Assembly: GCA_963707915.1 (NCBI GenBank)
Contig: OY970178.1
Span: 2,368,001 to 2,432,000, forward strand
Direction of reading: 5' to 3'
DNA from: Candidatus Eiseniibacteriota bacterium
GTDB taxonomy: Bacteria > Eisenbacteria > RBG-16-71-46
Length of the DNA: 64,000 nucleotides
Shown: in pieces, positions 1-64,000 of the stretch
Layout: every line of letters begins with the position of its first letter
How positions within the stretch are numbered: position 1 is the stretch's first letter
Position numbers and translations under genes: made by a program
The notes under the pieces: generated by a model
Told to the model about the DNA's origin: nothing
Databases searched by the model: none
The model's input: the letters and a program-made list of their open reading frames with translations, nothing else

Positions 1-299
1 CTCCGCGCCCGGCCCGCCCCTTCCGGGGGCGCCCGGCGCCGTGCGACGTGGGTCGGAGCGTCACGGCAGGACGTGCGGACACGGGCGTGACCGCGACGCC
101 CCTGGTCCGCATGGTCGGCCGCATTATAGCCCGATGCGACCCCGCGGGACCAAGTGCGGGCGGACCTCGCCCCGGCACGCTGCCACGGCCGCCCGTCGCC
201 CCGACACCGGCGCGCCCGCCCGTTGCGCGCTCCGCGCCGCGCACCTACACTGCCGCGGTCCTTCACCGTGTCCGCGCTCCACCCTCAACCCGTGCCCTC

Positions 300-1730
300 A
301 TGCCCGACGCCCCGTCCGAACTCTCCGACCTGGTCCCGCGCGAGCTCGCCGCCGAGCTGCTCGGGCTGGCGCGCGCGCACGGTGCGGGATTCGCCGAGGT
401 CTACGCCGAGCACGCCATGGTCTCCGCCTTCACGCTCGAAGAGCGCCGCATCCGCTCGTCGGAGTACTCGCGCGGCCAGGGGGTGGGCGTGCGCGCGATC
501 CACGGCCAGCAGACCGGCTACGCCTACGCCGACGGCTTCGACGTCGCGGACCTGCGCGAGGCCGCCCGCGTCGCGGCCCGCATCGCGCGCGACGGCGCTC
601 CGGGCGGGGCTCCGCGCGCCTTCGCCGTCGTCGAGGCCCCGGCGCCCTTCACGCTCGCCGCGCCGGTGACGCTCACGCTCGACCCGGCCCGCAAGGTCGA
701 GATGCTGCGCCGCGCCGACGAGGCCGCGCGCGGGCACGACGGGCGCATCCACGAGGTCTCGGCCGGCTTCGCCGATTCCGCGAAGAGCACGCTGGTCGCC
801 AACAGCGACGGGCTGTGGGCCGAGGACCGGCACTTCCTCGCGCGCCTGGCGGTCACGGCCTTCGCGACCGAGGGCGACGTCCGCCAGCACGGCACCGCCA
901 CCGGCGGCGGGAGCGTCGAGGCCGCGCACTTCGAGGGCCCGCGCACGCCCGAGCAGATCGCGCTCGAGGCCGCGGGCGTGGCCGTCACCCTGCTGCGCGC
1001 CGAGGAGCCCCGGGCCGGCACCTACCCGGTCGTGGTCGCTCCCGGCTGGGGCGGCGTGCTCGTGCACGAGTGCTTCGGCCACGGCATGGAAGGCGACGTC
1101 ATCCGCAAGAAGTCCTCGATCCGCGCGTCGCAGATGGGACGGCTGGTCGCGGCCCGGGGCGTGACCATCGTGGACTCGGGCCTGGTGCCGTTCTCGCGCG
1201 GCTCGTTCCGCGTGGACGACGAGGGCACGCCCGCCCAGCGCACCCTGCTGGTCGAGGACGGCGTGCTGGTCGGCTACCTCTGGGACCTGCTGAATGCGCG
1301 GCTCACCGGGAACCGGCCGACCGGCAACGGCCGGCGCTCCTCGTACCGCGACTTCCCGCTGTGCCGCATGACCAACACGTTCATCGAGGCCGGCACGGCC
1401 GCGCCCGCGGACCTCATCGCCTCGGTCCCGCGCGGGCTCTACTGCAAGAACCTGGGCGGAGGCTCGGTCAGCCCGGCCGACGGCAACTTCTCGTTCCAGG
1501 TCACCGAGGCCTGGCGCATCGAGGACGGCCGGCTGGTCGCGCCCGTGCGCAACGCCACCCTGACCGGCAACGGCGACGACGCGATGCTCAAGATCGACGG
1601 CGTGGGCAGCGACCTGCGCATCGAGGGCAGCACCGGCTCGTGCGGCAAGGACGGCCAGTGGAAGCCGGTGGGCGTCGGCCAGCCCACCGTGCGCTTCACC
1701 GGGATCACCGTCGGGGGCACCGGCACGTGA
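300..1730 (+). CDS. tldD: TldD family metalloprotease (catalytic subunit)
   Basis: HECFGH (HExxGH) metal motif, GSFRVDDEG, RMTNTF and C-terminal GSCGK. ATG at 300 chosen over upstream low-complexity starts. Confidence 0.93.
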   Translation: MPDAPSELSDLVPRELAAELLGLARAHGAGFAEVYAEHAMVSAFTLEERRIRSSEYSRGQGVGVRAIHGQQTGYAYADGFDVADLREAARVAARIARDGAPGGAPRAFAVVEAPAPFTLAAPVTLTLDPARKVEMLRRADEAARGHDGRIHEVSAGFADSAKSTLVANSDGLWAEDRHFLARLAVTAFATEGDVRQHGTATGGGSVEAAHFEGPRTPEQIALEAAGVAVTLLRAEEPRAGTYPVVVAPGWGGVLVHECFGHGMEGDVIRKKSSIRASQMGRLVAARGVTIVDSGLVPFSRGSFRVDDEGTPAQRTLLVEDGVLVGYLWDLLNARLTGNRPTGNGRRSSYRDFPLCRMTNTFIEAGTAAPADLIASVPRGLYCKNLGGGSVSPADGNFSFQVTEAWRIEDGRLVAPVRNATLTGNGDDAMLKIDGVGSDLRIEGSTGSCGKDGQWKPVGVGQPTVRFTGITVGGTGT

Positions 1731-3115
1731 GCGGCGCGCCCCGCGACGGCCGGCCGCTCGACGCCGACGCGCTCCTGCGCCTCGGCGCGGACGCCGTGGA
1801 GCGCGCGCGACGGGCGGGCGCCGACCACGCCGAGGCCTGCCTCGAGAGCCTGCGCTCCTTCACCGTGCGGGTGAACGGCGGCGAGATCGAGAGCCTCAAG
1901 CAGAGCGTGACGCGGGGGCTCGGCCTGCGCGTGCTGGTCGGCGGGGCGCAGGGGTTCGTCTCGAGCACCGACCTGGCGCCCGGCGCGCTCGACGAGCTCG
2001 CGCGTCACGCCGTGGCGCTGGCGCGATTCTCGACGCCCGACGAGGCCAACGCCTTCCCCACGCCGGCGGACGCCACCGACGAGCCGCCGCCGGACCTCGG
2101 GCTGGTGGACCCGGCCGTGCTCGAGTGGCCCGCCGAGCGCCGCATCGAGATGGCGCTGACGCTCGAGCGGGTCGCGCTGGCCTGCGACCCGCGGATCCAG
2201 CGCACCGACGGCGCGAGCGTCTCCGCGCGCGACGGGCATGCGGCCCTGGTGAACTCGAGCGGCCTGGCGCGCGCCTCGTCCGGCACCACGGTGAGCGCGC
2301 ACGTCGTGCCGCTCGCCGTCGACGGCGAGGGCAAGCAGCAGACCGGCTGGTACGGCATGGTCCAGTGCCGGCTCGACCAGCTCGAGGAGCCCGAGGCCAT
2401 CGCACGCGAGGCCGCGCGCCGCGCCGTCGCGCGGATCGGGGCGCGCCAGGTGCCGACCGCCCGCGTGCCGGTGATCCTCGCCCCCGACATCGCGGCGGCC
2501 TGGATCGGCGAGATGTTCGAGGCCTTCAGCGGCGAGGCCCACCTCAAGCGGACGTCGTGGCTCACCGGCCGGCTGGGCGAGACCATCGCCTCGGGGCTCG
2601 TGACGCTGGTGGACGACGGCCGGCGGCCGCGCGCGGTCGGGAGCGAGCCCTTCGACGGCGAAGGGATGCCGACGCGCCGCAACGTGCTGGTCGAGCGCGG
2701 CCGCTTCACCACCGTCCTCTACGACCACTACCACGCGCGGCGCGCCGGCGTCCGCTCCACCGGGAGCGCCGTGCGCGGCTACGCCTCGACGCCGGGCATC
2801 GGCTCGCACAACCTCTACGTCGAGGCCGGGGACCAGAGCCCCGAGGCCATCCTGGCGCGCGTGGACCGCGGCTTCTACATGGACGACCAGGGCTCGTACG
2901 GGTTCAACTCCACGACCGGCGACTACTCCTTCCAGGCGCAGGGCTTCTGGATCGAGCGCGGCGTGAAGGCCTTCCCGGTCGAGGGCGTGACGGTGGCTTC
3001 GAACTCGCTGGAGATGCTCGCGAACGTGGCCGCGGTGGGCGACGACCTGCGCTTCCTCGGCAGCGTCGCGAGCCCCACGCTGCTGGTCTCCGAGATGACC
3101 GTCAGCGGAGGGTAG
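1727..3115 (+). CDS. pmbA: PmbA/TldE family protein (non-catalytic partner of TldD)
   Basis: GTGA overlap with the tldD stop; PFDGEG, STGSA and TTGDYS motifs; no HExxH. This is the C-terminal part of ORF 41..3115. Confidence 0.9.
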   Translation: MSGAPRDGRPLDADALLRLGADAVERARRAGADHAEACLESLRSFTVRVNGGEIESLKQSVTRGLGLRVLVGGAQGFVSSTDLAPGALDELARHAVALARFSTPDEANAFPTPADATDEPPPDLGLVDPAVLEWPAERRIEMALTLERVALACDPRIQRTDGASVSARDGHAALVNSSGLARASSGTTVSAHVVPLAVDGEGKQQTGWYGMVQCRLDQLEEPEAIAREAARRAVARIGARQVPTARVPVILAPDIAAAWIGEMFEAFSGEAHLKRTSWLTGRLGETIASGLVTLVDDGRRPRAVGSEPFDGEGMPTRRNVLVERGRFTTVLYDHYHARRAGVRSTGSAVRGYASTPGIGSHNLYVEAGDQSPEAILARVDRGFYMDDQGSYGFNSTTGDYSFQAQGFWIERGVKAFPVEGVTVASNSLEMLANVAAVGDDLRFLGSVASPTLLVSEMTVSGG

Positions 3116-3120
3116 CCGGC

Positions 3121-4746
3121 ATGTCCACGATCCAGGCCGCGGCGGGCGCGCTCGGCTTCCAGCGTCCCGACAACAAGTGGCTGGTCGCGTTCGCCGTGAG
3201 CTTCGGCGCGCTGATGGCGACTATCGACATCTCGATCGTCAACGTGGCCCTGCCCCAGATCCGCGGCTCGATCGGCGCCTCGATCGACCAGATGACCGCG
3301 CTCGGGACCTCGTTCGCCATCGCGCAGGTCATCGTCATGCCGCTCACCGCGTTCCTCGGGCGCTTCTTCGGCCAGAAGCGCGTCTACCTCTTCTGCCTCG
3401 GCCTGTTCATCGTCGGCTCGATGCTCTGCGGCATCGCGCACACGCTGCCCCAGCTCATCGCCGCACGCGCCCTGCAGGGCTTCGGCGCCGGCGCGCTCCA
3501 GCCCAGCCAGATGGCCATCCTGCGGCAGACCTTCCCGCCGAGGGAGCAGGGCATGGCGATGGCCATCGTCGGGATGGTGGTGGTCATCGGGCCGGCCATC
3601 GGCCCCACGCTGGGCGGCTGGATCGTGGACAACTGGTCGTGGCCCTGGATCTTCTATATCAACCTGCCGGTCGGCATCGTCGGCATCCTGGCGACCACCC
3701 GCTTCGTGCACGAGCCCGAGGACATCCGCGCGGCGAACCGCTCGCAGGCGGAGGTCATGCGCCGGAACCTCGACTGGCAGGGCATCGCGTACATGAGCGT
3801 CGGCCTCGCGGCCCTGCAGTACGTGCTCCAGGAAGGGAACCGCATGGACTGGTTCGACTCCAAGGCGGTCACCCTGGCGGCCATCCTGGCGGTGGCGGGG
3901 ATCACCGCCTTCATCGTGCAGGAGCTGCGCTCGCCGGCCCCGGCGGTGAACCTGCGCCTCTTCCGCGACCGGACCTTCCTCTCCGCCACGGTCATCGGCA
4001 GCATCATGTTCGCGAACCTGATGGCCAACATGTTCCTGCTGCCGGTCTTCATGCAGGAGATGCTCGGGTTCACCGCGCTCAAGTCGGGCCTGGCGCTCAT
4101 GCCGCGCGCCCTGGTGATGATGGTCGCGACCCCCATCGTCGGGCGCATCTACAACCGCGTCTCGCCGCGCCTGCTGGTGGGCCTCGGCGTGGCCTGCGTG
4201 GCCGTGGGCTCGCTCGACATGGGCCGCTTCACGCTGCAGACCAGCGACACCGGCATCATCGCGACCCTGCTGCTGCAGGGCGTGGGCTTCTCCCTGCTGT
4301 TCGTGCCGCTCACCACCGTCGCCCTGAGCCACGTGGCGCGCACGCAGCTGACCGACGCGAGCGGCCTCAACTCGCTGGTCCGGCAGTTCGGCGGCTCGGC
4401 CGGGCTCGCCATCTACGGCACCCTGCTCGAGCAGTACACGACGCGCGCCCAGGCGGCGCTGGCCGTGCACGTGGACCCCTTCCGGCCCGAGGTGGCGCAG
4501 CGACTCGAGGCGATGACGCGCGGCATGATCGCCCAGGGCATGGACGCGATCACCGCGCACGCGGCCGCGCTGAAGGCGCTGGCCGGAACGGTGGCCCGGC
4601 AGAGCGCGATGATCGCCTTCGAGAAGACCTTCATGCTCACCGGCTTCATGATGCTCACCCTGCTGCCGCTCGTGGTCTTCCTGCGTTCGAAGGACCACGA
4701 GCGGGCGCAGCCGGAGCGCCCGCCGCCCACGGCGATGGTGGAGTAG
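3121..4746 (+). CDS. DHA2 (EmrB/QacA) family MFS efflux transporter
   Basis: DISIVNVALP, ARALQGFG, GPAIGPTLGG and WPWIFYINLPVG motifs; about 14 hydrophobic segments. Confidence 0.93.
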   Translation: MSTIQAAAGALGFQRPDNKWLVAFAVSFGALMATIDISIVNVALPQIRGSIGASIDQMTALGTSFAIAQVIVMPLTAFLGRFFGQKRVYLFCLGLFIVGSMLCGIAHTLPQLIAARALQGFGAGALQPSQMAILRQTFPPREQGMAMAIVGMVVVIGPAIGPTLGGWIVDNWSWPWIFYINLPVGIVGILATTRFVHEPEDIRAANRSQAEVMRRNLDWQGIAYMSVGLAALQYVLQEGNRMDWFDSKAVTLAAILAVAGITAFIVQELRSPAPAVNLRLFRDRTFLSATVIGSIMFANLMANMFLLPVFMQEMLGFTALKSGLALMPRALVMMVATPIVGRIYNRVSPRLLVGLGVACVAVGSLDMGRFTLQTSDTGIIATLLLQGVGFSLLFVPLTTVALSHVARTQLTDASGLNSLVRQFGGSAGLAIYGTLLEQYTTRAQAALAVHVDPFRPEVAQRLEAMTRGMIAQGMDAITAHAAALKALAGTVARQSAMIAFEKTFMLTGFMMLTLLPLVVFLRSKDHERAQPERPPPTAMVE

Positions 4747-4815
4747 GCGGCGCGCCGCGCGCGAAGGCCGGCCCCGCGGCGCGGGACCGGCCCCGGGCGC
4801 CCCCGCGGGCCCCGC

Positions 4816-6018
4816 CTAGGAGTTCCGGAAGCTCGCCACCAGGGACACCGCCCGGCGCGGGGTGTGCGGCACCCGGCTGTCGTGGCCGCAACGCAACAGC
4901 ACCAGCGGCTCCTCGCCGGTCACGCCGAAGCGGCGCAGCAGCGGGCCGCGGAAGCGCTCGAGCTCGAGCGGCGCGTTCATCGGCTGGTGCGCCAGCCCGA
5001 GCTGCGTCGCCTTGAGCGCCAGCCGCTCGAAGGCCTGCCCGCCCACGACCCAGGACGTCTCGTCGCGGGCCGTGGTGGTCAGCAGGGCGGCGGCCCCCGC
5101 GCTGCGCACGCCCTCCCGCGCCCGCTTGGCCAGGCTGCCCGCGCCGAAGCGCAGGAACCACGAGTCGGGGTCGTAGTAGTGGCCGGCGAACCAGTTGGCC
5201 GGCCCGGTCATGCCGAGCGCGTCCACCGGCACGCCGTCACCGTGCCGCGCCGCGTCCCGGGGGCTCGAGCGCAGCCAGGCGTGCTCCTCGGCCTGGATGC
5301 GGCGGTTCGAGACCCGCTCGTGGACCGCGTCGTGCACCAGGTCGGCCAGTTCGTGGAGCGCGTCGCGACCGTCGACCCAGTACAGGCGCGGGCCATCGGC
5401 GACCTGCGCGCTCAGCTGGGCGCGGACCTGGGGCAGCAGCCCGCGCCCGTCGTAGTTGCGCCGGTTCGTCCGCCGGTCGGTCACCGCGCCGAAGAGCTCG
5501 CGGTCGCGCCGCGGGCCGCCGTCGACCCAGGTCATCTCGGCCACCGCGCCGACCGTGGCGTGCTCCGCGGGGTGGTAGCGCACGGTCGGCTGGAGCCCGT
5601 AGGCCCGGGCCGCCACGACCAGGTTCTCGAGCGCCGCACCCAGCGAGACCATCAGGCCGCGCCGCTCGGGGTCGCCGGTGGGCAGCGCGCGCTGGGCGTC
5701 GGCGAGCAGCCGGATCGATCCGGGATCCACCTCGAAGCGCCAGGGCTGGGTGTTCCAATCGCTGGGCGCGAGCACCGCCGCGCCGACCAGGGCGCGGGCG
5801 AGCTCCAGCCCGTCGGCGGGCGGCTCGGCCGGCAGCGCCCAGGGCTGCAGCGCGACGGCCTCGATGCGGGCGCGGCGCGCCCAGGCGTCCACGGGGCGCA
5901 GCGCCGTGTACGCGGCCGCGCCCCCCACGACGAGCAGGAATTCCCGACGGCCCAGCGTCCGCGGCACACGGAGGTCACGAGCGCCGGAAGCGCGCCGTGA
6001 GCGTGGGGTCCGTTCCAT
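4816..6018 (-). CDS. Acg-type nitroreductase-family FMN-binding oxidoreductase with twin-arginine signal
   Basis: LAPSDWNTQPWRF, SLGAALENL and RRTNRRNY motifs; N-terminal RREFLL followed by a hydrophobic stretch. Confidence 0.82.
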   Translation of the reverse strand: MERTPRSRRASGARDLRVPRTLGRREFLLVVGGAAAYTALRPVDAWARRARIEAVALQPWALPAEPPADGLELARALVGAAVLAPSDWNTQPWRFEVDPGSIRLLADAQRALPTGDPERRGLMVSLGAALENLVVAARAYGLQPTVRYHPAEHATVGAVAEMTWVDGGPRRDRELFGAVTDRRTNRRNYDGRGLLPQVRAQLSAQVADGPRLYWVDGRDALHELADLVHDAVHERVSNRRIQAEEHAWLRSSPRDAARHGDGVPVDALGMTGPANWFAGHYYDPDSWFLRFGAGSLAKRAREGVRSAGAAALLTTTARDETSWVVGGQAFERLALKATQLGLAHQPMNAPLELERFRGPLLRRFGVTGEEPLVLLRCGHDSRVPHTPRRAVSLVASFRNS

Positions 6019-6164
6019 GACCCCGGAGAGTGCGCGGCGGGGGTCACGCGCGTCAACCCGAAAGACCCAAGCGATTGACGAACCGCGATTTAGCCCGGCC
6101 GGTCCGTGGGCCCGCCGCGGCGGCCAGGTTGCCGTCGCATCGGGCCCGCGGATAGCTTCACCCG

Positions 6165-6659
6165 GTGCCTCCGACCCGTTTCCTGGCCGACTCCTCGCTG
6201 GAGTCCCTCGCCCGTCGCCTGCGCTTCCTGGGCTACGACGTGGCCACGATCGCGGGCGCCCGGCTCGAGGAGCTCCTCGAGGCGGCCCGGTGCGAGGGCC
6301 GCACCGTCCTCACGCTGAGCACGCGACGACCGCGGCGCTGGGCGGGCGTGCCGGCGATCACGGTCGGGCGCGGCGACGAGGCGGGGGCGGTGCGGCGGCT
6401 GGCGGCGGCCTGCGAGCCCGCGGGCCCGCCCTTCAGCCGCTGCGGCCGGTGCGGCGCGGCGCTCGAGCCCCGGCAGGCCTTCGAGGCGCACGGGGAGGTG
6501 CCGGGCCGCGTGCTGCGCTCCGCGACCGCGCTGCGCCATTGCCCCGCGTGCGGCAAGTGGTACTGGGAGGGCACGCACGTCGCGCGCATCCGCGAGTGGC
6601 TCGAGCGCGCGCTCGGCCGGCCGCTCGAGCCGCGCGAAGACGCGCCGCGGCCCGGCTGA
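6165..6659 (+). CDS. Mut7-C RNase domain protein (PIN-like fold plus Zn ribbon)
   Basis: RFLADSSLESLARRLRFLGYD, FSRCGRC, CPACGKWYWEGTH. Confidence 0.88.
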   Translation: MPPTRFLADSSLESLARRLRFLGYDVATIAGARLEELLEAARCEGRTVLTLSTRRPRRWAGVPAITVGRGDEAGAVRRLAAACEPAGPPFSRCGRCGAALEPRQAFEAHGEVPGRVLRSATALRHCPACGKWYWEGTHVARIREWLERALGRPLEPREDAPRPG

Positions 6660-6860
6660 CGGCGGAGCGAGGTCGGTGCGGACCGCGCGCACCGCGGGAC
6701 GGCCGGCCCGCCCGGCCCGCGCCGGGCCGCGCCGGGCGCGACCTCCGCCCGCGACCGTGTGCTAGACTTCCGGCGATGCAGCCTTGAGCCCGGTCTGACC
6801 GTCGTCGCGCCATCGGACCCGCCGTGCGGGTCCCCCGCTCCAGCCGAGGGGCTCCCCCGC

Positions 6861-7727
6861 ATGGACCTCAGCCTCATCCTCGTCAGCTACCGCTCGCGCG
6901 AGCCCCTGCTCGAATGCCTGCGCGCACTGCGGACCGACGCCCGGGCCGCGGGGATCCGCACCGAGACCGTGGTGGTGGACAACGACTCGCGCGACGGCAC
7001 GATCGAGGCGCTGGCGGCGGAATTCCCGGAGGTGCGCCTCGTCGCCAACCGCGAGAACTCCGGTTACGCACGGGCGGTGAACCAGGGGCTGGCCGCCACC
7101 ACGGCGCCCTTCGCGCTGGTGCTGAACCCGGACTGCGTGGTGCAGGCCGGAGCGCTGCGCGCCCTGCTCGACCACGCGGCGGCCCATCCCCGCTCGGGGC
7201 TGGTCGGCCCGAAGATCCTCAACCCCGACGACTCGCTCGAGTTCTCGGCGCGCTCGTTCCCGGACCCGCTCACCTTCCTCTTCAACCGCTACTCGCTCCT
7301 CACCCGGCTGTTCCCGGGCAACCGCTTCTCCCGCCGCTACCTGCTCACCGACTGGGACCATGCCACGGTGCGCGAGGTGGGCTGGATCTCGGGCGCCTGC
7401 ATGCTGGCGCGCCGCGCGGCGGTCGAGCAGGTCGGCGGGATGGACGAGGCCTTCTTCATGTTCAACGAGGACGTGGACTGGTGCCGCCGCATGAAGCCGG
7501 CCGGATGGGCCGTGACCTACGAGCCCGGGGCGGTGGTGGTGCACCACATCGGGGCCAGCCGGTCCCGCGTCGCGGCGCGCGTCATCTGGGGCCGGCACCT
7601 GGGCATGATCCACTACTTCCACAAGCACCACCCCACCAACCCGCTGTTCTCGCTCCCGGCCGACGCCGTCATCCTGCTCCGCGCGACGTTGATGGTCGTC
7701 GCGAACGCGCTGCGGCCGCGCGGATGA
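6861..7727 (+). CDS. GT2 family glycosyltransferase (WbbL-like)
   Basis: VVVDNDSRDGT, ENSGYARAVNQG, LNPD, GACML, DEAFFMFNEDVDWC. Confidence 0.92.
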   Translation: MDLSLILVSYRSREPLLECLRALRTDARAAGIRTETVVVDNDSRDGTIEALAAEFPEVRLVANRENSGYARAVNQGLAATTAPFALVLNPDCVVQAGALRALLDHAAAHPRSGLVGPKILNPDDSLEFSARSFPDPLTFLFNRYSLLTRLFPGNRFSRRYLLTDWDHATVREVGWISGACMLARRAAVEQVGGMDEAFFMFNEDVDWCRRMKPAGWAVTYEPGAVVVHHIGASRSRVAARVIWGRHLGMIHYFHKHHPTNPLFSLPADAVILLRATLMVVANALRPRG

Positions 7728-7767
7728 GCCCGCAGCGGACGGGCCCCGCACCGGGGAGGGCGCGCTG

Positions 7768-8811
7768 ATGCCCTATTCGCTCGCGCTCGCGCTCGCCTCC
7801 GGCTTCCTGGCGCTCGCGGTCACGCCGGTGGTGATGGCCCTGGCGCGCCGCGGGGGCGCGCTCGACCACCCCGGCCCACGCCGGATCCACCGCGTGCCCG
7901 TGCCCACGCTGGGCGGGATCGCCTTCGTCGTGGCGGTGCTGGGCGTGGCGTGGCTGGCGCGCGTGCTGCCGGGGCCGGCGCGCCTGCTGGAGGTCCGGCC
8001 GCTGCTCGGGCTCACGCTGGCCGCGGTCCCGCTGGTCGCGCTCGGCATCGTGGACGACCTGCGCGGCGCCGGGCCGTGGACCAAGCTCACGGTCCAGGCC
8101 TGCTCGGCGATGGTGCTCGTGCACTTCGGCTACGGCGTGCCGCTGCTGACCAACCCGTTCGGCGCGCCCCTCGAACCGGGATTCCTGAGCGGGCCGCTGG
8201 CCGTCGCCTGGGTGCTGGTCGTGGTGAACGCCATCAACCTGATCGACGGGCTCGACGGCCTCGCCGCGGGGGTGGTGCTCATCGCCGCGGGCACGCTCTG
8301 GTGGGTGGGCCACTCGCACATGGACATGTACGTGATGTTCATCGCGTCGCTGCTGATCGGCGCCACGCTCGGGTTCCTGCCCTGGAACTTCCCCCCCGCC
8401 CGCGTCTTCATGGGTGACACCGGCAGCCACTTCCTCGGCCTCACGCTGGCCGCCGTCGCGCTGCTCGAGAACCGCAAGGAGACCGCGACGGTCACCCTGC
8501 TCTTCCCGCTGGTCGCCCTGGGGGTCCCCATCGCCGACAGCCTGATGGCGTTCGTGCGGCGGCTGGGCAGCGGCCAGCACGTGTTCCACGCCGATCGCCA
8601 GCACATCCACCACCGCCTGCTCGGCCTGGGCCTCTCGCCGCGCGGCGCGCTGTTCGTGCTGTGGGGGTTGTGCGCCGTCTTCGGCGTGACGGCCGTGGTG
8701 CTCGCCGCGCGGCCGCGCCGGCTGGCGTTCCTGGTCGTGCTGGCTTTGGCGGTGGTGCTGTTCGTCGCGTTCGAGGTCCTCGCCCGCAAGGGGCGCGACG
8801 CCGGACGCTGA
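7768..8811 (+). CDS. MraY/WecA/TagO family polyprenyl-phosphate HexNAc-1-phosphate transferase
   Basis: GIVDD, NAINLIDGLDGLA, VFMGDTGS, DRQHIHHRL; multiple TM helices. Confidence 0.93.
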   Translation: MPYSLALALASGFLALAVTPVVMALARRGGALDHPGPRRIHRVPVPTLGGIAFVVAVLGVAWLARVLPGPARLLEVRPLLGLTLAAVPLVALGIVDDLRGAGPWTKLTVQACSAMVLVHFGYGVPLLTNPFGAPLEPGFLSGPLAVAWVLVVVNAINLIDGLDGLAAGVVLIAAGTLWWVGHSHMDMYVMFIASLLIGATLGFLPWNFPPARVFMGDTGSHFLGLTLAAVALLENRKETATVTLLFPLVALGVPIADSLMAFVRRLGSGQHVFHADRQHIHHRLLGLGLSPRGALFVLWGLCAVFGVTAVVLAARPRRLAFLVVLALAVVLFVAFEVLARKGRDAGR

Positions 8812-9089
8812 AGCGGCGGGGGCGCCGGGACCCCGGGGACACCACCCGCCCGACTCCGCCACCCGGTCCCGGCCCTCGCATGCCATCGGGCAGCACGCGC
8901 CATGCCACCGGCGATCGGCCGGCGCGCGCGGCGCGTCCGGGCCCGAGCTGTCCGGCCGCCGTCCATCCGTGTCCATCCGCGGTCGCCGCGCGGCGCGTGG
9001 ACGCCCCCGCGGCGGCGCGCCCGCCGCCACGCATGGCGAAGGCGCGGTGGTCTGCCCACCGCGCCCCCGCGAATCCCGCCCCGACGCCG

Positions 9090-9779
9090 TCAGTAGGTGA
9101 TCGAGTAGTCCAGCTTGAAGCTCCAGAGCGTCCGCGTCTTCGACTGCGACGCGTTGAACAGCAGCGGCATGTCCGCGCTGGCCGGGGCTTTCATGGAGAC
9201 GAGCAGGTCGTCGATCTTGGGCCGGCCGCCGTCCGGGCCCGAGAAGGCCGGGTTCGCGTCCAGCTTGTCCACCGAGGCCATGCGCAGGTCGATGCCGAGG
9301 AGCCCCTGCTTGCTGACCGGGACGTGCAGGCCGCAGACCACGTAGCGGCCCGGCGTGTAGCCGCTCGCGTCGGCCCCGGTCCGGTAGAGCTTGTGGTAGA
9401 AGGCCCCACCACCGAAGCCCACGTACGGGTAGGCCGACGAACCCCAGCGCGAGTGACGCACGACCTCGAGCGTGAGCGGCACCGAGATCTCCGCCGCGGT
9501 GCCGAAACGGCCCAGCCACTCGTAGTGGACGAAGCCGCCCACGGACCACCGGTCGAGCACGAAGCGCCGGTAGCCGAAGCCGCCGCCGACCAGGCCGCTG
9601 GGCGCCTCTTCGCCGGCGGCCTTGGCGTAGCCGGCGCGCACCGACATCCACTGGCTGCCTCGCTTCAGAACGTCCCCGGCGGCGGCCGAGGAGCCGGCCG
9701 CGAACGCCGGCACGGCCGCGGCGCCGGCCAGCGCCACCGCCATCAGGGCTGCCGCACACGTCATCCGATACCTGTTCAC
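9090..9779 (-). CDS. Outer-membrane beta-barrel protein (putative)
   Basis: Sec signal, amphipathic strands, YPYVGFGGG, C-terminal aromatic residue (DYSITY). Confidence 0.65.
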   Translation of the reverse strand: MNRYRMTCAAALMAVALAGAAAVPAFAAGSSAAAGDVLKRGSQWMSVRAGYAKAAGEEAPSGLVGGGFGYRRFVLDRWSVGGFVHYEWLGRFGTAAEISVPLTLEVVRHSRWGSSAYPYVGFGGGAFYHKLYRTGADASGYTPGRYVVCGLHVPVSKQGLLGIDLRMASVDKLDANPAFSGPDGGRPKIDDLLVSMKAPASADMPLLFNASQSKTRTLWSFKLDYSITY

Positions 9780-9789
9780 TGGTCGCTCC

Positions 9790-10425
9790 TTAGTTCCCGG
9801 TGGGCCCGAACCCGAAGGTGACGCAGGTCGTCATCAGGTCCACGTTGGAATTCTTGGCGTAGATGCGGTGGTAGACGGTCTCGAACCCCAGGGAGGTGCC
9901 GCCCACGACGCGGTAGCGCAGCCCCGCGCCGGCGCTGACGCCGCCCTTGCTCGCCTGCTCGACGCCGCCCAGCGTCGTGCCGGCCGACGCGGCCGAGACG
10001 TCCTGGCTGTAGCGGATGGAGTAGCCGCCTCCGCCCACGCGCAGGTACGGCGAGAAGCGCCCGCGCTCCAGGAAGAAGGCCTTCGCGTACATGCCCAGGT
10101 TCGTGACGGTCCAGTTCTCCACCAGCGTCACGGTCACGGGCTTGGCGGTGCCGGGGTCGAGGGGGATGGTGATCGCGGACCCGTTGTGCGACCCCTGGCT
10201 CCTGAAGTAATTGAATTCCACGCCCGTCGCGAGCCAGCGGAGCGCCCGGTAGCCGGCGCTCAACCCCACGGTCGAGCCGGACTTGGCCACCTCGCTGAAC
10301 GATTCGCGCGGCGACTGGCTTCCCATCGTCAGTGTCATCATGCTCTCGGCGGCCGCCATGACCGCCGTCGGGGCCGCGCATAGCAGCAGCAGCGCGCCGG
10401 CCACCATCACCCATCGCTTCGACAT
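9790..10425 (-). CDS. Outer-membrane beta-barrel protein (OmpA/OmpW-like small barrel)
   Basis: GGAGG RBS before ATG 10425; Sec signal; SPYLRVGGGGY and AGAGLRY strands. Confidence 0.72.
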   Translation of the reverse strand: MSKRWVMVAGALLLLCAAPTAVMAAAESMMTLTMGSQSPRESFSEVAKSGSTVGLSAGYRALRWLATGVEFNYFRSQGSHNGSAITIPLDPGTAKPVTVTLVENWTVTNLGMYAKAFFLERGRFSPYLRVGGGGYSIRYSQDVSAASAGTTLGGVEQASKGGVSAGAGLRYRVVGGTSLGFETVYHRIYAKNSNVDLMTTCVTFGFGPTGN

Positions 10426-10714
10426 CGGACGGCCTCCTCTCATGGCTTTCCGCGAGCGGATACGTCGTTGCAGGCCCGGTCAGAGCCAGATCCGGGCGGC
10501 GCCGGGCCGGGGCACCGCCCCCGCCCGCCGGAAAGCCCGCCTATGCTGGCGTCAAGGACGGAGAAGGTACGTTCGGCGGGGATGCCGAGTCAATGCGGCG
10601 CGGCGCGCGACCGGCGGTCCCGGGACGCGCGCGCCCCGCGGGAAGTCCTGCCGCGGAAGGGGTTGTCGCAAAACGGGCTTCCCCTGCGGCCCGGCCTTCG
10701 CTAGTTTGCACCCC

Positions 10715-11257
10715 ATGCGCGCACGTGGCGGATCGCGACCCCGTGCCGGCGCCCCCTCGCGGGCGCTGGCCCTGCTCGTGGGCGCCGTCCTCCTGATCGG
10801 GCCGACGGGCTGCACCCGCCGGCAGCAGGGCGGCGGCGCGCTGAGCTTCGAGGACCTCTCCGACCCGGCCACCCTCACGCGGGGCAAGCCGATCCTCACC
10901 TCGTTCGAGCCCTACCGCATCACCGGCCAGGCGTTGCGCGTCCGCGGCTCCGCGCGCCTGCCCGACGGCACGCGCCTGCAGGTCTCCATCGTGCGCGTGG
11001 CGACGGGCGAGCCGCTGCTCGTCGCGCAGGTGACGGTCGAGCGCGGGAGCTTCGAGTCCGCCCCGCTGATGGGGACGCGCGGCCCGCTGCCGGTCGACCT
11101 CTACCGCTTCGACGTGCTCGCGCACTTCAACGCCGCCTGGCAGACGGAGAAGGTGCTGCGGGCCACCCACGACGGCCGCTCGCTCCGGGGCCCGGGCGTG
11201 ACCCGGGGCACGGGCGGGCAGCCGGCCTTCTTCCTACGCGAGGAGCGCCGCCTGTGA
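10715..11257 (+). CDS. Hypothetical exported protein, probable lipoprotein
   Basis: Hydrophobic signal ending ...GPTGC; beta-rich domain (VRGSARLPDGTRLQVSI); GTGA overlap with the next gene. Confidence 0.6.
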   Translation: MRARGGSRPRAGAPSRALALLVGAVLLIGPTGCTRRQQGGGALSFEDLSDPATLTRGKPILTSFEPYRITGQALRVRGSARLPDGTRLQVSIVRVATGEPLLVAQVTVERGSFESAPLMGTRGPLPVDLYRFDVLAHFNAAWQTEKVLRATHDGRSLRGPGVTRGTGGQPAFFLREERRL

Positions 11258-12537
11258 GCACCCGACCCCAGCGTCCGCCCGCGATGCGCTACCGTCCCGC
11301 GCGGCGCACCGACGTCGAGACCCTGGCCGAACTCGGCCTGCTCGCCTACCGGGTCTCGAGCTTCGAGAAGCGGCGCGAGTTCTACACCGACCACCCGCGC
11401 TTCTCGCTGCGCGACGTGCGGGTCGGCGAGCTGGAGGGGCGGATCGTCGCCTCGCTCGTGCTCTACCCGCTGGTCGCCTGGGTGCGCGGCCAGCAGGTGC
11501 CGGTCACGGGCGTGGGCTCGGTCGCGGTCTCCCCCGAGCACCGGCGCCGCGGCGTGGGCGAGACGCTCATGCGCTCGGCGCTGCGCGAGCTGCGTCAGCG
11601 CGGCAGCGCCTTCTCCGCCCTCTACGCCTTCCGCGGCTCCTTCTACCGCAAGCTCGGCTACGGGGTCGTCGAGGTCGTGCAGCAGCTCGCCATCTCGCCC
11701 GCGAACCTGCCGGCCTCCGAGGAGAGCCGCCGGGTGCGCCGCCTGCTGCTGCCGGACCGGCCCGCCGTCGAGGCGCTCTACGAGCGGGTGGCCGCGCAGG
11801 GCCACTTCGCGCTGGCGCGCACGCGCGAGTGGTGGGCGCAGCGGCTCTGGGACTACCCCGGCGACTGGGTCGTCCACGAGGGCCGGCGCCGCGGACAGAT
11901 CGAGGGCTACCTGCACTACGAGGTGGACACCACGCACGGCCCGTTCCGTCTCGGCCTCACGCTCACCGAGTTCGTCGCCGCGAGCCCCGAGGCGCACCGC
12001 GGGCTGGTGGGCTACCTCGCCTCGCTCGCCGACCAGGTCCAGGAGATCCACCACGCGACGTCCGCCGACAACCTCTGGCTCGCCACGCTCCGGACCGCGC
12101 AGAACCTGCGTCCCGGCGCCGAGATGGGCGTGCTGCTCGACACCGGCGGCGTGGCGCACGGCGCGATGCTGCGCGTGAACGACGTCAAGGCGGGGCTCGA
12201 GTGCCTGCCGGTGAGCCCGCACGCGCGCGGCGAGGTGGTGCTCGACGTGGACGACCCGGTGCTGCCGCAGAACGCGCGGGCCTGGCGCGTCGCGGCGCGC
12301 GAGGGTCGGCTGCACGTGAAGCCCGAGGTCGCGGGCGGGCCCGGCCCGAAGGCCGGGCGCGGGCGACTGCCGCGACTGCAGGTGCCCGCGGACGCGCTCG
12401 GGCCCCTGCTGGCGGGCACGCTCTCCGCGACCGGCGCCGCGGCCGCCGGGCTCATCGAGTCCAGCGGCGGGGCCGAGGTGGTCGAGCCCTGGTTCCGCGC
12501 GAAGCCGGCGTTCCTCTACCCGATGAACGTGTTCTGA
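11254..12537 (+). CDS. Eis-like GNAT acetyltransferase with C-terminal SCP2-like domain
   Basis: VGSVAVSPEHRRRGVG, ALYAF...FYRKLGYG, MLRVNDV, DDPVLPQN; terminal Phe. Confidence 0.88.
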   Translation: MSTRPQRPPAMRYRPARRTDVETLAELGLLAYRVSSFEKRREFYTDHPRFSLRDVRVGELEGRIVASLVLYPLVAWVRGQQVPVTGVGSVAVSPEHRRRGVGETLMRSALRELRQRGSAFSALYAFRGSFYRKLGYGVVEVVQQLAISPANLPASEESRRVRRLLLPDRPAVEALYERVAAQGHFALARTREWWAQRLWDYPGDWVVHEGRRRGQIEGYLHYEVDTTHGPFRLGLTLTEFVAASPEAHRGLVGYLASLADQVQEIHHATSADNLWLATLRTAQNLRPGAEMGVLLDTGGVAHGAMLRVNDVKAGLECLPVSPHARGEVVLDVDDPVLPQNARAWRVAAREGRLHVKPEVAGGPGPKAGRGRLPRLQVPADALGPLLAGTLSATGAAAAGLIESSGGAEVVEPWFRAKPAFLYPMNVF

Positions 12538-12548
12538 CGGGGATCGCC

Positions 12549-12851
12549 GTGAAGTCCTCGCGCCGCAGCTTCCTCCGCCTGCTCGCCGCCGGTTCGGCCG
12601 CCACGGCGGCGACCCCGGCCGCGGCCCTGGCGCGCGCGGCGCGGAAGCCGAAGCCCGCCCCGGCCTCGCGCCCCGCCGCTCCGCCCGCGGGCCCCGCCCT
12701 GCCGCCGGCCGTGGCCGGGGAGATCCGCAGGCAGCAGGCCATGCTGGAGCAGACGCTCCAGGCGGTGCGCCGCCACCCGCTGCCACCCGGGAGCGAGCCC
12801 GCCTTCGTCTTCGCGCCGTTGCGTTCCCGCCGGAAGGCGGACGCGCCGTGA
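12549..12851 (+). CDS. Small Tat-signal protein with an AtzG/GatC-like C-terminus
   Basis: GTG at 12549; SRRSFL twin-arginine motif; C-terminal helix plus PLPPGSEPAFVFAP; GTGA overlap with the amidase. Confidence 0.7.
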   Translation: MKSSRRSFLRLLAAGSAATAATPAAALARAARKPKPAPASRPAAPPAGPALPPAVAGEIRRQQAMLEQTLQAVRRHPLPPGSEPAFVFAPLRSRRKADAP

Positions 12852-14251
12852 TCGGCGAGGACCTGCTCCACGCCGGGCTCGCCGAGCTCTCGTCCCGGAT
12901 CCGGGCGCGCCGGCTCACCTCGGTCGAGCTCACCGAGGCGTACCTCGACCGCATCCGGCGCTTCTCCCCCGCACTCAACGCGTTCGAGACGGTGGCCGGC
13001 GACCTCGCGCGCATGCAGGCGGGCCAGGCGGACAGCGAGATCCGCAACCACCGCTGGCGCGGGCCCCTGCACGGCATCCCGTACGGCGCCAAGGACCTGC
13101 TGGCGACGGCCGGCCTGCGCACCACCTGGGGCGCGGCTCCGCTCAAGGAGCAGGTGTTCGACTACGACGCCACGGTGGTCACGCGCCTGCGCGAGGCGGG
13201 CGCGGTGCTGCTCGGCAAGTGCGCGATGGTCGAGCTCGCGGGCGGGCTGGGCTACCGCTTCGCCGACGCCTCGGTGAGCGGCCCCGGGCGCAACCCCTGG
13301 GACCCCGGGCGCTGGACCGGCGGCTCGTCGTCGGGCTCGGGCGCGGCGGTCGCGGCCGGCCTGGCGCCCTTCGCGCTGGGCACCGAGACCTGGGGTTCCA
13401 TCCTCTGCCCCGCGGCGTTCTGCGGGATCACCGGGCTGCGGCCCACCTACGGGCGCGTCAGCCGCGCCGGGGCGATGGTCTGCTCGTGGACGTTCGACAA
13501 GATCGGCCCGCTCGCGCGCTCGGCGGCCGACTGCCGCACCGTGTTCGGCGCCATCGCCGGCCCCGATCCGGCCGACCCGACCTCGTCGAGCGAGCCCCTG
13601 GACGTCCGGCCACGGCACCTCGACCTCGCGGGGCTCAAGGCCGCGCTCGTGCCGCTCGACTTCACGGCGAAGGGCGCCGAGCCCGAGGTGAAGGCGGCGT
13701 TCGACGCCGCCGTCACCCAACTGCGGGTCGCCGGCCTGCGGCTCGAGGAGGCGAAGCTGCCCGAGTCGCCCGCCAGCGAGCTGGCCGGGATCATCATCAC
13801 GGAGGAGGCGCTCTCCGCGTTCGAGAAGCTCTACCAGGACGGTTCCGTGAAGCGGCTCCGGGACCCGTACGCCCCCTACCAGCCGGAGATCAACGCCGCC
13901 GTCACCGGCGCGGACCTGGTGAAGGCCTGGCGCATCCGGGGCGAGTTGCAGCGGGCGATGGCGGAGTTCTTCGCCGGGTACGACGTCATCGTGACGCCCA
14001 ACTTCATGTCGGTGGCGCCGCGCATCGAGGAGGACCTCGTCCAGGCGCTGCCCTACCCCGACCCGGTGGGCGCGATCGGCAACGCCTGCGGCCTGCCCGC
14101 GCTCGCGCTGCCCTGCGGTTTCGGCCGCGGCCACCTGCCGGTCGGCTTCCAGATCGTCGGGCCGCCCTTCAGCGAGGGCCTGCTGCTCGACCTGGGCGAG
14201 GCCTACCAGGAACGCACGGGCTGGCACCTGGAGCGCCCGCCGCTGCAGTGA
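12848..14251 (+). CDS. Amidase-signature family protein (AtzE/GatA-like)
   Basis: GPLHGIPYGAKD, GGSSSGS, GTETWGSILCPAAFCG (Ser-Ser-Lys triad intact). Confidence 0.93.
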   Translation: MIGEDLLHAGLAELSSRIRARRLTSVELTEAYLDRIRRFSPALNAFETVAGDLARMQAGQADSEIRNHRWRGPLHGIPYGAKDLLATAGLRTTWGAAPLKEQVFDYDATVVTRLREAGAVLLGKCAMVELAGGLGYRFADASVSGPGRNPWDPGRWTGGSSSGSGAAVAAGLAPFALGTETWGSILCPAAFCGITGLRPTYGRVSRAGAMVCSWTFDKIGPLARSAADCRTVFGAIAGPDPADPTSSSEPLDVRPRHLDLAGLKAALVPLDFTAKGAEPEVKAAFDAAVTQLRVAGLRLEEAKLPESPASELAGIIITEEALSAFEKLYQDGSVKRLRDPYAPYQPEINAAVTGADLVKAWRIRGELQRAMAEFFAGYDVIVTPNFMSVAPRIEEDLVQALPYPDPVGAIGNACGLPALALPCGFGRGHLPVGFQIVGPPFSEGLLLDLGEAYQERTGWHLERPPLQ

Positions 14252-14270
14252 CGCGGGGAGCCCGCTTCGC

Positions 14271-15125
14271 TCAGGCCCGCGCGCGCTGTTCCCCGGCGTC
14301 CCAGTGCACCAGCGCCGAGCGCACGCCGCGCGGCCACTCGCAGCCGCCTTCCACCGGGGTGAGCCGCCGCGCCACCAGGTCGCGCAGGAAGGCGTCGTGC
14401 TCGCACGGCTCGGCGAGCCCGAAGCGGCGCTTCACCTCGGCGACCGCGTCCTCGAGGCTCGCGCTCCTCCACGGCTCCCACAGCCCGGTGTCCTCCACGA
14501 CCACGTCCGGCAGGATGCCGAGCTGCAGCAGGGCGTTGTAGCCGACCTGGAAGTTGGGGCTGTCGTGCGGGTGGCCCCAGACGCGCCGCGCCACCTCGGC
14601 CATGACGCCGTCCGCGGCCGGTGCGCGCATGACCAGGAAGCAGCGCCGCCGCGTCATCCGCTCGAGGCTCCGCACGAACGCGGCGAAGTCGGCGAACCCG
14701 TACATCGCCTGCGAGCAGAGCGACACGTCGTGCGGCTCGAGCGCCACGTCGGGCCACGACGCCTGCACCACCTCGACGTTCGTGACGCGCGCGGCGGCGA
14801 GCGTCTCCTTCATCACCTCGACCATGGCGGGCGACGCCTCGACCGCGGTGACCCGGCGCGCGTGACCGGCCAGGAACGCGGCCCACGCGCCGGTCCCCGC
14901 ACCGATGTCGACGACGCTCGAGCCCGGGTGCGCGTCCAGCCAGGCCGCGACCGTGGTACGGCTCGAGTCCGGGGTGCTCCAGCGCCGGGCGATCCCCGCG
15001 GCGAACCCGCGCGCCTTGTCGCGCCACGCGTCCTCCGGGGCCCGGGTCCGGTCGGTCTCCCAGCTGCGCGCCTGCGCGGCCTGCAGCTCGCGCCACAGGG
15101 CGATCCAGTCGGTCACTCGCTCCAT
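14271..15125 (-). CDS. Class I SAM-dependent methyltransferase
   Basis: VVDIGAGTG, VTAVEASPAM. Confidence 0.87.
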   Translation of the reverse strand: MERVTDWIALWRELQAAQARSWETDRTRAPEDAWRDKARGFAAGIARRWSTPDSSRTTVAAWLDAHPGSSVVDIGAGTGAWAAFLAGHARRVTAVEASPAMVEVMKETLAAARVTNVEVVQASWPDVALEPHDVSLCSQAMYGFADFAAFVRSLERMTRRRCFLVMRAPAADGVMAEVARRVWGHPHDSPNFQVGYNALLQLGILPDVVVEDTGLWEPWRSASLEDAVAEVKRRFGLAEPCEHDAFLRDLVARRLTPVEGGCEWPRGVRSALVHWDAGEQRARA

Positions 15126-15207
15126 GCTCCGCTCCGTTCCGGTGGTGAGGATGCGTGTCGGTTCCAGGGGGCGCCTCCGGGGGACCCGTCGCGCGCCTCG
15201 TTCGGGC

Positions 15208-15987
15208 TCACGCGTGCGGCACGACCACGGGCCGCCCGCGCAGCGCGACGACCTCCACCTCCATGCCGTAGGTCGCGCTCAGCCGCTCCGTGGTCAGCAC
15301 CTCGTCCGTGCGCGCGGCGGCCAGCACCCGCCCGTCCCGCAACAGCACGACGTGGTCGGCGATGGCCGCGGCGAGGTTGGGATCGTGGGTGGTGAACACC
15401 ACGGTCCGGCCCTCGCGGCCCAGCATCCGCAGCACCTCCAGCACGCGGCGCGTGTTCGCCGGGTCGAGGTGCGAGGTCGGCTCGTCCGAGAGCAGGATCG
15501 CCGACTGCTGGACCAGCGCGCGCGCGATGGTCGCGAGCTGGGCCTCGCCACCGCTGAGCGTGGGCACGGCGCGGTGCCCGAGCGCGGCCAGCCCGACCCG
15601 CTCGAGCGCCTCGAGCGCGAGCCGGTGGTCGGACTCGCCCGGGAGGTCGAGCAGGCCGAGATGCGGCGCCCGCCCCAGCAGCGCGAACTCGAGCACGCTC
15701 AGCTCGAAGGCCACCGGCTCCGACTGGGGCACCAGGCCCACGCGCCGGCTCAGGTCCCGGCGCGAGTAACCGTGCTGGGGCCGGCCCTCCACTTCGACGG
15801 TGCCGCGCGTGGGCCGGAGCAGCCCGAGCAGCAGGCGCAGCAGCGTCGTCTTGCCGGAGCCGTTGGCCCCCAGCACCGCGGCGATGGAGCCGGCCCCGAT
15901 CTCGAGCGAGACCTCGCGCAGGACGTCCGGCCCGCCGGCCGCGTAGGCGAACGAGACGTCGCGCAGCGCGAGGGCGGGCGGGCTCAC
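15208..15987 (-). CDS. ABC transporter ATP-binding subunit (FecE/BtuD type)
   Basis: GANGSGKT, LSGGE, LLSDEPTSHLD, THD; GTGA overlap with the permease stop. Confidence 0.93.
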   Translation of the reverse strand: MSPPALALRDVSFAYAAGGPDVLREVSLEIGAGSIAAVLGANGSGKTTLLRLLLGLLRPTRGTVEVEGRPQHGYSRRDLSRRVGLVPQSEPVAFELSVLEFALLGRAPHLGLLDLPGESDHRLALEALERVGLAALGHRAVPTLSGGEAQLATIARALVQQSAILLSDEPTSHLDPANTRRVLEVLRMLGREGRTVVFTTHDPNLAAAIADHVVLLRDGRVLAAARTDEVLTTERLSATYGMEVEVVALRGRPVVVPHA

Positions 15988-17003
15988 GAGCGCACCGCCG
16001 CCTGCCGGCGCAGCACCACGCCGAGGAAGAACAGCGCGCCCGCGAACGACGTCAGCAGGCCCAGCGGGATCTCGCCGTTGAGCACGGTGCGCGCGACATC
16101 GTCGCAGGCCAGCACGAACAGCGTGCCGAGCAGCATGCTCGCCGGCAGGGCGCGGCGCGCGTCCGAGCCCACCAGGCGGCGCGCGATGTGCGGCACGATC
16201 AGGCCCACCCAGCCGACCTGGCCCGCCTTCGACACCACCGCGGCGGTGGCGGCCACGGCCGCGATCACGATGACCAGCCGCTCGCGGCCCGGCGCCACGC
16301 CGAGCGAGAACGCGGTGTCGTCGCGCAGCGACAGCACGTTGAGGCGCCAGCGCATCAGGCCCATCACCACCAGGCAGGGCAGCACCACCGGCAGCATGTG
16401 CAGCACGTCGCGCCAGGTGATGGCCCACAGCCCGCCCAGCATCCAGAAGGTGATGTCGGGGAGTTGCCTCTGCGGATCGGCCAGGTACTTCACCGCTCCG
16501 GTCGCCGACGAGAGCGTGGCCGAGACGATGATGCCCGCGAGCACCAGCCGCAACACCCAGTCGCCGAAGCGGATGCGCTGCGCGATCAGGTAGCTCGCCG
16601 CCATGCCCAGCAGCGCGAACGCGGCGGCCGAGCCCTGCACCGTGGCGGGCGCACCGCCCAGGAACACGATGGCGAGCGAGGCGCCGAACGCCGCGCCCGG
16701 CGAGACGCCGAGGAAGCCCGAGTCCACGAGCGGGTTGCGGAACACCATCTGCAGCACCGCGCCGGCCCCGCCCAGCGTCGCGCCCAGCAGGAGCGCCGCG
16801 AGGATGCGCGGCACGCGCAGGTTGAGGATCAGGTTGCGCCCCAGCTCGTCCTGGAAGAGCGTCGCGGGCGGCGTCAGGAGCGGCCCGGGGTAGCGTCCGA
16901 TCGCGGCCGAGAGCAGCGCGCTCGCGAACACCAGGCCCGCGATCGCCCACAGCCGTCCCGTGGCCCGGCGCTCCTCCCCCGCGAGCCGCGGCTCAGCGGA
17001 CAT
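15984..17003 (-). CDS. FecCD/BtuC family ABC permease
   Basis: LRVPR, FRNPLV, GWVGLIVPHIAR, EIPLG. Confidence 0.93.
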   Translation of the reverse strand: MSAEPRLAGEERRATGRLWAIAGLVFASALLSAAIGRYPGPLLTPPATLFQDELGRNLILNLRVPRILAALLLGATLGGAGAVLQMVFRNPLVDSGFLGVSPGAAFGASLAIVFLGGAPATVQGSAAAFALLGMAASYLIAQRIRFGDWVLRLVLAGIIVSATLSSATGAVKYLADPQRQLPDITFWMLGGLWAITWRDVLHMLPVVLPCLVVMGLMRWRLNVLSLRDDTAFSLGVAPGRERLVIVIAAVAATAAVVSKAGQVGWVGLIVPHIARRLVGSDARRALPASMLLGTLFVLACDDVARTVLNGEIPLGLLTSFAGALFFLGVVLRRQAAVRS

Positions 17004-18108
17004 CCAGCCTGACCCTGCCCATGATGTCCCGGGTGATGGCGCTGTCGTCCATGCCGTAGAGCGAGCGATAGAAGCTGCGCACCTCGGTCTCCACGTCCAG
17101 GTTCTGGAAGCGCTCCGGGTGGAGCGTCTTGGCCAGCCAGGTCATGCCCAGCAGCCAGCGCGGGTTCGGCGTGTCCCACCCGTAGATGTCCGACGGGAAC
17201 ACGTGCAGCGCGCCGGTGCGCACCGCGCGCAGCGCGCGCCACTGCGGATCGGACTGGAGCCGGGCGAGCACCCTGACCGGGTCGAGCGAGAACCAGACGA
17301 CGAGGATGATCTGGTCGGGATTCCAGCGCGCGATCTGTTCCATGTTCGCCACGGTCCAGCCGCCGCCCGGCGCGGCCGCCTCGAGCCAGACCGGGCGACC
17401 GCCCGCGGCCTGCACCTCCTGCGTCTGCATCCACGGCCTCGCCGGCACGCGCACCGCCGCCGTGCCGCCGCGCTCGGTGTACTCGACCAGCAGCACGCGC
17501 GGCCGGCCGGCCTCCGGCACGCCCCGCCAGCCCGCGTGGATGCGCGCGACCCGCGCCCGGTAGAACGAGGCGATCTTCCCCGCGCGCTCCGGCTGCCCCA
17601 GCAGCAGGCCGAGGTTGGCGACGTCGCGGTAGAACTGCTCGGGCGTCTCGAGCCCCAGGTAGACCACCGGGATGCGGACCTCGCCCAGCGCGGTGCCGGT
17701 CGCTTCGAGCACGTCGTTCTTGATGAGCACCAGGTCGGGGCGCAGCGCCGCGATCTGCTCGGGGCCGGGGTTCGCCAGCACGGTCTTCGCGCCGAAGGTC
17801 GGATCGATGAGCGGCGCGAATTCGCTCGCCACCGCGCCCTTCTTCTCCACGCCGACCAGGCGCCGCGAGACGCCGGGGAACATGTAGAGCAGGTCGAGCG
17901 CCATGTAGGGGCCGTGCCCCGCCACGACGATGCGCTGCGGCGGCCGCGCCAGCTCCACGGTGCGTCCGGCCGCGTCGGTGACGCGGATGACGGACGCGGT
18001 CCTCGCCGCCGGCGCGGCCGCGCCTGCCGTGACCGCGCCGGCGAGCACGACCAGCGCCGCGAGCAGCGCGGGCCACACCCCGATGGGCACGTTTCGACTC
18101 GGGCGCAT
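16993..18108 (-). CDS. Periplasmic metal-chelate (iron-siderophore/cobalamin class) binding protein
   Basis: GGAGG RBS, signal peptide, VTDAAGRTV...PQRIV, EQIAALRPDLV, WDTPNPRWLLG. Confidence 0.9.
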   Translation of the reverse strand: MRPSRNVPIGVWPALLAALVVLAGAVTAGAAAPAARTASVIRVTDAAGRTVELARPPQRIVVAGHGPYMALDLLYMFPGVSRRLVGVEKKGAVASEFAPLIDPTFGAKTVLANPGPEQIAALRPDLVLIKNDVLEATGTALGEVRIPVVYLGLETPEQFYRDVANLGLLLGQPERAGKIASFYRARVARIHAGWRGVPEAGRPRVLLVEYTERGGTAAVRVPARPWMQTQEVQAAGGRPVWLEAAAPGGGWTVANMEQIARWNPDQIILVVWFSLDPVRVLARLQSDPQWRALRAVRTGALHVFPSDIYGWDTPNPRWLLGMTWLAKTLHPERFQNLDVETEVRSFYRSLYGMDDSAITRDIMGRVRLDVR

Positions 18109-18262
18109 GGACGACCTCCTCGAATGGCGGGACGGCGCCGGGCCCGTGCCTCGCGCGGGCCGCAGGCCCGGCGGCGGACACGCCCCGGTGGACGGGCCCC
18201 GCAGCATAGCAGGCGGACGCGGGGGGCGCCGAACGCGACGCGGCCCGGCAGGCCCCGGGACT

Positions 18263-19351
18263 TCAGTCGCGGAGGTTCGGGACCGGCGGGCCCTCGAGCG
18301 GGAGCGTGAAGCAGTGGCGCCCGGGCGGGTGCTTCCAGAACTGCGCGGACTCCCCGCCGCGGTCCGGTGAGACCAGCGAGTCCTCGCACGCGAACGTGGC
18401 GCACAGCTCGACGGTGACCGAGTCCACCACGCGGTATCCGTAGAACTCCCCCGACTCCGGGTCGCGGAACGTCTCGGCCGGCGGCGCCGCCGGGCGGGCC
18501 GCCAGCTCCGCGAGCGAGCCCGGGAGCGGGCGCCGGACGCCGCGCTCGACGACCAGCTGGTTCAGGATGGACCGCAGGTTCCCGACGCGGCGCGCGTCGA
18601 GCGCACGCAGCCGCGACTGCCGGGGCGACCCGGACGCGGCCAGCCCGAACGCGATCGTCGCCACGACCGCCACCACCACCGCCCACGCGAGCCAGGGCGC
18701 GCCCCCGCGGCGCGCCGCGCCCTCGCGCTCCTCGCCACGCAGCTCGGCAAGGTAGTGCCCGAAGATGGTGGCGGCGATGGCGAAGACCACCAGCGTCTTC
18801 CACAGGATCCGCGCCACCAGCTCGCCCGCGAGCAGCCGCTGCAGCACGAACGTCAGGTCCCCGATCAGCACCAGCGCGGCGACGAAGAGCGTGAGGTAGG
18901 TGAGCCACTTCCGCACCGCCGAGCCGCGCTTCTCGGGGTCGCGCGCCATGGCCCGGCCGATGAGCGTGGAGAGGGCGAGGAAGATCGGGAACGCGATGAC
19001 GAGCGCGGCGATGCCGTTGCGCAGCGCCTCGGTGGCCCAGCGCAGCGCGTAGGGGTTCTGCACCGGGTCCGGCAGCCGGCGGTCCACGATGGCGAACAGC
19101 ACCAGGCCGAGGTTGAAGGCGGTGATGTAGAGCGTGGCGAAGAGCACCAGGTAGAGGAACGCCTCGCGCGCCGAGAGCGAGGGCCTGCGGCGCGGCACGG
19201 GCACGGGGAAGTCGGCCTCGGCGAACCCCGCCAGCGCGACCTCGACCTCGTCCGTGCGCCAGCCGGCCTCGAGCAGGCGCTCGCGGATGGCGGTGCGCGG
19301 CAACCCGCGCGCGAGGGAATCGCGTACGAACCGTTGCAGGTCGGCGTTCAT
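18263..19351 (-). CDS. Membrane protein, DUF5671-like
   Basis: N-terminal IRERLLEAGW, AREAFLYL, VRKWLTYLTLF; C-terminal pilin-like D..RV..L...DPESG..Y.Y...ELCATF segment. Confidence 0.72.
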   Translation of the reverse strand: MNADLQRFVRDSLARGLPRTAIRERLLEAGWRTDEVEVALAGFAEADFPVPVPRRRPSLSAREAFLYLVLFATLYITAFNLGLVLFAIVDRRLPDPVQNPYALRWATEALRNGIAALVIAFPIFLALSTLIGRAMARDPEKRGSAVRKWLTYLTLFVAALVLIGDLTFVLQRLLAGELVARILWKTLVVFAIAATIFGHYLAELRGEEREGAARRGGAPWLAWAVVVAVVATIAFGLAASGSPRQSRLRALDARRVGNLRSILNQLVVERGVRRPLPGSLAELAARPAAPPAETFRDPESGEFYGYRVVDSVTVELCATFACEDSLVSPDRGGESAQFWKHPPGRHCFTLPLEGPPVPNLRD

Positions 19352-19527
19352 GGGTCGGGGCCCTCCATCGCGTGGATCGCGTCCCGGGAGCCCGGGCGAG
19401 GCATTGTGGCACGCGGCGCGGGGCCCCGCCACGGCGAATCCGGTCCGCGGAGGGCTGGCAGGCCGCCGTTCGCGGGGCTAGATTCGCCGGACGCCGCGTT
19501 GCAACCGACCCCCCGGGGAGCCCGACC

Positions 19528-20526
19528 ATGCCGCCCAGCCGACTCGAACCACCCGCCGCACCGCCCGACGACTTCACCCGCATGGTGAACGCCTGGCGCG
19601 AGAGCCGCATCGTACTCTCGGCCCTCGAACTGGACCTCTTCAGCGCCGTCGGCGACGGCGCCACCCCGGCCGAGATCGCGCGCCGGCTCGGCGCCGACCG
19701 GCGCGGCGTCGACTGCCTGCTCCACGCGCTCGCCGCCCTCGACCTGATCGAGAAGCGGGATGGGTCCTTCCGCAACGGGCCGGTCGCCGCGCGCTTCCTG
19801 TGCGAGGGCGCGCCCGACGATCACCGCGGGGCGCTGCTCCACGGCGCCGCGCTGTGGCAGCGCTGGTCCGCGCTCACCGAGTGCGTGCGCACCGGGCGCC
19901 CGGCGCAGCGCGGCCCGCGGGACGGGGCGGACACCGCCAGCTTCATCGCCGCGATGCACGCCCATGCGACGCAGCGCGCCCCGGCACTGGTCGCGGCACT
20001 CGACCTTGCCGGCGTGCGCCGCGTGCTCGACGTGGGCGGCGGCTCGGGCGGCCACGCCATCGCGCTGGCGCGCGCGGTGCCCGCGATCCGCGTCGACGTG
20101 CTGGACCTGGCCGACGTGGTGCCGCTCACCGAGCGCTACGTCGCCGCGGCGGGCGTCGCGGACCGCGTCCGCACGCGCGTGGGCGACCTGAACGCGGACG
20201 ACTTCGGCACCGGCTACGACCTGGTCCTGATCTCGGCGATCTGCCACATGAACGGGCCGGACGAGAACGCGGACCTGCTCCGCCGGGCGGCCCGCGCGCT
20301 CGCCCCGGGGGGCCGGGTGGTGGTGCTGGACCACATCCTCGCGGCCGACCGCACGGCGCCGGTGGCGGGCGCGATCTTCGCGGTCAACATGCTGGTCAAC
20401 ACGCCGGCGGGCGGGAGCTACACCGAGGCCGAGTACTTCGCCTGGATGCGCGACGCGGGCCTGGCCGACGTCACGCACGTACCGATGCCCGGTCCGACGG
20501 GGCTGGTGGTGGGGACGCGCAGGTAA
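19528..20526 (+). CDS. O-methyltransferase family protein (dimerisation domain plus Methyltransf_2)
   Basis: ALELDLF, VLDVGGGSG, LISAICH, LAPGGRVVVLD. Confidence 0.9.
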   Translation: MPPSRLEPPAAPPDDFTRMVNAWRESRIVLSALELDLFSAVGDGATPAEIARRLGADRRGVDCLLHALAALDLIEKRDGSFRNGPVAARFLCEGAPDDHRGALLHGAALWQRWSALTECVRTGRPAQRGPRDGADTASFIAAMHAHATQRAPALVAALDLAGVRRVLDVGGGSGGHAIALARAVPAIRVDVLDLADVVPLTERYVAAAGVADRVRTRVGDLNADDFGTGYDLVLISAICHMNGPDENADLLRRAARALAPGGRVVVLDHILAADRTAPVAGAIFAVNMLVNTPAGGSYTEAEYFAWMRDAGLADVTHVPMPGPTGLVVGTRR

Positions 20527-20560
20527 CGGGACGGCGGAGCGAACGTGCCCGCGTTCCGAA

Positions 20561-20711
20561 GCGAGCGGGGCGCCGGGGCCGGAGGGCTGCGCGGGCACGC
20601 TCGCTCCGCCTTCCAGGCTCCGCTCGCTCTTCCTCGGCGGGCTTCGCCATCCTGGCTACGCCCGCTTCCGGGCGGCCTCGCGCAACCCTCCGGCCCCGGC
20701 GCCCCGCCCGC
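20561..20711. repeat. Nested palindromic intergenic element (REP-like or structured RNA)
   Basis: 33-nt arms at 20561-20593 and 20679-20711 (31/33 complementary) enclose the hairpin GCGGGC-TTC-GCCA-TCC-TGGC-TAC-GCCCGC (20637-20665). Confidence 0.75.
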
Positions 20712-20723
20712 CCCTCACGCGGC

Positions 20724-22613
20724 TTAGAGCATCTCCCTCAGCACCAGCTTGAGCTTCTTCGCCTTCCCGTCGCGCAGGATGGCGAACGTGCGGGTGGTGC
20801 CCTCGGGGCTCTCGTCGATGAGCGCGGCGACGCCTTCGAAGCCGAGCGCGGTGACCGACTTGCCGTCGATCGCGGTCACCGCGTCCCCGACCTGCAGCCC
20901 GGCCTTCGCCGCGGCGGAGCCGTCGAGCACGGCGGCGACCTTCACCGTGTCCGAGGACCGGACCAGCTGGAGCCCGGAGCGCGACATCGGGTCGCGGCGC
21001 GCGTAGAGCTTGCCCGGCTCGAGCCACATCTGCCGCCGCTCGTAGTCGAGCGTCACCTTGAAGCGCTCCAGCAGCCGGTTGCCGATGTTGCCGGCGTAGT
21101 CCTCGCTCGTGAACGCGCCCACCGTCGCCTGCGAGAGCGAGACCAGCGGGTCCGCCCACGAGTAGGGGCCGATCTCGAGCTTCTTCATGCGCACGATGCG
21201 GGTCGCGAACGTGCCCCCGAACCCGCCGCCGATCATCTCGACCCCGCGCCCGGCCTTCGCCAGGAGGTCGTGCCGCTTCACGAACGGCGTGTGCAGGTCC
21301 ACGGTGGAGCCGCTGCCCACGTCCACCCGGAAGTCGCCCGCGATCCCGTCGTCGAGCTTCATCGTGACGACCGGCGTGTGCCCGGCCAGCGTCATCGGGA
21401 TGGCCGTGCCCTGCCCCGCGTACGCGAAGGTCGCGGGGTCGTAGAGCGTGAGCCGCCGGGCGTCGAAGTCGATCTCGTCCACGAAGCGGCTGATGAAGTC
21501 GAAGCCGATCACGCCGGCGCAGTCCCGCCAGAAGTAGGGCGCGAGGATCGAGTTCACGCTCAGCACCGCGACGCGGGCGTCCTTCACCTCGATGCCGTCG
21601 CCGTCCGCCTCGACCGTGAGCGACGAGAGCGCGGCGAACGAGGCGCTGCCCGTCGCGCCCGCGCCCTGCCCCTGCTGCAGCCCCTCGGTGGCGAGCCCGA
21701 TCTTCGCCGCGTAGGCGCTGTCGATGACCGTGATGCTCGCGCCGGTGTCGAAGACGAAGTCCGCCGGCGGTCCGCCGTTCACCGAGGCCCGCAGCCAGAC
21801 GTGACGCGCCTGGTACTCGAAGGGCAGACGCGCCAGGCCCGGCGTCTTCAGGTAGCGCACCGAGCCCTGGTCCGACGGCGGCGCGAAGAGGCGGGCCGGG
21901 AACTCCTCGTTCACCCAGGCCGAATCGAGCGTCACCTGGATCGTGTTCATGGGCTGGCCGACCACCTCGGTGGTCGAGCGGAAGGACATCAGCCGCCCTC
22001 CCAGGGGGCGGTAATCGCCCATCCGGGTGACGGCGGTCTGCTGGTCGCTCTTCGCGACCGACTTCACCATCAGGCCGGTCTTCAGGTCGAAATAGGCGCG
22101 GCGCGGACGGCCCACCGGCGGCGCCAGCTCGAGCACCGCGTAGCGGCCCGCGGAGTCGGACTCCTCGCCCGCGTACGTCACCGAGCCGCCCGCCTGGTCC
22201 GGGAGCAGGAATGCCTCCGTGTCGAACCACGCTCCGCCCCGCGCGTCCTCGAGGTCCTTGCCGTCCAGCTTCAGGACCTTGCCGCCCGGGTCGGTGCGCC
22301 AGCCGGCCTGCCCGTCGCAGCCCATGCTCACCTTGATCGGGCCGATCTCGAAGCGGGTCAGCGACCGGTCCGGGCGCACCGTCCAGGTCTCGAGCACACC
22401 CTTCATCATGAAGGCCTCGATGGTCGAGCGCGTGTGCACGGAACGGGCGTCGAGCATCGCCTGCCCGCCCACGGCCTGCAGGTAGCGCTCGAGCACGGGC
22501 TTCGCCTCGGGCGCGACGGCGGCGCGCGAGACCGGGACCGCGAGGAGCAGGACGGCGAGGGCCGCGCACGAGGACACGAGGCCGCGGCGGCGCCGGAGCG
22601 TGAAGGGGATCAT
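20724..22613 (-). CDS. Exported retropepsin-like aspartyl protease (two domains) with C-terminal PDZ domain
   Basis: Signal peptide; FVFDTGAS...GVIGFDF and FRVDVGSG...GNIGNRLL; PDZ motif SAAAKAGLQVGDAVTAIDG; GGAGG RBS. Confidence 0.87.
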   Translation of the reverse strand: MIPFTLRRRRGLVSSCAALAVLLLAVPVSRAAVAPEAKPVLERYLQAVGGQAMLDARSVHTRSTIEAFMMKGVLETWTVRPDRSLTRFEIGPIKVSMGCDGQAGWRTDPGGKVLKLDGKDLEDARGGAWFDTEAFLLPDQAGGSVTYAGEESDSAGRYAVLELAPPVGRPRRAYFDLKTGLMVKSVAKSDQQTAVTRMGDYRPLGGRLMSFRSTTEVVGQPMNTIQVTLDSAWVNEEFPARLFAPPSDQGSVRYLKTPGLARLPFEYQARHVWLRASVNGGPPADFVFDTGASITVIDSAYAAKIGLATEGLQQGQGAGATGSASFAALSSLTVEADGDGIEVKDARVAVLSVNSILAPYFWRDCAGVIGFDFISRFVDEIDFDARRLTLYDPATFAYAGQGTAIPMTLAGHTPVVTMKLDDGIAGDFRVDVGSGSTVDLHTPFVKRHDLLAKAGRGVEMIGGGFGGTFATRIVRMKKLEIGPYSWADPLVSLSQATVGAFTSEDYAGNIGNRLLERFKVTLDYERRQMWLEPGKLYARRDPMSRSGLQLVRSSDTVKVAAVLDGSAAAKAGLQVGDAVTAIDGKSVTALGFEGVAALIDESPEGTTRTFAILRDGKAKKLKLVLREML

Positions 22614-22769
22614 GACGTCCTCCGATGGGGTTCGCGGGTCCACGCCTTCCCGACCGGCAAGGCCGCGCCGCGCGTCGGGCACACTAGCACCGCCCTCCGC
22701 GGGCCCGAAGCGCGGCGCGGCCCCGGAGGGCGTCCGGGGCCGTGTCGGTTCCCGGCGTGCGGCCGCCGG

Positions 22770-23123
22770 CTACGGCATCGGCGAGCGGGAGTTCGGCACG
22801 CACGTGTAGTAGCGGACCACCCTCGCCGGGTCCTGGTCGCGCAGGGTCTGGAAGGCGCCCACCAGGACTCTGGCGTTGCCGGCCAGCCACGCCGCCTTCT
22901 CGGAGAGCGCCGAGATCGGCATGTCGCACGGGCCCGGCGGGATGCACGGCCCGTTCGGCTCGACGATGTGAAAGGCCTCCGGGAGCTCGACGGGGATCGA
23001 GGGGGCGGCGCCATCCGTCTCCCGGATGATCTCGCCGAGCACGTCGGCCATCCGCCGGCACACGTTCTCGGAGATCCGGCACAGATGCCACAGCTCGTTC
23101 AGGGTCATCTCGCGGGTCACCAT
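22770..23123 (-). CDS. Hypothetical protein (117 aa)
   Basis: GGAGG RBS, coding-like composition, fills the gap between co-oriented genes; no family recognised. Confidence 0.6.
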   Translation of the reverse strand: MVTREMTLNELWHLCRISENVCRRMADVLGEIIRETDGAAPSIPVELPEAFHIVEPNGPCIPPGPCDMPISALSEKAAWLAGNARVLVGAFQTLRDQDPARVVRYYTCVPNSRSPMP

Positions 23124-23196
23124 GCTTCCCTCCGGTGAAGCCGTGCGACGGCCGCGGCGCGAGGGGTTCGCGCGGGTCGTCGGCACGAGGACGGTT

Positions 23197-25953
<2,757 letters not shown>

Positions 25954-26256
25954 GGGACCTCCCGCGGGACCGACGGGCCGGGTCAGGCGCGGACGGCGCT
26001 CCCGCCGCGAAACGCGCGACTCCGCGGCACGACCCCTCGGACCCATCCCCGGACGTGCGGCGGGTTCCCGCGCGGGGGGCGCGTGGCGCGGCCGGGGTGG
26101 CGTGGCGGGGAATCTACACCCGGCCCGGGGGCCGCGGAAGAGCCCGCCGGGCGCTCCGGCGGGCGCGCGGCGCGGGGTCGCGCTTGCGGGCACGCGGCCC
26201 CGGTCCCTATTCTCCCGCTGGTCGCACTTCCGCTCCCCACTTCAAGGAGGAACCGA

Positions 26257-26742
26257 ATGTTCAGGAGATGGATGGTGGTCGGAGCGCTCGTCCTGCTCCC
26301 CGTCGTCGCGGAGGCCGCCTCACCCACCGTGGCCGCCTTCGGCCCCCGGGTCGGCGTGAGCATCGATCCGGACCAGCTCGTCGTCGGCGGCCAGCTGTCG
26401 CTGCAGGAGTTCGCGCCCCACTGGTCGTTCGATCCGAACCTCGAGCTCGGCTTCGGCGACGACATGACGGTCATCGCGCTCAACCTCGACGCCTACTACC
26501 ACTTGCGCCTGTCGGGCTCCGATTGGCGGCCCTACCTGGGCGGCGGGCTGGGCGTGAACTTCCTCAGCTGGGACGCCCCGCTCGGCCTGCACGACCGGAG
26601 CGATACCGAGATCGGCCTCAACCTGGTGGCCGGCTTCGCCATCCCCGCGGGCTCCGGCGACCACTGGTTCACCGAGCTGCGCTTCGGCGTCGGTGACGTT
26701 CCGACCCTGAAGATCGTCGGGGGCTTCAACTTCGGCAAGTAG
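26257..26742 (+). CDS. Small outer-membrane beta-barrel protein
   Basis: AAGGAGG RBS, Sec signal, RPYLGGGLG, terminal GGFNF. Confidence 0.78.
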   Translation: MFRRWMVVGALVLLPVVAEAASPTVAAFGPRVGVSIDPDQLVVGGQLSLQEFAPHWSFDPNLELGFGDDMTVIALNLDAYYHLRLSGSDWRPYLGGGLGVNFLSWDAPLGLHDRSDTEIGLNLVAGFAIPAGSGDHWFTELRFGVGDVPTLKIVGGFNFGK

Positions 26743-26778
26743 GCCGGGGCGGGCGCCCGACCGCCCGCGGGAAGACGC

Positions 26779-26810
26779 CGGGCCGGCGCGGGACATCCCG
26801 CGCCGGCCCG
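26779..26810. terminator. Perfect inverted repeat between convergent genes (probable bidirectional terminator)
   Basis: CGGGCCGGCGCGGGA-CA-TCCCGCGCCGGCCCG with 15-nt arms; no U-tract. Confidence 0.6.
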
Positions 26811-26844
26811 ATCCGCACCGCCCTCGTCCTGCCCCCCGCGGCCG

Positions 26845-28761
26845 CTACGGCCCCACCGCCCGACCGCCGGCCAGCGCCGCCTCCATGCGCTCGAGGAACG
26901 GCGCCGGCGGGAGGTAGCCGATCACGCGCAGGCCGCGCAGCTCGCCCCCGCCGGCCGCGAAGAACAGGATCTCCGGCACGCCGGTCACGCCGTAGCGCGC
27001 CCGCAGCGCCTGCGAGCCGGGCGAGTCGTAGCGGGTCAGGTCCACCTTGAACACCGCGAAGTCGCGCGAGCGCGCGATGACCTGGCGGTCCTTGAAGGTC
27101 GAGTGCTCGAGCTCGCGACAGGGCATGCACCAGTCGGCCGAGAACTCCAGGATCACCGGCCGGCCCCCGGCGGACGCGGCCTGCAGCGCCGCCGGGTCGA
27201 AGGGCTGGAAGCGGATGCCCTCGGCGAGGATCGGCCTGACGGCCACGATCCCCGCCAGCAGCGCGAGCACCCCCAGCGCCCGCTTGAAGACCCGGAAGCC
27301 GCGCTTCGCCGAACCGTGCCGGTCCACGAAGCCGAGGTAGAGGCCGCCCAGGACCAGCGCGACCGGCAGGATCCACGCGGCGAAGCGCGGGGCCAGCCCG
27401 ATGAGCGCGTAGTACAGGCCGATCGCGGCGAGCAGGACGCCGAAGACCTTCTTCACCCACAGCATCCAGTCGCCGGAGCGGGGCAGGTCCTGGATGAGGT
27501 TCGAGAACAGCGCCAGGAACAGGTAGGGCAGCCCCAGGCCCAGCGACATCGCGAACATGGTCTGGAAGCCGAACAGCGCGTCGCCCCGCTGCGCCAGCAA
27601 CGCCAGCACCGCGACCACGAAGGGGCCGACGCAGGGCGCGGCGATGATCCCGACCGCCAGGCCGGAGAGGAAGATGCCGAGCAGCGAGGTCGCGTCGGCC
27701 CCACCCAGGCGCCGGAGCACCCAGGCCGGCGGCTGCATCTCGTAGAGGCCGAACATGGACAGCGAGAGCACGATGAAGAGCAGGCCGAGCCCGACGTTCA
27801 CCAGCGGGTTCTGCAGCGCCGAGCCGAACAGGCCGCCGGTCAGCGCCGCCACCACGCCGAGCACCGAGTAGGTGACGGCGATGCCCAGCACGTAGGCGAC
27901 CGCGTGGGCGAGCACCTTCACCGGCCGTTCGCGGCGGCGCGCGCCGAAGACCGAGACCGTGATGCCGAGCATCGGGAACACGCACGGCGTGAGGTTGAGC
28001 GCCAGGCCACCGAGGAAGAGCGCGAGGAACCACCACAGGCCGCCCTTCTCGAGCGCGCCCATCAGCCGGCGGCCGGCCTCCGACTGCGCGCCGGCGGCGG
28101 CCGCGTCGCCGGGCGCGGGCGTTCCCGCCCGCACCGTGCCGGGCGCGGCGCCGGCGGCGGCCCCACCCGTGTCGGTGACGGTCGACCCGGTCGCGGGCGG
28201 CCGGGCCGCGCCCGCGAGGGCGCCTCCGTCGACCCGGACCTCGAGCGTGAACGGCACGTTCGCGGGGGCGAGACAGACCTCGTCGTTGCACGACTGGAAC
28301 CGCACGCTGCCCGCCAGCCGGTGCGTGCCGTTCGCCGCGTCCGGCGCGGCCGCCACCGCCACCCTCAGCGTCACCCGGCCGCTGTACACCGAGAGCGGGT
28401 TCTCGTCGAAGGCGAGCTTCACGGGCGCGCCGGCCGGATAGGTCGTCCGGCCCGCCGTCACGCCCCCCGCGCCGCTCAGCGTCACCGTGGTCGGGATGAG
28501 GTAGTCGGGCGACGGCGGGTTGGCGTTGACGTGCCACCCCGCGGCGATGTCGAGCGTGACGACGGCCTCGGCCCGCGCGCCCGCGGTGAGCGCGAGCGGG
28601 GCCGCGGTCGCCTTCACCAGCGTCGCCGCCCGGGGCGGAGCGCCGCCGGCCCCCTCCTGTGCGGCGGTGCCCGCGACCAGCGCCGCAAGCAGCGCCAGCG
28701 CGAGCAGGGGCGCGATCGTCATCCGTCTCGTCCGGCGGCCCAGCGGTTCCATCGGCCTCAT
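26845..28761 (-). CDS. dsbD: DsbD family thiol:disulfide interchange protein
   Basis: N-domain GWHVN...QSCNDEVC; TM domain LTPCVFPM and APCVGP; thioredoxin domain ADWCMPC. Confidence 0.9.
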   Translation of the reverse strand: MRPMEPLGRRTRRMTIAPLLALALLAALVAGTAAQEGAGGAPPRAATLVKATAAPLALTAGARAEAVVTLDIAAGWHVNANPPSPDYLIPTTVTLSGAGGVTAGRTTYPAGAPVKLAFDENPLSVYSGRVTLRVAVAAAPDAANGTHRLAGSVRFQSCNDEVCLAPANVPFTLEVRVDGGALAGAARPPATGSTVTDTGGAAAGAAPGTVRAGTPAPGDAAAAGAQSEAGRRLMGALEKGGLWWFLALFLGGLALNLTPCVFPMLGITVSVFGARRRERPVKVLAHAVAYVLGIAVTYSVLGVVAALTGGLFGSALQNPLVNVGLGLLFIVLSLSMFGLYEMQPPAWVLRRLGGADATSLLGIFLSGLAVGIIAAPCVGPFVVAVLALLAQRGDALFGFQTMFAMSLGLGLPYLFLALFSNLIQDLPRSGDWMLWVKKVFGVLLAAIGLYYALIGLAPRFAAWILPVALVLGGLYLGFVDRHGSAKRGFRVFKRALGVLALLAGIVAVRPILAEGIRFQPFDPAALQAASAGGRPVILEFSADWCMPCRELEHSTFKDRQVIARSRDFAVFKVDLTRYDSPGSQALRARYGVTGVPEILFFAAGGGELRGLRVIGYLPPAPFLERMEAALAGGRAVGP

Positions 28762-28780
28762 CGTCCCTCCACCCTCGGGT

Positions 28781-30928
28781 CTACGCATCCTCGTCCAGCA
28801 GCGCGCCGAGCTCCCGCGCGTCCGTCACCGGCAAGCGGCAGGCGTGGTCCACGCACACGTAGGCCGCCGGCCGCCCCGCCTGCGGGGTGAGAGCCGCGGC
28901 GAACGGCGCGAGATCCGCGAGCCCGCGGCTGCGTTCCGCTCCGTCCGCCACCAGCAGCAGGTCCCGCGGCAGGAAGCGGCGTTCGAACTCGCGGACCAGC
29001 GCGCGCGTGCCGTCGGCTGCCGGGTCGCCGGCCACGACCACGTGCCGGAGCGGCCCGGCGGCCAGGTCCATGGCGACCAGCATCCGCGGCATGGCCCAGG
29101 CGTTGCCCGCCAGCCGCGCACGATAGTACCCGAACGCGCGCCCGGCCCGGTCGAGCCAGTCGCGGCGCCCGAGCAGGGCGCCCAGCGCCTGCACGGCGTG
29201 GACCGCGAGCGAGTTGCCCGCGATCTCGGCGCCGTCGAAGCCGTCCTTCATGCGCACGCGGATGGACGGGTCGCCCGGGGGGCTCTCGAAGAAGCCGCCC
29301 CGCGCGGTGTCCTCGAAACGCTCGATCATCGCCCCGGTCACCGCGGCCGCGCGCCCGAGCCACAGCGGGTCGTGCGTGGCCTGGTAGAGGTCCAGGCAGC
29401 CGTTCGCGTAGGCGGCGTGGTCCGCGAGCTGCCCCGCGCCGGCGGCCTCTCCGTCGCACCAGCGGCGCAGCAGCGTCCCGTCGCGCGCGTCGCGCAGGGC
29501 CGTCCAGACGAATTCCGCGGCGCGCGCCGCGCGCGCCGCGAGGGCGGGATCGTCGAGCACCCGCGCGCCGCGCGCGAAGGCCGAGATCATCAGCCCGTTC
29601 CACGCGGTCAGCAGCTTGCCGTCCCGGTGCGGCCGGACCCGGCGCCCGCGCGCCTCGAGCAGCCGCGCGCGCGCGCCGGCCAGCCGGCGCTCGACCTCGG
29701 CCCGCGGCGCGCCGAAGCGCTGCGCGGCCTCGTCGATCGTGTGCGCCAGGTGCAGCACGCTGCGGCCCCCCGCGAAGTTCCCCCGCGGCGTGACGCCGTG
29801 GACGAAGTCGAAGAGCGGCGCGTCGGCCGCGCCCAGCACGGCGGCGGTCTCCGCCGGGGTCCAGACGTAGAAGCGCCCCTCCTCGCCCTCGCTGTCGGCG
29901 TCTTCGGCCGTGGCGAACGCCCCTTCGGGCGAGGCCAGGTCGCGCGCCACGTAGTCGAGGATCCCGCGCGCGGTCACGGCGTACTCCGGCCGGCCGGTGG
30001 CCTGGTGCGCATCGAGGTGGATCCAGGCCAGCTGCGCCTGGTCGTAGAGCATCTTCTCGAAGTGCGGCACGAGCCAGCCGGCGTCGGTCGAGTAGCGGTG
30101 GAAACCGCCGCCCAGCTGGTCGTGGATGCCACCCGCGCCCATCCCGTCGAGCTGGCGCACGACCTGCGCGAGCGCGCTGCCGCGGGACCGGCGATCGCGC
30201 GACCAGTAGCGCAGCAGGAAGTCGAGGTTCGCGACCGAGGGGAACTTGGGCGCCGAGCCGTAGCCGCCCGCGGCCGGGTCGTGGACCTGTTCGAGGTGCT
30301 CGAAGGCCTCCGCGCTCAGCTCCGCGCTCCCGCCGCCCGCCCGCGCCGGCACCCGCGCGGCGAGCCCCGCGAGCAGGGCCAGCACGCGGCCGCCGCTCTC
30401 CTCGATGCCCGCGCGCTGCGCGGTCCAGTCCTCGTGGACGATCTCGAGCACGTCCCGGAAGCCGGGCCGGCCGAAGTGCTCCTCGGGCGGGAAGTAGGTC
30501 CCGCCGTCGAACGGCTCGAGCGCCGGGGTGAGGAACAGGTTGAGCGGCCAGCCGCCGCCGAGCCCCATGGCCTGCGCCGCAGTCAGGTAGAGCCGGTCCA
30601 CGTCGGGCCGCTCCTCGCGGTCCACCTTGATCGCGACGAAGTGCGCGTTCAGCAGCCCGGCGACCGCCTCGTCCTCGAAGGACTCGCGCTCCATGACGTG
30701 GCACCAGTGGCAGGTCGAATAGCCGATCGACAGGAAGATGGGCAGGCCCCCGGCCCGGGCCCGGGCGAACGCCTCCTCGCCCCACGGGAACCAGTCCACC
30801 GGGTTGTAGGCGTGCTGGAGCAGGTAGGGGCTCTTCTCGCGGATCAGCCGGTTGGGCCGGCGCGCGGGGCCCGCGGGGTCCGCGGGCGGGGTCGGGACGT
30901 GCCGGGGCGGCAGGTCGGGCTCGGTCAT
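28781..30928 (-). CDS. YyaL/SPATA20-like thioredoxin-domain protein
   Basis: [42 protein letters not shown]. Confidence 0.94.
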
Positions 30929-30999
30929 GACGCCCCGAGCCTATCAGACGCGGGCCCTCCGCCTGTCAGCGGCGTGTCAGCCCGTGCCCGGCGGCCGCG

Positions 31000-31557
31000 T
31001 CAGCGCCGCCCGGCCCGACACGCCTGCGGGTCGCCGCTCCAGTGGTAGACCGCGAGCCCCGCCCACCAGGCGAAGGGCAGCCCCGCCAGGACCAGGCCCG
31101 CGAACACGAACGGGTCCGAGAAGACGGCGAGGTCGAGCGCGAAGGAGGGCGCGGACAGCTGGTGCACGAGTGCCGCCACGGCCGGGCTCGCCAGGGCCTG
31201 GAACGCGGCGGCCGCGAAGCGCGCGAGCGCCGGGTACTGCCACAGCACGAGCGCGCCGAGCGCCAGCGAGAGCGCGGTGACCGGCTCGGCCGCCGCGCGC
31301 ACCCACCAGGGCAGCACCTCCGGCTCGAGCCCGGCGATGAGCCGCGCCGCGCGGGCGTGCGCCACCCGCTCCATCACGCGGTCCGCGAAGCCCCCGGGCG
31401 CGGCGACCGCGGACCGCGCGAGCGCCGCGTCGAGGGCACGCGCGGCCGCCAGCGCCGCGCCGCAACGCGCGCACGACGCCGCGTGCGCGGCGGCCTCGGC
31501 GTCCGCCGCCGCCCACGATCCCGCGTCCAGCCGGCGTTCGAAACCTGCGCAGTCCAT
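31000..31557 (-). CDS. Putative zinc-binding (ZAS) membrane anti-sigma factor
   Basis: MDC...HAASCARC (HxxxCxxC), APGGFADRVM, C-terminal TM helices; overlaps the sigma stop. Confidence 0.78.
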   Translation of the reverse strand: MDCAGFERRLDAGSWAAADAEAAAHAASCARCGAALAAARALDAALARSAVAAPGGFADRVMERVAHARAARLIAGLEPEVLPWWVRAAAEPVTALSLALGALVLWQYPALARFAAAAFQALASPAVAALVHQLSAPSFALDLAVFSDPFVFAGLVLAGLPFAWWAGLAVYHWSGDPQACRAGRR

Positions 31558-32144
31558 CACGGTCCTTCCTTCAGCCAGGCCGCCCGCAGCGTCGCGCGCG
31601 CGCGCGCCAGGTGCGTCTTCACCGTGTTCTCCGGCATCCCCAGGATCGCGGCCGCCTGCTCCACCGACCGGTCCTCGTAATAGTACAGCGTCACCGCCAT
31701 CCGCTGCGCCGCGGGCAGCCTCATCACCATCCGCTCGAGGCGCCGGCCCCGGGTCGCCGCCTCGAAGTCGCCCGGAGCCGCGGCCGGCGCGCCGGGCAGC
31801 GGGTCCGGCAGGTGGTCCGCCTCCTCCACCTCCACCTCGCGCCCGCGCCGCGCCTTCAGCCCGCTCAGCCGGTCGAGGGCCCGCCGCGCCACGATGCGAT
31901 GCAGCCAGGTCGCGAAGCTCGAATCGCCCCGGAAGCGCGCGAGCGCGAGCCACGCGCGCACGAACGCGTCCTGCGCCACTTCCTCCGCGTCCGCGGGCGA
32001 GCGCGTGATGCGCAGGGCGAGCCCGTAGGCCCGGTCCTGGTGCAGCACCACCAGATCGCGGAACGCGGCCTGATCGCCGCCCCGCGCGCGTTCGACCAGC
32101 GAGCGGATGAGCGCCTGCTGGGCGTCGGGCCGCACGGGGTCCAT
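31557..32144 (-). CDS. ECF RNA polymerase sigma-70 factor
   Basis: GDQAAFRDLV, DAEEVAQDAF, FRGDSSFATWLHRI, TVKTHLARAR. Confidence 0.94.
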   Translation of the reverse strand: MDPVRPDAQQALIRSLVERARGGDQAAFRDLVVLHQDRAYGLALRITRSPADAEEVAQDAFVRAWLALARFRGDSSFATWLHRIVARRALDRLSGLKARRGREVEVEEADHLPDPLPGAPAAAPGDFEAATRGRRLERMVMRLPAAQRMAVTLYYYEDRSVEQAAAILGMPENTVKTHLARARATLRAAWLKEGP

Positions 32145-32150
32145 CGCCCC

Positions 32151-32182
32151 CTTGGACCGGTCCTGCGGGTCGTCCGGTTTCA
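32151..32182 (-). promoter_or_regulatory. ECF-type promoter upstream of the sigma gene (probably autoregulatory)
   Basis: TGAAACC-N16-CGGTCCAAG ending 6 nt before ATG 32144; identical boxes on the opposite strand at 32214-32245. Confidence 0.78.
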
Positions 32183-32213
32183 AGTCCGTGGCGCTCTCCG
32201 GGGAGCGGTTTCC

Positions 32214-32245
32214 TGAAACCCGCCGGCCGGGAAGCCCGGTCCAAG
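32214..32245 (+). promoter_or_regulatory. ECF-type promoter upstream of the paired membrane proteins
   Basis: TGAAACC-N16-CGGTCCAAG, with the same boxes and spacing as the divergent copy. Confidence 0.78.
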
Positions 32246-32320
32246 CCGGTGGAGCAGGGAAACCGGGCCGGATCACCCCGGCCGCAGGACATCTTAGACC
32301 AGAACGGAGGTCGACAGGCC

Positions 32321-32758
32321 ATGTTCGCATTCCAGGGGTTCGGACCCGACGTCTTCGTGCCATTCCTGGTGTTCTCCATCCCCATCATCGCCATCGTCGG
32401 CGGCATCACCGCCGGGATCGTGAAGACCATCAGCCGCCACCGGCTCATCGAGCTGGCCCAGCGCGAGCGCATCGCCATGATCGAGCGCGGCCTGGACCCC
32501 TCGAAGCTCCCGCCGCTGCCGCTGAGCGAGATCGCCGACGCCACCCCGCTGATGTCGCCCGCGGACGCGGCCCGGCGCCGCTCGCAGGGCCTGATGATCG
32601 GCGGGCTCGTGACGCTCGCCGCCGGCATCTCGCTGGGCGTGCTCCTGTACAACGTCGCCGACGAGGCCGGGGTCTGGTCGGTGGGGCTCATCCCGTCCGC
32701 CATCGGCGTCGCCCTGCTGCTGAGCGCCTTCCTCGTGCGCCCCACGAACGGCAGCTAG
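32321..32758 (+). CDS. Small membrane protein, DUF6249-like
   Basis: GGAGG RBS; TM helix, RERIAMIERG, then GLMIGGLV and two further TM helices. Confidence 0.78.
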   Translation: MFAFQGFGPDVFVPFLVFSIPIIAIVGGITAGIVKTISRHRLIELAQRERIAMIERGLDPSKLPPLPLSEIADATPLMSPADAARRRSQGLMIGGLVTLAAGISLGVLLYNVADEAGVWSVGLIPSAIGVALLLSAFLVRPTNGS

Positions 32759-32767
32759 GGGGCGGCC

Positions 32768-33230
32768 ATGCATCTCCTCGACGAGGACCTCTTCGTGCCC
32801 TTCCTGGTGTTCGCGATCCCGATCGTCGCGGTCGCCGGCGGCATCCTGGCGGGCGATCATCCGGAACGTCAGCGCCCACCGCCTGATGGAAGTGGTCGTG
32901 CGCGAGCGGATGGCGCTGGTCGCGCGCGGCGTGGAGCCCGCGCGGATCCCCGGGTGGCCGGGCGGCGCGGGCTTCGGGCTCCTCCCGCTGCTCTCGTTCA
33001 CCGACCAGTCCCGGCTCCGCGCGCAGGGGCTCCTCGTCGGCGGGCTCGTGACGCTGCTGGGCGGGCTGGCGCTCGGCGCGTTCCTGGGCCTGACCGAGTC
33101 GTGGGAGTCGCGCGAGTGGACCGTCGGGCTGGTGCCGGTCTCGATCGGCATCGCGCTGCTGGTCAGCAGCGCGATCGTGCGGGCGCAGGGCGGCGACGAG
33201 GTCCGGGGAACGCCGTCGCGCGCGGCGTAG
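32768..33230 (+). pseudogene. Tandem paralogue of the preceding membrane protein, split by a +1 frameshift (or a sequencing error)
   Basis: FVPFLVFAIPIVAVAGGILAG matches the paralogue; removing the G at ~32855 continues IIRNVSAHRLMEVVVRERMALVARG. Confidence 0.78.
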
Positions 33231-33239
33231 CCCGGGCGG

Positions 33240-34529
33240 TCAGGCCGTCGGCTCGACGGCGGCGCCGGGCCGGCAGCGCGCCAGCGCCGCCGCCGCCTTG
33301 GCGATCGCGCCGGACCAGTCGCCCGGCACGTCCTGGTCGCAGACGGTGACGCCCCGGTACCAGCCGGTCCAGCGCCAGTCCACGTCCTTCACGCTCAGCA
33401 CGCAGGTCGGCACCCCCATGGCGGCCGACAGGTTGGGGATCGCGGTCTCGGTCGAGAGCACGAGGTCGAGGTCGCGCACCACGCCGGCGGTGTCGAGGAA
33501 GTCCCGCGCCGCGCTCAGCGGCTGCGCCAGTCCCCGCGTCGCGGCCTCGTGCTCACGCGCGCCGCGGTGCAGCGAGACCCAGTCGACGCCGTCGAGCGCC
33601 AGCAGTGGCGCGAACGTGTCGAGCGAGGTGGAGCGCACCGCGTCGTAGGCGAAGGCGGGGTTGCCGGCCCAGTTGATGCCGACCCGCGGGCGGGCGCGCG
33701 CGGCGGGCGGCGGGCCCGCGCCGAGCCACGGCGCCGTGGGCACGTCCTCGATCCGGCGCACGCCGAGCAGCAGGGGCAGGCTCATGATCGGCGCCCAGGC
33801 GTCCCAGCGCGCCCGGTCGAGCGTGGTCACCACCTCGAGCCGCGGATCGAGCGTGGCGACCAGCCGCGCGAGCGGCGCCGGCGAGTGCACGATCACGCGG
33901 GCGAAGCGGTCGGCGAGCGTGGCGAAGAACCGGCTCATCAGCAGGAAGTCGCCGAGGCCCTGCTCGGGCACCACGAGCAGCGTGTCGCCCGGCCGCGCGT
34001 CGCCGGTCCACGCCGCGCCGCGCAGGCCCGCGCCGGTGCGAAGCAGCGCCCGGCGCTCTTCGCAGAGCGGCAGGCCGCGCTCGAGGTCGTTCTCGAGCAG
34101 CAGGGTGTGGCCGAGGTTGAAACGGGCCATCGGGTGCGCGCCCGCGAGCTCGAACGAGCGCTTCGCCTCGACGAGCCGGCGCAGGCCCTTCCAGGCCATG
34201 CCCTGGTTCACCAGCGCGAGCGGGTGGCCGGGCGACGCCGCCAGCGCCAGGTCGCAGACCCGCAGGGCGTACTCGTGCCGCCCGGTGCGGTTGCAGACCA
34301 TCGCGAGGTTGATGAGCGCCTCCGGGAACGGCACCTTGAGCCGGATCGCGGCCGAGAACGCGGCGAGCGCCCCGGCGTGGTCGCGCCGCTCGGCCAGCAC
34401 CAGCCCGAGCACGTTGTGGGCGACCGCGTCTTCGGGAGCGGCCTTCAGCGCCGCGCGGGCCTCGCGCTCGGCGGCCGCGAGGTCCCCCTGGCGCAGCCAT
34501 TTCAGGGCCCGCTCGAGCCGCTCGCTCAC
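33240..34529 (-). CDS. TPR-repeat protein with a C-terminal GT-B (GT9-like) glycosyltransferase domain
   Basis: TPR repeats (AHNVLGLVL, ARFNLG), EQGLGD, VGINWAGNP, DFLDTA...LDLVLS, DWRW; GTGA overlap with the ATPase. Confidence 0.85.
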   Translation of the reverse strand: MSERLERALKWLRQGDLAAAEREARAALKAAPEDAVAHNVLGLVLAERRDHAGALAAFSAAIRLKVPFPEALINLAMVCNRTGRHEYALRVCDLALAASPGHPLALVNQGMAWKGLRRLVEAKRSFELAGAHPMARFNLGHTLLLENDLERGLPLCEERRALLRTGAGLRGAAWTGDARPGDTLLVVPEQGLGDFLLMSRFFATLADRFARVIVHSPAPLARLVATLDPRLEVVTTLDRARWDAWAPIMSLPLLLGVRRIEDVPTAPWLGAGPPPAARARPRVGINWAGNPAFAYDAVRSTSLDTFAPLLALDGVDWVSLHRGAREHEAATRGLAQPLSAARDFLDTAGVVRDLDLVLSTETAIPNLSAAMGVPTCVLSVKDVDWRWTGWYRGVTVCDQDVPGDWSGAIAKAAAALARCRPGAAVEPTA

Positions 34530-37420
34530 GCGCGGCTTTCCGCCGCCTGCAGCTCCAGCCACTGCACGCCCGCGGCCCAGACGTCCGGGTCGAGGCTCGC
34601 CAGGTGCTCGTGGCGATTCCGGTGGCAGGTCACGAGGATCACCTGGTGGTCGCGGGCGAGCGATCCGGCCAGCACCCGCATGCCGGCGCGCGCGCGCTCG
34701 TCGTCGCTGTTCGCGAACACGTCGTCGAGCAGCAGCGGCAGCGGGTTCGCGGGCCGCGAGAGGAACTCGCTGATGGCGAGCCGCACCGCCAGGTGGAGCT
34801 GGTCGCGAGCGCCGGCCGAGAGCTGGAGCAGCGCCTTGCCGCGGGCCGCCTGCTGGCCGTCGCGCAGCCGCAGCGAGAAGTCGAGGTCCTCGCCGAAGCG
34901 CACCTGGTCCAGCTGCGCGCCCATCGCGGCGAGCAGCTCGCCCACGCGCCGGTTGAGGAAGTCGGCCCAGCGCCGGTGGGTCTCGAGCGCCACCTCCTGG
35001 ATGGTGGTCGCGGCCAGCTCGACCGCGCGCTTGAAGCGCCGCGCCCGCTCCAGCGCCAGCTCGATGCGCGCCTGCTCGGCCAGCAGCTCGGGCTCGCGCG
35101 TCGCCGCCCGCCGCACCACCTGGTCCACCGACTGGCGCAGGTCGCCGCGGCGGCGCTGCACCAGCTCGATGATCTCGCGCTGGGCGCGCACCTCGCGGTC
35201 CAGGTCGAGCGCGGGGCGCGCCGGCGCCGCCCCGGGGCCGAGCGGTCCGCCGGCCTCGGCCTCGAGCGCCGCCAGTTGCGCCTCGAGCTCGGCGGCCTCG
35301 GCGTCCGGCGCGAGCCGCTGGCGGGCCTGCGGGATCAGCTCGTCGGTGAGCAGCGCCAGGCGCGCGCGGCGACGCGTGGACTCGGCCAGCTCCTTCACGC
35401 GTTCGCTCCACGGCGAGTCGGGGTCGTAGGGCAGCCCGGCGAGCCGCAGGATGCCGACCGCCCGCTCGTGCAGCCCGGTCACCTCGGTCGCGCCGATCCG
35501 CTTCTCCTCGTCCACCCACGACAGGCTCTTCTCGAGCTCGGCGATGCTCTGCCGCACCGTCGCCAGGCGGCGGATGCCGGTCGCCACCGCGTCGAGATGG
35601 TCCGCCTCGGGCACACCGCCGCCCACGCGCGCGAGCCGCTCCCGCGCCTCGGCCAGCGCCGCGAGGCGGCGGGCCTCGAGCGCGCCCGCCTGGTCCCGCA
35701 CGCGCTGGACCGGGCTCGATTCGTCCATCAGGGCCTTGTACTCGTTCCACTCGCGCATCAGCTCGACCGCGGTGCGGGCGCCGAACCGCGCGGCGAACTC
35801 CTCGAGCACGAGTTCGCTCTCGGCCCGCTGGAGACGCAGCGCCTTGATGCGCCGCTGCGCGTCGGTCAGCCCGCTCATGGCCAGCGAGCGGTCGCCGCGC
35901 CGGGCGCCGTCCGCGAGCGCGACCAGCACCACGCCGATCAGGCCGAGGGCCAGGCCGCCGGCCAGCAGCGCCGTGGCGAGGCGCCGGTCGCCGCCGACGA
36001 CGAGGACGACGCCTCCCGCCACGGCGGCGCCAGCGCCCAGCGCCGCCAGCGACCAGCCCGGCTGCCGGCGTCCCGCCCGCAGGGCATCGATCTGGCGCAG
36101 GGTCTCGGTGTGGACGGTGCGGGCCTGCTCGAGGTCGGCGACCTCGGTCTGGAAGGCGAGCGCCAGCGCCCCCTGGCCGCCGAGCAGCTTCTGCTGCTCC
36201 TCCCCGAGCGCCCCGAAGCGCGCGGTCAGGGCCTCGACGCGCGCGGGCTCGTAGCCGCGCTGGCCGAGCGAATCGTGCAGGCCGGCGACCTCGCCGCGCA
36301 TGCGCTCCTCGTCCGCCGCGAGCCGGCGCAGCTCCGCGGCCAGCGCCACCAGGCGGTCGGCGTCCTCGATCGTGCCGCCTTCGCAGGCCCGGAGGCTCTC
36401 GATCTCCGCCTCCAGCTCGCCGCGCCGCCGGTTCTGCTCCTCCTGCCGCCGCGCGTCGAGCTCGGCCAGGTTCTTGAGGGCCGCCTCGCGCAACGCGAGC
36501 GTCTCGCGCAGGTCGGCCTCGGCGTCGGGCGGCACCTGCCGGTACGGCGCGAGCGAGCTCGCCTCGGCCTGCAGCCGCGCCAGCGCTTCGCGCTGCCCGC
36601 GCTGCTCCGCGACCCGGCGGGCGAGGTCGCCCGTCACGGCGGCGCGCCGCTCGGACTCGAGCCGCGCGATCGCCTCGCGCGCGGCCTGCTCCTCGTCCCC
36701 GAGCCGCGCCAGCTGCTCGAGCGGCCCGGCGACCTGCTGGCGGTCGTGCGCGAGCGCCTGGAGCTCGCTCGCCAGCGTCTCGCGCTTGAGCTCGAGGCGC
36801 GAGATGGCGTTCTCCACGGTGCCGGTGAAGTCCACCTCCTCGCTGGTGTAGCGGCGCAGCGCGCCCTGCAGCACCTGCAGCGTCTCCGCCGCGCTGGTGT
36901 CGCCCCCGCGCGTGTCGGCGGCGCCCTCGAGGCGCGCCTGCAGCGTGCCGCCGCGCCGCGCCTTCTCGTCGCCGGGGACCACCTGGTCGAGTTCGCCCTG
37001 CCGCACCAGCGCGCACTTCTCGAACTCCTCGGGGTCGAGGCCGAGGAGCTTCTTCCCCACCGGGAAGGCGTCCTTGCCCTCGCGGAACGAGGCGGTGACC
37101 TCCCGGCCGCGCTCGTCCCAGACCTCGACCGTGCCGCGTTCGAAGTCGCGCTTCACGGTGGTGACTTCGCCCTCGCACTCGAGCTCGAGCTCGACCCGGT
37201 AGGAGCCGCCGTCCCACGGGCGCCAGCGCTCCATCGGCGTCATCACCTTGTGGCTGCGGCGGTCGTCCTCGAGCCCGTAGAGGGCGGCCGAGACCGCGGC
37301 GAGCAGGCTCGATTTGCCGGTCTCGTTGCGGTCCACGATCAGCGTGACGCGGCCGGGGCTGAAACGGTACTCGCCCCGCAGCGGTCCGAAGCCGTCCACC
37401 CTGAGCCGCAGGAGCCTCAT
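34526..37420 (-). CDS. Rad50/SbcC-like (YhaN-type) SMC-family ATPase
   Basis: RNETGKS Walker A, VRQG Q-loop, long coiled coil, LSAGARDQ signature, LLLDD Walker B, TCH. Confidence 0.9.
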   Translation of the reverse strand: MRLLRLRVDGFGPLRGEYRFSPGRVTLIVDRNETGKSSLLAAVSAALYGLEDDRRSHKVMTPMERWRPWDGGSYRVELELECEGEVTTVKRDFERGTVEVWDERGREVTASFREGKDAFPVGKKLLGLDPEEFEKCALVRQGELDQVVPGDEKARRGGTLQARLEGAADTRGGDTSAAETLQVLQGALRRYTSEEVDFTGTVENAISRLELKRETLASELQALAHDRQQVAGPLEQLARLGDEEQAAREAIARLESERRAAVTGDLARRVAEQRGQREALARLQAEASSLAPYRQVPPDAEADLRETLALREAALKNLAELDARRQEEQNRRRGELEAEIESLRACEGGTIEDADRLVALAAELRRLAADEERMRGEVAGLHDSLGQRGYEPARVEALTARFGALGEEQQKLLGGQGALALAFQTEVADLEQARTVHTETLRQIDALRAGRRQPGWSLAALGAGAAVAGGVVLVVGGDRRLATALLAGGLALGLIGVVLVALADGARRGDRSLAMSGLTDAQRRIKALRLQRAESELVLEEFAARFGARTAVELMREWNEYKALMDESSPVQRVRDQAGALEARRLAALAEARERLARVGGGVPEADHLDAVATGIRRLATVRQSIAELEKSLSWVDEEKRIGATEVTGLHERAVGILRLAGLPYDPDSPWSERVKELAESTRRRARLALLTDELIPQARQRLAPDAEAAELEAQLAALEAEAGGPLGPGAAPARPALDLDREVRAQREIIELVQRRRGDLRQSVDQVVRRAATREPELLAEQARIELALERARRFKRAVELAATTIQEVALETHRRWADFLNRRVGELLAAMGAQLDQVRFGEDLDFSLRLRDGQQAARGKALLQLSAGARDQLHLAVRLAISEFLSRPANPLPLLLDDVFANSDDERARAGMRVLAGSLARDHQVILVTCHRNRHEHLASLDPDVWAAGVQWLELQAAESRA

Positions 37421-38637
37421 GCGCCGAGCTCCTCGTAGGCGGGCACGACCTCGCGCAGCCGGAACGCGTCGAGCCCGTAGAACAGGGCGCTCTCCAGGTC
37501 CGCGCGCCGCGCCGGGTCGGTCTCGGCGTCGAGCCGCTCGAGCAGCACGCGCGCGAAGCGGTCCTCGGTGGTGACCGGGTCGAGCGCGCGCAGCGCCGCC
37601 AGGTCGTAGTCGGGACGCAGGGCGCGCGCGTCGAGCCGCACGTGGAACGCGCGCGGCCGCAGCTCCGGGCCGGGCGCGGCGTAGCGGACGCCGCGGGCGA
37701 GCCGGCCGGCGAGGCGCACCACGACGAGGTCCGGGTCGCCCGCGCCGACCTGGTCGAACGCGCGCAGCACGCGGCGGTCCACCTGCTCGGCGGAGGTGGC
37801 GCCGGTCACGTCCACGGTGACGTCGTAGACGCGGCGGCGGTCCAGCTCGATGAACTCGAGCTCGGCGCGGGCCGGCCCCGCCCCGGTGGTGAGGCGGACC
37901 TCGTAGGCGCCGTGGCGGCCGGTCTCGCTCACGTCCAGCGCGATCGCCGCGCCCGCGTTCCCGAGCCGCGCGCCGGCTTCGGACTCGAGGCTGCCGGGCG
38001 CGTGGATGTGGCCGACCGCGAGGTAGTCGAAGGGCGAGGCCAGCACCTCGGCGTCGGAGAACGGCGCCACCGGGTTCTGTCCCGGCGGCAGGAACCCCTC
38101 GCGCGAGCCGTGGAAGACCGCGACGTTCACGTTCCCGGCGGCGGCCGCCGCCACGTGCGCGACGGACTCCGGCGCGAGCGGCCGCGTCGCCGACTCCACG
38201 CCCTGGATCGAGCAGCGCCCCCAGACGCACACCGCGTCCAGGCCCGAGAGCGGCACCGCGGTCCACTCCGGCGCGTCGAAGACGTGGACGTGCGCCGGCC
38301 AGGCGAAGCCGCGCGCCCGGAGCAGCGCCGGGTTCCAGTACGGGCTGGTGGTCGAGCACGGATCGTGGTTGCCGGGCGCGATGAAGACCGGCGGGCAGCC
38401 GTTCACGCCGAAGGCGTGCACCGCGAAGGCGAGCGTGTCGGCGTCCACGTAGTCGAGGTCGAAGAGGTCGCCCGGCACGAGGATGGCGTGCACGCCGCGC
38501 TCGATCGCCTGGCGCACGGACAGGTCCAGCGCGCGGCGCTGGTCGCTGCGCCGGTCGGCGCGCCGCTCCGGCGGCAGCCAGCCGAAGGGCCGGCCGAGGT
38601 GGAGATCGGAGACCTGCAGGAAACGGATGACGGCCAT
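37417..38637 (-). CDS. Mre11/SbcD-like (YhaO-type) metallophosphoesterase nuclease
   Basis: SDLHLG, GDLFD, PGNHD, FHGS, YLAVGHIH; AAAGGAG RBS; ATGA overlap with the ATPase. Confidence 0.92.
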   Translation of the reverse strand: MAVIRFLQVSDLHLGRPFGWLPPERRADRRSDQRRALDLSVRQAIERGVHAILVPGDLFDLDYVDADTLAFAVHAFGVNGCPPVFIAPGNHDPCSTTSPYWNPALLRARGFAWPAHVHVFDAPEWTAVPLSGLDAVCVWGRCSIQGVESATRPLAPESVAHVAAAAAGNVNVAVFHGSREGFLPPGQNPVAPFSDAEVLASPFDYLAVGHIHAPGSLESEAGARLGNAGAAIALDVSETGRHGAYEVRLTTGAGPARAELEFIELDRRRVYDVTVDVTGATSAEQVDRRVLRAFDQVGAGDPDLVVVRLAGRLARGVRYAAPGPELRPRAFHVRLDARALRPDYDLAALRALDPVTTEDRFARVLLERLDAETDPARRADLESALFYGLDAFRLREVVPAYEELGA

Positions 38638-38877
38638 GCGCAGGAGACTCCTTTCTCGCGACGCGGCGAAGCCGGGACCGCGGTCACGGCAACGAAGAGG
38701 GGTGCGGCCAAACTATCAGGAAGGATGCGACCCGGCAACGGGTTGGGTGCCGGCCGGAGAACCGCCGGCACGACGGCCGGGCGCCGGGGCGGGGAGGCCC
38801 GCGCCGGCGGGGCGCGGACCTCCCCGCGGGCGCGCCGGCGCCCTCCGGCTGGCGGCGCGCGCCGACGCCGGGCTAGG

Positions 38878-39630
38878 ATGGCCGGCACCATCATGCGACC
38901 GCCTGCCGCCGCCATCCCCGTCGCCGAGATCGAGCGCCGCCTGCGCTGGCGGGTGCTCGCGATCGGGGTCTTCGTCGCGTTCATGGTGGCGCTCGCGGTG
39001 GTCGCGGCGGTCTCGGTGCTGGTGCCCACGCACCTGGTCGCCGGCCTGCCCGACGACGTCGACGTGACCGCCGCGAGCGCGGCCCTTCACTCCCGCCTGC
39101 CGCTGGACGCGGGGGGCCTGCGCTTCCGCACGGCGCTGGCCGGCGAAGCGCCCCCCGGCGCCGTGCCCGGCGTGGGGGCGCAGCGGCTCGCCGAGGTCGC
39201 GGTCCCGCTGCTCGAGCGCGCGCGCACGCGCCACCGGGGCGACCCGCGCATCGAGGTGGCGCTCGCCCATCTCGACCTCGCGCGACGGCGCTACGCGCTG
39301 GCCGAGCGCGGCTACCGCGCGGTCGCCGACCGCGGGGTGAACTCGCCCGAGGCACGCCTCGGGCTGGGACTGGCGCTGGCCCTCCAGGCCGACGCCGAAC
39401 GCGAGCCGGACCGGGTCCGCGCGCTGCGGCTCGAGGCGATCGCGCAATTCGTGGCGGTGGACCCGCGCGATCCGGCACATACCGTCGCGCTCTACGACCG
39501 CGCGCTGCTGCTCCACCGGGTCGGGCGCCGCGCCGAGGCGCTGCGCGTGTTCCACGAATACGCCGCGCGCGACTCCGGCAGCGCCTGGGTGGGGCGCCTG
39601 GCGCAGGCGCTGGGGGCCGCGCGGGACTGA
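38878..39630 (+). CDS. Membrane-anchored TPR-like protein
   Basis: Single N-terminal TM helix followed by TPR-like helices (EARLGLGLAL, ALYDRALLL); start may be 38893. Confidence 0.7.
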   Translation: MAGTIMRPPAAAIPVAEIERRLRWRVLAIGVFVAFMVALAVVAAVSVLVPTHLVAGLPDDVDVTAASAALHSRLPLDAGGLRFRTALAGEAPPGAVPGVGAQRLAEVAVPLLERARTRHRGDPRIEVALAHLDLARRRYALAERGYRAVADRGVNSPEARLGLGLALALQADAEREPDRVRALRLEAIAQFVAVDPRDPAHTVALYDRALLLHRVGRRAEALRVFHEYAARDSGSAWVGRLAQALGAARD

Positions 39631-39722
39631 GCCGGGGCCCCGGCGCGCGCCACGCGGCGGGCGGGCGGTCGCGAGCGGACGCGGGCGTGCGCGCACCACG
39701 GACCTGCTAGACTCCCCGGCCC

Positions 39723-41369
<1,647 letters not shown>

Positions 41370-42532
41370 CCGCCGGGCCGGAAGGCGAGCTGGTCGTGGA
41401 GGATCTTCGCCCACGCCAGGATGCAGGGCAGCACCTTCAGCCGCCAGGGCAGCAGGAAGCCGGTGCGGACGCCGACCGGGAACAACTCCGTGGGCGAGAG
41501 GACGGTGAGCACCAGGACCGCGAGGAGCAGCGCGCGGTCGAGGGCGCCGCGCTCCTGCGCGACGTACCACAGCGCCACGCCGCTCACCGCGATGACGAAC
41601 GTGGGCGACTCGGCCTTGTGGTTGAAGACGACCACCCAGACCAGCACCGACGCCAGCATCAGCAGCCGGAAGCCGGGTCGCCCCCACGACCGCCGGTTGA
41701 GGTAGGCCAGGCCGAAGAGCGCCGCACCCGCGATCACGATCAGCCGCTTGTCGGGCACCAGGCCGAGCCAGACCTCCAGCCCGCCCGCCAGCGACAGGCC
41801 CAGCGAACTGGCGTAGTCGGCCTGCAACATGGCCCGCCAGTCGGCGTACTGCGCCAGTAGCGTGCGCGGCGGGGTCGCCACCACCGGCACCACCGCGAGC
41901 GCGACGGCCCACGCCGCCAGTGCGGCGCAGAACCTCGCCCGCCGCGGGTAGAGCACGAACAACGCGGCCGTCACCAGCCCGAAGGGCTTGAGGAAGGCGG
42001 CCAGGGCGACGAACAGCGCCGCCCGGCCGGTGCGGCCGGCCTCGAGGTCGTTGTAGGCCTGGATCATCAGCCCCGCCATGAGTCCGTTGCTCTGCGAGTT
42101 CTGCAGGTTGGTGAGCAGTTCGAGCGCGACGAACAGCAGGACGAAGGCCTTCTGCCGCTCCCCCAGGCAGCGGATGCCCCGGATCGCCGCGAGCAGCGCC
42201 CACGCGTTGAGCAGGTTCCAGGCGATGAGGCCCAGCCAGTCGGGCGTCCCGGCGAACACGCCGCAGAACAGGGCGAACGCCGGGGAGTACTTGTAGATGT
42301 CGTGGTGCGGGCCGGGATGGAGGACGTAGAGGTTGCGCCCCGCCAGCAGGTCCGCGAACGACGTCTTGAAGATCAGGAAGTTGTTGTAGTGGGTGTGCGA
42401 CTGGGCGGTCCCGCCCCAGGCGTAGGCAACCAGCGAGGCCGCGACCGCCAGCACGGCGTAGAGCCCCGGCAGCACCCCCGGCCGGGTCGCGATCGCGACC
42501 ATCCGCTCTCTTGCCGACATGCCGCCGCCCCT

Positions 42533-44207
42533 CTACCTCGCCGCCGGGTCCCGCCGGAAGAACACGAACCCGTTCGCCCGGCCGATCTCCACCTTCTTCG
42601 CGTGCCCCGCGTAGCGTTCCACGTCCTGCACCTTGCAGACGAAGTAGGCCGGGCGGTCGATGTCGCCGTCCAGCAGCCAGGCCTCGAACTCGCCGTAGGT
42701 CATCCCGTGGCTCGACGGACCCTGCTCCGGCCGCTCGGCCGCGTAGAAATGCGGCGCGTAGCTCCGGAACCCGAGCGCCCGGACGTAGCACGGCCGCCCG
42801 GCGAGGCCCTGGTAGAACTCGACGGCGGCGCGCTGCGTGATCGCCTCGATGCGCGGCGCGAAGACCGGCAGGACGGCCATGGACACCAGCGTCGTCGTCG
42901 CGAACAGCCAGGCGACCGCCTGGCGCGGCGCGCCGCGGCCGGCGAGCGCCACGGCGACGGCGACGCCGGCGATCAGCAGCGCGCCCGGGGCGGCGTCCCA
43001 GCCGGTCCACACGACCGGGGCCTGCAGGTTGCCGCGCGCGAACGGGTCGCGCACCAGGCCGATCCAGCGCTCCTTGTCCATGAGCAGCAGCGGCAGCCCC
43101 GCCAGGAGCACGCCCCAGAGGGCGCCGAGGAGCCCGACCAGGATGGTCGCGTGGCGCTTCCATGGCTCGCCCTGCGTCACCGTCCGGTACAGCGCGGTCG
43201 CGGCCAGGAACGTCACCGGGAAGTAGGCCAGCGAGGAGTAGTGGACGATCTTGGTGCGCACCGCCGAGAAGACGACCAGCACGACGACGAGCAGGATGAC
43301 CATCCAGAGCTTCAGGTCGCGCTGGCTCCCGGAGTCGGACGGGCGCGCGCCCAGCCCGGCGAACAGCAGCGCCGACGCCGGGAAGCACCCCAGCAGCAGG
43401 ACGACGAAGTGGTAGGGGACCGGCTGACCGTGCCCGGCGTCGCCGGTGGTGAGCAGCCGCAGCTGGTAGGCGACGAACCTCGAGACGAACCACGTCCCGT
43501 GCAGGGCCAGCTCGACGCCGAACCACAGCCCGGCGACCGCCGCGGCCACCGCGGTGAAGACCAGCGCGGGCGCCAGCGGGAACCGCACGCGAGCGGCGCC
43601 GGACCAGCCAGAAGACGCCCCACGCGAGCGCCACCAGCAGGTACCCGACCGGCCCCTTGGTGAGGACCGCCAGCCCGGCGCAGCCCCCCGACAGCACCAC
43701 GGGCGTCCAGGGCCCGTGCGATCCGCTGGTGGCGGTCTCGTAGTGCCGATGGAGGCCGTACACCGCGAGGAACATGGCGAGGTTGAACGCCGGGTCGATG
43801 ATGCCGGAGCGGAAGTAGAACCCCGGCAGCAACGAGCCCGCGTAGACCGCGGCCCAGAGCAGCCCGAAGCCGCGGTCGCGCGCCCGCCGCCCGATCGCGT
43901 ACAGCGCGAGCAGCGTGGCCGCACCGACCAGCGCGTTGGGCAGCCGCGCCGCGAATTCGTTCACTCCGAACGCCTTCATCGAGGCGACCTGCATCCAGAT
44001 GAAGAGCGGCGGCTTCTCCCAGAACGGCTGGTAGTCGATCTGCACGCGGGTGTAGTCGCCGGTGACGATCATCTCCCGCGCGGCTTCGGCGAAGTTGATC
44101 TCGTCCCAGTCGAAGAGGTGCGCGGCACCGAGGAACGGCACGAACAGGGCGATCCCCGCCAGCACCACCAGCAGGCGGACCCAGCGCTCGGAGAGTCGTC
44201 CGGTCAT
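42533..44207 (-). pseudogene. ArnT/PMT-like GT-C glycosyltransferase split by a +1 frameshift near 43590 (possibly a sequencing error)
   Basis: LFDWDEINFAEAAREM, EKPPLFIW, AARLP, LTKGP in the first frame; GHGQP, TKIVHYSS in the second. Confidence 0.85.
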
Positions 44208-45433
44208 CGCGACCGGTCCCGGCCGCCGGTCGACGGCGCGCGCCGCGGGGCCGCCGGCACGCGCCTCCCGGCCCAGCGCGCCACCCGACCGACCGCCACC
44301 AGGTAGAGCAGGCCCGCCGCCAGCCAGAGGAGGAGCGAGCGGGCCCAGTCGACGGAAGCCGCCGGCTCGGGCGAGCCGTCGGTGCGGAACACCGGGTTCA
44401 GGTAGAGCGTGTTGCCGGCGCCCGTCACCTGGACGCGGATGTACGCGTCGTCGCCCGCGAACTCGTACGACGCCGCGGCCGTGTCCCTCGCGGCCGCCCT
44501 CACGGCCCCGCCCCGGCCGATGAACTCGATCCGGCGGGCGACGGTGTCCAGCGCCACCGTGACCCTCGTCCCCGCCGTCGTGACGGAGCGGAGCCGGAGG
44601 GACATCGCCCCTCCGCGGCCCGCCACGCCGTAGGTGCGGCCCTCCTGCAGGGCCCGCACGACGTCGTCGGTGCGGAGCGAGCGGGCGTTCACCATCGTCC
44701 AGTAGACCCCGGTCTCGCGGGCGTCGCGGGCATCGTGCGAGTCGTCGTCCCCGAGGATCCACGCCCGGCGTCCCGCGCCGAGCGCGGCGTCCCAGTGGCC
44801 GAAGGACCGCCGGAAGTGGTTCAGCACCTCGACCAGGGTGATCCCGGTCAGCGACCGCATGTCGCCGATGGAGAAGCCGCCGCGGAACGACGGGTGGTTC
44901 AACGCGACCGCGACGCCCGGCCGGGACAGGTGGTCCAGCACGAACTGCTTCTGGTGGACGTTCTGCGGGAGCACGTAGTCCAGCCAGGAGACCGCACGCG
45001 CGCCGATCACCAGGTGATGGGTCTTCATGACGTTGTACCCGTGCTCGTAGACCGGGACGACGCCGGCGCGCTCCGGGCCGGCCCGGCCGAGGGCCTGGTA
45101 GTCGGAGACGCCGATGAGGTCGTAGCCCATGGACCGGTAGGCCGCCTCGACGTCCTCCCGCCGGTCCTTCGCGTTCGTCGCGCCGCCCCACGCGATGGAG
45201 TGGGCGTGGAAGTTCGCCTTGTACCACGTCCCGGTCGCGGCGCGGTACGGGTTGAAGAGGGAGTCGCCGTGGAAGGGCGCCGGGGGCGGGAACCGGTAGA
45301 CCGGGTAGGCCGCCAGCCAGAAGCCGGACACCGTCAGCAGGGCGACCGCCGCTCCCGCGAGGGCGACCCGCGCGAACGAGCGGCGCCCCGCCGGCACGGC
45401 GCGGACGGCCGGGCCGCCGCCGCGCTCAGGCAT
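44204..45433 (-). CDS. Membrane-anchored PHP-family metallohydrolase
   Basis: YKANFHAHS, SDY, NHP and GDDDSHD metal motifs; N- and C-terminal TM helices. Confidence 0.8.
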   Translation of the reverse strand: MPERGGGPAVRAVPAGRRSFARVALAGAAVALLTVSGFWLAAYPVYRFPPPAPFHGDSLFNPYRAATGTWYKANFHAHSIAWGGATNAKDRREDVEAAYRSMGYDLIGVSDYQALGRAGPERAGVVPVYEHGYNVMKTHHLVIGARAVSWLDYVLPQNVHQKQFVLDHLSRPGVAVALNHPSFRGGFSIGDMRSLTGITLVEVLNHFRRSFGHWDAALGAGRRAWILGDDDSHDARDARETGVYWTMVNARSLRTDDVVRALQEGRTYGVAGRGGAMSLRLRSVTTAGTRVTVALDTVARRIEFIGRGGAVRAAARDTAAASYEFAGDDAYIRVQVTGAGNTLYLNPVFRTDGSPEPAASVDWARSLLLWLAAGLLYLVAVGRVARWAGRRVPAAPRRAPSTGGRDRSR

Positions 45434-46436
45434 CGAGATGCCGCAGCACGTCGCCCACGCGGATGCCGTCCTCCAGCCCGCACCGTCCGTGCCGGGCGTC
45501 GCAGTGTGCGCTGCAGTACTCCTCCGGGACGTCGAGGTTGACCGCCATCGGGCCCAGCGCGCCCCAGCGCGCCGCGCGGAAGAGCGGGCGCCGGCAGAAG
45601 AGGCCCACGGTCCGGATGCCCAGGCCGCTGGCCAGATGGAGCGGCCCGGTCGACGAGGCCACCAGCGCGTGGCTGGCGGCGATGACGCCGATCAGCCGGC
45701 GCAGGTCCCCCACCTCGGCCGTGACGTCGTGCACCCGCGCGTCCCCCAGGCCGGCGAGCCGGCGGCGGAACCGGTCGCTCATGTCCAGGTCGGTGAGCAG
45801 GACGTGGACGCGTCGCCGCGCGTCCTTCGCCAGGATCGCGACGACCAGTTCCAGGTACCTCTCCTCGCTCCAGTTCGGCGACGTGTTGCGGCACCCGGAA
45901 TGCACCACGACGACGCGGGACCCGTCCGGGATGCCGAGCCGCCCGAAGCACTCCCGGGCCCACGCGCGCTCCGGCGGGCTGACGTAGAGCTCCGGCGTCA
46001 GGTCGTCGGTGGCCACGCCGATGGCGCGCGCGAGCTGCATGCAGTACTGCGCCTCGTGCCGCGGCGGATCGTAGTCGCGGACCACCGTGCGCATGAAGGT
46101 GATCACCTCGTAGAGCTTGTGGCCGACCCCGATCCGGCGCGGGATGCCCGCGAGGAACAGCTGGTACGCGGCGCGCTTCGCCGGCCAGACCATCAGCGCG
46201 TCGGTGAACCGGTGCCGGCGGATCGCCTGCACGGTGCTCCAGAACGTCCCGCGGCCCAGGTCGTCGACGATCAGCGCGTCCAGGTGCGGATTGTGATGGA
46301 GCACCGCCGCGGACCCGCCGTTCGTCAGCGCCCCGAGGAACGCGCCCGGGAAGGTCCGCTTCAGCTCCCGCAGCATGGGGGTGATCATCACCACGTCGCC
46401 GACCCGGTCCGTGCGCACGACCAGGATGCGCCTCAT
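45426..46436 (-). CDS. GT9 family (heptosyltransferase-like) glycosyltransferase
   Basis: RILVVRTDRVGDVV, STGPLHLASGLG, C-terminal Cys cluster. Confidence 0.9.
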   Translation of the reverse strand: MRRILVVRTDRVGDVVMITPMLRELKRTFPGAFLGALTNGGSAAVLHHNPHLDALIVDDLGRGTFWSTVQAIRRHRFTDALMVWPAKRAAYQLFLAGIPRRIGVGHKLYEVITFMRTVVRDYDPPRHEAQYCMQLARAIGVATDDLTPELYVSPPERAWARECFGRLGIPDGSRVVVVHSGCRNTSPNWSEERYLELVVAILAKDARRRVHVLLTDLDMSDRFRRRLAGLGDARVHDVTAEVGDLRRLIGVIAASHALVASSTGPLHLASGLGIRTVGLFCRRPLFRAARWGALGPMAVNLDVPEEYCSAHCDARHGRCGLEDGIRVGDVLRHLDA

Positions 46437-48232
46437 TCGCGCGGGCGCTCCGGTCGCGCGGCCCGCCGACGTTCGATCTCCTGCAGGATGACGGGACCCT
46501 CGGGGTTGGCCGGATCGCGCCGGCGCAACTCCAGCGCCGCGCGCTGCGCCTCGTCCAGGTCGCCGAGACGCAGCGAGACGACGCCGTAGCCCTGCCAGGC
46601 GATGACGACCGCCGGGTCCCGGGCGATGGCGCGCAGGTAGATCCGTTGCGCCGCCCGCGCGTCGCCGCGCATGGTCTCCGCCATCGCCCACTTCACCAGC
46701 ACGCGCGCGCTCGGCTGCGTCTCGGCGGCCCGCGCGAACGCCCGCGCCGATTCCTCCCAGCGTTCGCGGTTGAAGTTCCGCACGCCCACGTAGTCCCAGG
46801 TCTTGCCGCGCTCCTCGGGGCTGCGCGCGGGCGGCCCGTCCATCAGCGCCGCGACGCGGGCGAGCCCGCGGTCCACGTCGGTCTGGTGCGCGAGCCACTG
46901 CACGCTGGGCATCGCCGCCGCGAGCACCACGCCGACGCCGACCCAGGCGAACGCGGGCGCGCGCCGCAGCGTCTCGCCCGCGAGCCACGCCGCCAGCAGC
47001 GCCACGACGATGCCCGCCCCCGAGAGCGTGTCGGTGTCGCGGTACACGCCCTGGCCCGGATGGACGAAGAGCAGCAGGCCGAGGAACGGGACGGCGAGCG
47101 TGACGAGCAACGCGGCCTCGCGCCCGCGCGGGAGGCGGCGGCCCCAGGCCAGCGCGACCAGCAGCAGGACCGGCGCCAGCGGCGCGAGCAGCACCACGAC
47201 GTTGGGCAGGTCCACGGCCCGCGACCCGGCGAACATCGCGGCGAACAGCCCGCCCTGCGCCCGCACCTCGGGCGATGCGAGGTGCATCCCGGGGTCGAAG
47301 CCCGCGAACGTCCCGACGATGCGGCCCAGCGTGAAGAGGAACGCCAGCACCGGCAGGCCCGCCGCCACCCACGTCTCCGGGTCGCGCAGCAGGGCGGGCC
47401 GCGCGTGCAGCGCGAGCGCGAACGCCAGCAGCACCGCCGGGACGAAGCCCACCACCGAGCGGTGCAGGAACGCGCCCAGCGCGAGCGTCACGCCGAGCGC
47501 GAGCAATCCGCGCCGGGAGCCGGTCGCGCTCGGCTCGCACACCGCGCGCAGGCCGAACGTGGCCACCGCCACCGCCACCAGCACCATCTCGCCGTTGAAC
47601 TTGCTGTAGCCGGTGAAGAGGCCGAGGTGGCCGCCGAAGAACACCGCGGCGGCGACGGCCAGCGCGCCGGTGCCGCGCAGCGCCAGCGCGCGCGCGTAGG
47701 CGAGCGCGAGCAGGGCGAGCAGGCCGGCCTCGACCGCGCCCACGGCCCGCGGCAGCCAGTTCACGTCGAGCCGGCCCGCGCCCATGATCAGGGTCGGCAG
47801 GTCCACGTGGAGGAACACGTCGAGGGGCATCGCCTGCGGGAAGATCGCGGCCGCGAGGCCGCCCTCGTCGATGGCGCCCTGGCGCAGCTGGAAATCGCCG
47901 ATGAAGTGCACGCGATCCGGCAGGGCGAACACCAGGAGCGCCCCGGCCGCGGCCGCCGCCAGCGCGGCCACCCAGGAGCCGCGCGCGATCGCCTCGCCGG
48001 CGCGCCGGAACGCCGGTTCCGCGCGGCGCGCGAGCGGCGGCACCAGCGCGAGCGCGGCCAGCGCCCACGGCACCCAGGCCCACCACGGCGGCAGGAAGCG
48101 CTGCAGGTTGAGGCCCCAACCGACCATGCCCGGCACGAAGACCAGGGCCGCGCGGGCCAGCGCCAGCAGGGCCAGGGTCGCCCAGAGCGCCAGCGCCGCG
48201 CGCCGCGGCGCGGGGTCGGGCGCGTGCCCCAT
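46433..48232 (-). CDS. Polytopic membrane protein with C-terminal TPR-like repeats
   Basis: About 12 hydrophobic segments, HFIGD and RDTD loops, TPR-like tail; ATGA overlap with GT9. Confidence 0.7.
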   Translation of the reverse strand: MGHAPDPAPRRAALALWATLALLALARAALVFVPGMVGWGLNLQRFLPPWWAWVPWALAALALVPPLARRAEPAFRRAGEAIARGSWVAALAAAAAGALLVFALPDRVHFIGDFQLRQGAIDEGGLAAAIFPQAMPLDVFLHVDLPTLIMGAGRLDVNWLPRAVGAVEAGLLALLALAYARALALRGTGALAVAAAVFFGGHLGLFTGYSKFNGEMVLVAVAVATFGLRAVCEPSATGSRRGLLALGVTLALGAFLHRSVVGFVPAVLLAFALALHARPALLRDPETWVAAGLPVLAFLFTLGRIVGTFAGFDPGMHLASPEVRAQGGLFAAMFAGSRAVDLPNVVVLLAPLAPVLLLVALAWGRRLPRGREAALLVTLAVPFLGLLLFVHPGQGVYRDTDTLSGAGIVVALLAAWLAGETLRRAPAFAWVGVGVVLAAAMPSVQWLAHQTDVDRGLARVAALMDGPPARSPEERGKTWDYVGVRNFNRERWEESARAFARAAETQPSARVLVKWAMAETMRGDARAAQRIYLRAIARDPAVVIAWQGYGVVSLRLGDLDEAQRAALELRRRDPANPEGPVILQEIERRRAARPERPRE

Positions 48233-48347
48233 CACGCCGTGCGGGCGCGCGGCGGACGGCCGGGCCTCGCGCGCCTCCGGGCGTCGGGGCGCCGGGCGAG
48301 CGTCCCGGTGCCGCGGCGCGCCGGGCCCGTCCGCCGGGCGCCCCGGC

Positions 48348-50782
48348 CTACGGCGTCTCATCTTCGTCCGTCCAGTAGAGCAGGGCGCCCGGCGCGGGCA
48401 TGCGCGTCGCGTCGCTCCACGCCGCGCCCACGCTCCGCCCGATCCACCGCTGCAGCAGGCCCGGGCCCGGCCGGCGGTACTCCAGCAGGCGGATCCGGGC
48501 GCCCGGCGGGACGCGCGCCCGGCGCCGCGCCTCGGCCACGGCGTCCTCGAGCCCGCCGACCTGGTCCACCAGCCGGCGCTCGAGCGCGTCCTCGCCCATC
48601 CAGACGCGCCCCTGGGCCACCGCGTGGACCTGGTCCCGGGTCATGCCGCGCCCGGCGGCGACCCGCTCGACGAAGCGTTCGTAGAAGCGCAGCGTGGCCG
48701 AGTCGGCGACCGCCTGGTCCGCGGCGGTCCAGTCGCGGCTGGTGGACCAGCCGTGCATCCACGCCCCGCGCTCGAAGTCGTCCTGCCGCACCCCGTGTCT
48801 CGCGTACCACTGTTCGAACGAGGGCTTGAGGCTCACCACGCCGATCGAGCCGGTGCGGGTGAAGCGATCGGCGTAGATCCGGTCCGCGCCGATCGAGACG
48901 TAGTAGCCGCCGCTCCCCGCCACGCTCCCCATCGAGACGATGAACGGCTTCCTCGTCTCCCGCTTGAGCCGCAGCGTGGCGTGATGGATCAGGTCCGAGG
49001 CCAGCGCCGAGCCGCCCGGGCTCTCGACGCGCAGCACCACCGCCTTCACGCCGGGATGCGCGAAGGCGCGCTCGAGTTGGGCGATCACGGTCTCCGAGCC
49101 CATCGACGGCCCCAGCAGCAGGTCGCCGCCGCTGCGGCCGGTCTCGATGCCGCCGCTGGCGTAGACCACCGCCACCGGGGCGGGCACGGTCCACTCGCGC
49201 CGCGCCGCGGGCCGGCGGTCGAGCCGCACCTGGCGCGGCTTCTCCCCCAGCCCGCACAGGCGGCCCAGCACGGCCAGCGCGTCCTCGCGATAGCCGGCCG
49301 AGTCGATCAGGCCGGCCTGCTGCAGGTCCTCCGCGCGCCACGGGCGGCCGTCGAGCAGCGTGAGCAGCCGGTCGCGATCCATACCGCGGTCCGCGGCGAG
49401 CGCCGAGACCAGCAGTTCCTGGCTCACGTCGAGCTGGCGCTCGATGGCCTCGCGATCGGCGTCGCTGGTGGAGTCCACGCTGTAGTTGCGGAACGCCGAC
49501 TTGTACCTGCCGTAGGAGGTCCGCTCCACGCGGACGCCCCAGCCGGCGAGCAGGCCGCGGTAGTAGCGCAGCTCGCCGCGCAGTCCGAGCGGGGCCGGCT
49601 CGGCCTCGGGCGCCATCACGATGCGGTCGCAGGCCCCGGCGAGGTAGAGGTCGGCGCGCCCGCCGCCGTATTCCATGAACGCGACCACCGGCTTGCCCGC
49701 CGCGCGCAGCCGGGCCAGCCGCGGCCGCAGCTCCTCGATCTGCGCCATGTTGCCGACGCCGCGCAGGTCGAGGAACACGCCGCGCGTGAGCGGATCGTCG
49801 AGCGCCCGTCGCAACTGGTCGTGCAGCGGCCGCACCGGCGTGAGGTCGCTGCCCCCCAGCAGCGAGAAGCCCGAGAGCGCGTCGTCGCCCAGCCGGCCGG
49901 CGGCGCGCACCACGGCCACGCGACGCTCGGCGCGGCCGGCCAGCACGGTGCGCTCCTCGCCCGAGTGGAGCGAGACGGCGTAGCTGTCGTACCGGCGGCG
50001 GCCGGCCACCGAGGCGCGCTGCGCGGCGACGGCGGCGTTCACCCCGCGCAGCGTCACGCCCAGGTGCAGCCCGCGCCGGTCACCGACCGTGGCGCGCAGC
50101 AGCACGCCGGGCAGCGCCTCCAACTCGCCGCCGAAGCGCACCCGCGCCTGCTCCGGCCGCCCGACCTCGGCCAGGACGACGTCGGAGGTGAGCGTGAGCC
50201 GCGTGCCCCAACCGTGCGCCCGGGCGGGTTCCAGCGCGAACGGGCGCAGGCCGAGCGCGAGCGTGTACTCGCGGGGCAGCGCCCCGCCGGCCACGACCGG
50301 CCGGCCGAGGTGGTCGGCCACGCCACCGAGCGAGAGCCAGGGCACGGGCCGCGAGAGCAGCCCGACGCGCTGGTCGACGACCGCCTCGTGGGTGCGCGGG
50401 TCCACCCGCCACTCGATCGCCTGGCCCCAGCGCAGCGCGTCGCCGCCCGCCGCCAGCGTGAAGCCGTAGCGCTGCGGCCCGTCCGTCACGTGCTCGCCCT
50501 GCAGCGCGAAGCCCCCGAGCCCGACCGCCCAGCGCTGGGTCCGGGCACCGTCCTCGAAGGCGGCCGCGGCGCCGAACAGCTCGACCGGGTGGCGCAGGCC
50601 GAGCCCGGCCGGGTTGACGAACACCGCCGGGGCGCCCTCGGCGTAGGCCGCGCTCTCGTTGCCGGTGAGCAGGAGCGGCTCCACCGGTGCCTGCGCCCCG
50701 GCGGCGGACGGGCCGCCGCACGCGGCCAGCGCCAGCGCCGCGGCCAGGCATCGCAGCGAGCCGGGTCCGGAGCGTCGGGAGG

Positions 50783-50786
<4 letters not shown>
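48348..50786 (-). CDS. sppA: Signal peptide peptidase SppA (S49, two domains) with an extra N-terminal beta-rich domain
   Basis: GRYKSA, VLRVESPGGS, SMGSVAGSGGYY, TGSIGV, AQGRVWMG; GTGA overlap with the nth stop. Confidence 0.9.
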
Positions 50787-51703
<917 letters not shown>

Positions 51704-51748
51704 GGTACGGCGAGACTAGCCCGGTCCATTCACGAACCGCAAGGAGAA

Positions 51749-51790
51749 CGGACCGGCGCCCGGGCAGGTCACCGCCCGGGCGCCGGTCCG
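51749..51790 (-). terminator. Intrinsic terminator downstream of the beta-barrel gene
   Basis: Perfect 17-bp stem, 8-nt loop, followed on the minus strand by TTCTCCTT. Confidence 0.75.
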
Positions 51791-51809
51791 CTCCCTGCCC
51801 GCTGCGCGC

Positions 51810-52631
51810 TCAGAACCCCCAGCTGATCCCGAAGCGCATGCCGAGCCCGTTCATCTGGACCACGTCGCGCACGGTCGCGGGGCCATACCCGACGATGTCC
51901 ACGTCCACGTCGCTGCCGACCTCGGAACCGTTGTAGAACACCTCGCCGTTGAGGCGCGTCCGGCCGTCGAGCGGGAGCCCGACGCCGCCCCAGGCCTGCC
52001 AGCCCATGCCCCCGAAGGTCTGGCTGAACGACTCGCGGGTCACGTAGTCGTCGGCCGAGATGAAGAGCCATTCGTAGCCGATCCCGAACCCGCCGTACGG
52101 GATGACCGGCATGTTCTCGTCGCCGCTGACCTGGACGAACGCCAGGATCGGCATCAGGTCAGCGCTGGCCTTGGACAGGATGAGCTGCTCGTGGCCGGTG
52201 CCGCTCGGCAGGGAGAACTCGCCGAGGTTCAGGGTCGACTTCTCGGAGCGGTGCCACCAGTCCACGGCCACGCCGAGCTGCACGTGGGGGTCCACCTGCG
52301 GGCCCATGCGGAACCCGCCCACCAGGCCGCTGGAGAAGTTGTCGCTCGGATCGAAGAAGCCGACGTGCACCTGCGTCGTGGTCGGCATCACCGAGGCGCG
52401 CGAGCGGTAGGCGCGCGGGCGATAGCCGACCCCGCCGACGAACGGGCTCGAGAGCGCGAGCGTCGGCGGCGTGCCGGCCGGCGCCGCGACGACGGTGGCG
52501 GGCGTGACGCTCACCAGCGGCATCGCGAAGGAGGAAGTCTCGAGGAGGCTTCCGGAAGCGCCGGGGCTCGCCGCGGCGGTGACCGGGAGCAGCGTGGCCA
52601 CCAGTGCTGCCTTCCACAGGTAGGTGCGCAT
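51810..52631 (-). CDS. Outer-membrane beta-barrel protein
   Basis: GGAGG RBS, Sec signal, IPYGGFGIGY, terminal GISWGF. Confidence 0.8.
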   Translation of the reverse strand: MRTYLWKAALVATLLPVTAAASPGASGSLLETSSFAMPLVSVTPATVVAAPAGTPPTLALSSPFVGGVGYRPRAYRSRASVMPTTTQVHVGFFDPSDNFSSGLVGGFRMGPQVDPHVQLGVAVDWWHRSEKSTLNLGEFSLPSGTGHEQLILSKASADLMPILAFVQVSGDENMPVIPYGGFGIGYEWLFISADDYVTRESFSQTFGGMGWQAWGGVGLPLDGRTRLNGEVFYNGSEVGSDVDVDIVGYGPATVRDVVQMNGLGMRFGISWGF

Positions 52632-52688
52632 GTCGGATACCCTCCGTGCTGGTTGAGGCTCGGGCCGGGGATGACTCCGTGGCTTTCT

Positions 52689-52705
52689 CGCACGACCCGT
52701 GCCGG
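52689..52705 (-). promoter_or_regulatory. Candidate sigma-54 (-24/-12) promoter
   Basis: CCGGCACGGGTCGTGCG (GG-N10-GC) about 60 nt upstream of ATG 52631. Confidence 0.4.
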
Positions 52706-52849
52706 ACCGTCCCTTGCATCCTGCCCCCCCAGAATAGCCCTTTCCGGCGCAAAGGCACGCACGGAGGCCGGCCCTGGAGCCGGCCTCCGTGGCGGGCCGG
52801 TCGCGCGGTGTTGCGGCCCCGCCGCACCACGGGTAGCTTCGGAGGCCGC

Positions 52850-53710
52850 ATGCCCACCCCGTCCGCCGTCCTGACCGTGATCGCGCTGGCCGCCGCCGTC
52901 GCCGCCGGCCCCGCGCCCGTCTCCCCCGCCCGCTCCCCCGGCCCCACGCTCGCGGCCGAGGACACCATGTACACCGAGGTGCCGCCCGTGCTGGTGAGCG
53001 CGCCGCGGGTCACGCTCGACGAGATCCTCGGGCGCGTGGCTCGCGGCGAGCGCCGCCGCGACTCGCTCATGACCGATCAGAGCGTGCTCGTCACTTCGCG
53101 ACTGGTGCGCAACGCCGACTCGAAGCGGCCGGCCGAGCTGCTGGTCGAGACGGTCCTGCGCGTCTACAAGAAGAAGCCCGACCGGGTGCGCACCCAGGTG
53201 CTCCGCGACTACCGGGCCCGCGACGAGAAGAAGAAGCGCGCCGGGGTGCAGGTGAACCTGCGCGCGCGCGCCGGGATGGACGAGGAGGTCGTGAACTTCG
53301 CCTTCCGTCCCGAGGCCCGGCGCCAGTACCGGTACCGCATCCTCGGGCGCGAACTGGTCGGCGGGCACCTGGTCTACCGCATCGCCTTCGAGCCCCGCTC
53401 GCTGCTCGACGCCTCGGAGCCGCGGGGCGTCGTCTGGGTCGACACCAACGACTTCGTCATCGTGCACCAGGAGCTGAGCTTCGACCGCTCGCCGGCCGCA
53501 CCCCTCATCAAGAACGTGAACCGCGTCGTGATCGAGCGGCAGAACGTGGACGGCTGCTGGGTGCTGAAGCGCGTGCTGCTGCGCGCGGAGGCCACGATCC
53601 CGCTGCCCCAGGTGGGCAGGAGCTTCGACTTCTCCCTGCGCTTCGACGACTACGCCATCAACCGGGGCCTGCCCGATTCGCTCTTCAGCGGACCCGCGGA
53701 GGTAGAGTGA
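52850..53710 (+). CDS. Exported protein resembling the periplasmic part of DUF5686-type proteins
   Basis: Signal peptide; YRYRILG...VYRIAFEPR...GVVWVDTNDF...FDDYAINRGLPDSLF. Confidence 0.68.
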   Translation: MPTPSAVLTVIALAAAVAAGPAPVSPARSPGPTLAAEDTMYTEVPPVLVSAPRVTLDEILGRVARGERRRDSLMTDQSVLVTSRLVRNADSKRPAELLVETVLRVYKKKPDRVRTQVLRDYRARDEKKKRAGVQVNLRARAGMDEEVVNFAFRPEARRQYRYRILGRELVGGHLVYRIAFEPRSLLDASEPRGVVWVDTNDFVIVHQELSFDRSPAAPLIKNVNRVVIERQNVDGCWVLKRVLLRAEATIPLPQVGRSFDFSLRFDDYAINRGLPDSLFSGPAEVE

Positions 53711-55047
53711 TGGGAACCCGCCGCTTGCTCGCCATCGCCCTCGCGGCAGCGCTCGTCGCCACGCCGCGGCCCGCCGACGCGCAGGCGCCCGCCGCGCCCG
53801 ACACCAGCCTGGGCGGCTTCATCGAGGCCCTCTCCGACTCGGCCGACCGCTACTTCGGCCTCTCCGCCGCGCCGGTGGACACCGCGGGCCTCGACACCGT
53901 GCTGTTCGACAGCGGCACGCGCCCGCCGCGCCGGCTCGAGCTCGGCCTGGTGCCGACCTTCGACTTCAGCCGCGTCGACGGCGCGACGCCGGGCCTGATC
54001 GCCTCCCTCGGCGGCACCGCGCCCGAGCCGGGGCGCAACGGCTGGGGCCGGCTGCGCGGCGGGGTCTCGCGCGCGACCGGCCCGTGGGCCACGCTCGGCG
54101 GCGCCCGCTACACGAACCGTCTCTGGCTCGGCCGCCTGCCCTTCGACCTCGACCTTCGGGGCGGGCGGAAGACCGCGAGCCTCGACCGCGACGAGGACAA
54201 CGTGCTCGGCAAGCTGGGCGCGTTCTTCATGGGCAGCGACTGGGCGCAGTACTTCCGCAGCGAGGGCTTCGAGGGCTCGCTCGCGCACCGGCACGGCTGG
54301 TGGCAGGCGAGCGCGGGCTACCGCGACGCGCTCCAGTCGCCGCTGCTCACGACCACGGACTGGAACCTGCTCGACCGGGAACTCGCGCGTCCCGGGAACC
54401 TGGCCGCGGCGCGTGGCCGGGCGCGCGAGCTGGAGTACGCGGCGTCCGCGCACTGGCCGCGCCTGCCGTTGCGCACCGAGGTCGCCTACCTGACCGCGAG
54501 CCGGCGCCTGGGCGGCGACTTCGAGTACCGGCGGGTGCGCGCGGCCGCCGGCCTCGACGTGTCGCTGGGGCGCGTCGCCTCGCTCGTGCCCCAGGTCGCC
54601 TGGGGCCGCCTCACCGGCGACGAGGTCCCGCAGGCCTCGTTCTACCTCGGCGGCGCCGGCATGCTCCACAGCCTGCCCCGCGACCAGGTCGGCGGCACGG
54701 GCATGGCGATCGCGAAGCTGGACCTGATCGGCGCGCAGGACCTGCTCGCGCTCCTGCACATCCCGCATCCGGCCGCGCTGCCGCTGCAGGGCGAGCTCTT
54801 CGCCGCCAGCGGCGCCATGTGGGGCCGCGACCCCTACAGCGGCACGGTCGTGCCCGGCGGCGACTGGCCCGACCGCCGGGGCTGGCGGAGCGAGGCGGGC
54901 GTGTCGCTGCTCTACGCCTCGGCGCTGTTCCCGGCCGTGCACCTCGCCTACGCCTGGCCCATCGGTCCGTACGGGGGCACGGGACGCTGGTCGGTGTCGT
55001 TCTCGCGGCCGCTCGACCTGCTGCACGCCGAGCCCGAGGAGCCGTAG
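53707..55047 (+). CDS. Outer-membrane beta-barrel protein (DUF5686/Omp85-like barrel)
   Basis: Signal peptide; FSRVDG, FYLGG..LHS, SEAGVSL, LAYAWP; overlaps the upstream stop (start may be ATG 53710). Confidence 0.65.
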   Translation: MMGTRRLLAIALAAALVATPRPADAQAPAAPDTSLGGFIEALSDSADRYFGLSAAPVDTAGLDTVLFDSGTRPPRRLELGLVPTFDFSRVDGATPGLIASLGGTAPEPGRNGWGRLRGGVSRATGPWATLGGARYTNRLWLGRLPFDLDLRGGRKTASLDRDEDNVLGKLGAFFMGSDWAQYFRSEGFEGSLAHRHGWWQASAGYRDALQSPLLTTTDWNLLDRELARPGNLAAARGRARELEYAASAHWPRLPLRTEVAYLTASRRLGGDFEYRRVRAAAGLDVSLGRVASLVPQVAWGRLTGDEVPQASFYLGGAGMLHSLPRDQVGGTGMAIAKLDLIGAQDLLALLHIPHPAALPLQGELFAASGAMWGRDPYSGTVVPGGDWPDRRGWRSEAGVSLLYASALFPAVHLAYAWPIGPYGGTGRWSVSFSRPLDLLHAEPEEP

Positions 55048-55189
55048 CAGGAAGCGGTCACGGACTTCCGCGGGCCGGACACGCCCGGCCCCCGGCGGAT
55101 CGCTCCGCGGGGGGCCTGGTCGTTCGGGGTTCGCCCTTCCGCTCACCCCGGCGTCGCGCCGGCCGACGCGCCGAACGCCGACCCCGGTC

Positions 55190-55513
55190 TCAGATCACGC
55201 GGCGGTTGTGGCGCAGCTGCCAGATCCTGGCGTCCTGCCGGTCGAGCGCGCGGTGGATCCTCGCGCGCTCGCGCGGCCCGACGCGGCCGTCCGCCCGGGC
55301 CCGCAGCTCCATCCGGCGCACGTGGCGCTCGCCCATGCGCAGGCGGCACGCCTCGCGCGGCGTGAGCTGGCCGGCACGCACGCCCTCGCGGATGCGAAGT
55401 TCCTGCCGCGCGACGCGGCGCGCGGGGCGGTACGGACCGGGCTGTGCCGCGGCGATCCCGGCGACCGAGACCGTGAGCGCGATCGCCATGATCAGCATCG
55501 TGAAGCGTTTCAT
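55190..55513 (-). CDS. Small secreted Arg-rich helical protein
   Basis: AGGGAGG RBS; MKRF signal peptide; RQELRIREGVRAGQLTPREA and ADGRVGPRER repeat units. Confidence 0.8.
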   Translation of the reverse strand: MKRFTMLIMAIALTVSVAGIAAAQPGPYRPARRVARQELRIREGVRAGQLTPREACRLRMGERHVRRMELRARADGRVGPRERARIHRALDRQDARIWQLRHNRRVI

Positions 55514-55778
55514 GATGTCCTCCCTGTTCGAGTGGGGCTCGTCCTGCGCGGGGAGCGCGCCGTCTGCCCCGCTGGAGAGCAGGGGGCGTGCCGCCAGGCG
55601 CGTCAGCGGCGAGACCGCGACGGCGCAACCGCTTGGCGGCTTCGCGCGGCCCCGGGCCGGCGTCACGCGCGCGCGCCCTGCCCCCCGCGGGTCAGTCGGC
55701 GCCGGCCGACGTGGCCGGCGCCGTACAGGAGGCCGTGAAGATGTCCGGGTTTCGTGCGCCCGCGGGCGCCGCCGCCGG

Positions 55779-57341
55779 CTAGGGCCGCGCGAGCCGGCCC
55801 ATGAACAGGATGCACCCGCTGCGCGTGTCGCGGATCAGGAACAGGAACGGCCGATCGGCACGGAACTCGGGGACGAACGGGACCTGCTCCTGCGGGCCGG
55901 TCTCGGACGCCACCACGTTGATGGCGGTCGCGGCGGCGGCCTCGGCGCCCCGTTCGTTCACCTCGACGAACGCCTTGTGGAACACATCGCCGATGAACGC
56001 TGCGGCGTCCGCGCCCGCCGGCTCGAACATGCCGCCGAACTGCGCGGTCGCGCCGTCGAACGCCCGCGCCATGCCCGCGGCACGCAGCGCGGCGCCCAGC
56101 TGGTAGTCGCCTTCGAGCCTGAACCTGGGCAGCCTCAGGTACACGCGCCGCTTCTCCATCTGTGCGATCCACCGCGACAGCGCCGCGGCGCCGAGGGAGC
56201 GTTCGATCGCCGGAAGGCCCGCAGGCGAGCCGGGCAGGAGGACCACCATGGACAGGTCCCCGCCCTTGTAGGGGATCTCGGCGAGCTGGAAACCGCCGGC
56301 GCCGGGGTAGAGCGTCCCGGTCTTCGGGCGCGATCCTGCCGGGATCATGTGCGGCGTCGGGAACAGGCCGCCATCCGCGCGGAACGCCGCGTAGCGTGCC
56401 CCGCCGAGGCTTCGCTGCATGAGCGCGACCTGCGCGGTGTCGCCGCTCGCGAGGTGGAACGTCTGCGCCTGGGTCGCGGCGACGGAGAAGACCTCCTCCC
56501 ATTCGCCCCTGAAGTAGATCGCGTTCGCCAGGACCAGCCGGGTCAGCCGGTCGACGCTGCCGGGCGGCAGCAGGTCCCGGATGCGCTGCCGGGTCTCGTC
56601 GGCCACCCACCCGTTGATCCGCAGGCGGGCCGCTTCGGGTGCCGTCCGGAAGTCGACCGGCTGGAATCCCCCGGTCCCGTAGTGCCGCGCGAGCGTGGCG
56701 ATGAACTCCGGCCGCGGAGTGTCCGCCGAGTCGCCCCAGATCGCGTTGGCCACGCGCAGTTCGTAGCGGCCGACCTGCGGCGCCAGCTCGTTGACCCGAG
56801 CCGCGAGCGCGGCGGCGCGCTCGCCCGCCGCGATCGCCGCCTGCCAATCGTTCGCGCGCCGCAGGCGGACCGCCTCCCGGTCCTCCTCCTCGAACGCCGC
56901 CCGCAGCGAATCCAGCCGCGCCTGCGCGCCCGGAGGCCCGCTGGCGTCGCCGCGTTCGCCGGCGCGCAGCAGCGCGCCGAGCCCGGCATGCACGGGCCCG
57001 AAGTCCCACGGTCGCGCCGCGGCGTCGGCACCGCGCCGCCGCAACGCGGCCGGCAGGCGCAGCACGTCGCCGATCTGCCTGGCGGTCTCCCCCCTCGCCC
57101 CCTCGGCCGTCATCGCCAGCACGGTGAACACCGAGTACGGCGAGAAGAAGAGGTTGCCGTCCTTCCCGCCGCCGATGCGCCGGTAGAGGTCCACCGCGAA
57201 CGCGTCCTGCATCTGCACCACCCCCGCCACCTCCCCCGGGGACGTGGCGACCCCGCCGGCCGCCGGACCGGCCGGCACGGCGAACGACGACGCCAGCACG
57301 GCGACGAGGACACCACCCGGGACCCAGACCCTCGCTCTCAT
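55779..57341 (-). CDS. Secreted serpin
   Basis: NLFFSPYS, INGWVADET, LVLANAIYFRGEW, EVNERGAEAAAAT hinge, FRADRPFLFLIRD, ILFMGR. Confidence 0.95.
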   Translation of the reverse strand: MRARVWVPGGVLVAVLASSFAVPAGPAAGGVATSPGEVAGVVQMQDAFAVDLYRRIGGGKDGNLFFSPYSVFTVLAMTAEGARGETARQIGDVLRLPAALRRRGADAAARPWDFGPVHAGLGALLRAGERGDASGPPGAQARLDSLRAAFEEEDREAVRLRRANDWQAAIAAGERAAALAARVNELAPQVGRYELRVANAIWGDSADTPRPEFIATLARHYGTGGFQPVDFRTAPEAARLRINGWVADETRQRIRDLLPPGSVDRLTRLVLANAIYFRGEWEEVFSVAATQAQTFHLASGDTAQVALMQRSLGGARYAAFRADGGLFPTPHMIPAGSRPKTGTLYPGAGGFQLAEIPYKGGDLSMVVLLPGSPAGLPAIERSLGAAALSRWIAQMEKRRVYLRLPRFRLEGDYQLGAALRAAGMARAFDGATAQFGGMFEPAGADAAAFIGDVFHKAFVEVNERGAEAAAATAINVVASETGPQEQVPFVPEFRADRPFLFLIRDTRSGCILFMGRLARP

Positions 57342-58159
57342 GGCTCACGCCCTCCTTCCCGCTCCGGGACCTCGATCATGCCCTCGAGATAGGGCGCGGC
57401 GCGCCCCGCGATGATGACGCGATCCCCCAGGTCCTCGCAGAACAACTCACCGCCACGCGCCGACACCTGCCGCGCGTGCAGCGTGCGCTTGCCCAGCCGG
57501 CCGGCCCAGTACGGCACGAGCATGCAGTGGGCCGAGCCGGTGACCGGGTCCTCGGGCACCCCGACCAGGGGCGCGAAGAAGCGCGAGACGAAGTCGCATC
57601 CCGTGCCCGGCGCGGTGACGCACACCGCGTGGAGCCCGAGCGCCTTCACCCGCGCGAAGTCCGGCTGGAGCGCGCGCACCTCCGCTTCGTCCGCGAACAC
57701 CGCGAGCAGGTCGCGCGACATCAGCGTGGCGAGCGGCGCGGCCCCCAGCGCCTCCGCGAGCCCCGCGGGCGGCGCGCACTCCCGCGCCGGGCGCGACGGG
57801 AACTCCATCGCCAGCAGGTCGCCGCAGCGCTCCACCACCAGCGGGCCGCTCCGCGAGTGGAAGGTCACGCTGGCGCGGGCGGGATCGAGCCAGTGGAAGA
57901 TCACGAAGGCCGACGCCAGCGTGGCGTGACCGCAGAGGTCGACCTCGGCCGCCGGCGTGAACCAGCGGATGTCGTAGTCGCGTCCCGTCCCGCTCCCCGC
58001 GGCGGGCACGAGGAAGGCGGTCTCGGAGAGGTTGTTCTCCGCCGCGATGGCCCGCATGAGCGGCTCGTCGATCCAGCGCTCGAGCGGGCAGACGGCGGCC
58101 GGGTTGCCGGCGAAGACCGCGCCGGTGAACGCGTCCACCTGGTAGAGCGGGAGCCTCAC
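57338..58159 (-). CDS. PhzF family isomerase/epimerase
   Basis: QVDAFT..FAGNPAAV, NLSETAF, LCGHATLA, EDPVTGSAH. Confidence 0.94.
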   Translation of the reverse strand: MRLPLYQVDAFTGAVFAGNPAAVCPLERWIDEPLMRAIAAENNLSETAFLVPAAGSGTGRDYDIRWFTPAAEVDLCGHATLASAFVIFHWLDPARASVTFHSRSGPLVVERCGDLLAMEFPSRPARECAPPAGLAEALGAAPLATLMSRDLLAVFADEAEVRALQPDFARVKALGLHAVCVTAPGTGCDFVSRFFAPLVGVPEDPVTGSAHCMLVPYWAGRLGKRTLHARQVSARGGELFCEDLGDRVIIAGRAAPYLEGMIEVPEREGGREP

Positions 58160-58668
58160 CGCGGCGCCTCGCTCGCGGGCGGCGCCGCCCCGTCCGGCCG
58201 CGGCCCGAGCTCCAGCTCCATGAACAGCGCGCCGGGGATGGGGTTGTGGCGGTAGGGCGCGGTCGGCGCGAAGCCCAGCACGCGGTAGAGCGCGATGGCC
58301 TCCGCCATCTGCGGGACCGTGTCGAGCTTCATGCGCGCATAGCCGCGCTCCCGCGCGCCGGCGATCACCGCTTCGCACAGCCGGCGGCCGACCCCGCGGC
58401 CGCGGGCCACCGGCCGCACGTAGAGCCGCTTCAGCTCGCAGGTCCGTTCGTCCAGGGCGCGCAGGGCGACGCATCCGACCGGCCGCTCGCCGTCCATGGC
58501 CAGCAGCAGGGCGCCGCGCGGCGGCGCGTACGCGCCGGGCAGTCCGGCCACCTCGCGGTCGAAGTCCTGGAAGCACAGGTCGAAGCCGACCGCGGACTGG
58601 TACTCGAGGAACAGGTCGCGCGCCGCGGCCAGCTGGGCTGCCGACTGGACCTGGACGGGCCGGATCAT
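58156..58668 (-). CDS. GNAT family N-acetyltransferase
   Basis: LCFQDF, CELKRLYV, RGRGVG, AIALYR..GF. Confidence 0.92.
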   Translation of the reverse strand: MIRPVQVQSAAQLAAARDLFLEYQSAVGFDLCFQDFDREVAGLPGAYAPPRGALLLAMDGERPVGCVALRALDERTCELKRLYVRPVARGRGVGRRLCEAVIAGARERGYARMKLDTVPQMAEAIALYRVLGFAPTAPYRHNPIPGALFMELELGPRPDGAAPPASEAPR

Positions 58669-58753
58669 GGCCGCGAGGTTAGCAAAGAAGCCGTTCGGGG
58701 AGCACCCGGCGAGCGGCGGCCCGCCCCGTCCCCCGTCGCGCCGTCCGCGAGGC

Positions 58754-59680
58754 TCACCGGCCGGTCTCGGGCGCCGGGACGTCGGCGTCCGCGGCCGCGC
58801 GGCTGCGGGCCGAGACCACCACGCCCGCGACGCAGACCAGCGCGGCCCCCACCCACTGGTGGAACACCGGCGCGCGCCCGAACAGGAGCGCCTCGAACGC
58901 GTAGGTGATGACCACGCCGGCGTACGAGACCGCGCTCAGCTTCGCCGCGCGGCCCAGCCCGTAGGCGCGGCTCATCGCCACCTGCCCGAGCCCCCCGGCC
59001 GCCGCGCTCGCCAGCAGCGGCACCAGGGCCCGCGGCGAGGGCACCACGAAGTGCGGCAGCGAGACCAGCAGCAGGGTCACGCCGGCGACGAGCGACATGT
59101 GCAGGGCGATGGCCTCGCTGCTCTCGCTCGGGCCGAGGCGGCGCAGCCGCAGGATGGCGAAGCCGTAGGAGAGCGCGCCCAGCAGCAGCGCCAGGGCCAG
59201 GTCGCCCGAGACGTGCAGCGCCGGCTGCGCCAGCACCGCCACGCCCACGAACCCCAGCGTGGCCCCGGCCAGCACGCGCGGCGGCACGCGTTCGCCCAGC
59301 ACCGGGCCCGAGAACAGCGCGACGAACAGTGGCGCCGTCGCCGTGAGCGTGGCCACGTCGCCCAGCGCGATGCGCTTCGAGCCCAGCGCCAGGAACACCG
59401 CGAGCGCGTTCACGGTGCCGAAGATCGACCGCAGCCAGGCGTTCTTCTGGTCGCGCACCACCAGCGACACGCCGCGCGCGCGGCCGAGCCCCCAGGCCAC
59501 CAGCGCGCCGCCCAGGAAGCGCACGCCGCCGATCTCCCAGCCCGGCAGGTCCGCCGCGCCCCAGCGGGTCGCCTGGCGCATGAGCGCGAAGCAGGTCTCG
59601 GTGACCAGGATCCAGAAGACGCCGCTGCGCAGCAGCCGCAGGGGAAGCGTGGGACGGAACGACGCGGCGGCGGCGGACAT
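58754..59680 (-). CDS. DMT/EamA family transporter
   Basis: About 10 TM helices; TAPLFVALFS..LGE motif. Confidence 0.88.
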   Translation of the reverse strand: MSAAAASFRPTLPLRLLRSGVFWILVTETCFALMRQATRWGAADLPGWEIGGVRFLGGALVAWGLGRARGVSLVVRDQKNAWLRSIFGTVNALAVFLALGSKRIALGDVATLTATAPLFVALFSGPVLGERVPPRVLAGATLGFVGVAVLAQPALHVSGDLALALLLGALSYGFAILRLRRLGPSESSEAIALHMSLVAGVTLLLVSLPHFVVPSPRALVPLLASAAAGGLGQVAMSRAYGLGRAAKLSAVSYAGVVITYAFEALLFGRAPVFHQWVGAALVCVAGVVVSARSRAAADADVPAPETGR

Positions 59681-59895
59681 GGCGCCTGCAGGATGCCATG
59701 TCGCGGGCGGCGAGGCGAGGGCGGGCGGCGGGACGACCCGGGCACGTCGCGCGGCCGCCGCCGGGCGCGCGTTCCCGGTCGCGCCCGCCCGCATCCCCGT
59801 CCGCGGCCGGCGCTTGCCCGATCTTCGCGCTTCCCTGTAAGCGAATCGGCCCTTAGCCTCGACCTAGTGGACGAGCCGGGAGGAGCGAAAGGGCC

Positions 59896-60483
59896 ATGCC
59901 GAGCGACCTGAAGTCCGATCGGGACCTGAGCGAGCGAGCCAGACGCGGTGACGCCGCCGCCTGGCGGGTCATCTACGACTCGACCTGCGACCGCCTGTTC
60001 GCCTTCCTCTGCTACCAGATCGGCGACCGCGACGAGGCCCGGGACATCCTGCAGGAGACTTACCTGCAGGCGTTCCGCAGCCTGGACCGCTACCGGGGCG
60101 AAGCGCCCCTGGCGGTCTGGCTGAGGGCCATCGCCTTCGGCCGCGCGACCGACTGGAAGCGGGTGTTCCTTCGCCGGCTCAAGCGGACGACGAGACTCGA
60201 CGAAGCGAGCGCGGGCGCGGATCCGGACGTGGACGAGGTGCGGTTCGCCTCCGAGGATCGCGCGCTCCACTGCGCGCTCGCGCGGCTCTCCCCGCATCAA
60301 CGCGCGGCGCTCCTGCTGCGCGAATGGGAGGACCTCGGCTTCGGCGAGATCGCGAAGCTCCTCGGCTGCGCCGAGAGCACCGCACGGGTCCACTACGCCA
60401 GGGCTCGCGAGCACATGCGCGCGGCCCTGCGCGGCAGCGAGCGCCTCCTGGTAGGGCGCGGCTGGGAAGGGCAGGAGTCATGA
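59896..60483 (+). CDS. ECF RNA polymerase sigma-70 factor
   Basis: GGAGGAG RBS; ARDILQETY, YRGEAPLAVWL, EIAKLLG..ESTARVHYARAR. Confidence 0.92.
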   Translation: MPSDLKSDRDLSERARRGDAAAWRVIYDSTCDRLFAFLCYQIGDRDEARDILQETYLQAFRSLDRYRGEAPLAVWLRAIAFGRATDWKRVFLRRLKRTTRLDEASAGADPDVDEVRFASEDRALHCALARLSPHQRAALLLREWEDLGFGEIAKLLGCAESTARVHYARAREHMRAALRGSERLLVGRGWEGQES

Positions 60484-63002
60484 AGGAGATCCTCGATCGT
60501 CATGCGGAGCGGCTCACGCCCGAGGAACGGCGGGCGACCTGGAGCCGGATCTCGGAGGCCCGAGCGGCCCACCGGCGGTTCACGATGCGCCGGGCGGTCC
60601 CGGCGCTGGCGATGGTGGCCACCGTGGTGGTCGCGGTCAGCGTGATCGCGGTGCTGCAGCGGGAGCGGTCGCTCCCGTGGAACTCCACCGCGGAGCGGTT
60701 CCTGCGTTCCTCCGCGCCGGTGGTGGAACCTGCGCCTGCAGCGCGACCCGCGCGGCCGGAAGCGCTGCGGCCGGGCACGGTGGCGGAGAGCGGACCCGCT
60801 GCGCAGGCTCCCGCCCACGGGCGCGAGGAGTCGGTCGCCCCGCGGAAGGCCCCGCGGGCGACCGCACCGCCCCGGGCCACCGCGATCGGCCCGCCGGCCG
60901 TGGCGCCGGAGGTTCCGGCCGCCCGAATCGTTCCGCTGCCCATTGCCGGCGCGACGCCGGCCGTCCCCGCATCGGGCGACGCGGGCGTGGTGGAAGGACG
61001 GGTCACGGACGAGAAGAACCAGCCGGTGCCCTTCGCCTCGGTGTCCATCCCCTCGGCCCGCCGGGGCGCGCTGAGCGACGAGCACGGCAACTACCGCATC
61101 AGCGGAGTGGCCCCGGGGCCGACGGAGCTCCAAGTCAGGTACCTCGGCTACCGTCCGACCGCCAGGCGGACCCTCGTCTCGCCGGGAGCCACCTCCACGG
61201 TGGACATCACGATGACCGAGCCGCTCGCGATCCAGCAGCTCGAGAGCATCGAGGTGACGGCGCAGAAGCGCATCCTGGAGACGAAGCAGGGTACGACCGT
61301 GCGGTCGGTCATCCCCGGGCGACTGAAGGAGATCCCGGTCGACAACCTTCGCGAGGCCACCCGCATCAAGGCCGGCATCGTGGCCCAGGGCGGCGAGCTG
61401 CACTTCCGCGGTGGCCGCGGTGACGGGGTCCAGTTCCAGCACAGCGGCATCGCCGCGGCCCCGGCCCAGCCCCCGGTCGTCCCCACGACCGGCGGCACGA
61501 AGCTCCCGAACGACGAGGCGTTCGACTCGATGTTCTTCCGCGACTACGGGGTCAACCCGTTCGTCGCGACCGACGAGGACCCGCTGTCCACGTTCGCGGT
61601 GGACGTGGACGCGGCCTCCTACACCCTGACGCGCCGCTACCTCGGGCTGGGCCAGCTCCCACCGAAGGACGCCGTGCGCGTCGAGGAGTTCGTCAACTTC
61701 TTCAGGCAGGGCTACCCGCGGTTCGAGGACGACGACTTCCGCATCCTCGTGGACGGCGCGCCCTCGGCGTTCGGCGCCGGCTACCAGCTGGTGCGGATCG
61801 GCATCAAGGGCCGCGAGGTGTCGGAACGCGACCGCAAGCCCGCGCGGCTGACCTTCGTCATCGACGTGTCCGGCTCGATGGACCGGGAGAACCGCCTGGA
61901 GCTGGTGAAGCGCGCGCTGCGGCTGCTGGTGGACGAGCTGCATGCCGAGGACCGGGTCGGGATCGTGGTCTACAACACGAAGGGTCGCGTGCTGCTCGAG
62001 CCGGTCGCGCTGGGCGGGCCGCGGCCGTGGCGGGCCCCGTGGGAGCACGCCGACGAGCGCGGCGCCGGCGCGCGGAAGGCGCCGGCGCGCGGCCGCGAGC
62101 GCGTGCTGAAGGCGATCGAGCGGCTCGCGCCCGGGGGCAGCACCAACGCCGAGGAGGGGCTCCGGCTCGGCTACGAGATGGCGCGGCGCGCCTACCGGCC
62201 GGGGGTGATCAACCGGATCGTGCTGTGCTCGGACGGCGTGGCCAACGTGGGCGCGACCGGTCCCGAGGCGATCCTCCGCCTGGTGCGCGGTGAGGCCGAT
62301 CGCGGCATCCACCTGACCACGGTCGGGGTCGGCATGGGCAACTACAACGACGTGCTGCTGGAGCAGCTCGCCGACCAGGGGGACGGGAACCACTACTACG
62401 TGGACGACGAGAAGGAGGCGCGGCGTGTGCTCGTCGAGAACCTCACCGGAACGCTGCAGACCATCGCGAAGGACGCCAAGGTCCAGGTGGAGTTCGACTC
62501 CACGCGCGTGGCCCGCTACCGCCTGCTCGGCTTCGAGAATCGCGACGTCGCCGACCGCGACTTCCGCAACGACAAGGTGGACGCCGGCGAGATCGGCGCC
62601 GGCCACGAGGTCACTGCGCTCTACGAGGTGAAGCTGACGCCCGGGGCCGCGCCGGGGCGGCTCGCGACCGTGCGGTTCCGCTACGCGCGGCCCGAGTACG
62701 AGGGCGCAGGCGCCCCGCGGGTCCGCGAGCTCGAGCGCACGTTCGACGTCGCGGACCTCGCGCGCCGCTTCGAGGACGCCTCGCCCCGCTTCCGGCTGGA
62801 CGCGGCGGTGGCCGAGTTCGCCGAGCTCCTGCGCGGCAGCTACTGGGCCCGCGACGGCCGGTTCGCCGACGTGCTGGCCGTGGCGCGCGAGGCGGCCGGG
62901 GCGCTGGGCGACGGCCCCTCCGCCGAGTTCGTCACGCTGGTGGAAAAGGCGGCCGCGCTGGGGCTGGGGCCGAAGTCGGAAGGGCGCGGCGGGACGAAGT
63001 AG
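60480..63002 (+). CDS. Membrane-anchored YfbK-like VWA protein with carboxypeptidase-regulatory-like and plug-like segments
   Basis: ATGA overlap with the sigma gene; TM helix; GRVTDEKNQPVPFASV; PLSTFAVDVDAASY; DVSGS MIDAS; SDGVANVG; YRLLGFENR; DAGEIGAGH. Confidence 0.9.
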   Translation: MKEILDRHAERLTPEERRATWSRISEARAAHRRFTMRRAVPALAMVATVVVAVSVIAVLQRERSLPWNSTAERFLRSSAPVVEPAPAARPARPEALRPGTVAESGPAAQAPAHGREESVAPRKAPRATAPPRATAIGPPAVAPEVPAARIVPLPIAGATPAVPASGDAGVVEGRVTDEKNQPVPFASVSIPSARRGALSDEHGNYRISGVAPGPTELQVRYLGYRPTARRTLVSPGATSTVDITMTEPLAIQQLESIEVTAQKRILETKQGTTVRSVIPGRLKEIPVDNLREATRIKAGIVAQGGELHFRGGRGDGVQFQHSGIAAAPAQPPVVPTTGGTKLPNDEAFDSMFFRDYGVNPFVATDEDPLSTFAVDVDAASYTLTRRYLGLGQLPPKDAVRVEEFVNFFRQGYPRFEDDDFRILVDGAPSAFGAGYQLVRIGIKGREVSERDRKPARLTFVIDVSGSMDRENRLELVKRALRLLVDELHAEDRVGIVVYNTKGRVLLEPVALGGPRPWRAPWEHADERGAGARKAPARGRERVLKAIERLAPGGSTNAEEGLRLGYEMARRAYRPGVINRIVLCSDGVANVGATGPEAILRLVRGEADRGIHLTTVGVGMGNYNDVLLEQLADQGDGNHYYVDDEKEARRVLVENLTGTLQTIAKDAKVQVEFDSTRVARYRLLGFENRDVADRDFRNDKVDAGEIGAGHEVTALYEVKLTPGAAPGRLATVRFRYARPEYEGAGAPRVRELERTFDVADLARRFEDASPRFRLDAAVAEFAELLRGSYWARDGRFADVLAVAREAAGALGDGPSAEFVTLVEKAAALGLGPKSEGRGGTK

Positions 63003-63114
63003 CCGCCGGACGGGGCGCCGGGGCCCACCGGAATGGGCCCGCGCTCCGTGGCGCGGGGCGGCCGCTGCCGGCCCCCCGCGCCGCGGCGGTGCGGAGGGCG
63101 AAGGGGCCCGCCCA

Positions 63115-63195
63115 TTACCCCAGCCGGTCCCAGACGCGCTTCGCGCACTCCTTGGCGCGCGCGGCCACCTCGCGCTCGTCCACGTTCGGCCGGAC
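63115..63195 (-). pseudogene. Orphan 3' gene fragment resembling the C-terminal helix of SsnA/MtaD-type amidohydrolases
   Basis: Reads VRPNVDEREVAARAKECAKRVWDRLG* with host-like codons; bounded upstream by an in-frame TAG (63196-63198) where AT-rich sequence starts. Confidence 0.55.
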
Positions 63196-63224
63196 CTATG
63201 TGGTTATTAGACAAATTATCCATT

Positions 63225-63254
63225 TTGGCTAACCCGAGTTGTTTCTGCTATAAA
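63225..63254 (+). promoter_or_regulatory. Sigma-70-type promoter of the ATPase gene
   Basis: TTGGCT-N18-TATAAA with TG extension; ATG lies 7 nt downstream with no RBS. Confidence 0.6.
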
Positions 63255-63261
63255 CGACGGC

Positions 63262-64000
63262 ATGGACGCCATCCGAAACCCCTACACACCCGGGGCGGGG
63301 TCTCGACCACCCGCGCTCACAGGCCGCGACAACGAACTCCAGGCGTTCCGGATTCTCATCGAACGTGTCAGGGAGGGTCGCCCCGAGAAGAGCCTGTTGA
63401 TCACGGGGCTGCGCGGAGTAGGGAAGACGGTGCTGCTGAGCACGTTTCGGGATCTCGCCGAGTCGGCCGGCTTCAAGACGGCCGAAACGGAAATCACGCA
63501 CGAGACCAGCTTCAAGCAGATGATGGCCCGTCTTGCGCGCCGAGTGTTGCTTGAACTGAATCCGCTCGAGAAGGCCAAGGACAAGGCGTTCCAGGCCGCG
63601 AGGGTCTTCAAGGCCTTCACGTTGAAACTGCCCGGAGGCTATGAGATCGGGCTCGACATCGATGCCGTCCGTGGAAGAGCGGACTCGGGCAACCTGAGCG
63701 AGGACCTGTCAGATCTACTTTTTGCACTCGGCGAGGCTGCGCGCGAGAAGAAGACCGGGGTCGTGTTCCTTCTTGACGAGATCCAGTTCCTGGAGCGCGG
63801 TGACCTGGAGGCGCTGATCGCGGCCCTGCATTACGCGGTTCAGCGAAGCCTCCCCGTGACGGTGGTAGGCGCCGGTCTGCCGCAGTTGCCAAAGCTGGCA
63901 GGCGAGGCCAAGTCGTACGCCGAGAGGTTGTTCAACTTCCCATCCATCGATCGATTGTCGGATGACGCAGCCTGTGACGCCCTCGCGAGGCCCGCGAGGG
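63262..64000 (+). CDS. P-loop ATPase (AAA_16/STAND-like), truncated by the window end
   Basis: MDAIRNPYTPGAG..P..L.GR, GLRGVGKT Walker A, LLDEIQ Walker B, GAGLP; frame open to 64000, so absent from the ORF track. Confidence 0.9.
   Translation, partial: MDAIRNPYTPGAGSRPPALTGRDNELQAFRILIERVREGRPEKSLLITGLRGVGKTVLLSTFRDLAESAGFKTAETEITHETSFKQMMARLARRVLLELNPLEKAKDKAFQAARVFKAFTLKLPGGYEIGLDIDAVRGRADSGNLSEDLSDLLFALGEAAREKKTGVVFLLDEIQFLERGDLEALIAALHYAVQRSLPVTVVGAGLPQLPKLAGEAKSYAERLFNFPSIDRLSDDAACDALARPAR

Follow-up and report, generated by a model that had tools for sequence, protein, structure and literature searches.

A 64,000-nucleotide window (the whole stretch of DNA that was analysed, from a Candidatus Eiseniibacteriota bacterium) contains a small gene that immediately precedes the gene of an amidase-signature enzyme, and the signal for export lies on one chain only: the small protein carries a Tat motif and the amidase none. 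GatC and AtzG are established small subunits of amidases, and the best reading of our small protein is that of a non-catalytic subunit provided with a Tat signal peptide. Judged from sequence comparison, it very likely binds the amidase. Further, it is probably a subunit of the GatC/AtzG type whose Tat signal would take both chains out of the cytoplasm by hitchhiking, as a soluble complex. The features of the locus are collected in Table 1.

Table 1. Features of the partner/amidase locus (window coordinates)
Feature	Positions	Strand	Basis or remark
Eis-like GNAT acetyltransferase gene	11254..12537	+	ends 11 nt upstream of the small gene
Small partner gene	12549..12851	+	100 aa; GC3 0.96; conserved in relatives
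Predicted Tat signal peptide	12549..12632	+	R5, R6 and F8 invariant; motif rule
RR motif SRRSFL (in Tat signal)	12558-12575	+	residues 4-9
Uncharged h-region of Tat signal, ending ALA	12579-12632	+	motif rule
Pro/Ala/Lys-rich variable linker, in place of the first helix of longer members	12633..12701	+	alignment of relatives
Putative GatC/AtzG-like core	12702..12824	+	alignment and profile comparison
Predicted helix of core, with invariant Arg74	12702-12773	+	from the modelled fused homologue
Tail of core, PLPPGSEPAFVFAPLR	12777-12824	+	alignment of relatives
GTGA stop/start overlap	12848..12851	+	stop of small gene on start of amidase gene
Amidase-signature enzyme, 467 aa, 49.6 kDa	12848..14251	+	PF01425; fold model
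Catalytic Lys82	13091-13093	+	alignment with GatA; invariance
Catalytic Ser160	13325-13327	+	alignment with GatA; invariance
Catalytic Ser184	13397-13399	+	alignment with GatA; invariance

The small gene is contained within a longer open reading frame that begins at 11829, and the GC content of the codon positions shows which of the two is real. GC at codon position 3 reaches 0.96 in the small gene and 0.98 in the amidase gene, while the upstream part of the long frame (11829-12548) has its GC peak at codon position 1 (0.97). The frame of 12549-12851 is therefore the true coding frame, and the long frame is a shadow of the GNAT gene. The original prediction had proposed a small open frame with SRRSFL and an Ala-rich signal, overlapping a signal-less amidase by GTGA; the composition of the frame and its conservation in relatives confirm the gene, and the overlap is found as described, in front of an amidase N-terminus that has no hydrophobic stretch.

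The small protein (10.4 kDa, or 7.6 kDa once cleaved at the predicted site) starts with a GTG codon; SRRSFL is followed by an 18-residue uncharged, Ala-rich stretch that ends in ALA, and a Pro/Ala linker and the tail PLPPGSEPAFVFAP complete the 100 residues. An N-terminal RRxF, an uncharged h-region and an AxA site, the rule that we take here as the criterion for a Tat signal, are all present. The h-region shows weak hydrophobicity (1.32 as the best mean over 12 residues), and the Pfam TAT_signal model gives E 0.28 for this protein and matches 14 of 27 family members (best 1.4e-5). As a control for chance, stop-terminated 100-aa tails from the six frames of the genome were scanned for [ST]RRxF[LVMFI] plus at least 12 uncharged residues; 2 of 16,688 satisfied both, the small protein itself being among the scanned sequences.

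Conservation was followed in 30 loci, which gave the best matches to the amidase in 41 genomes and include the window's own locus and a paralogue. A separate upstream open frame with the Tat-like RRxF motif is found in 29 of them (28 of 29 without the locus L021, which comes from the unpublished genome G026), and the remaining locus, cut by the end of its contig, still shows the helix and tail. R5, R6, F8 and R74 are invariant in all 27 aligned small proteins, an alignment that omits L002, L003 and L020. Both the pairing of the two genes and the RR motif, on whose retention by homologues the original prediction had staked its case, are hence kept in related genomes. An AxA site likewise occurs in 27 of 27, a weak test in sequences so rich in Ala. 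The stop/start overlap, which likely leads to translational coupling, recurs in 8 of the 30 loci, and in the others the small gene ends at most 36 nt upstream of the amidase.

What is the part of the small protein that follows the signal? Longer members of the partner family are built of a helix, a conserved Gly, a second helix and a tail. In the subfamily of the small protein the first of the two helices is replaced by the linker, and helix 2 and the tail are kept; by alignment to a folded homologue we infer a single helix. That homologue belongs to a set of fused relatives, in which a paralogue from a related genome forms one 615-residue chain of Tat signal, core and amidase. The N-terminal 125 residues of this chain match 766 proteins among 1,289 candidates; RRxF occurs in 111 of 120 listed proteins of the fused family, and PF01425 in all but one. 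Twelve further loci, picked from phylum-wide matches to the partner profile and partly for their long open frames, comprise seven fused and five split cases. The AlphaFold model of one fused homologue (P0125) has helices at 39-49 and 55-76 and an extended tail, with pLDDT 60-85 in this block and a mean of 86.9; a fold search with the model listed amidase chains alone.

The fused relatives also provide the bridge to the known subunits. A profile HMM of the core scores at least 10 bits on 109 of 116 fused N-domains (shuffled sequences reach at most 6.6 and reversed ones 2.2), and HHalign joins the core to the fused N-domain at 97.4% (E 1.2e-11) and the fused N-domain to eight GatCs at 94.0% (E 1.4e-7), the matched part being the N-terminal half of GatC. 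The core HMM gives AtzG of pADP-1 13.5 bits, ungapped over 54 columns, a score reached by 0 of 2000 shuffles; it does not separate GatCs from shuffled GatCs. In the ESM Atlas a signal-less member produced an AtzG-like lead at 0.85, and the small protein itself three clusters at 0.92-0.93, with recognition below threshold. Against the sequences of the PDB, both the small protein and its profile brought up generic helices alone. The direct HHalign links are weak (core to AtzG 17.7%, core to GatC 13%, fused N-domain to AtzG 5.5%), and the Pfam models for GatC (PF02686) and AtzG-like proteins (PF13318) show no match to the small protein at E 1. Across 104 cores each of these two models is touched by three, all below the cut-off, and PF13318 matches none of 21 relatives and, alike, none of 14 controls, a comparison that carries no information; the partner family is without a Pfam model. 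Because the direct links are weak and the Pfam matches lie below cut-off, the homology is to be read as remote and partly transitive: on profile evidence the core belongs, at superfamily level and by way of the fused N-domain, to the GatC/AtzG-type small subunits of amidases. The AtzG likeness that the original prediction saw in the tail survives as such remote homology, and membership of the Pfam family, which was to be sought by HMM search, does not.

The proposed course of events can be put simply. Coupled translation would yield both chains together, and the helix and tail, some 40 residues, would bind the amidase in the cytoplasm and help it to fold or keep it in solution, in the manner of AtzG with AtzE. 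Once folded, the complex would cross the membrane via TatC on the signal of its partner, the signal would be cut after ALA, and the exported enzyme would hydrolyse an extracytoplasmic amide, nutrient scavenging being the most plausible purpose. TatC is found in this genome above its profile cut-off. The complex has a computed mass of 57 kDa as 1:1 and about 115 kDa as 2:2, and even the latter would fit the Tat pathway, since cargo of up to 150 kDa is quoted in the accessible part of one source (PMC6708511). If the partner binds as AtzG does, a Tat signal on it would be useful only by moving the complex. Counting for hitchhiking is the same signal borne by the enzyme chain itself in the fused relatives; counting against it are the loss of helix 1 in this subfamily, which leaves less binding surface, and the 10 of 80 surveyed amidases that have no adjacent partner.

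The survey in question was of loci from named genomes and covered the best 80 of 593. By the motif rule 59 have an adjacent Tat-bearing partner, and one more (L123) a partner that is Tat-like but below the threshold of the rule; eight have a clearly signal-less partner of 65-85 aa, one is ambiguous (L125), one is truncated, and the ten already mentioned complete the set. Judged by record titles, Tat-bearing partners occur in Acidobacteriota, Planctomycetota, Chitinophagales, Anaeromyxobacteraceae and Xenobia, and signal-less ones in Chloroflexota, Bathyarchaeia, Rokubacteria and Methylomirabilota; both haloarchaeal pairs examined, on two plasmids, have a Tat partner. The core profile recovers 2,207 clusters at 50% identity (E up to 0.001), with RRxF in 107 of the best 150 clusters and in none of the 18 shortest, and within the phylum it matches 107 of 151 genomes, G026 included. 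Among the ten genomes without an adjacent partner, six contain a core elsewhere: three Tat-bearing and two signal-less cores have no amidase within about 1.5 kb, and one lies beside a different amidase. No core was found anywhere in the other four, whose genomes may be incomplete. The five cores that lie away from any amidase (L142, L143, L145, L146 and L147) possibly act in trans.

Considering this distribution, an unnamed and widespread clade of amidase-signature enzymes may well have turned a GatC-derived subunit into a detachable address label, possibly one that works in trans. A Tat-bearing partner, split or fused, in bacteria and haloarchaea, would then send the enzyme out, and a signal-less partner would leave it inside; the label in the present lineage would consist of one helix and a tail, about 40 residues.

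The three Tat-bearing cores that have no amidase within about 1.5 kb are also compatible with an independent role. Perhaps, then, the amidase remains cytoplasmic, and the small protein either assists transiently in its folding or is exported by itself. Besides the orphan cores, such a scheme could call on the fact that the link between the two chains is one that we draw from sequence, with a reduced core, and on the signal-less, presumably cytoplasmic branch, according to which the enzyme can work inside. However, lone export of a 7.6-kDa peptide that is mostly linker leaves the invariance of RR and F unexplained, and it is difficult to see why the same signal and core should sit on the amidase chain in the fused relatives. 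We regard this scheme as doubtful.

Export of the bound complex might instead end at the membrane, if the signal were left uncleaved, or lipidated in some members, so that the amidase were anchored. Two partners, L118 (2740-2995) and L147, have a Tat motif and then, after the h-region, a Cys that we take to be lipobox-like, and these are possibly membrane-tethered versions; moreover, 4 of 27 members weakly match the model of the uncleaved PetC anchor (best E 0.022). The h-region of the small protein itself, however, has the weak hydrophobicity given above, ends in ALA and contains no Cys, and the AxA site found throughout the family argues, within the limits of that test, in the same direction. 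Tethering is quite unlikely here, and a soluble complex remains the preferred reading.

The amidase is readily recognised as a member of its superfamily, PF01425 giving 321.8 bits against a cut-off of 27. Lys82, Ser160 and Ser184, which we take to be the Ser-cisSer-Lys triad, are invariant in 99 of 99 aligned amidases and in register with GatA. The GatA alignment begins at residue 9 of the amidase, whose first 45 residues contain no hydrophobic stretch (longest uncharged run 7), and no signal is found at the N-termini of the 99 aligned amidases, where the longest uncharged run is 13 (median 7), most rows beginning at the start of the alignment. The fold model (pLDDT 97.3) superimposes on GatA with Z 52.5 and rmsd 2.2 over 457 aligned residues and on AtzE with Z 50.1 and rmsd 2.0 over 441; for GatA, AtzE and peptide amidase together Z is about 50-52 and rmsd 2.0-2.3. 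Assignment to either named family was rejected: the enzyme scores 266.9 against the TIGR00132 equivalog cut-off of 481.1 for GatA, and for AtzE 259.2 against 461 (NF006631) and 252.5 against 425.75 (TIGR02715).

Two quick IQ-TREE runs, one of 79 rows and one of 62 rows with a mixture model, place the split-Tat, fused and signal-less amidases in one clade (SH-aLRT 100 in both), separate from GatA, AtzE and the other amidases of these genomes; the 79-row tree left out 22 Tat rows chosen at random, most close relatives and fragments below 350 aa. Nine fused rows form a single branch (100); that the fused forms stand apart on their own branch, yet within the clade, supports the partnership and not an artefact. 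Seven signal-less rows fall within one branch (100) that is nested among Tat-bearing rows, which suggests that the Tat signal was lost once. Loss of the Tat system was considered as the cause and rejected, TatC being present in 4 of 5 genomes with signal-less partners. The deep order inside the clade is without resolution in the tree, which gives no ranking of split-first and fused-first. Partner and amidase distance matrices are correlated (Spearman 0.61 for 99 pairs, reached in 0 of 500 permutations), a result that we do not count as support for partnership because linkage alone predicts such similarity. Outside the studied clade, the amidases of L133 and L134 have an in-frame, signal-less N-terminal extension that looks GatC-like by eye.

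Could the pair be a divergent GatCA of the tRNA amidotransferase, with an incidental RR motif? The best structural and sequence matches are to GatA, and many database entries of close homologues bear that name, but the score far below the GatA cut-off, the separate clade, a core without the C-terminal half of GatC, and a true gatC-gatA pair elsewhere in this genome (C1:576623-578274) make it highly improbable. A sequencing error or a programmed frameshift that divides a single fused gene might be suggested by the fused homologues and by a -4 overlap that would fuse through a -1 shift, but this reading has next to no chance and is refuted by comparative data. The partner-amidase junction ranges from overlap to a spacing above 250 nt, and in several relatives a stop stands in frame 1-5 codons ahead of the start of the amidase; in addition, every orthologous locus examined has two separate genes, and the 120 closest amidases listed are all unfused (421-488 aa), the fused forms being one separate branch, so that the worry of an artefactual split, raised in the original prediction, falls away.

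How does partner-carried Tat export compare with known systems? In the accessible part of its description, AtzG has no catalytic function and builds an obligate heterotetramer with AtzE, which is insoluble without it (PMC6219798). The AtzG-AtzE pair (1-carboxybiuret hydrolase of Pseudomonas sp. ADP, PDB 6c62) likewise consists of an amidase-signature gene and, directly in front of it, a small gene for a non-catalytic protein, and AtzG aligns to our core free of gaps, a PLxPxSE-like tail included. Unlike the small protein, however, AtzG has no signal peptide and retains the first helix, and our amidase lies below the AtzE cut-offs and in a different clade. GatC-GatA of the GatCAB transamidosome has the same gene order, and the N-terminal half of GatC matches the N-domain of the fused relatives as given above; compared with GatC, the small protein lacks the C-terminal half and has an added Tat signal.

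The closest published precedent, not named in the original prediction, is the caddie-tyrosinase pair MelC1-MelC2 of Streptomyces, in which, according to the accessible portion of the report (PMC2758597), a signal-less enzyme hitchhikes on a small Tat-bearing helper whose gene likewise stands before its own, and the paralogous pair MelD1-MelD2, without the Tat motif, stays inside. As far as that portion goes, the signal-less clade found here mirrors MelD1-MelD2. The MelC proteins are unrelated to the small protein and the amidase. MelC1 delivers copper, and amidase-signature enzymes, to our knowledge, have no cofactor. Tat hitchhiking is otherwise established for hydrogenases (HybO-HybC), formate dehydrogenases and PaoABC, where, in the parts of the sources that are accessible (PMC4273604, PMC10924467), the signal is on one subunit only, as here, and the enzymes use redox cofactors, the signal-bearing subunit having a redox role of its own. 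In contrast to these redox carriers, the carrier proposed here would be a minimal structural peptide.

Hitchhiking and amidase small subunits are each known, and the open-access literature searched contained no case of a Tat hitchhiker with the amidase signature, so that their combination in these enzymes is new to that literature; the published hitchhikers found are redox or metal enzymes. If the reading is true, a cofactor-free hydrolase carried by a 40-residue structural partner widens the rule that signal-less means cytoplasmic. Many soil and sediment genomes may hold a mis-named (GatA) and mis-located extracytoplasmic amide hydrolase, because the partner family is large, Pfam offers no model for it, and its amidases frequently carry the GatA label. 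Nature provides three states, with the signal present in a split pair, present in a fused chain, or missing from a split pair, and these offer a direct test of how small subunits set localisation; the partner module might also be used as a carrier tag, or to supply the solubility partner that is missing when such amidases are expressed.

The genes around the pair give no hint of a substrate: the neighbours, the GNAT gene and a thioesterase-like gene, stand upstream in close relatives only. The GNAT gene was found upstream in 20 searched loci, 17 of them among the 30 loci of relatives, a synteny restricted to close relatives. In most family-level relatives (L004-L019) the thioesterase-like gene separates the partner from the GNAT gene, and tblastn of the present genome did not find this gene. 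All four amidases of this genome are preceded by a small upstream open frame. One further case is a second Tat-partner/amidase pair, L036 (G000:C1:1807897-1809700, minus strand), whose partner has the two-helix form, and a third amidase is preceded by a signal-less small frame. In a different amidase branch, L037 (G000:C1:2867700-2869294, plus strand), L132, L135, L136 and L141 have signal-less small upstream frames of AtzG-like build with no Pfam match. At L159 (G138:C11) the match to the amidase switches frame near residue 343, owing to a frameshift or an assembly error. Finally, on the minus strand of the window, 4816-6018 encodes a nitroreductase-family protein (PF00881, E 5e-10) with an N-terminal Tat-like RREFL motif and a hydrophobic stretch.
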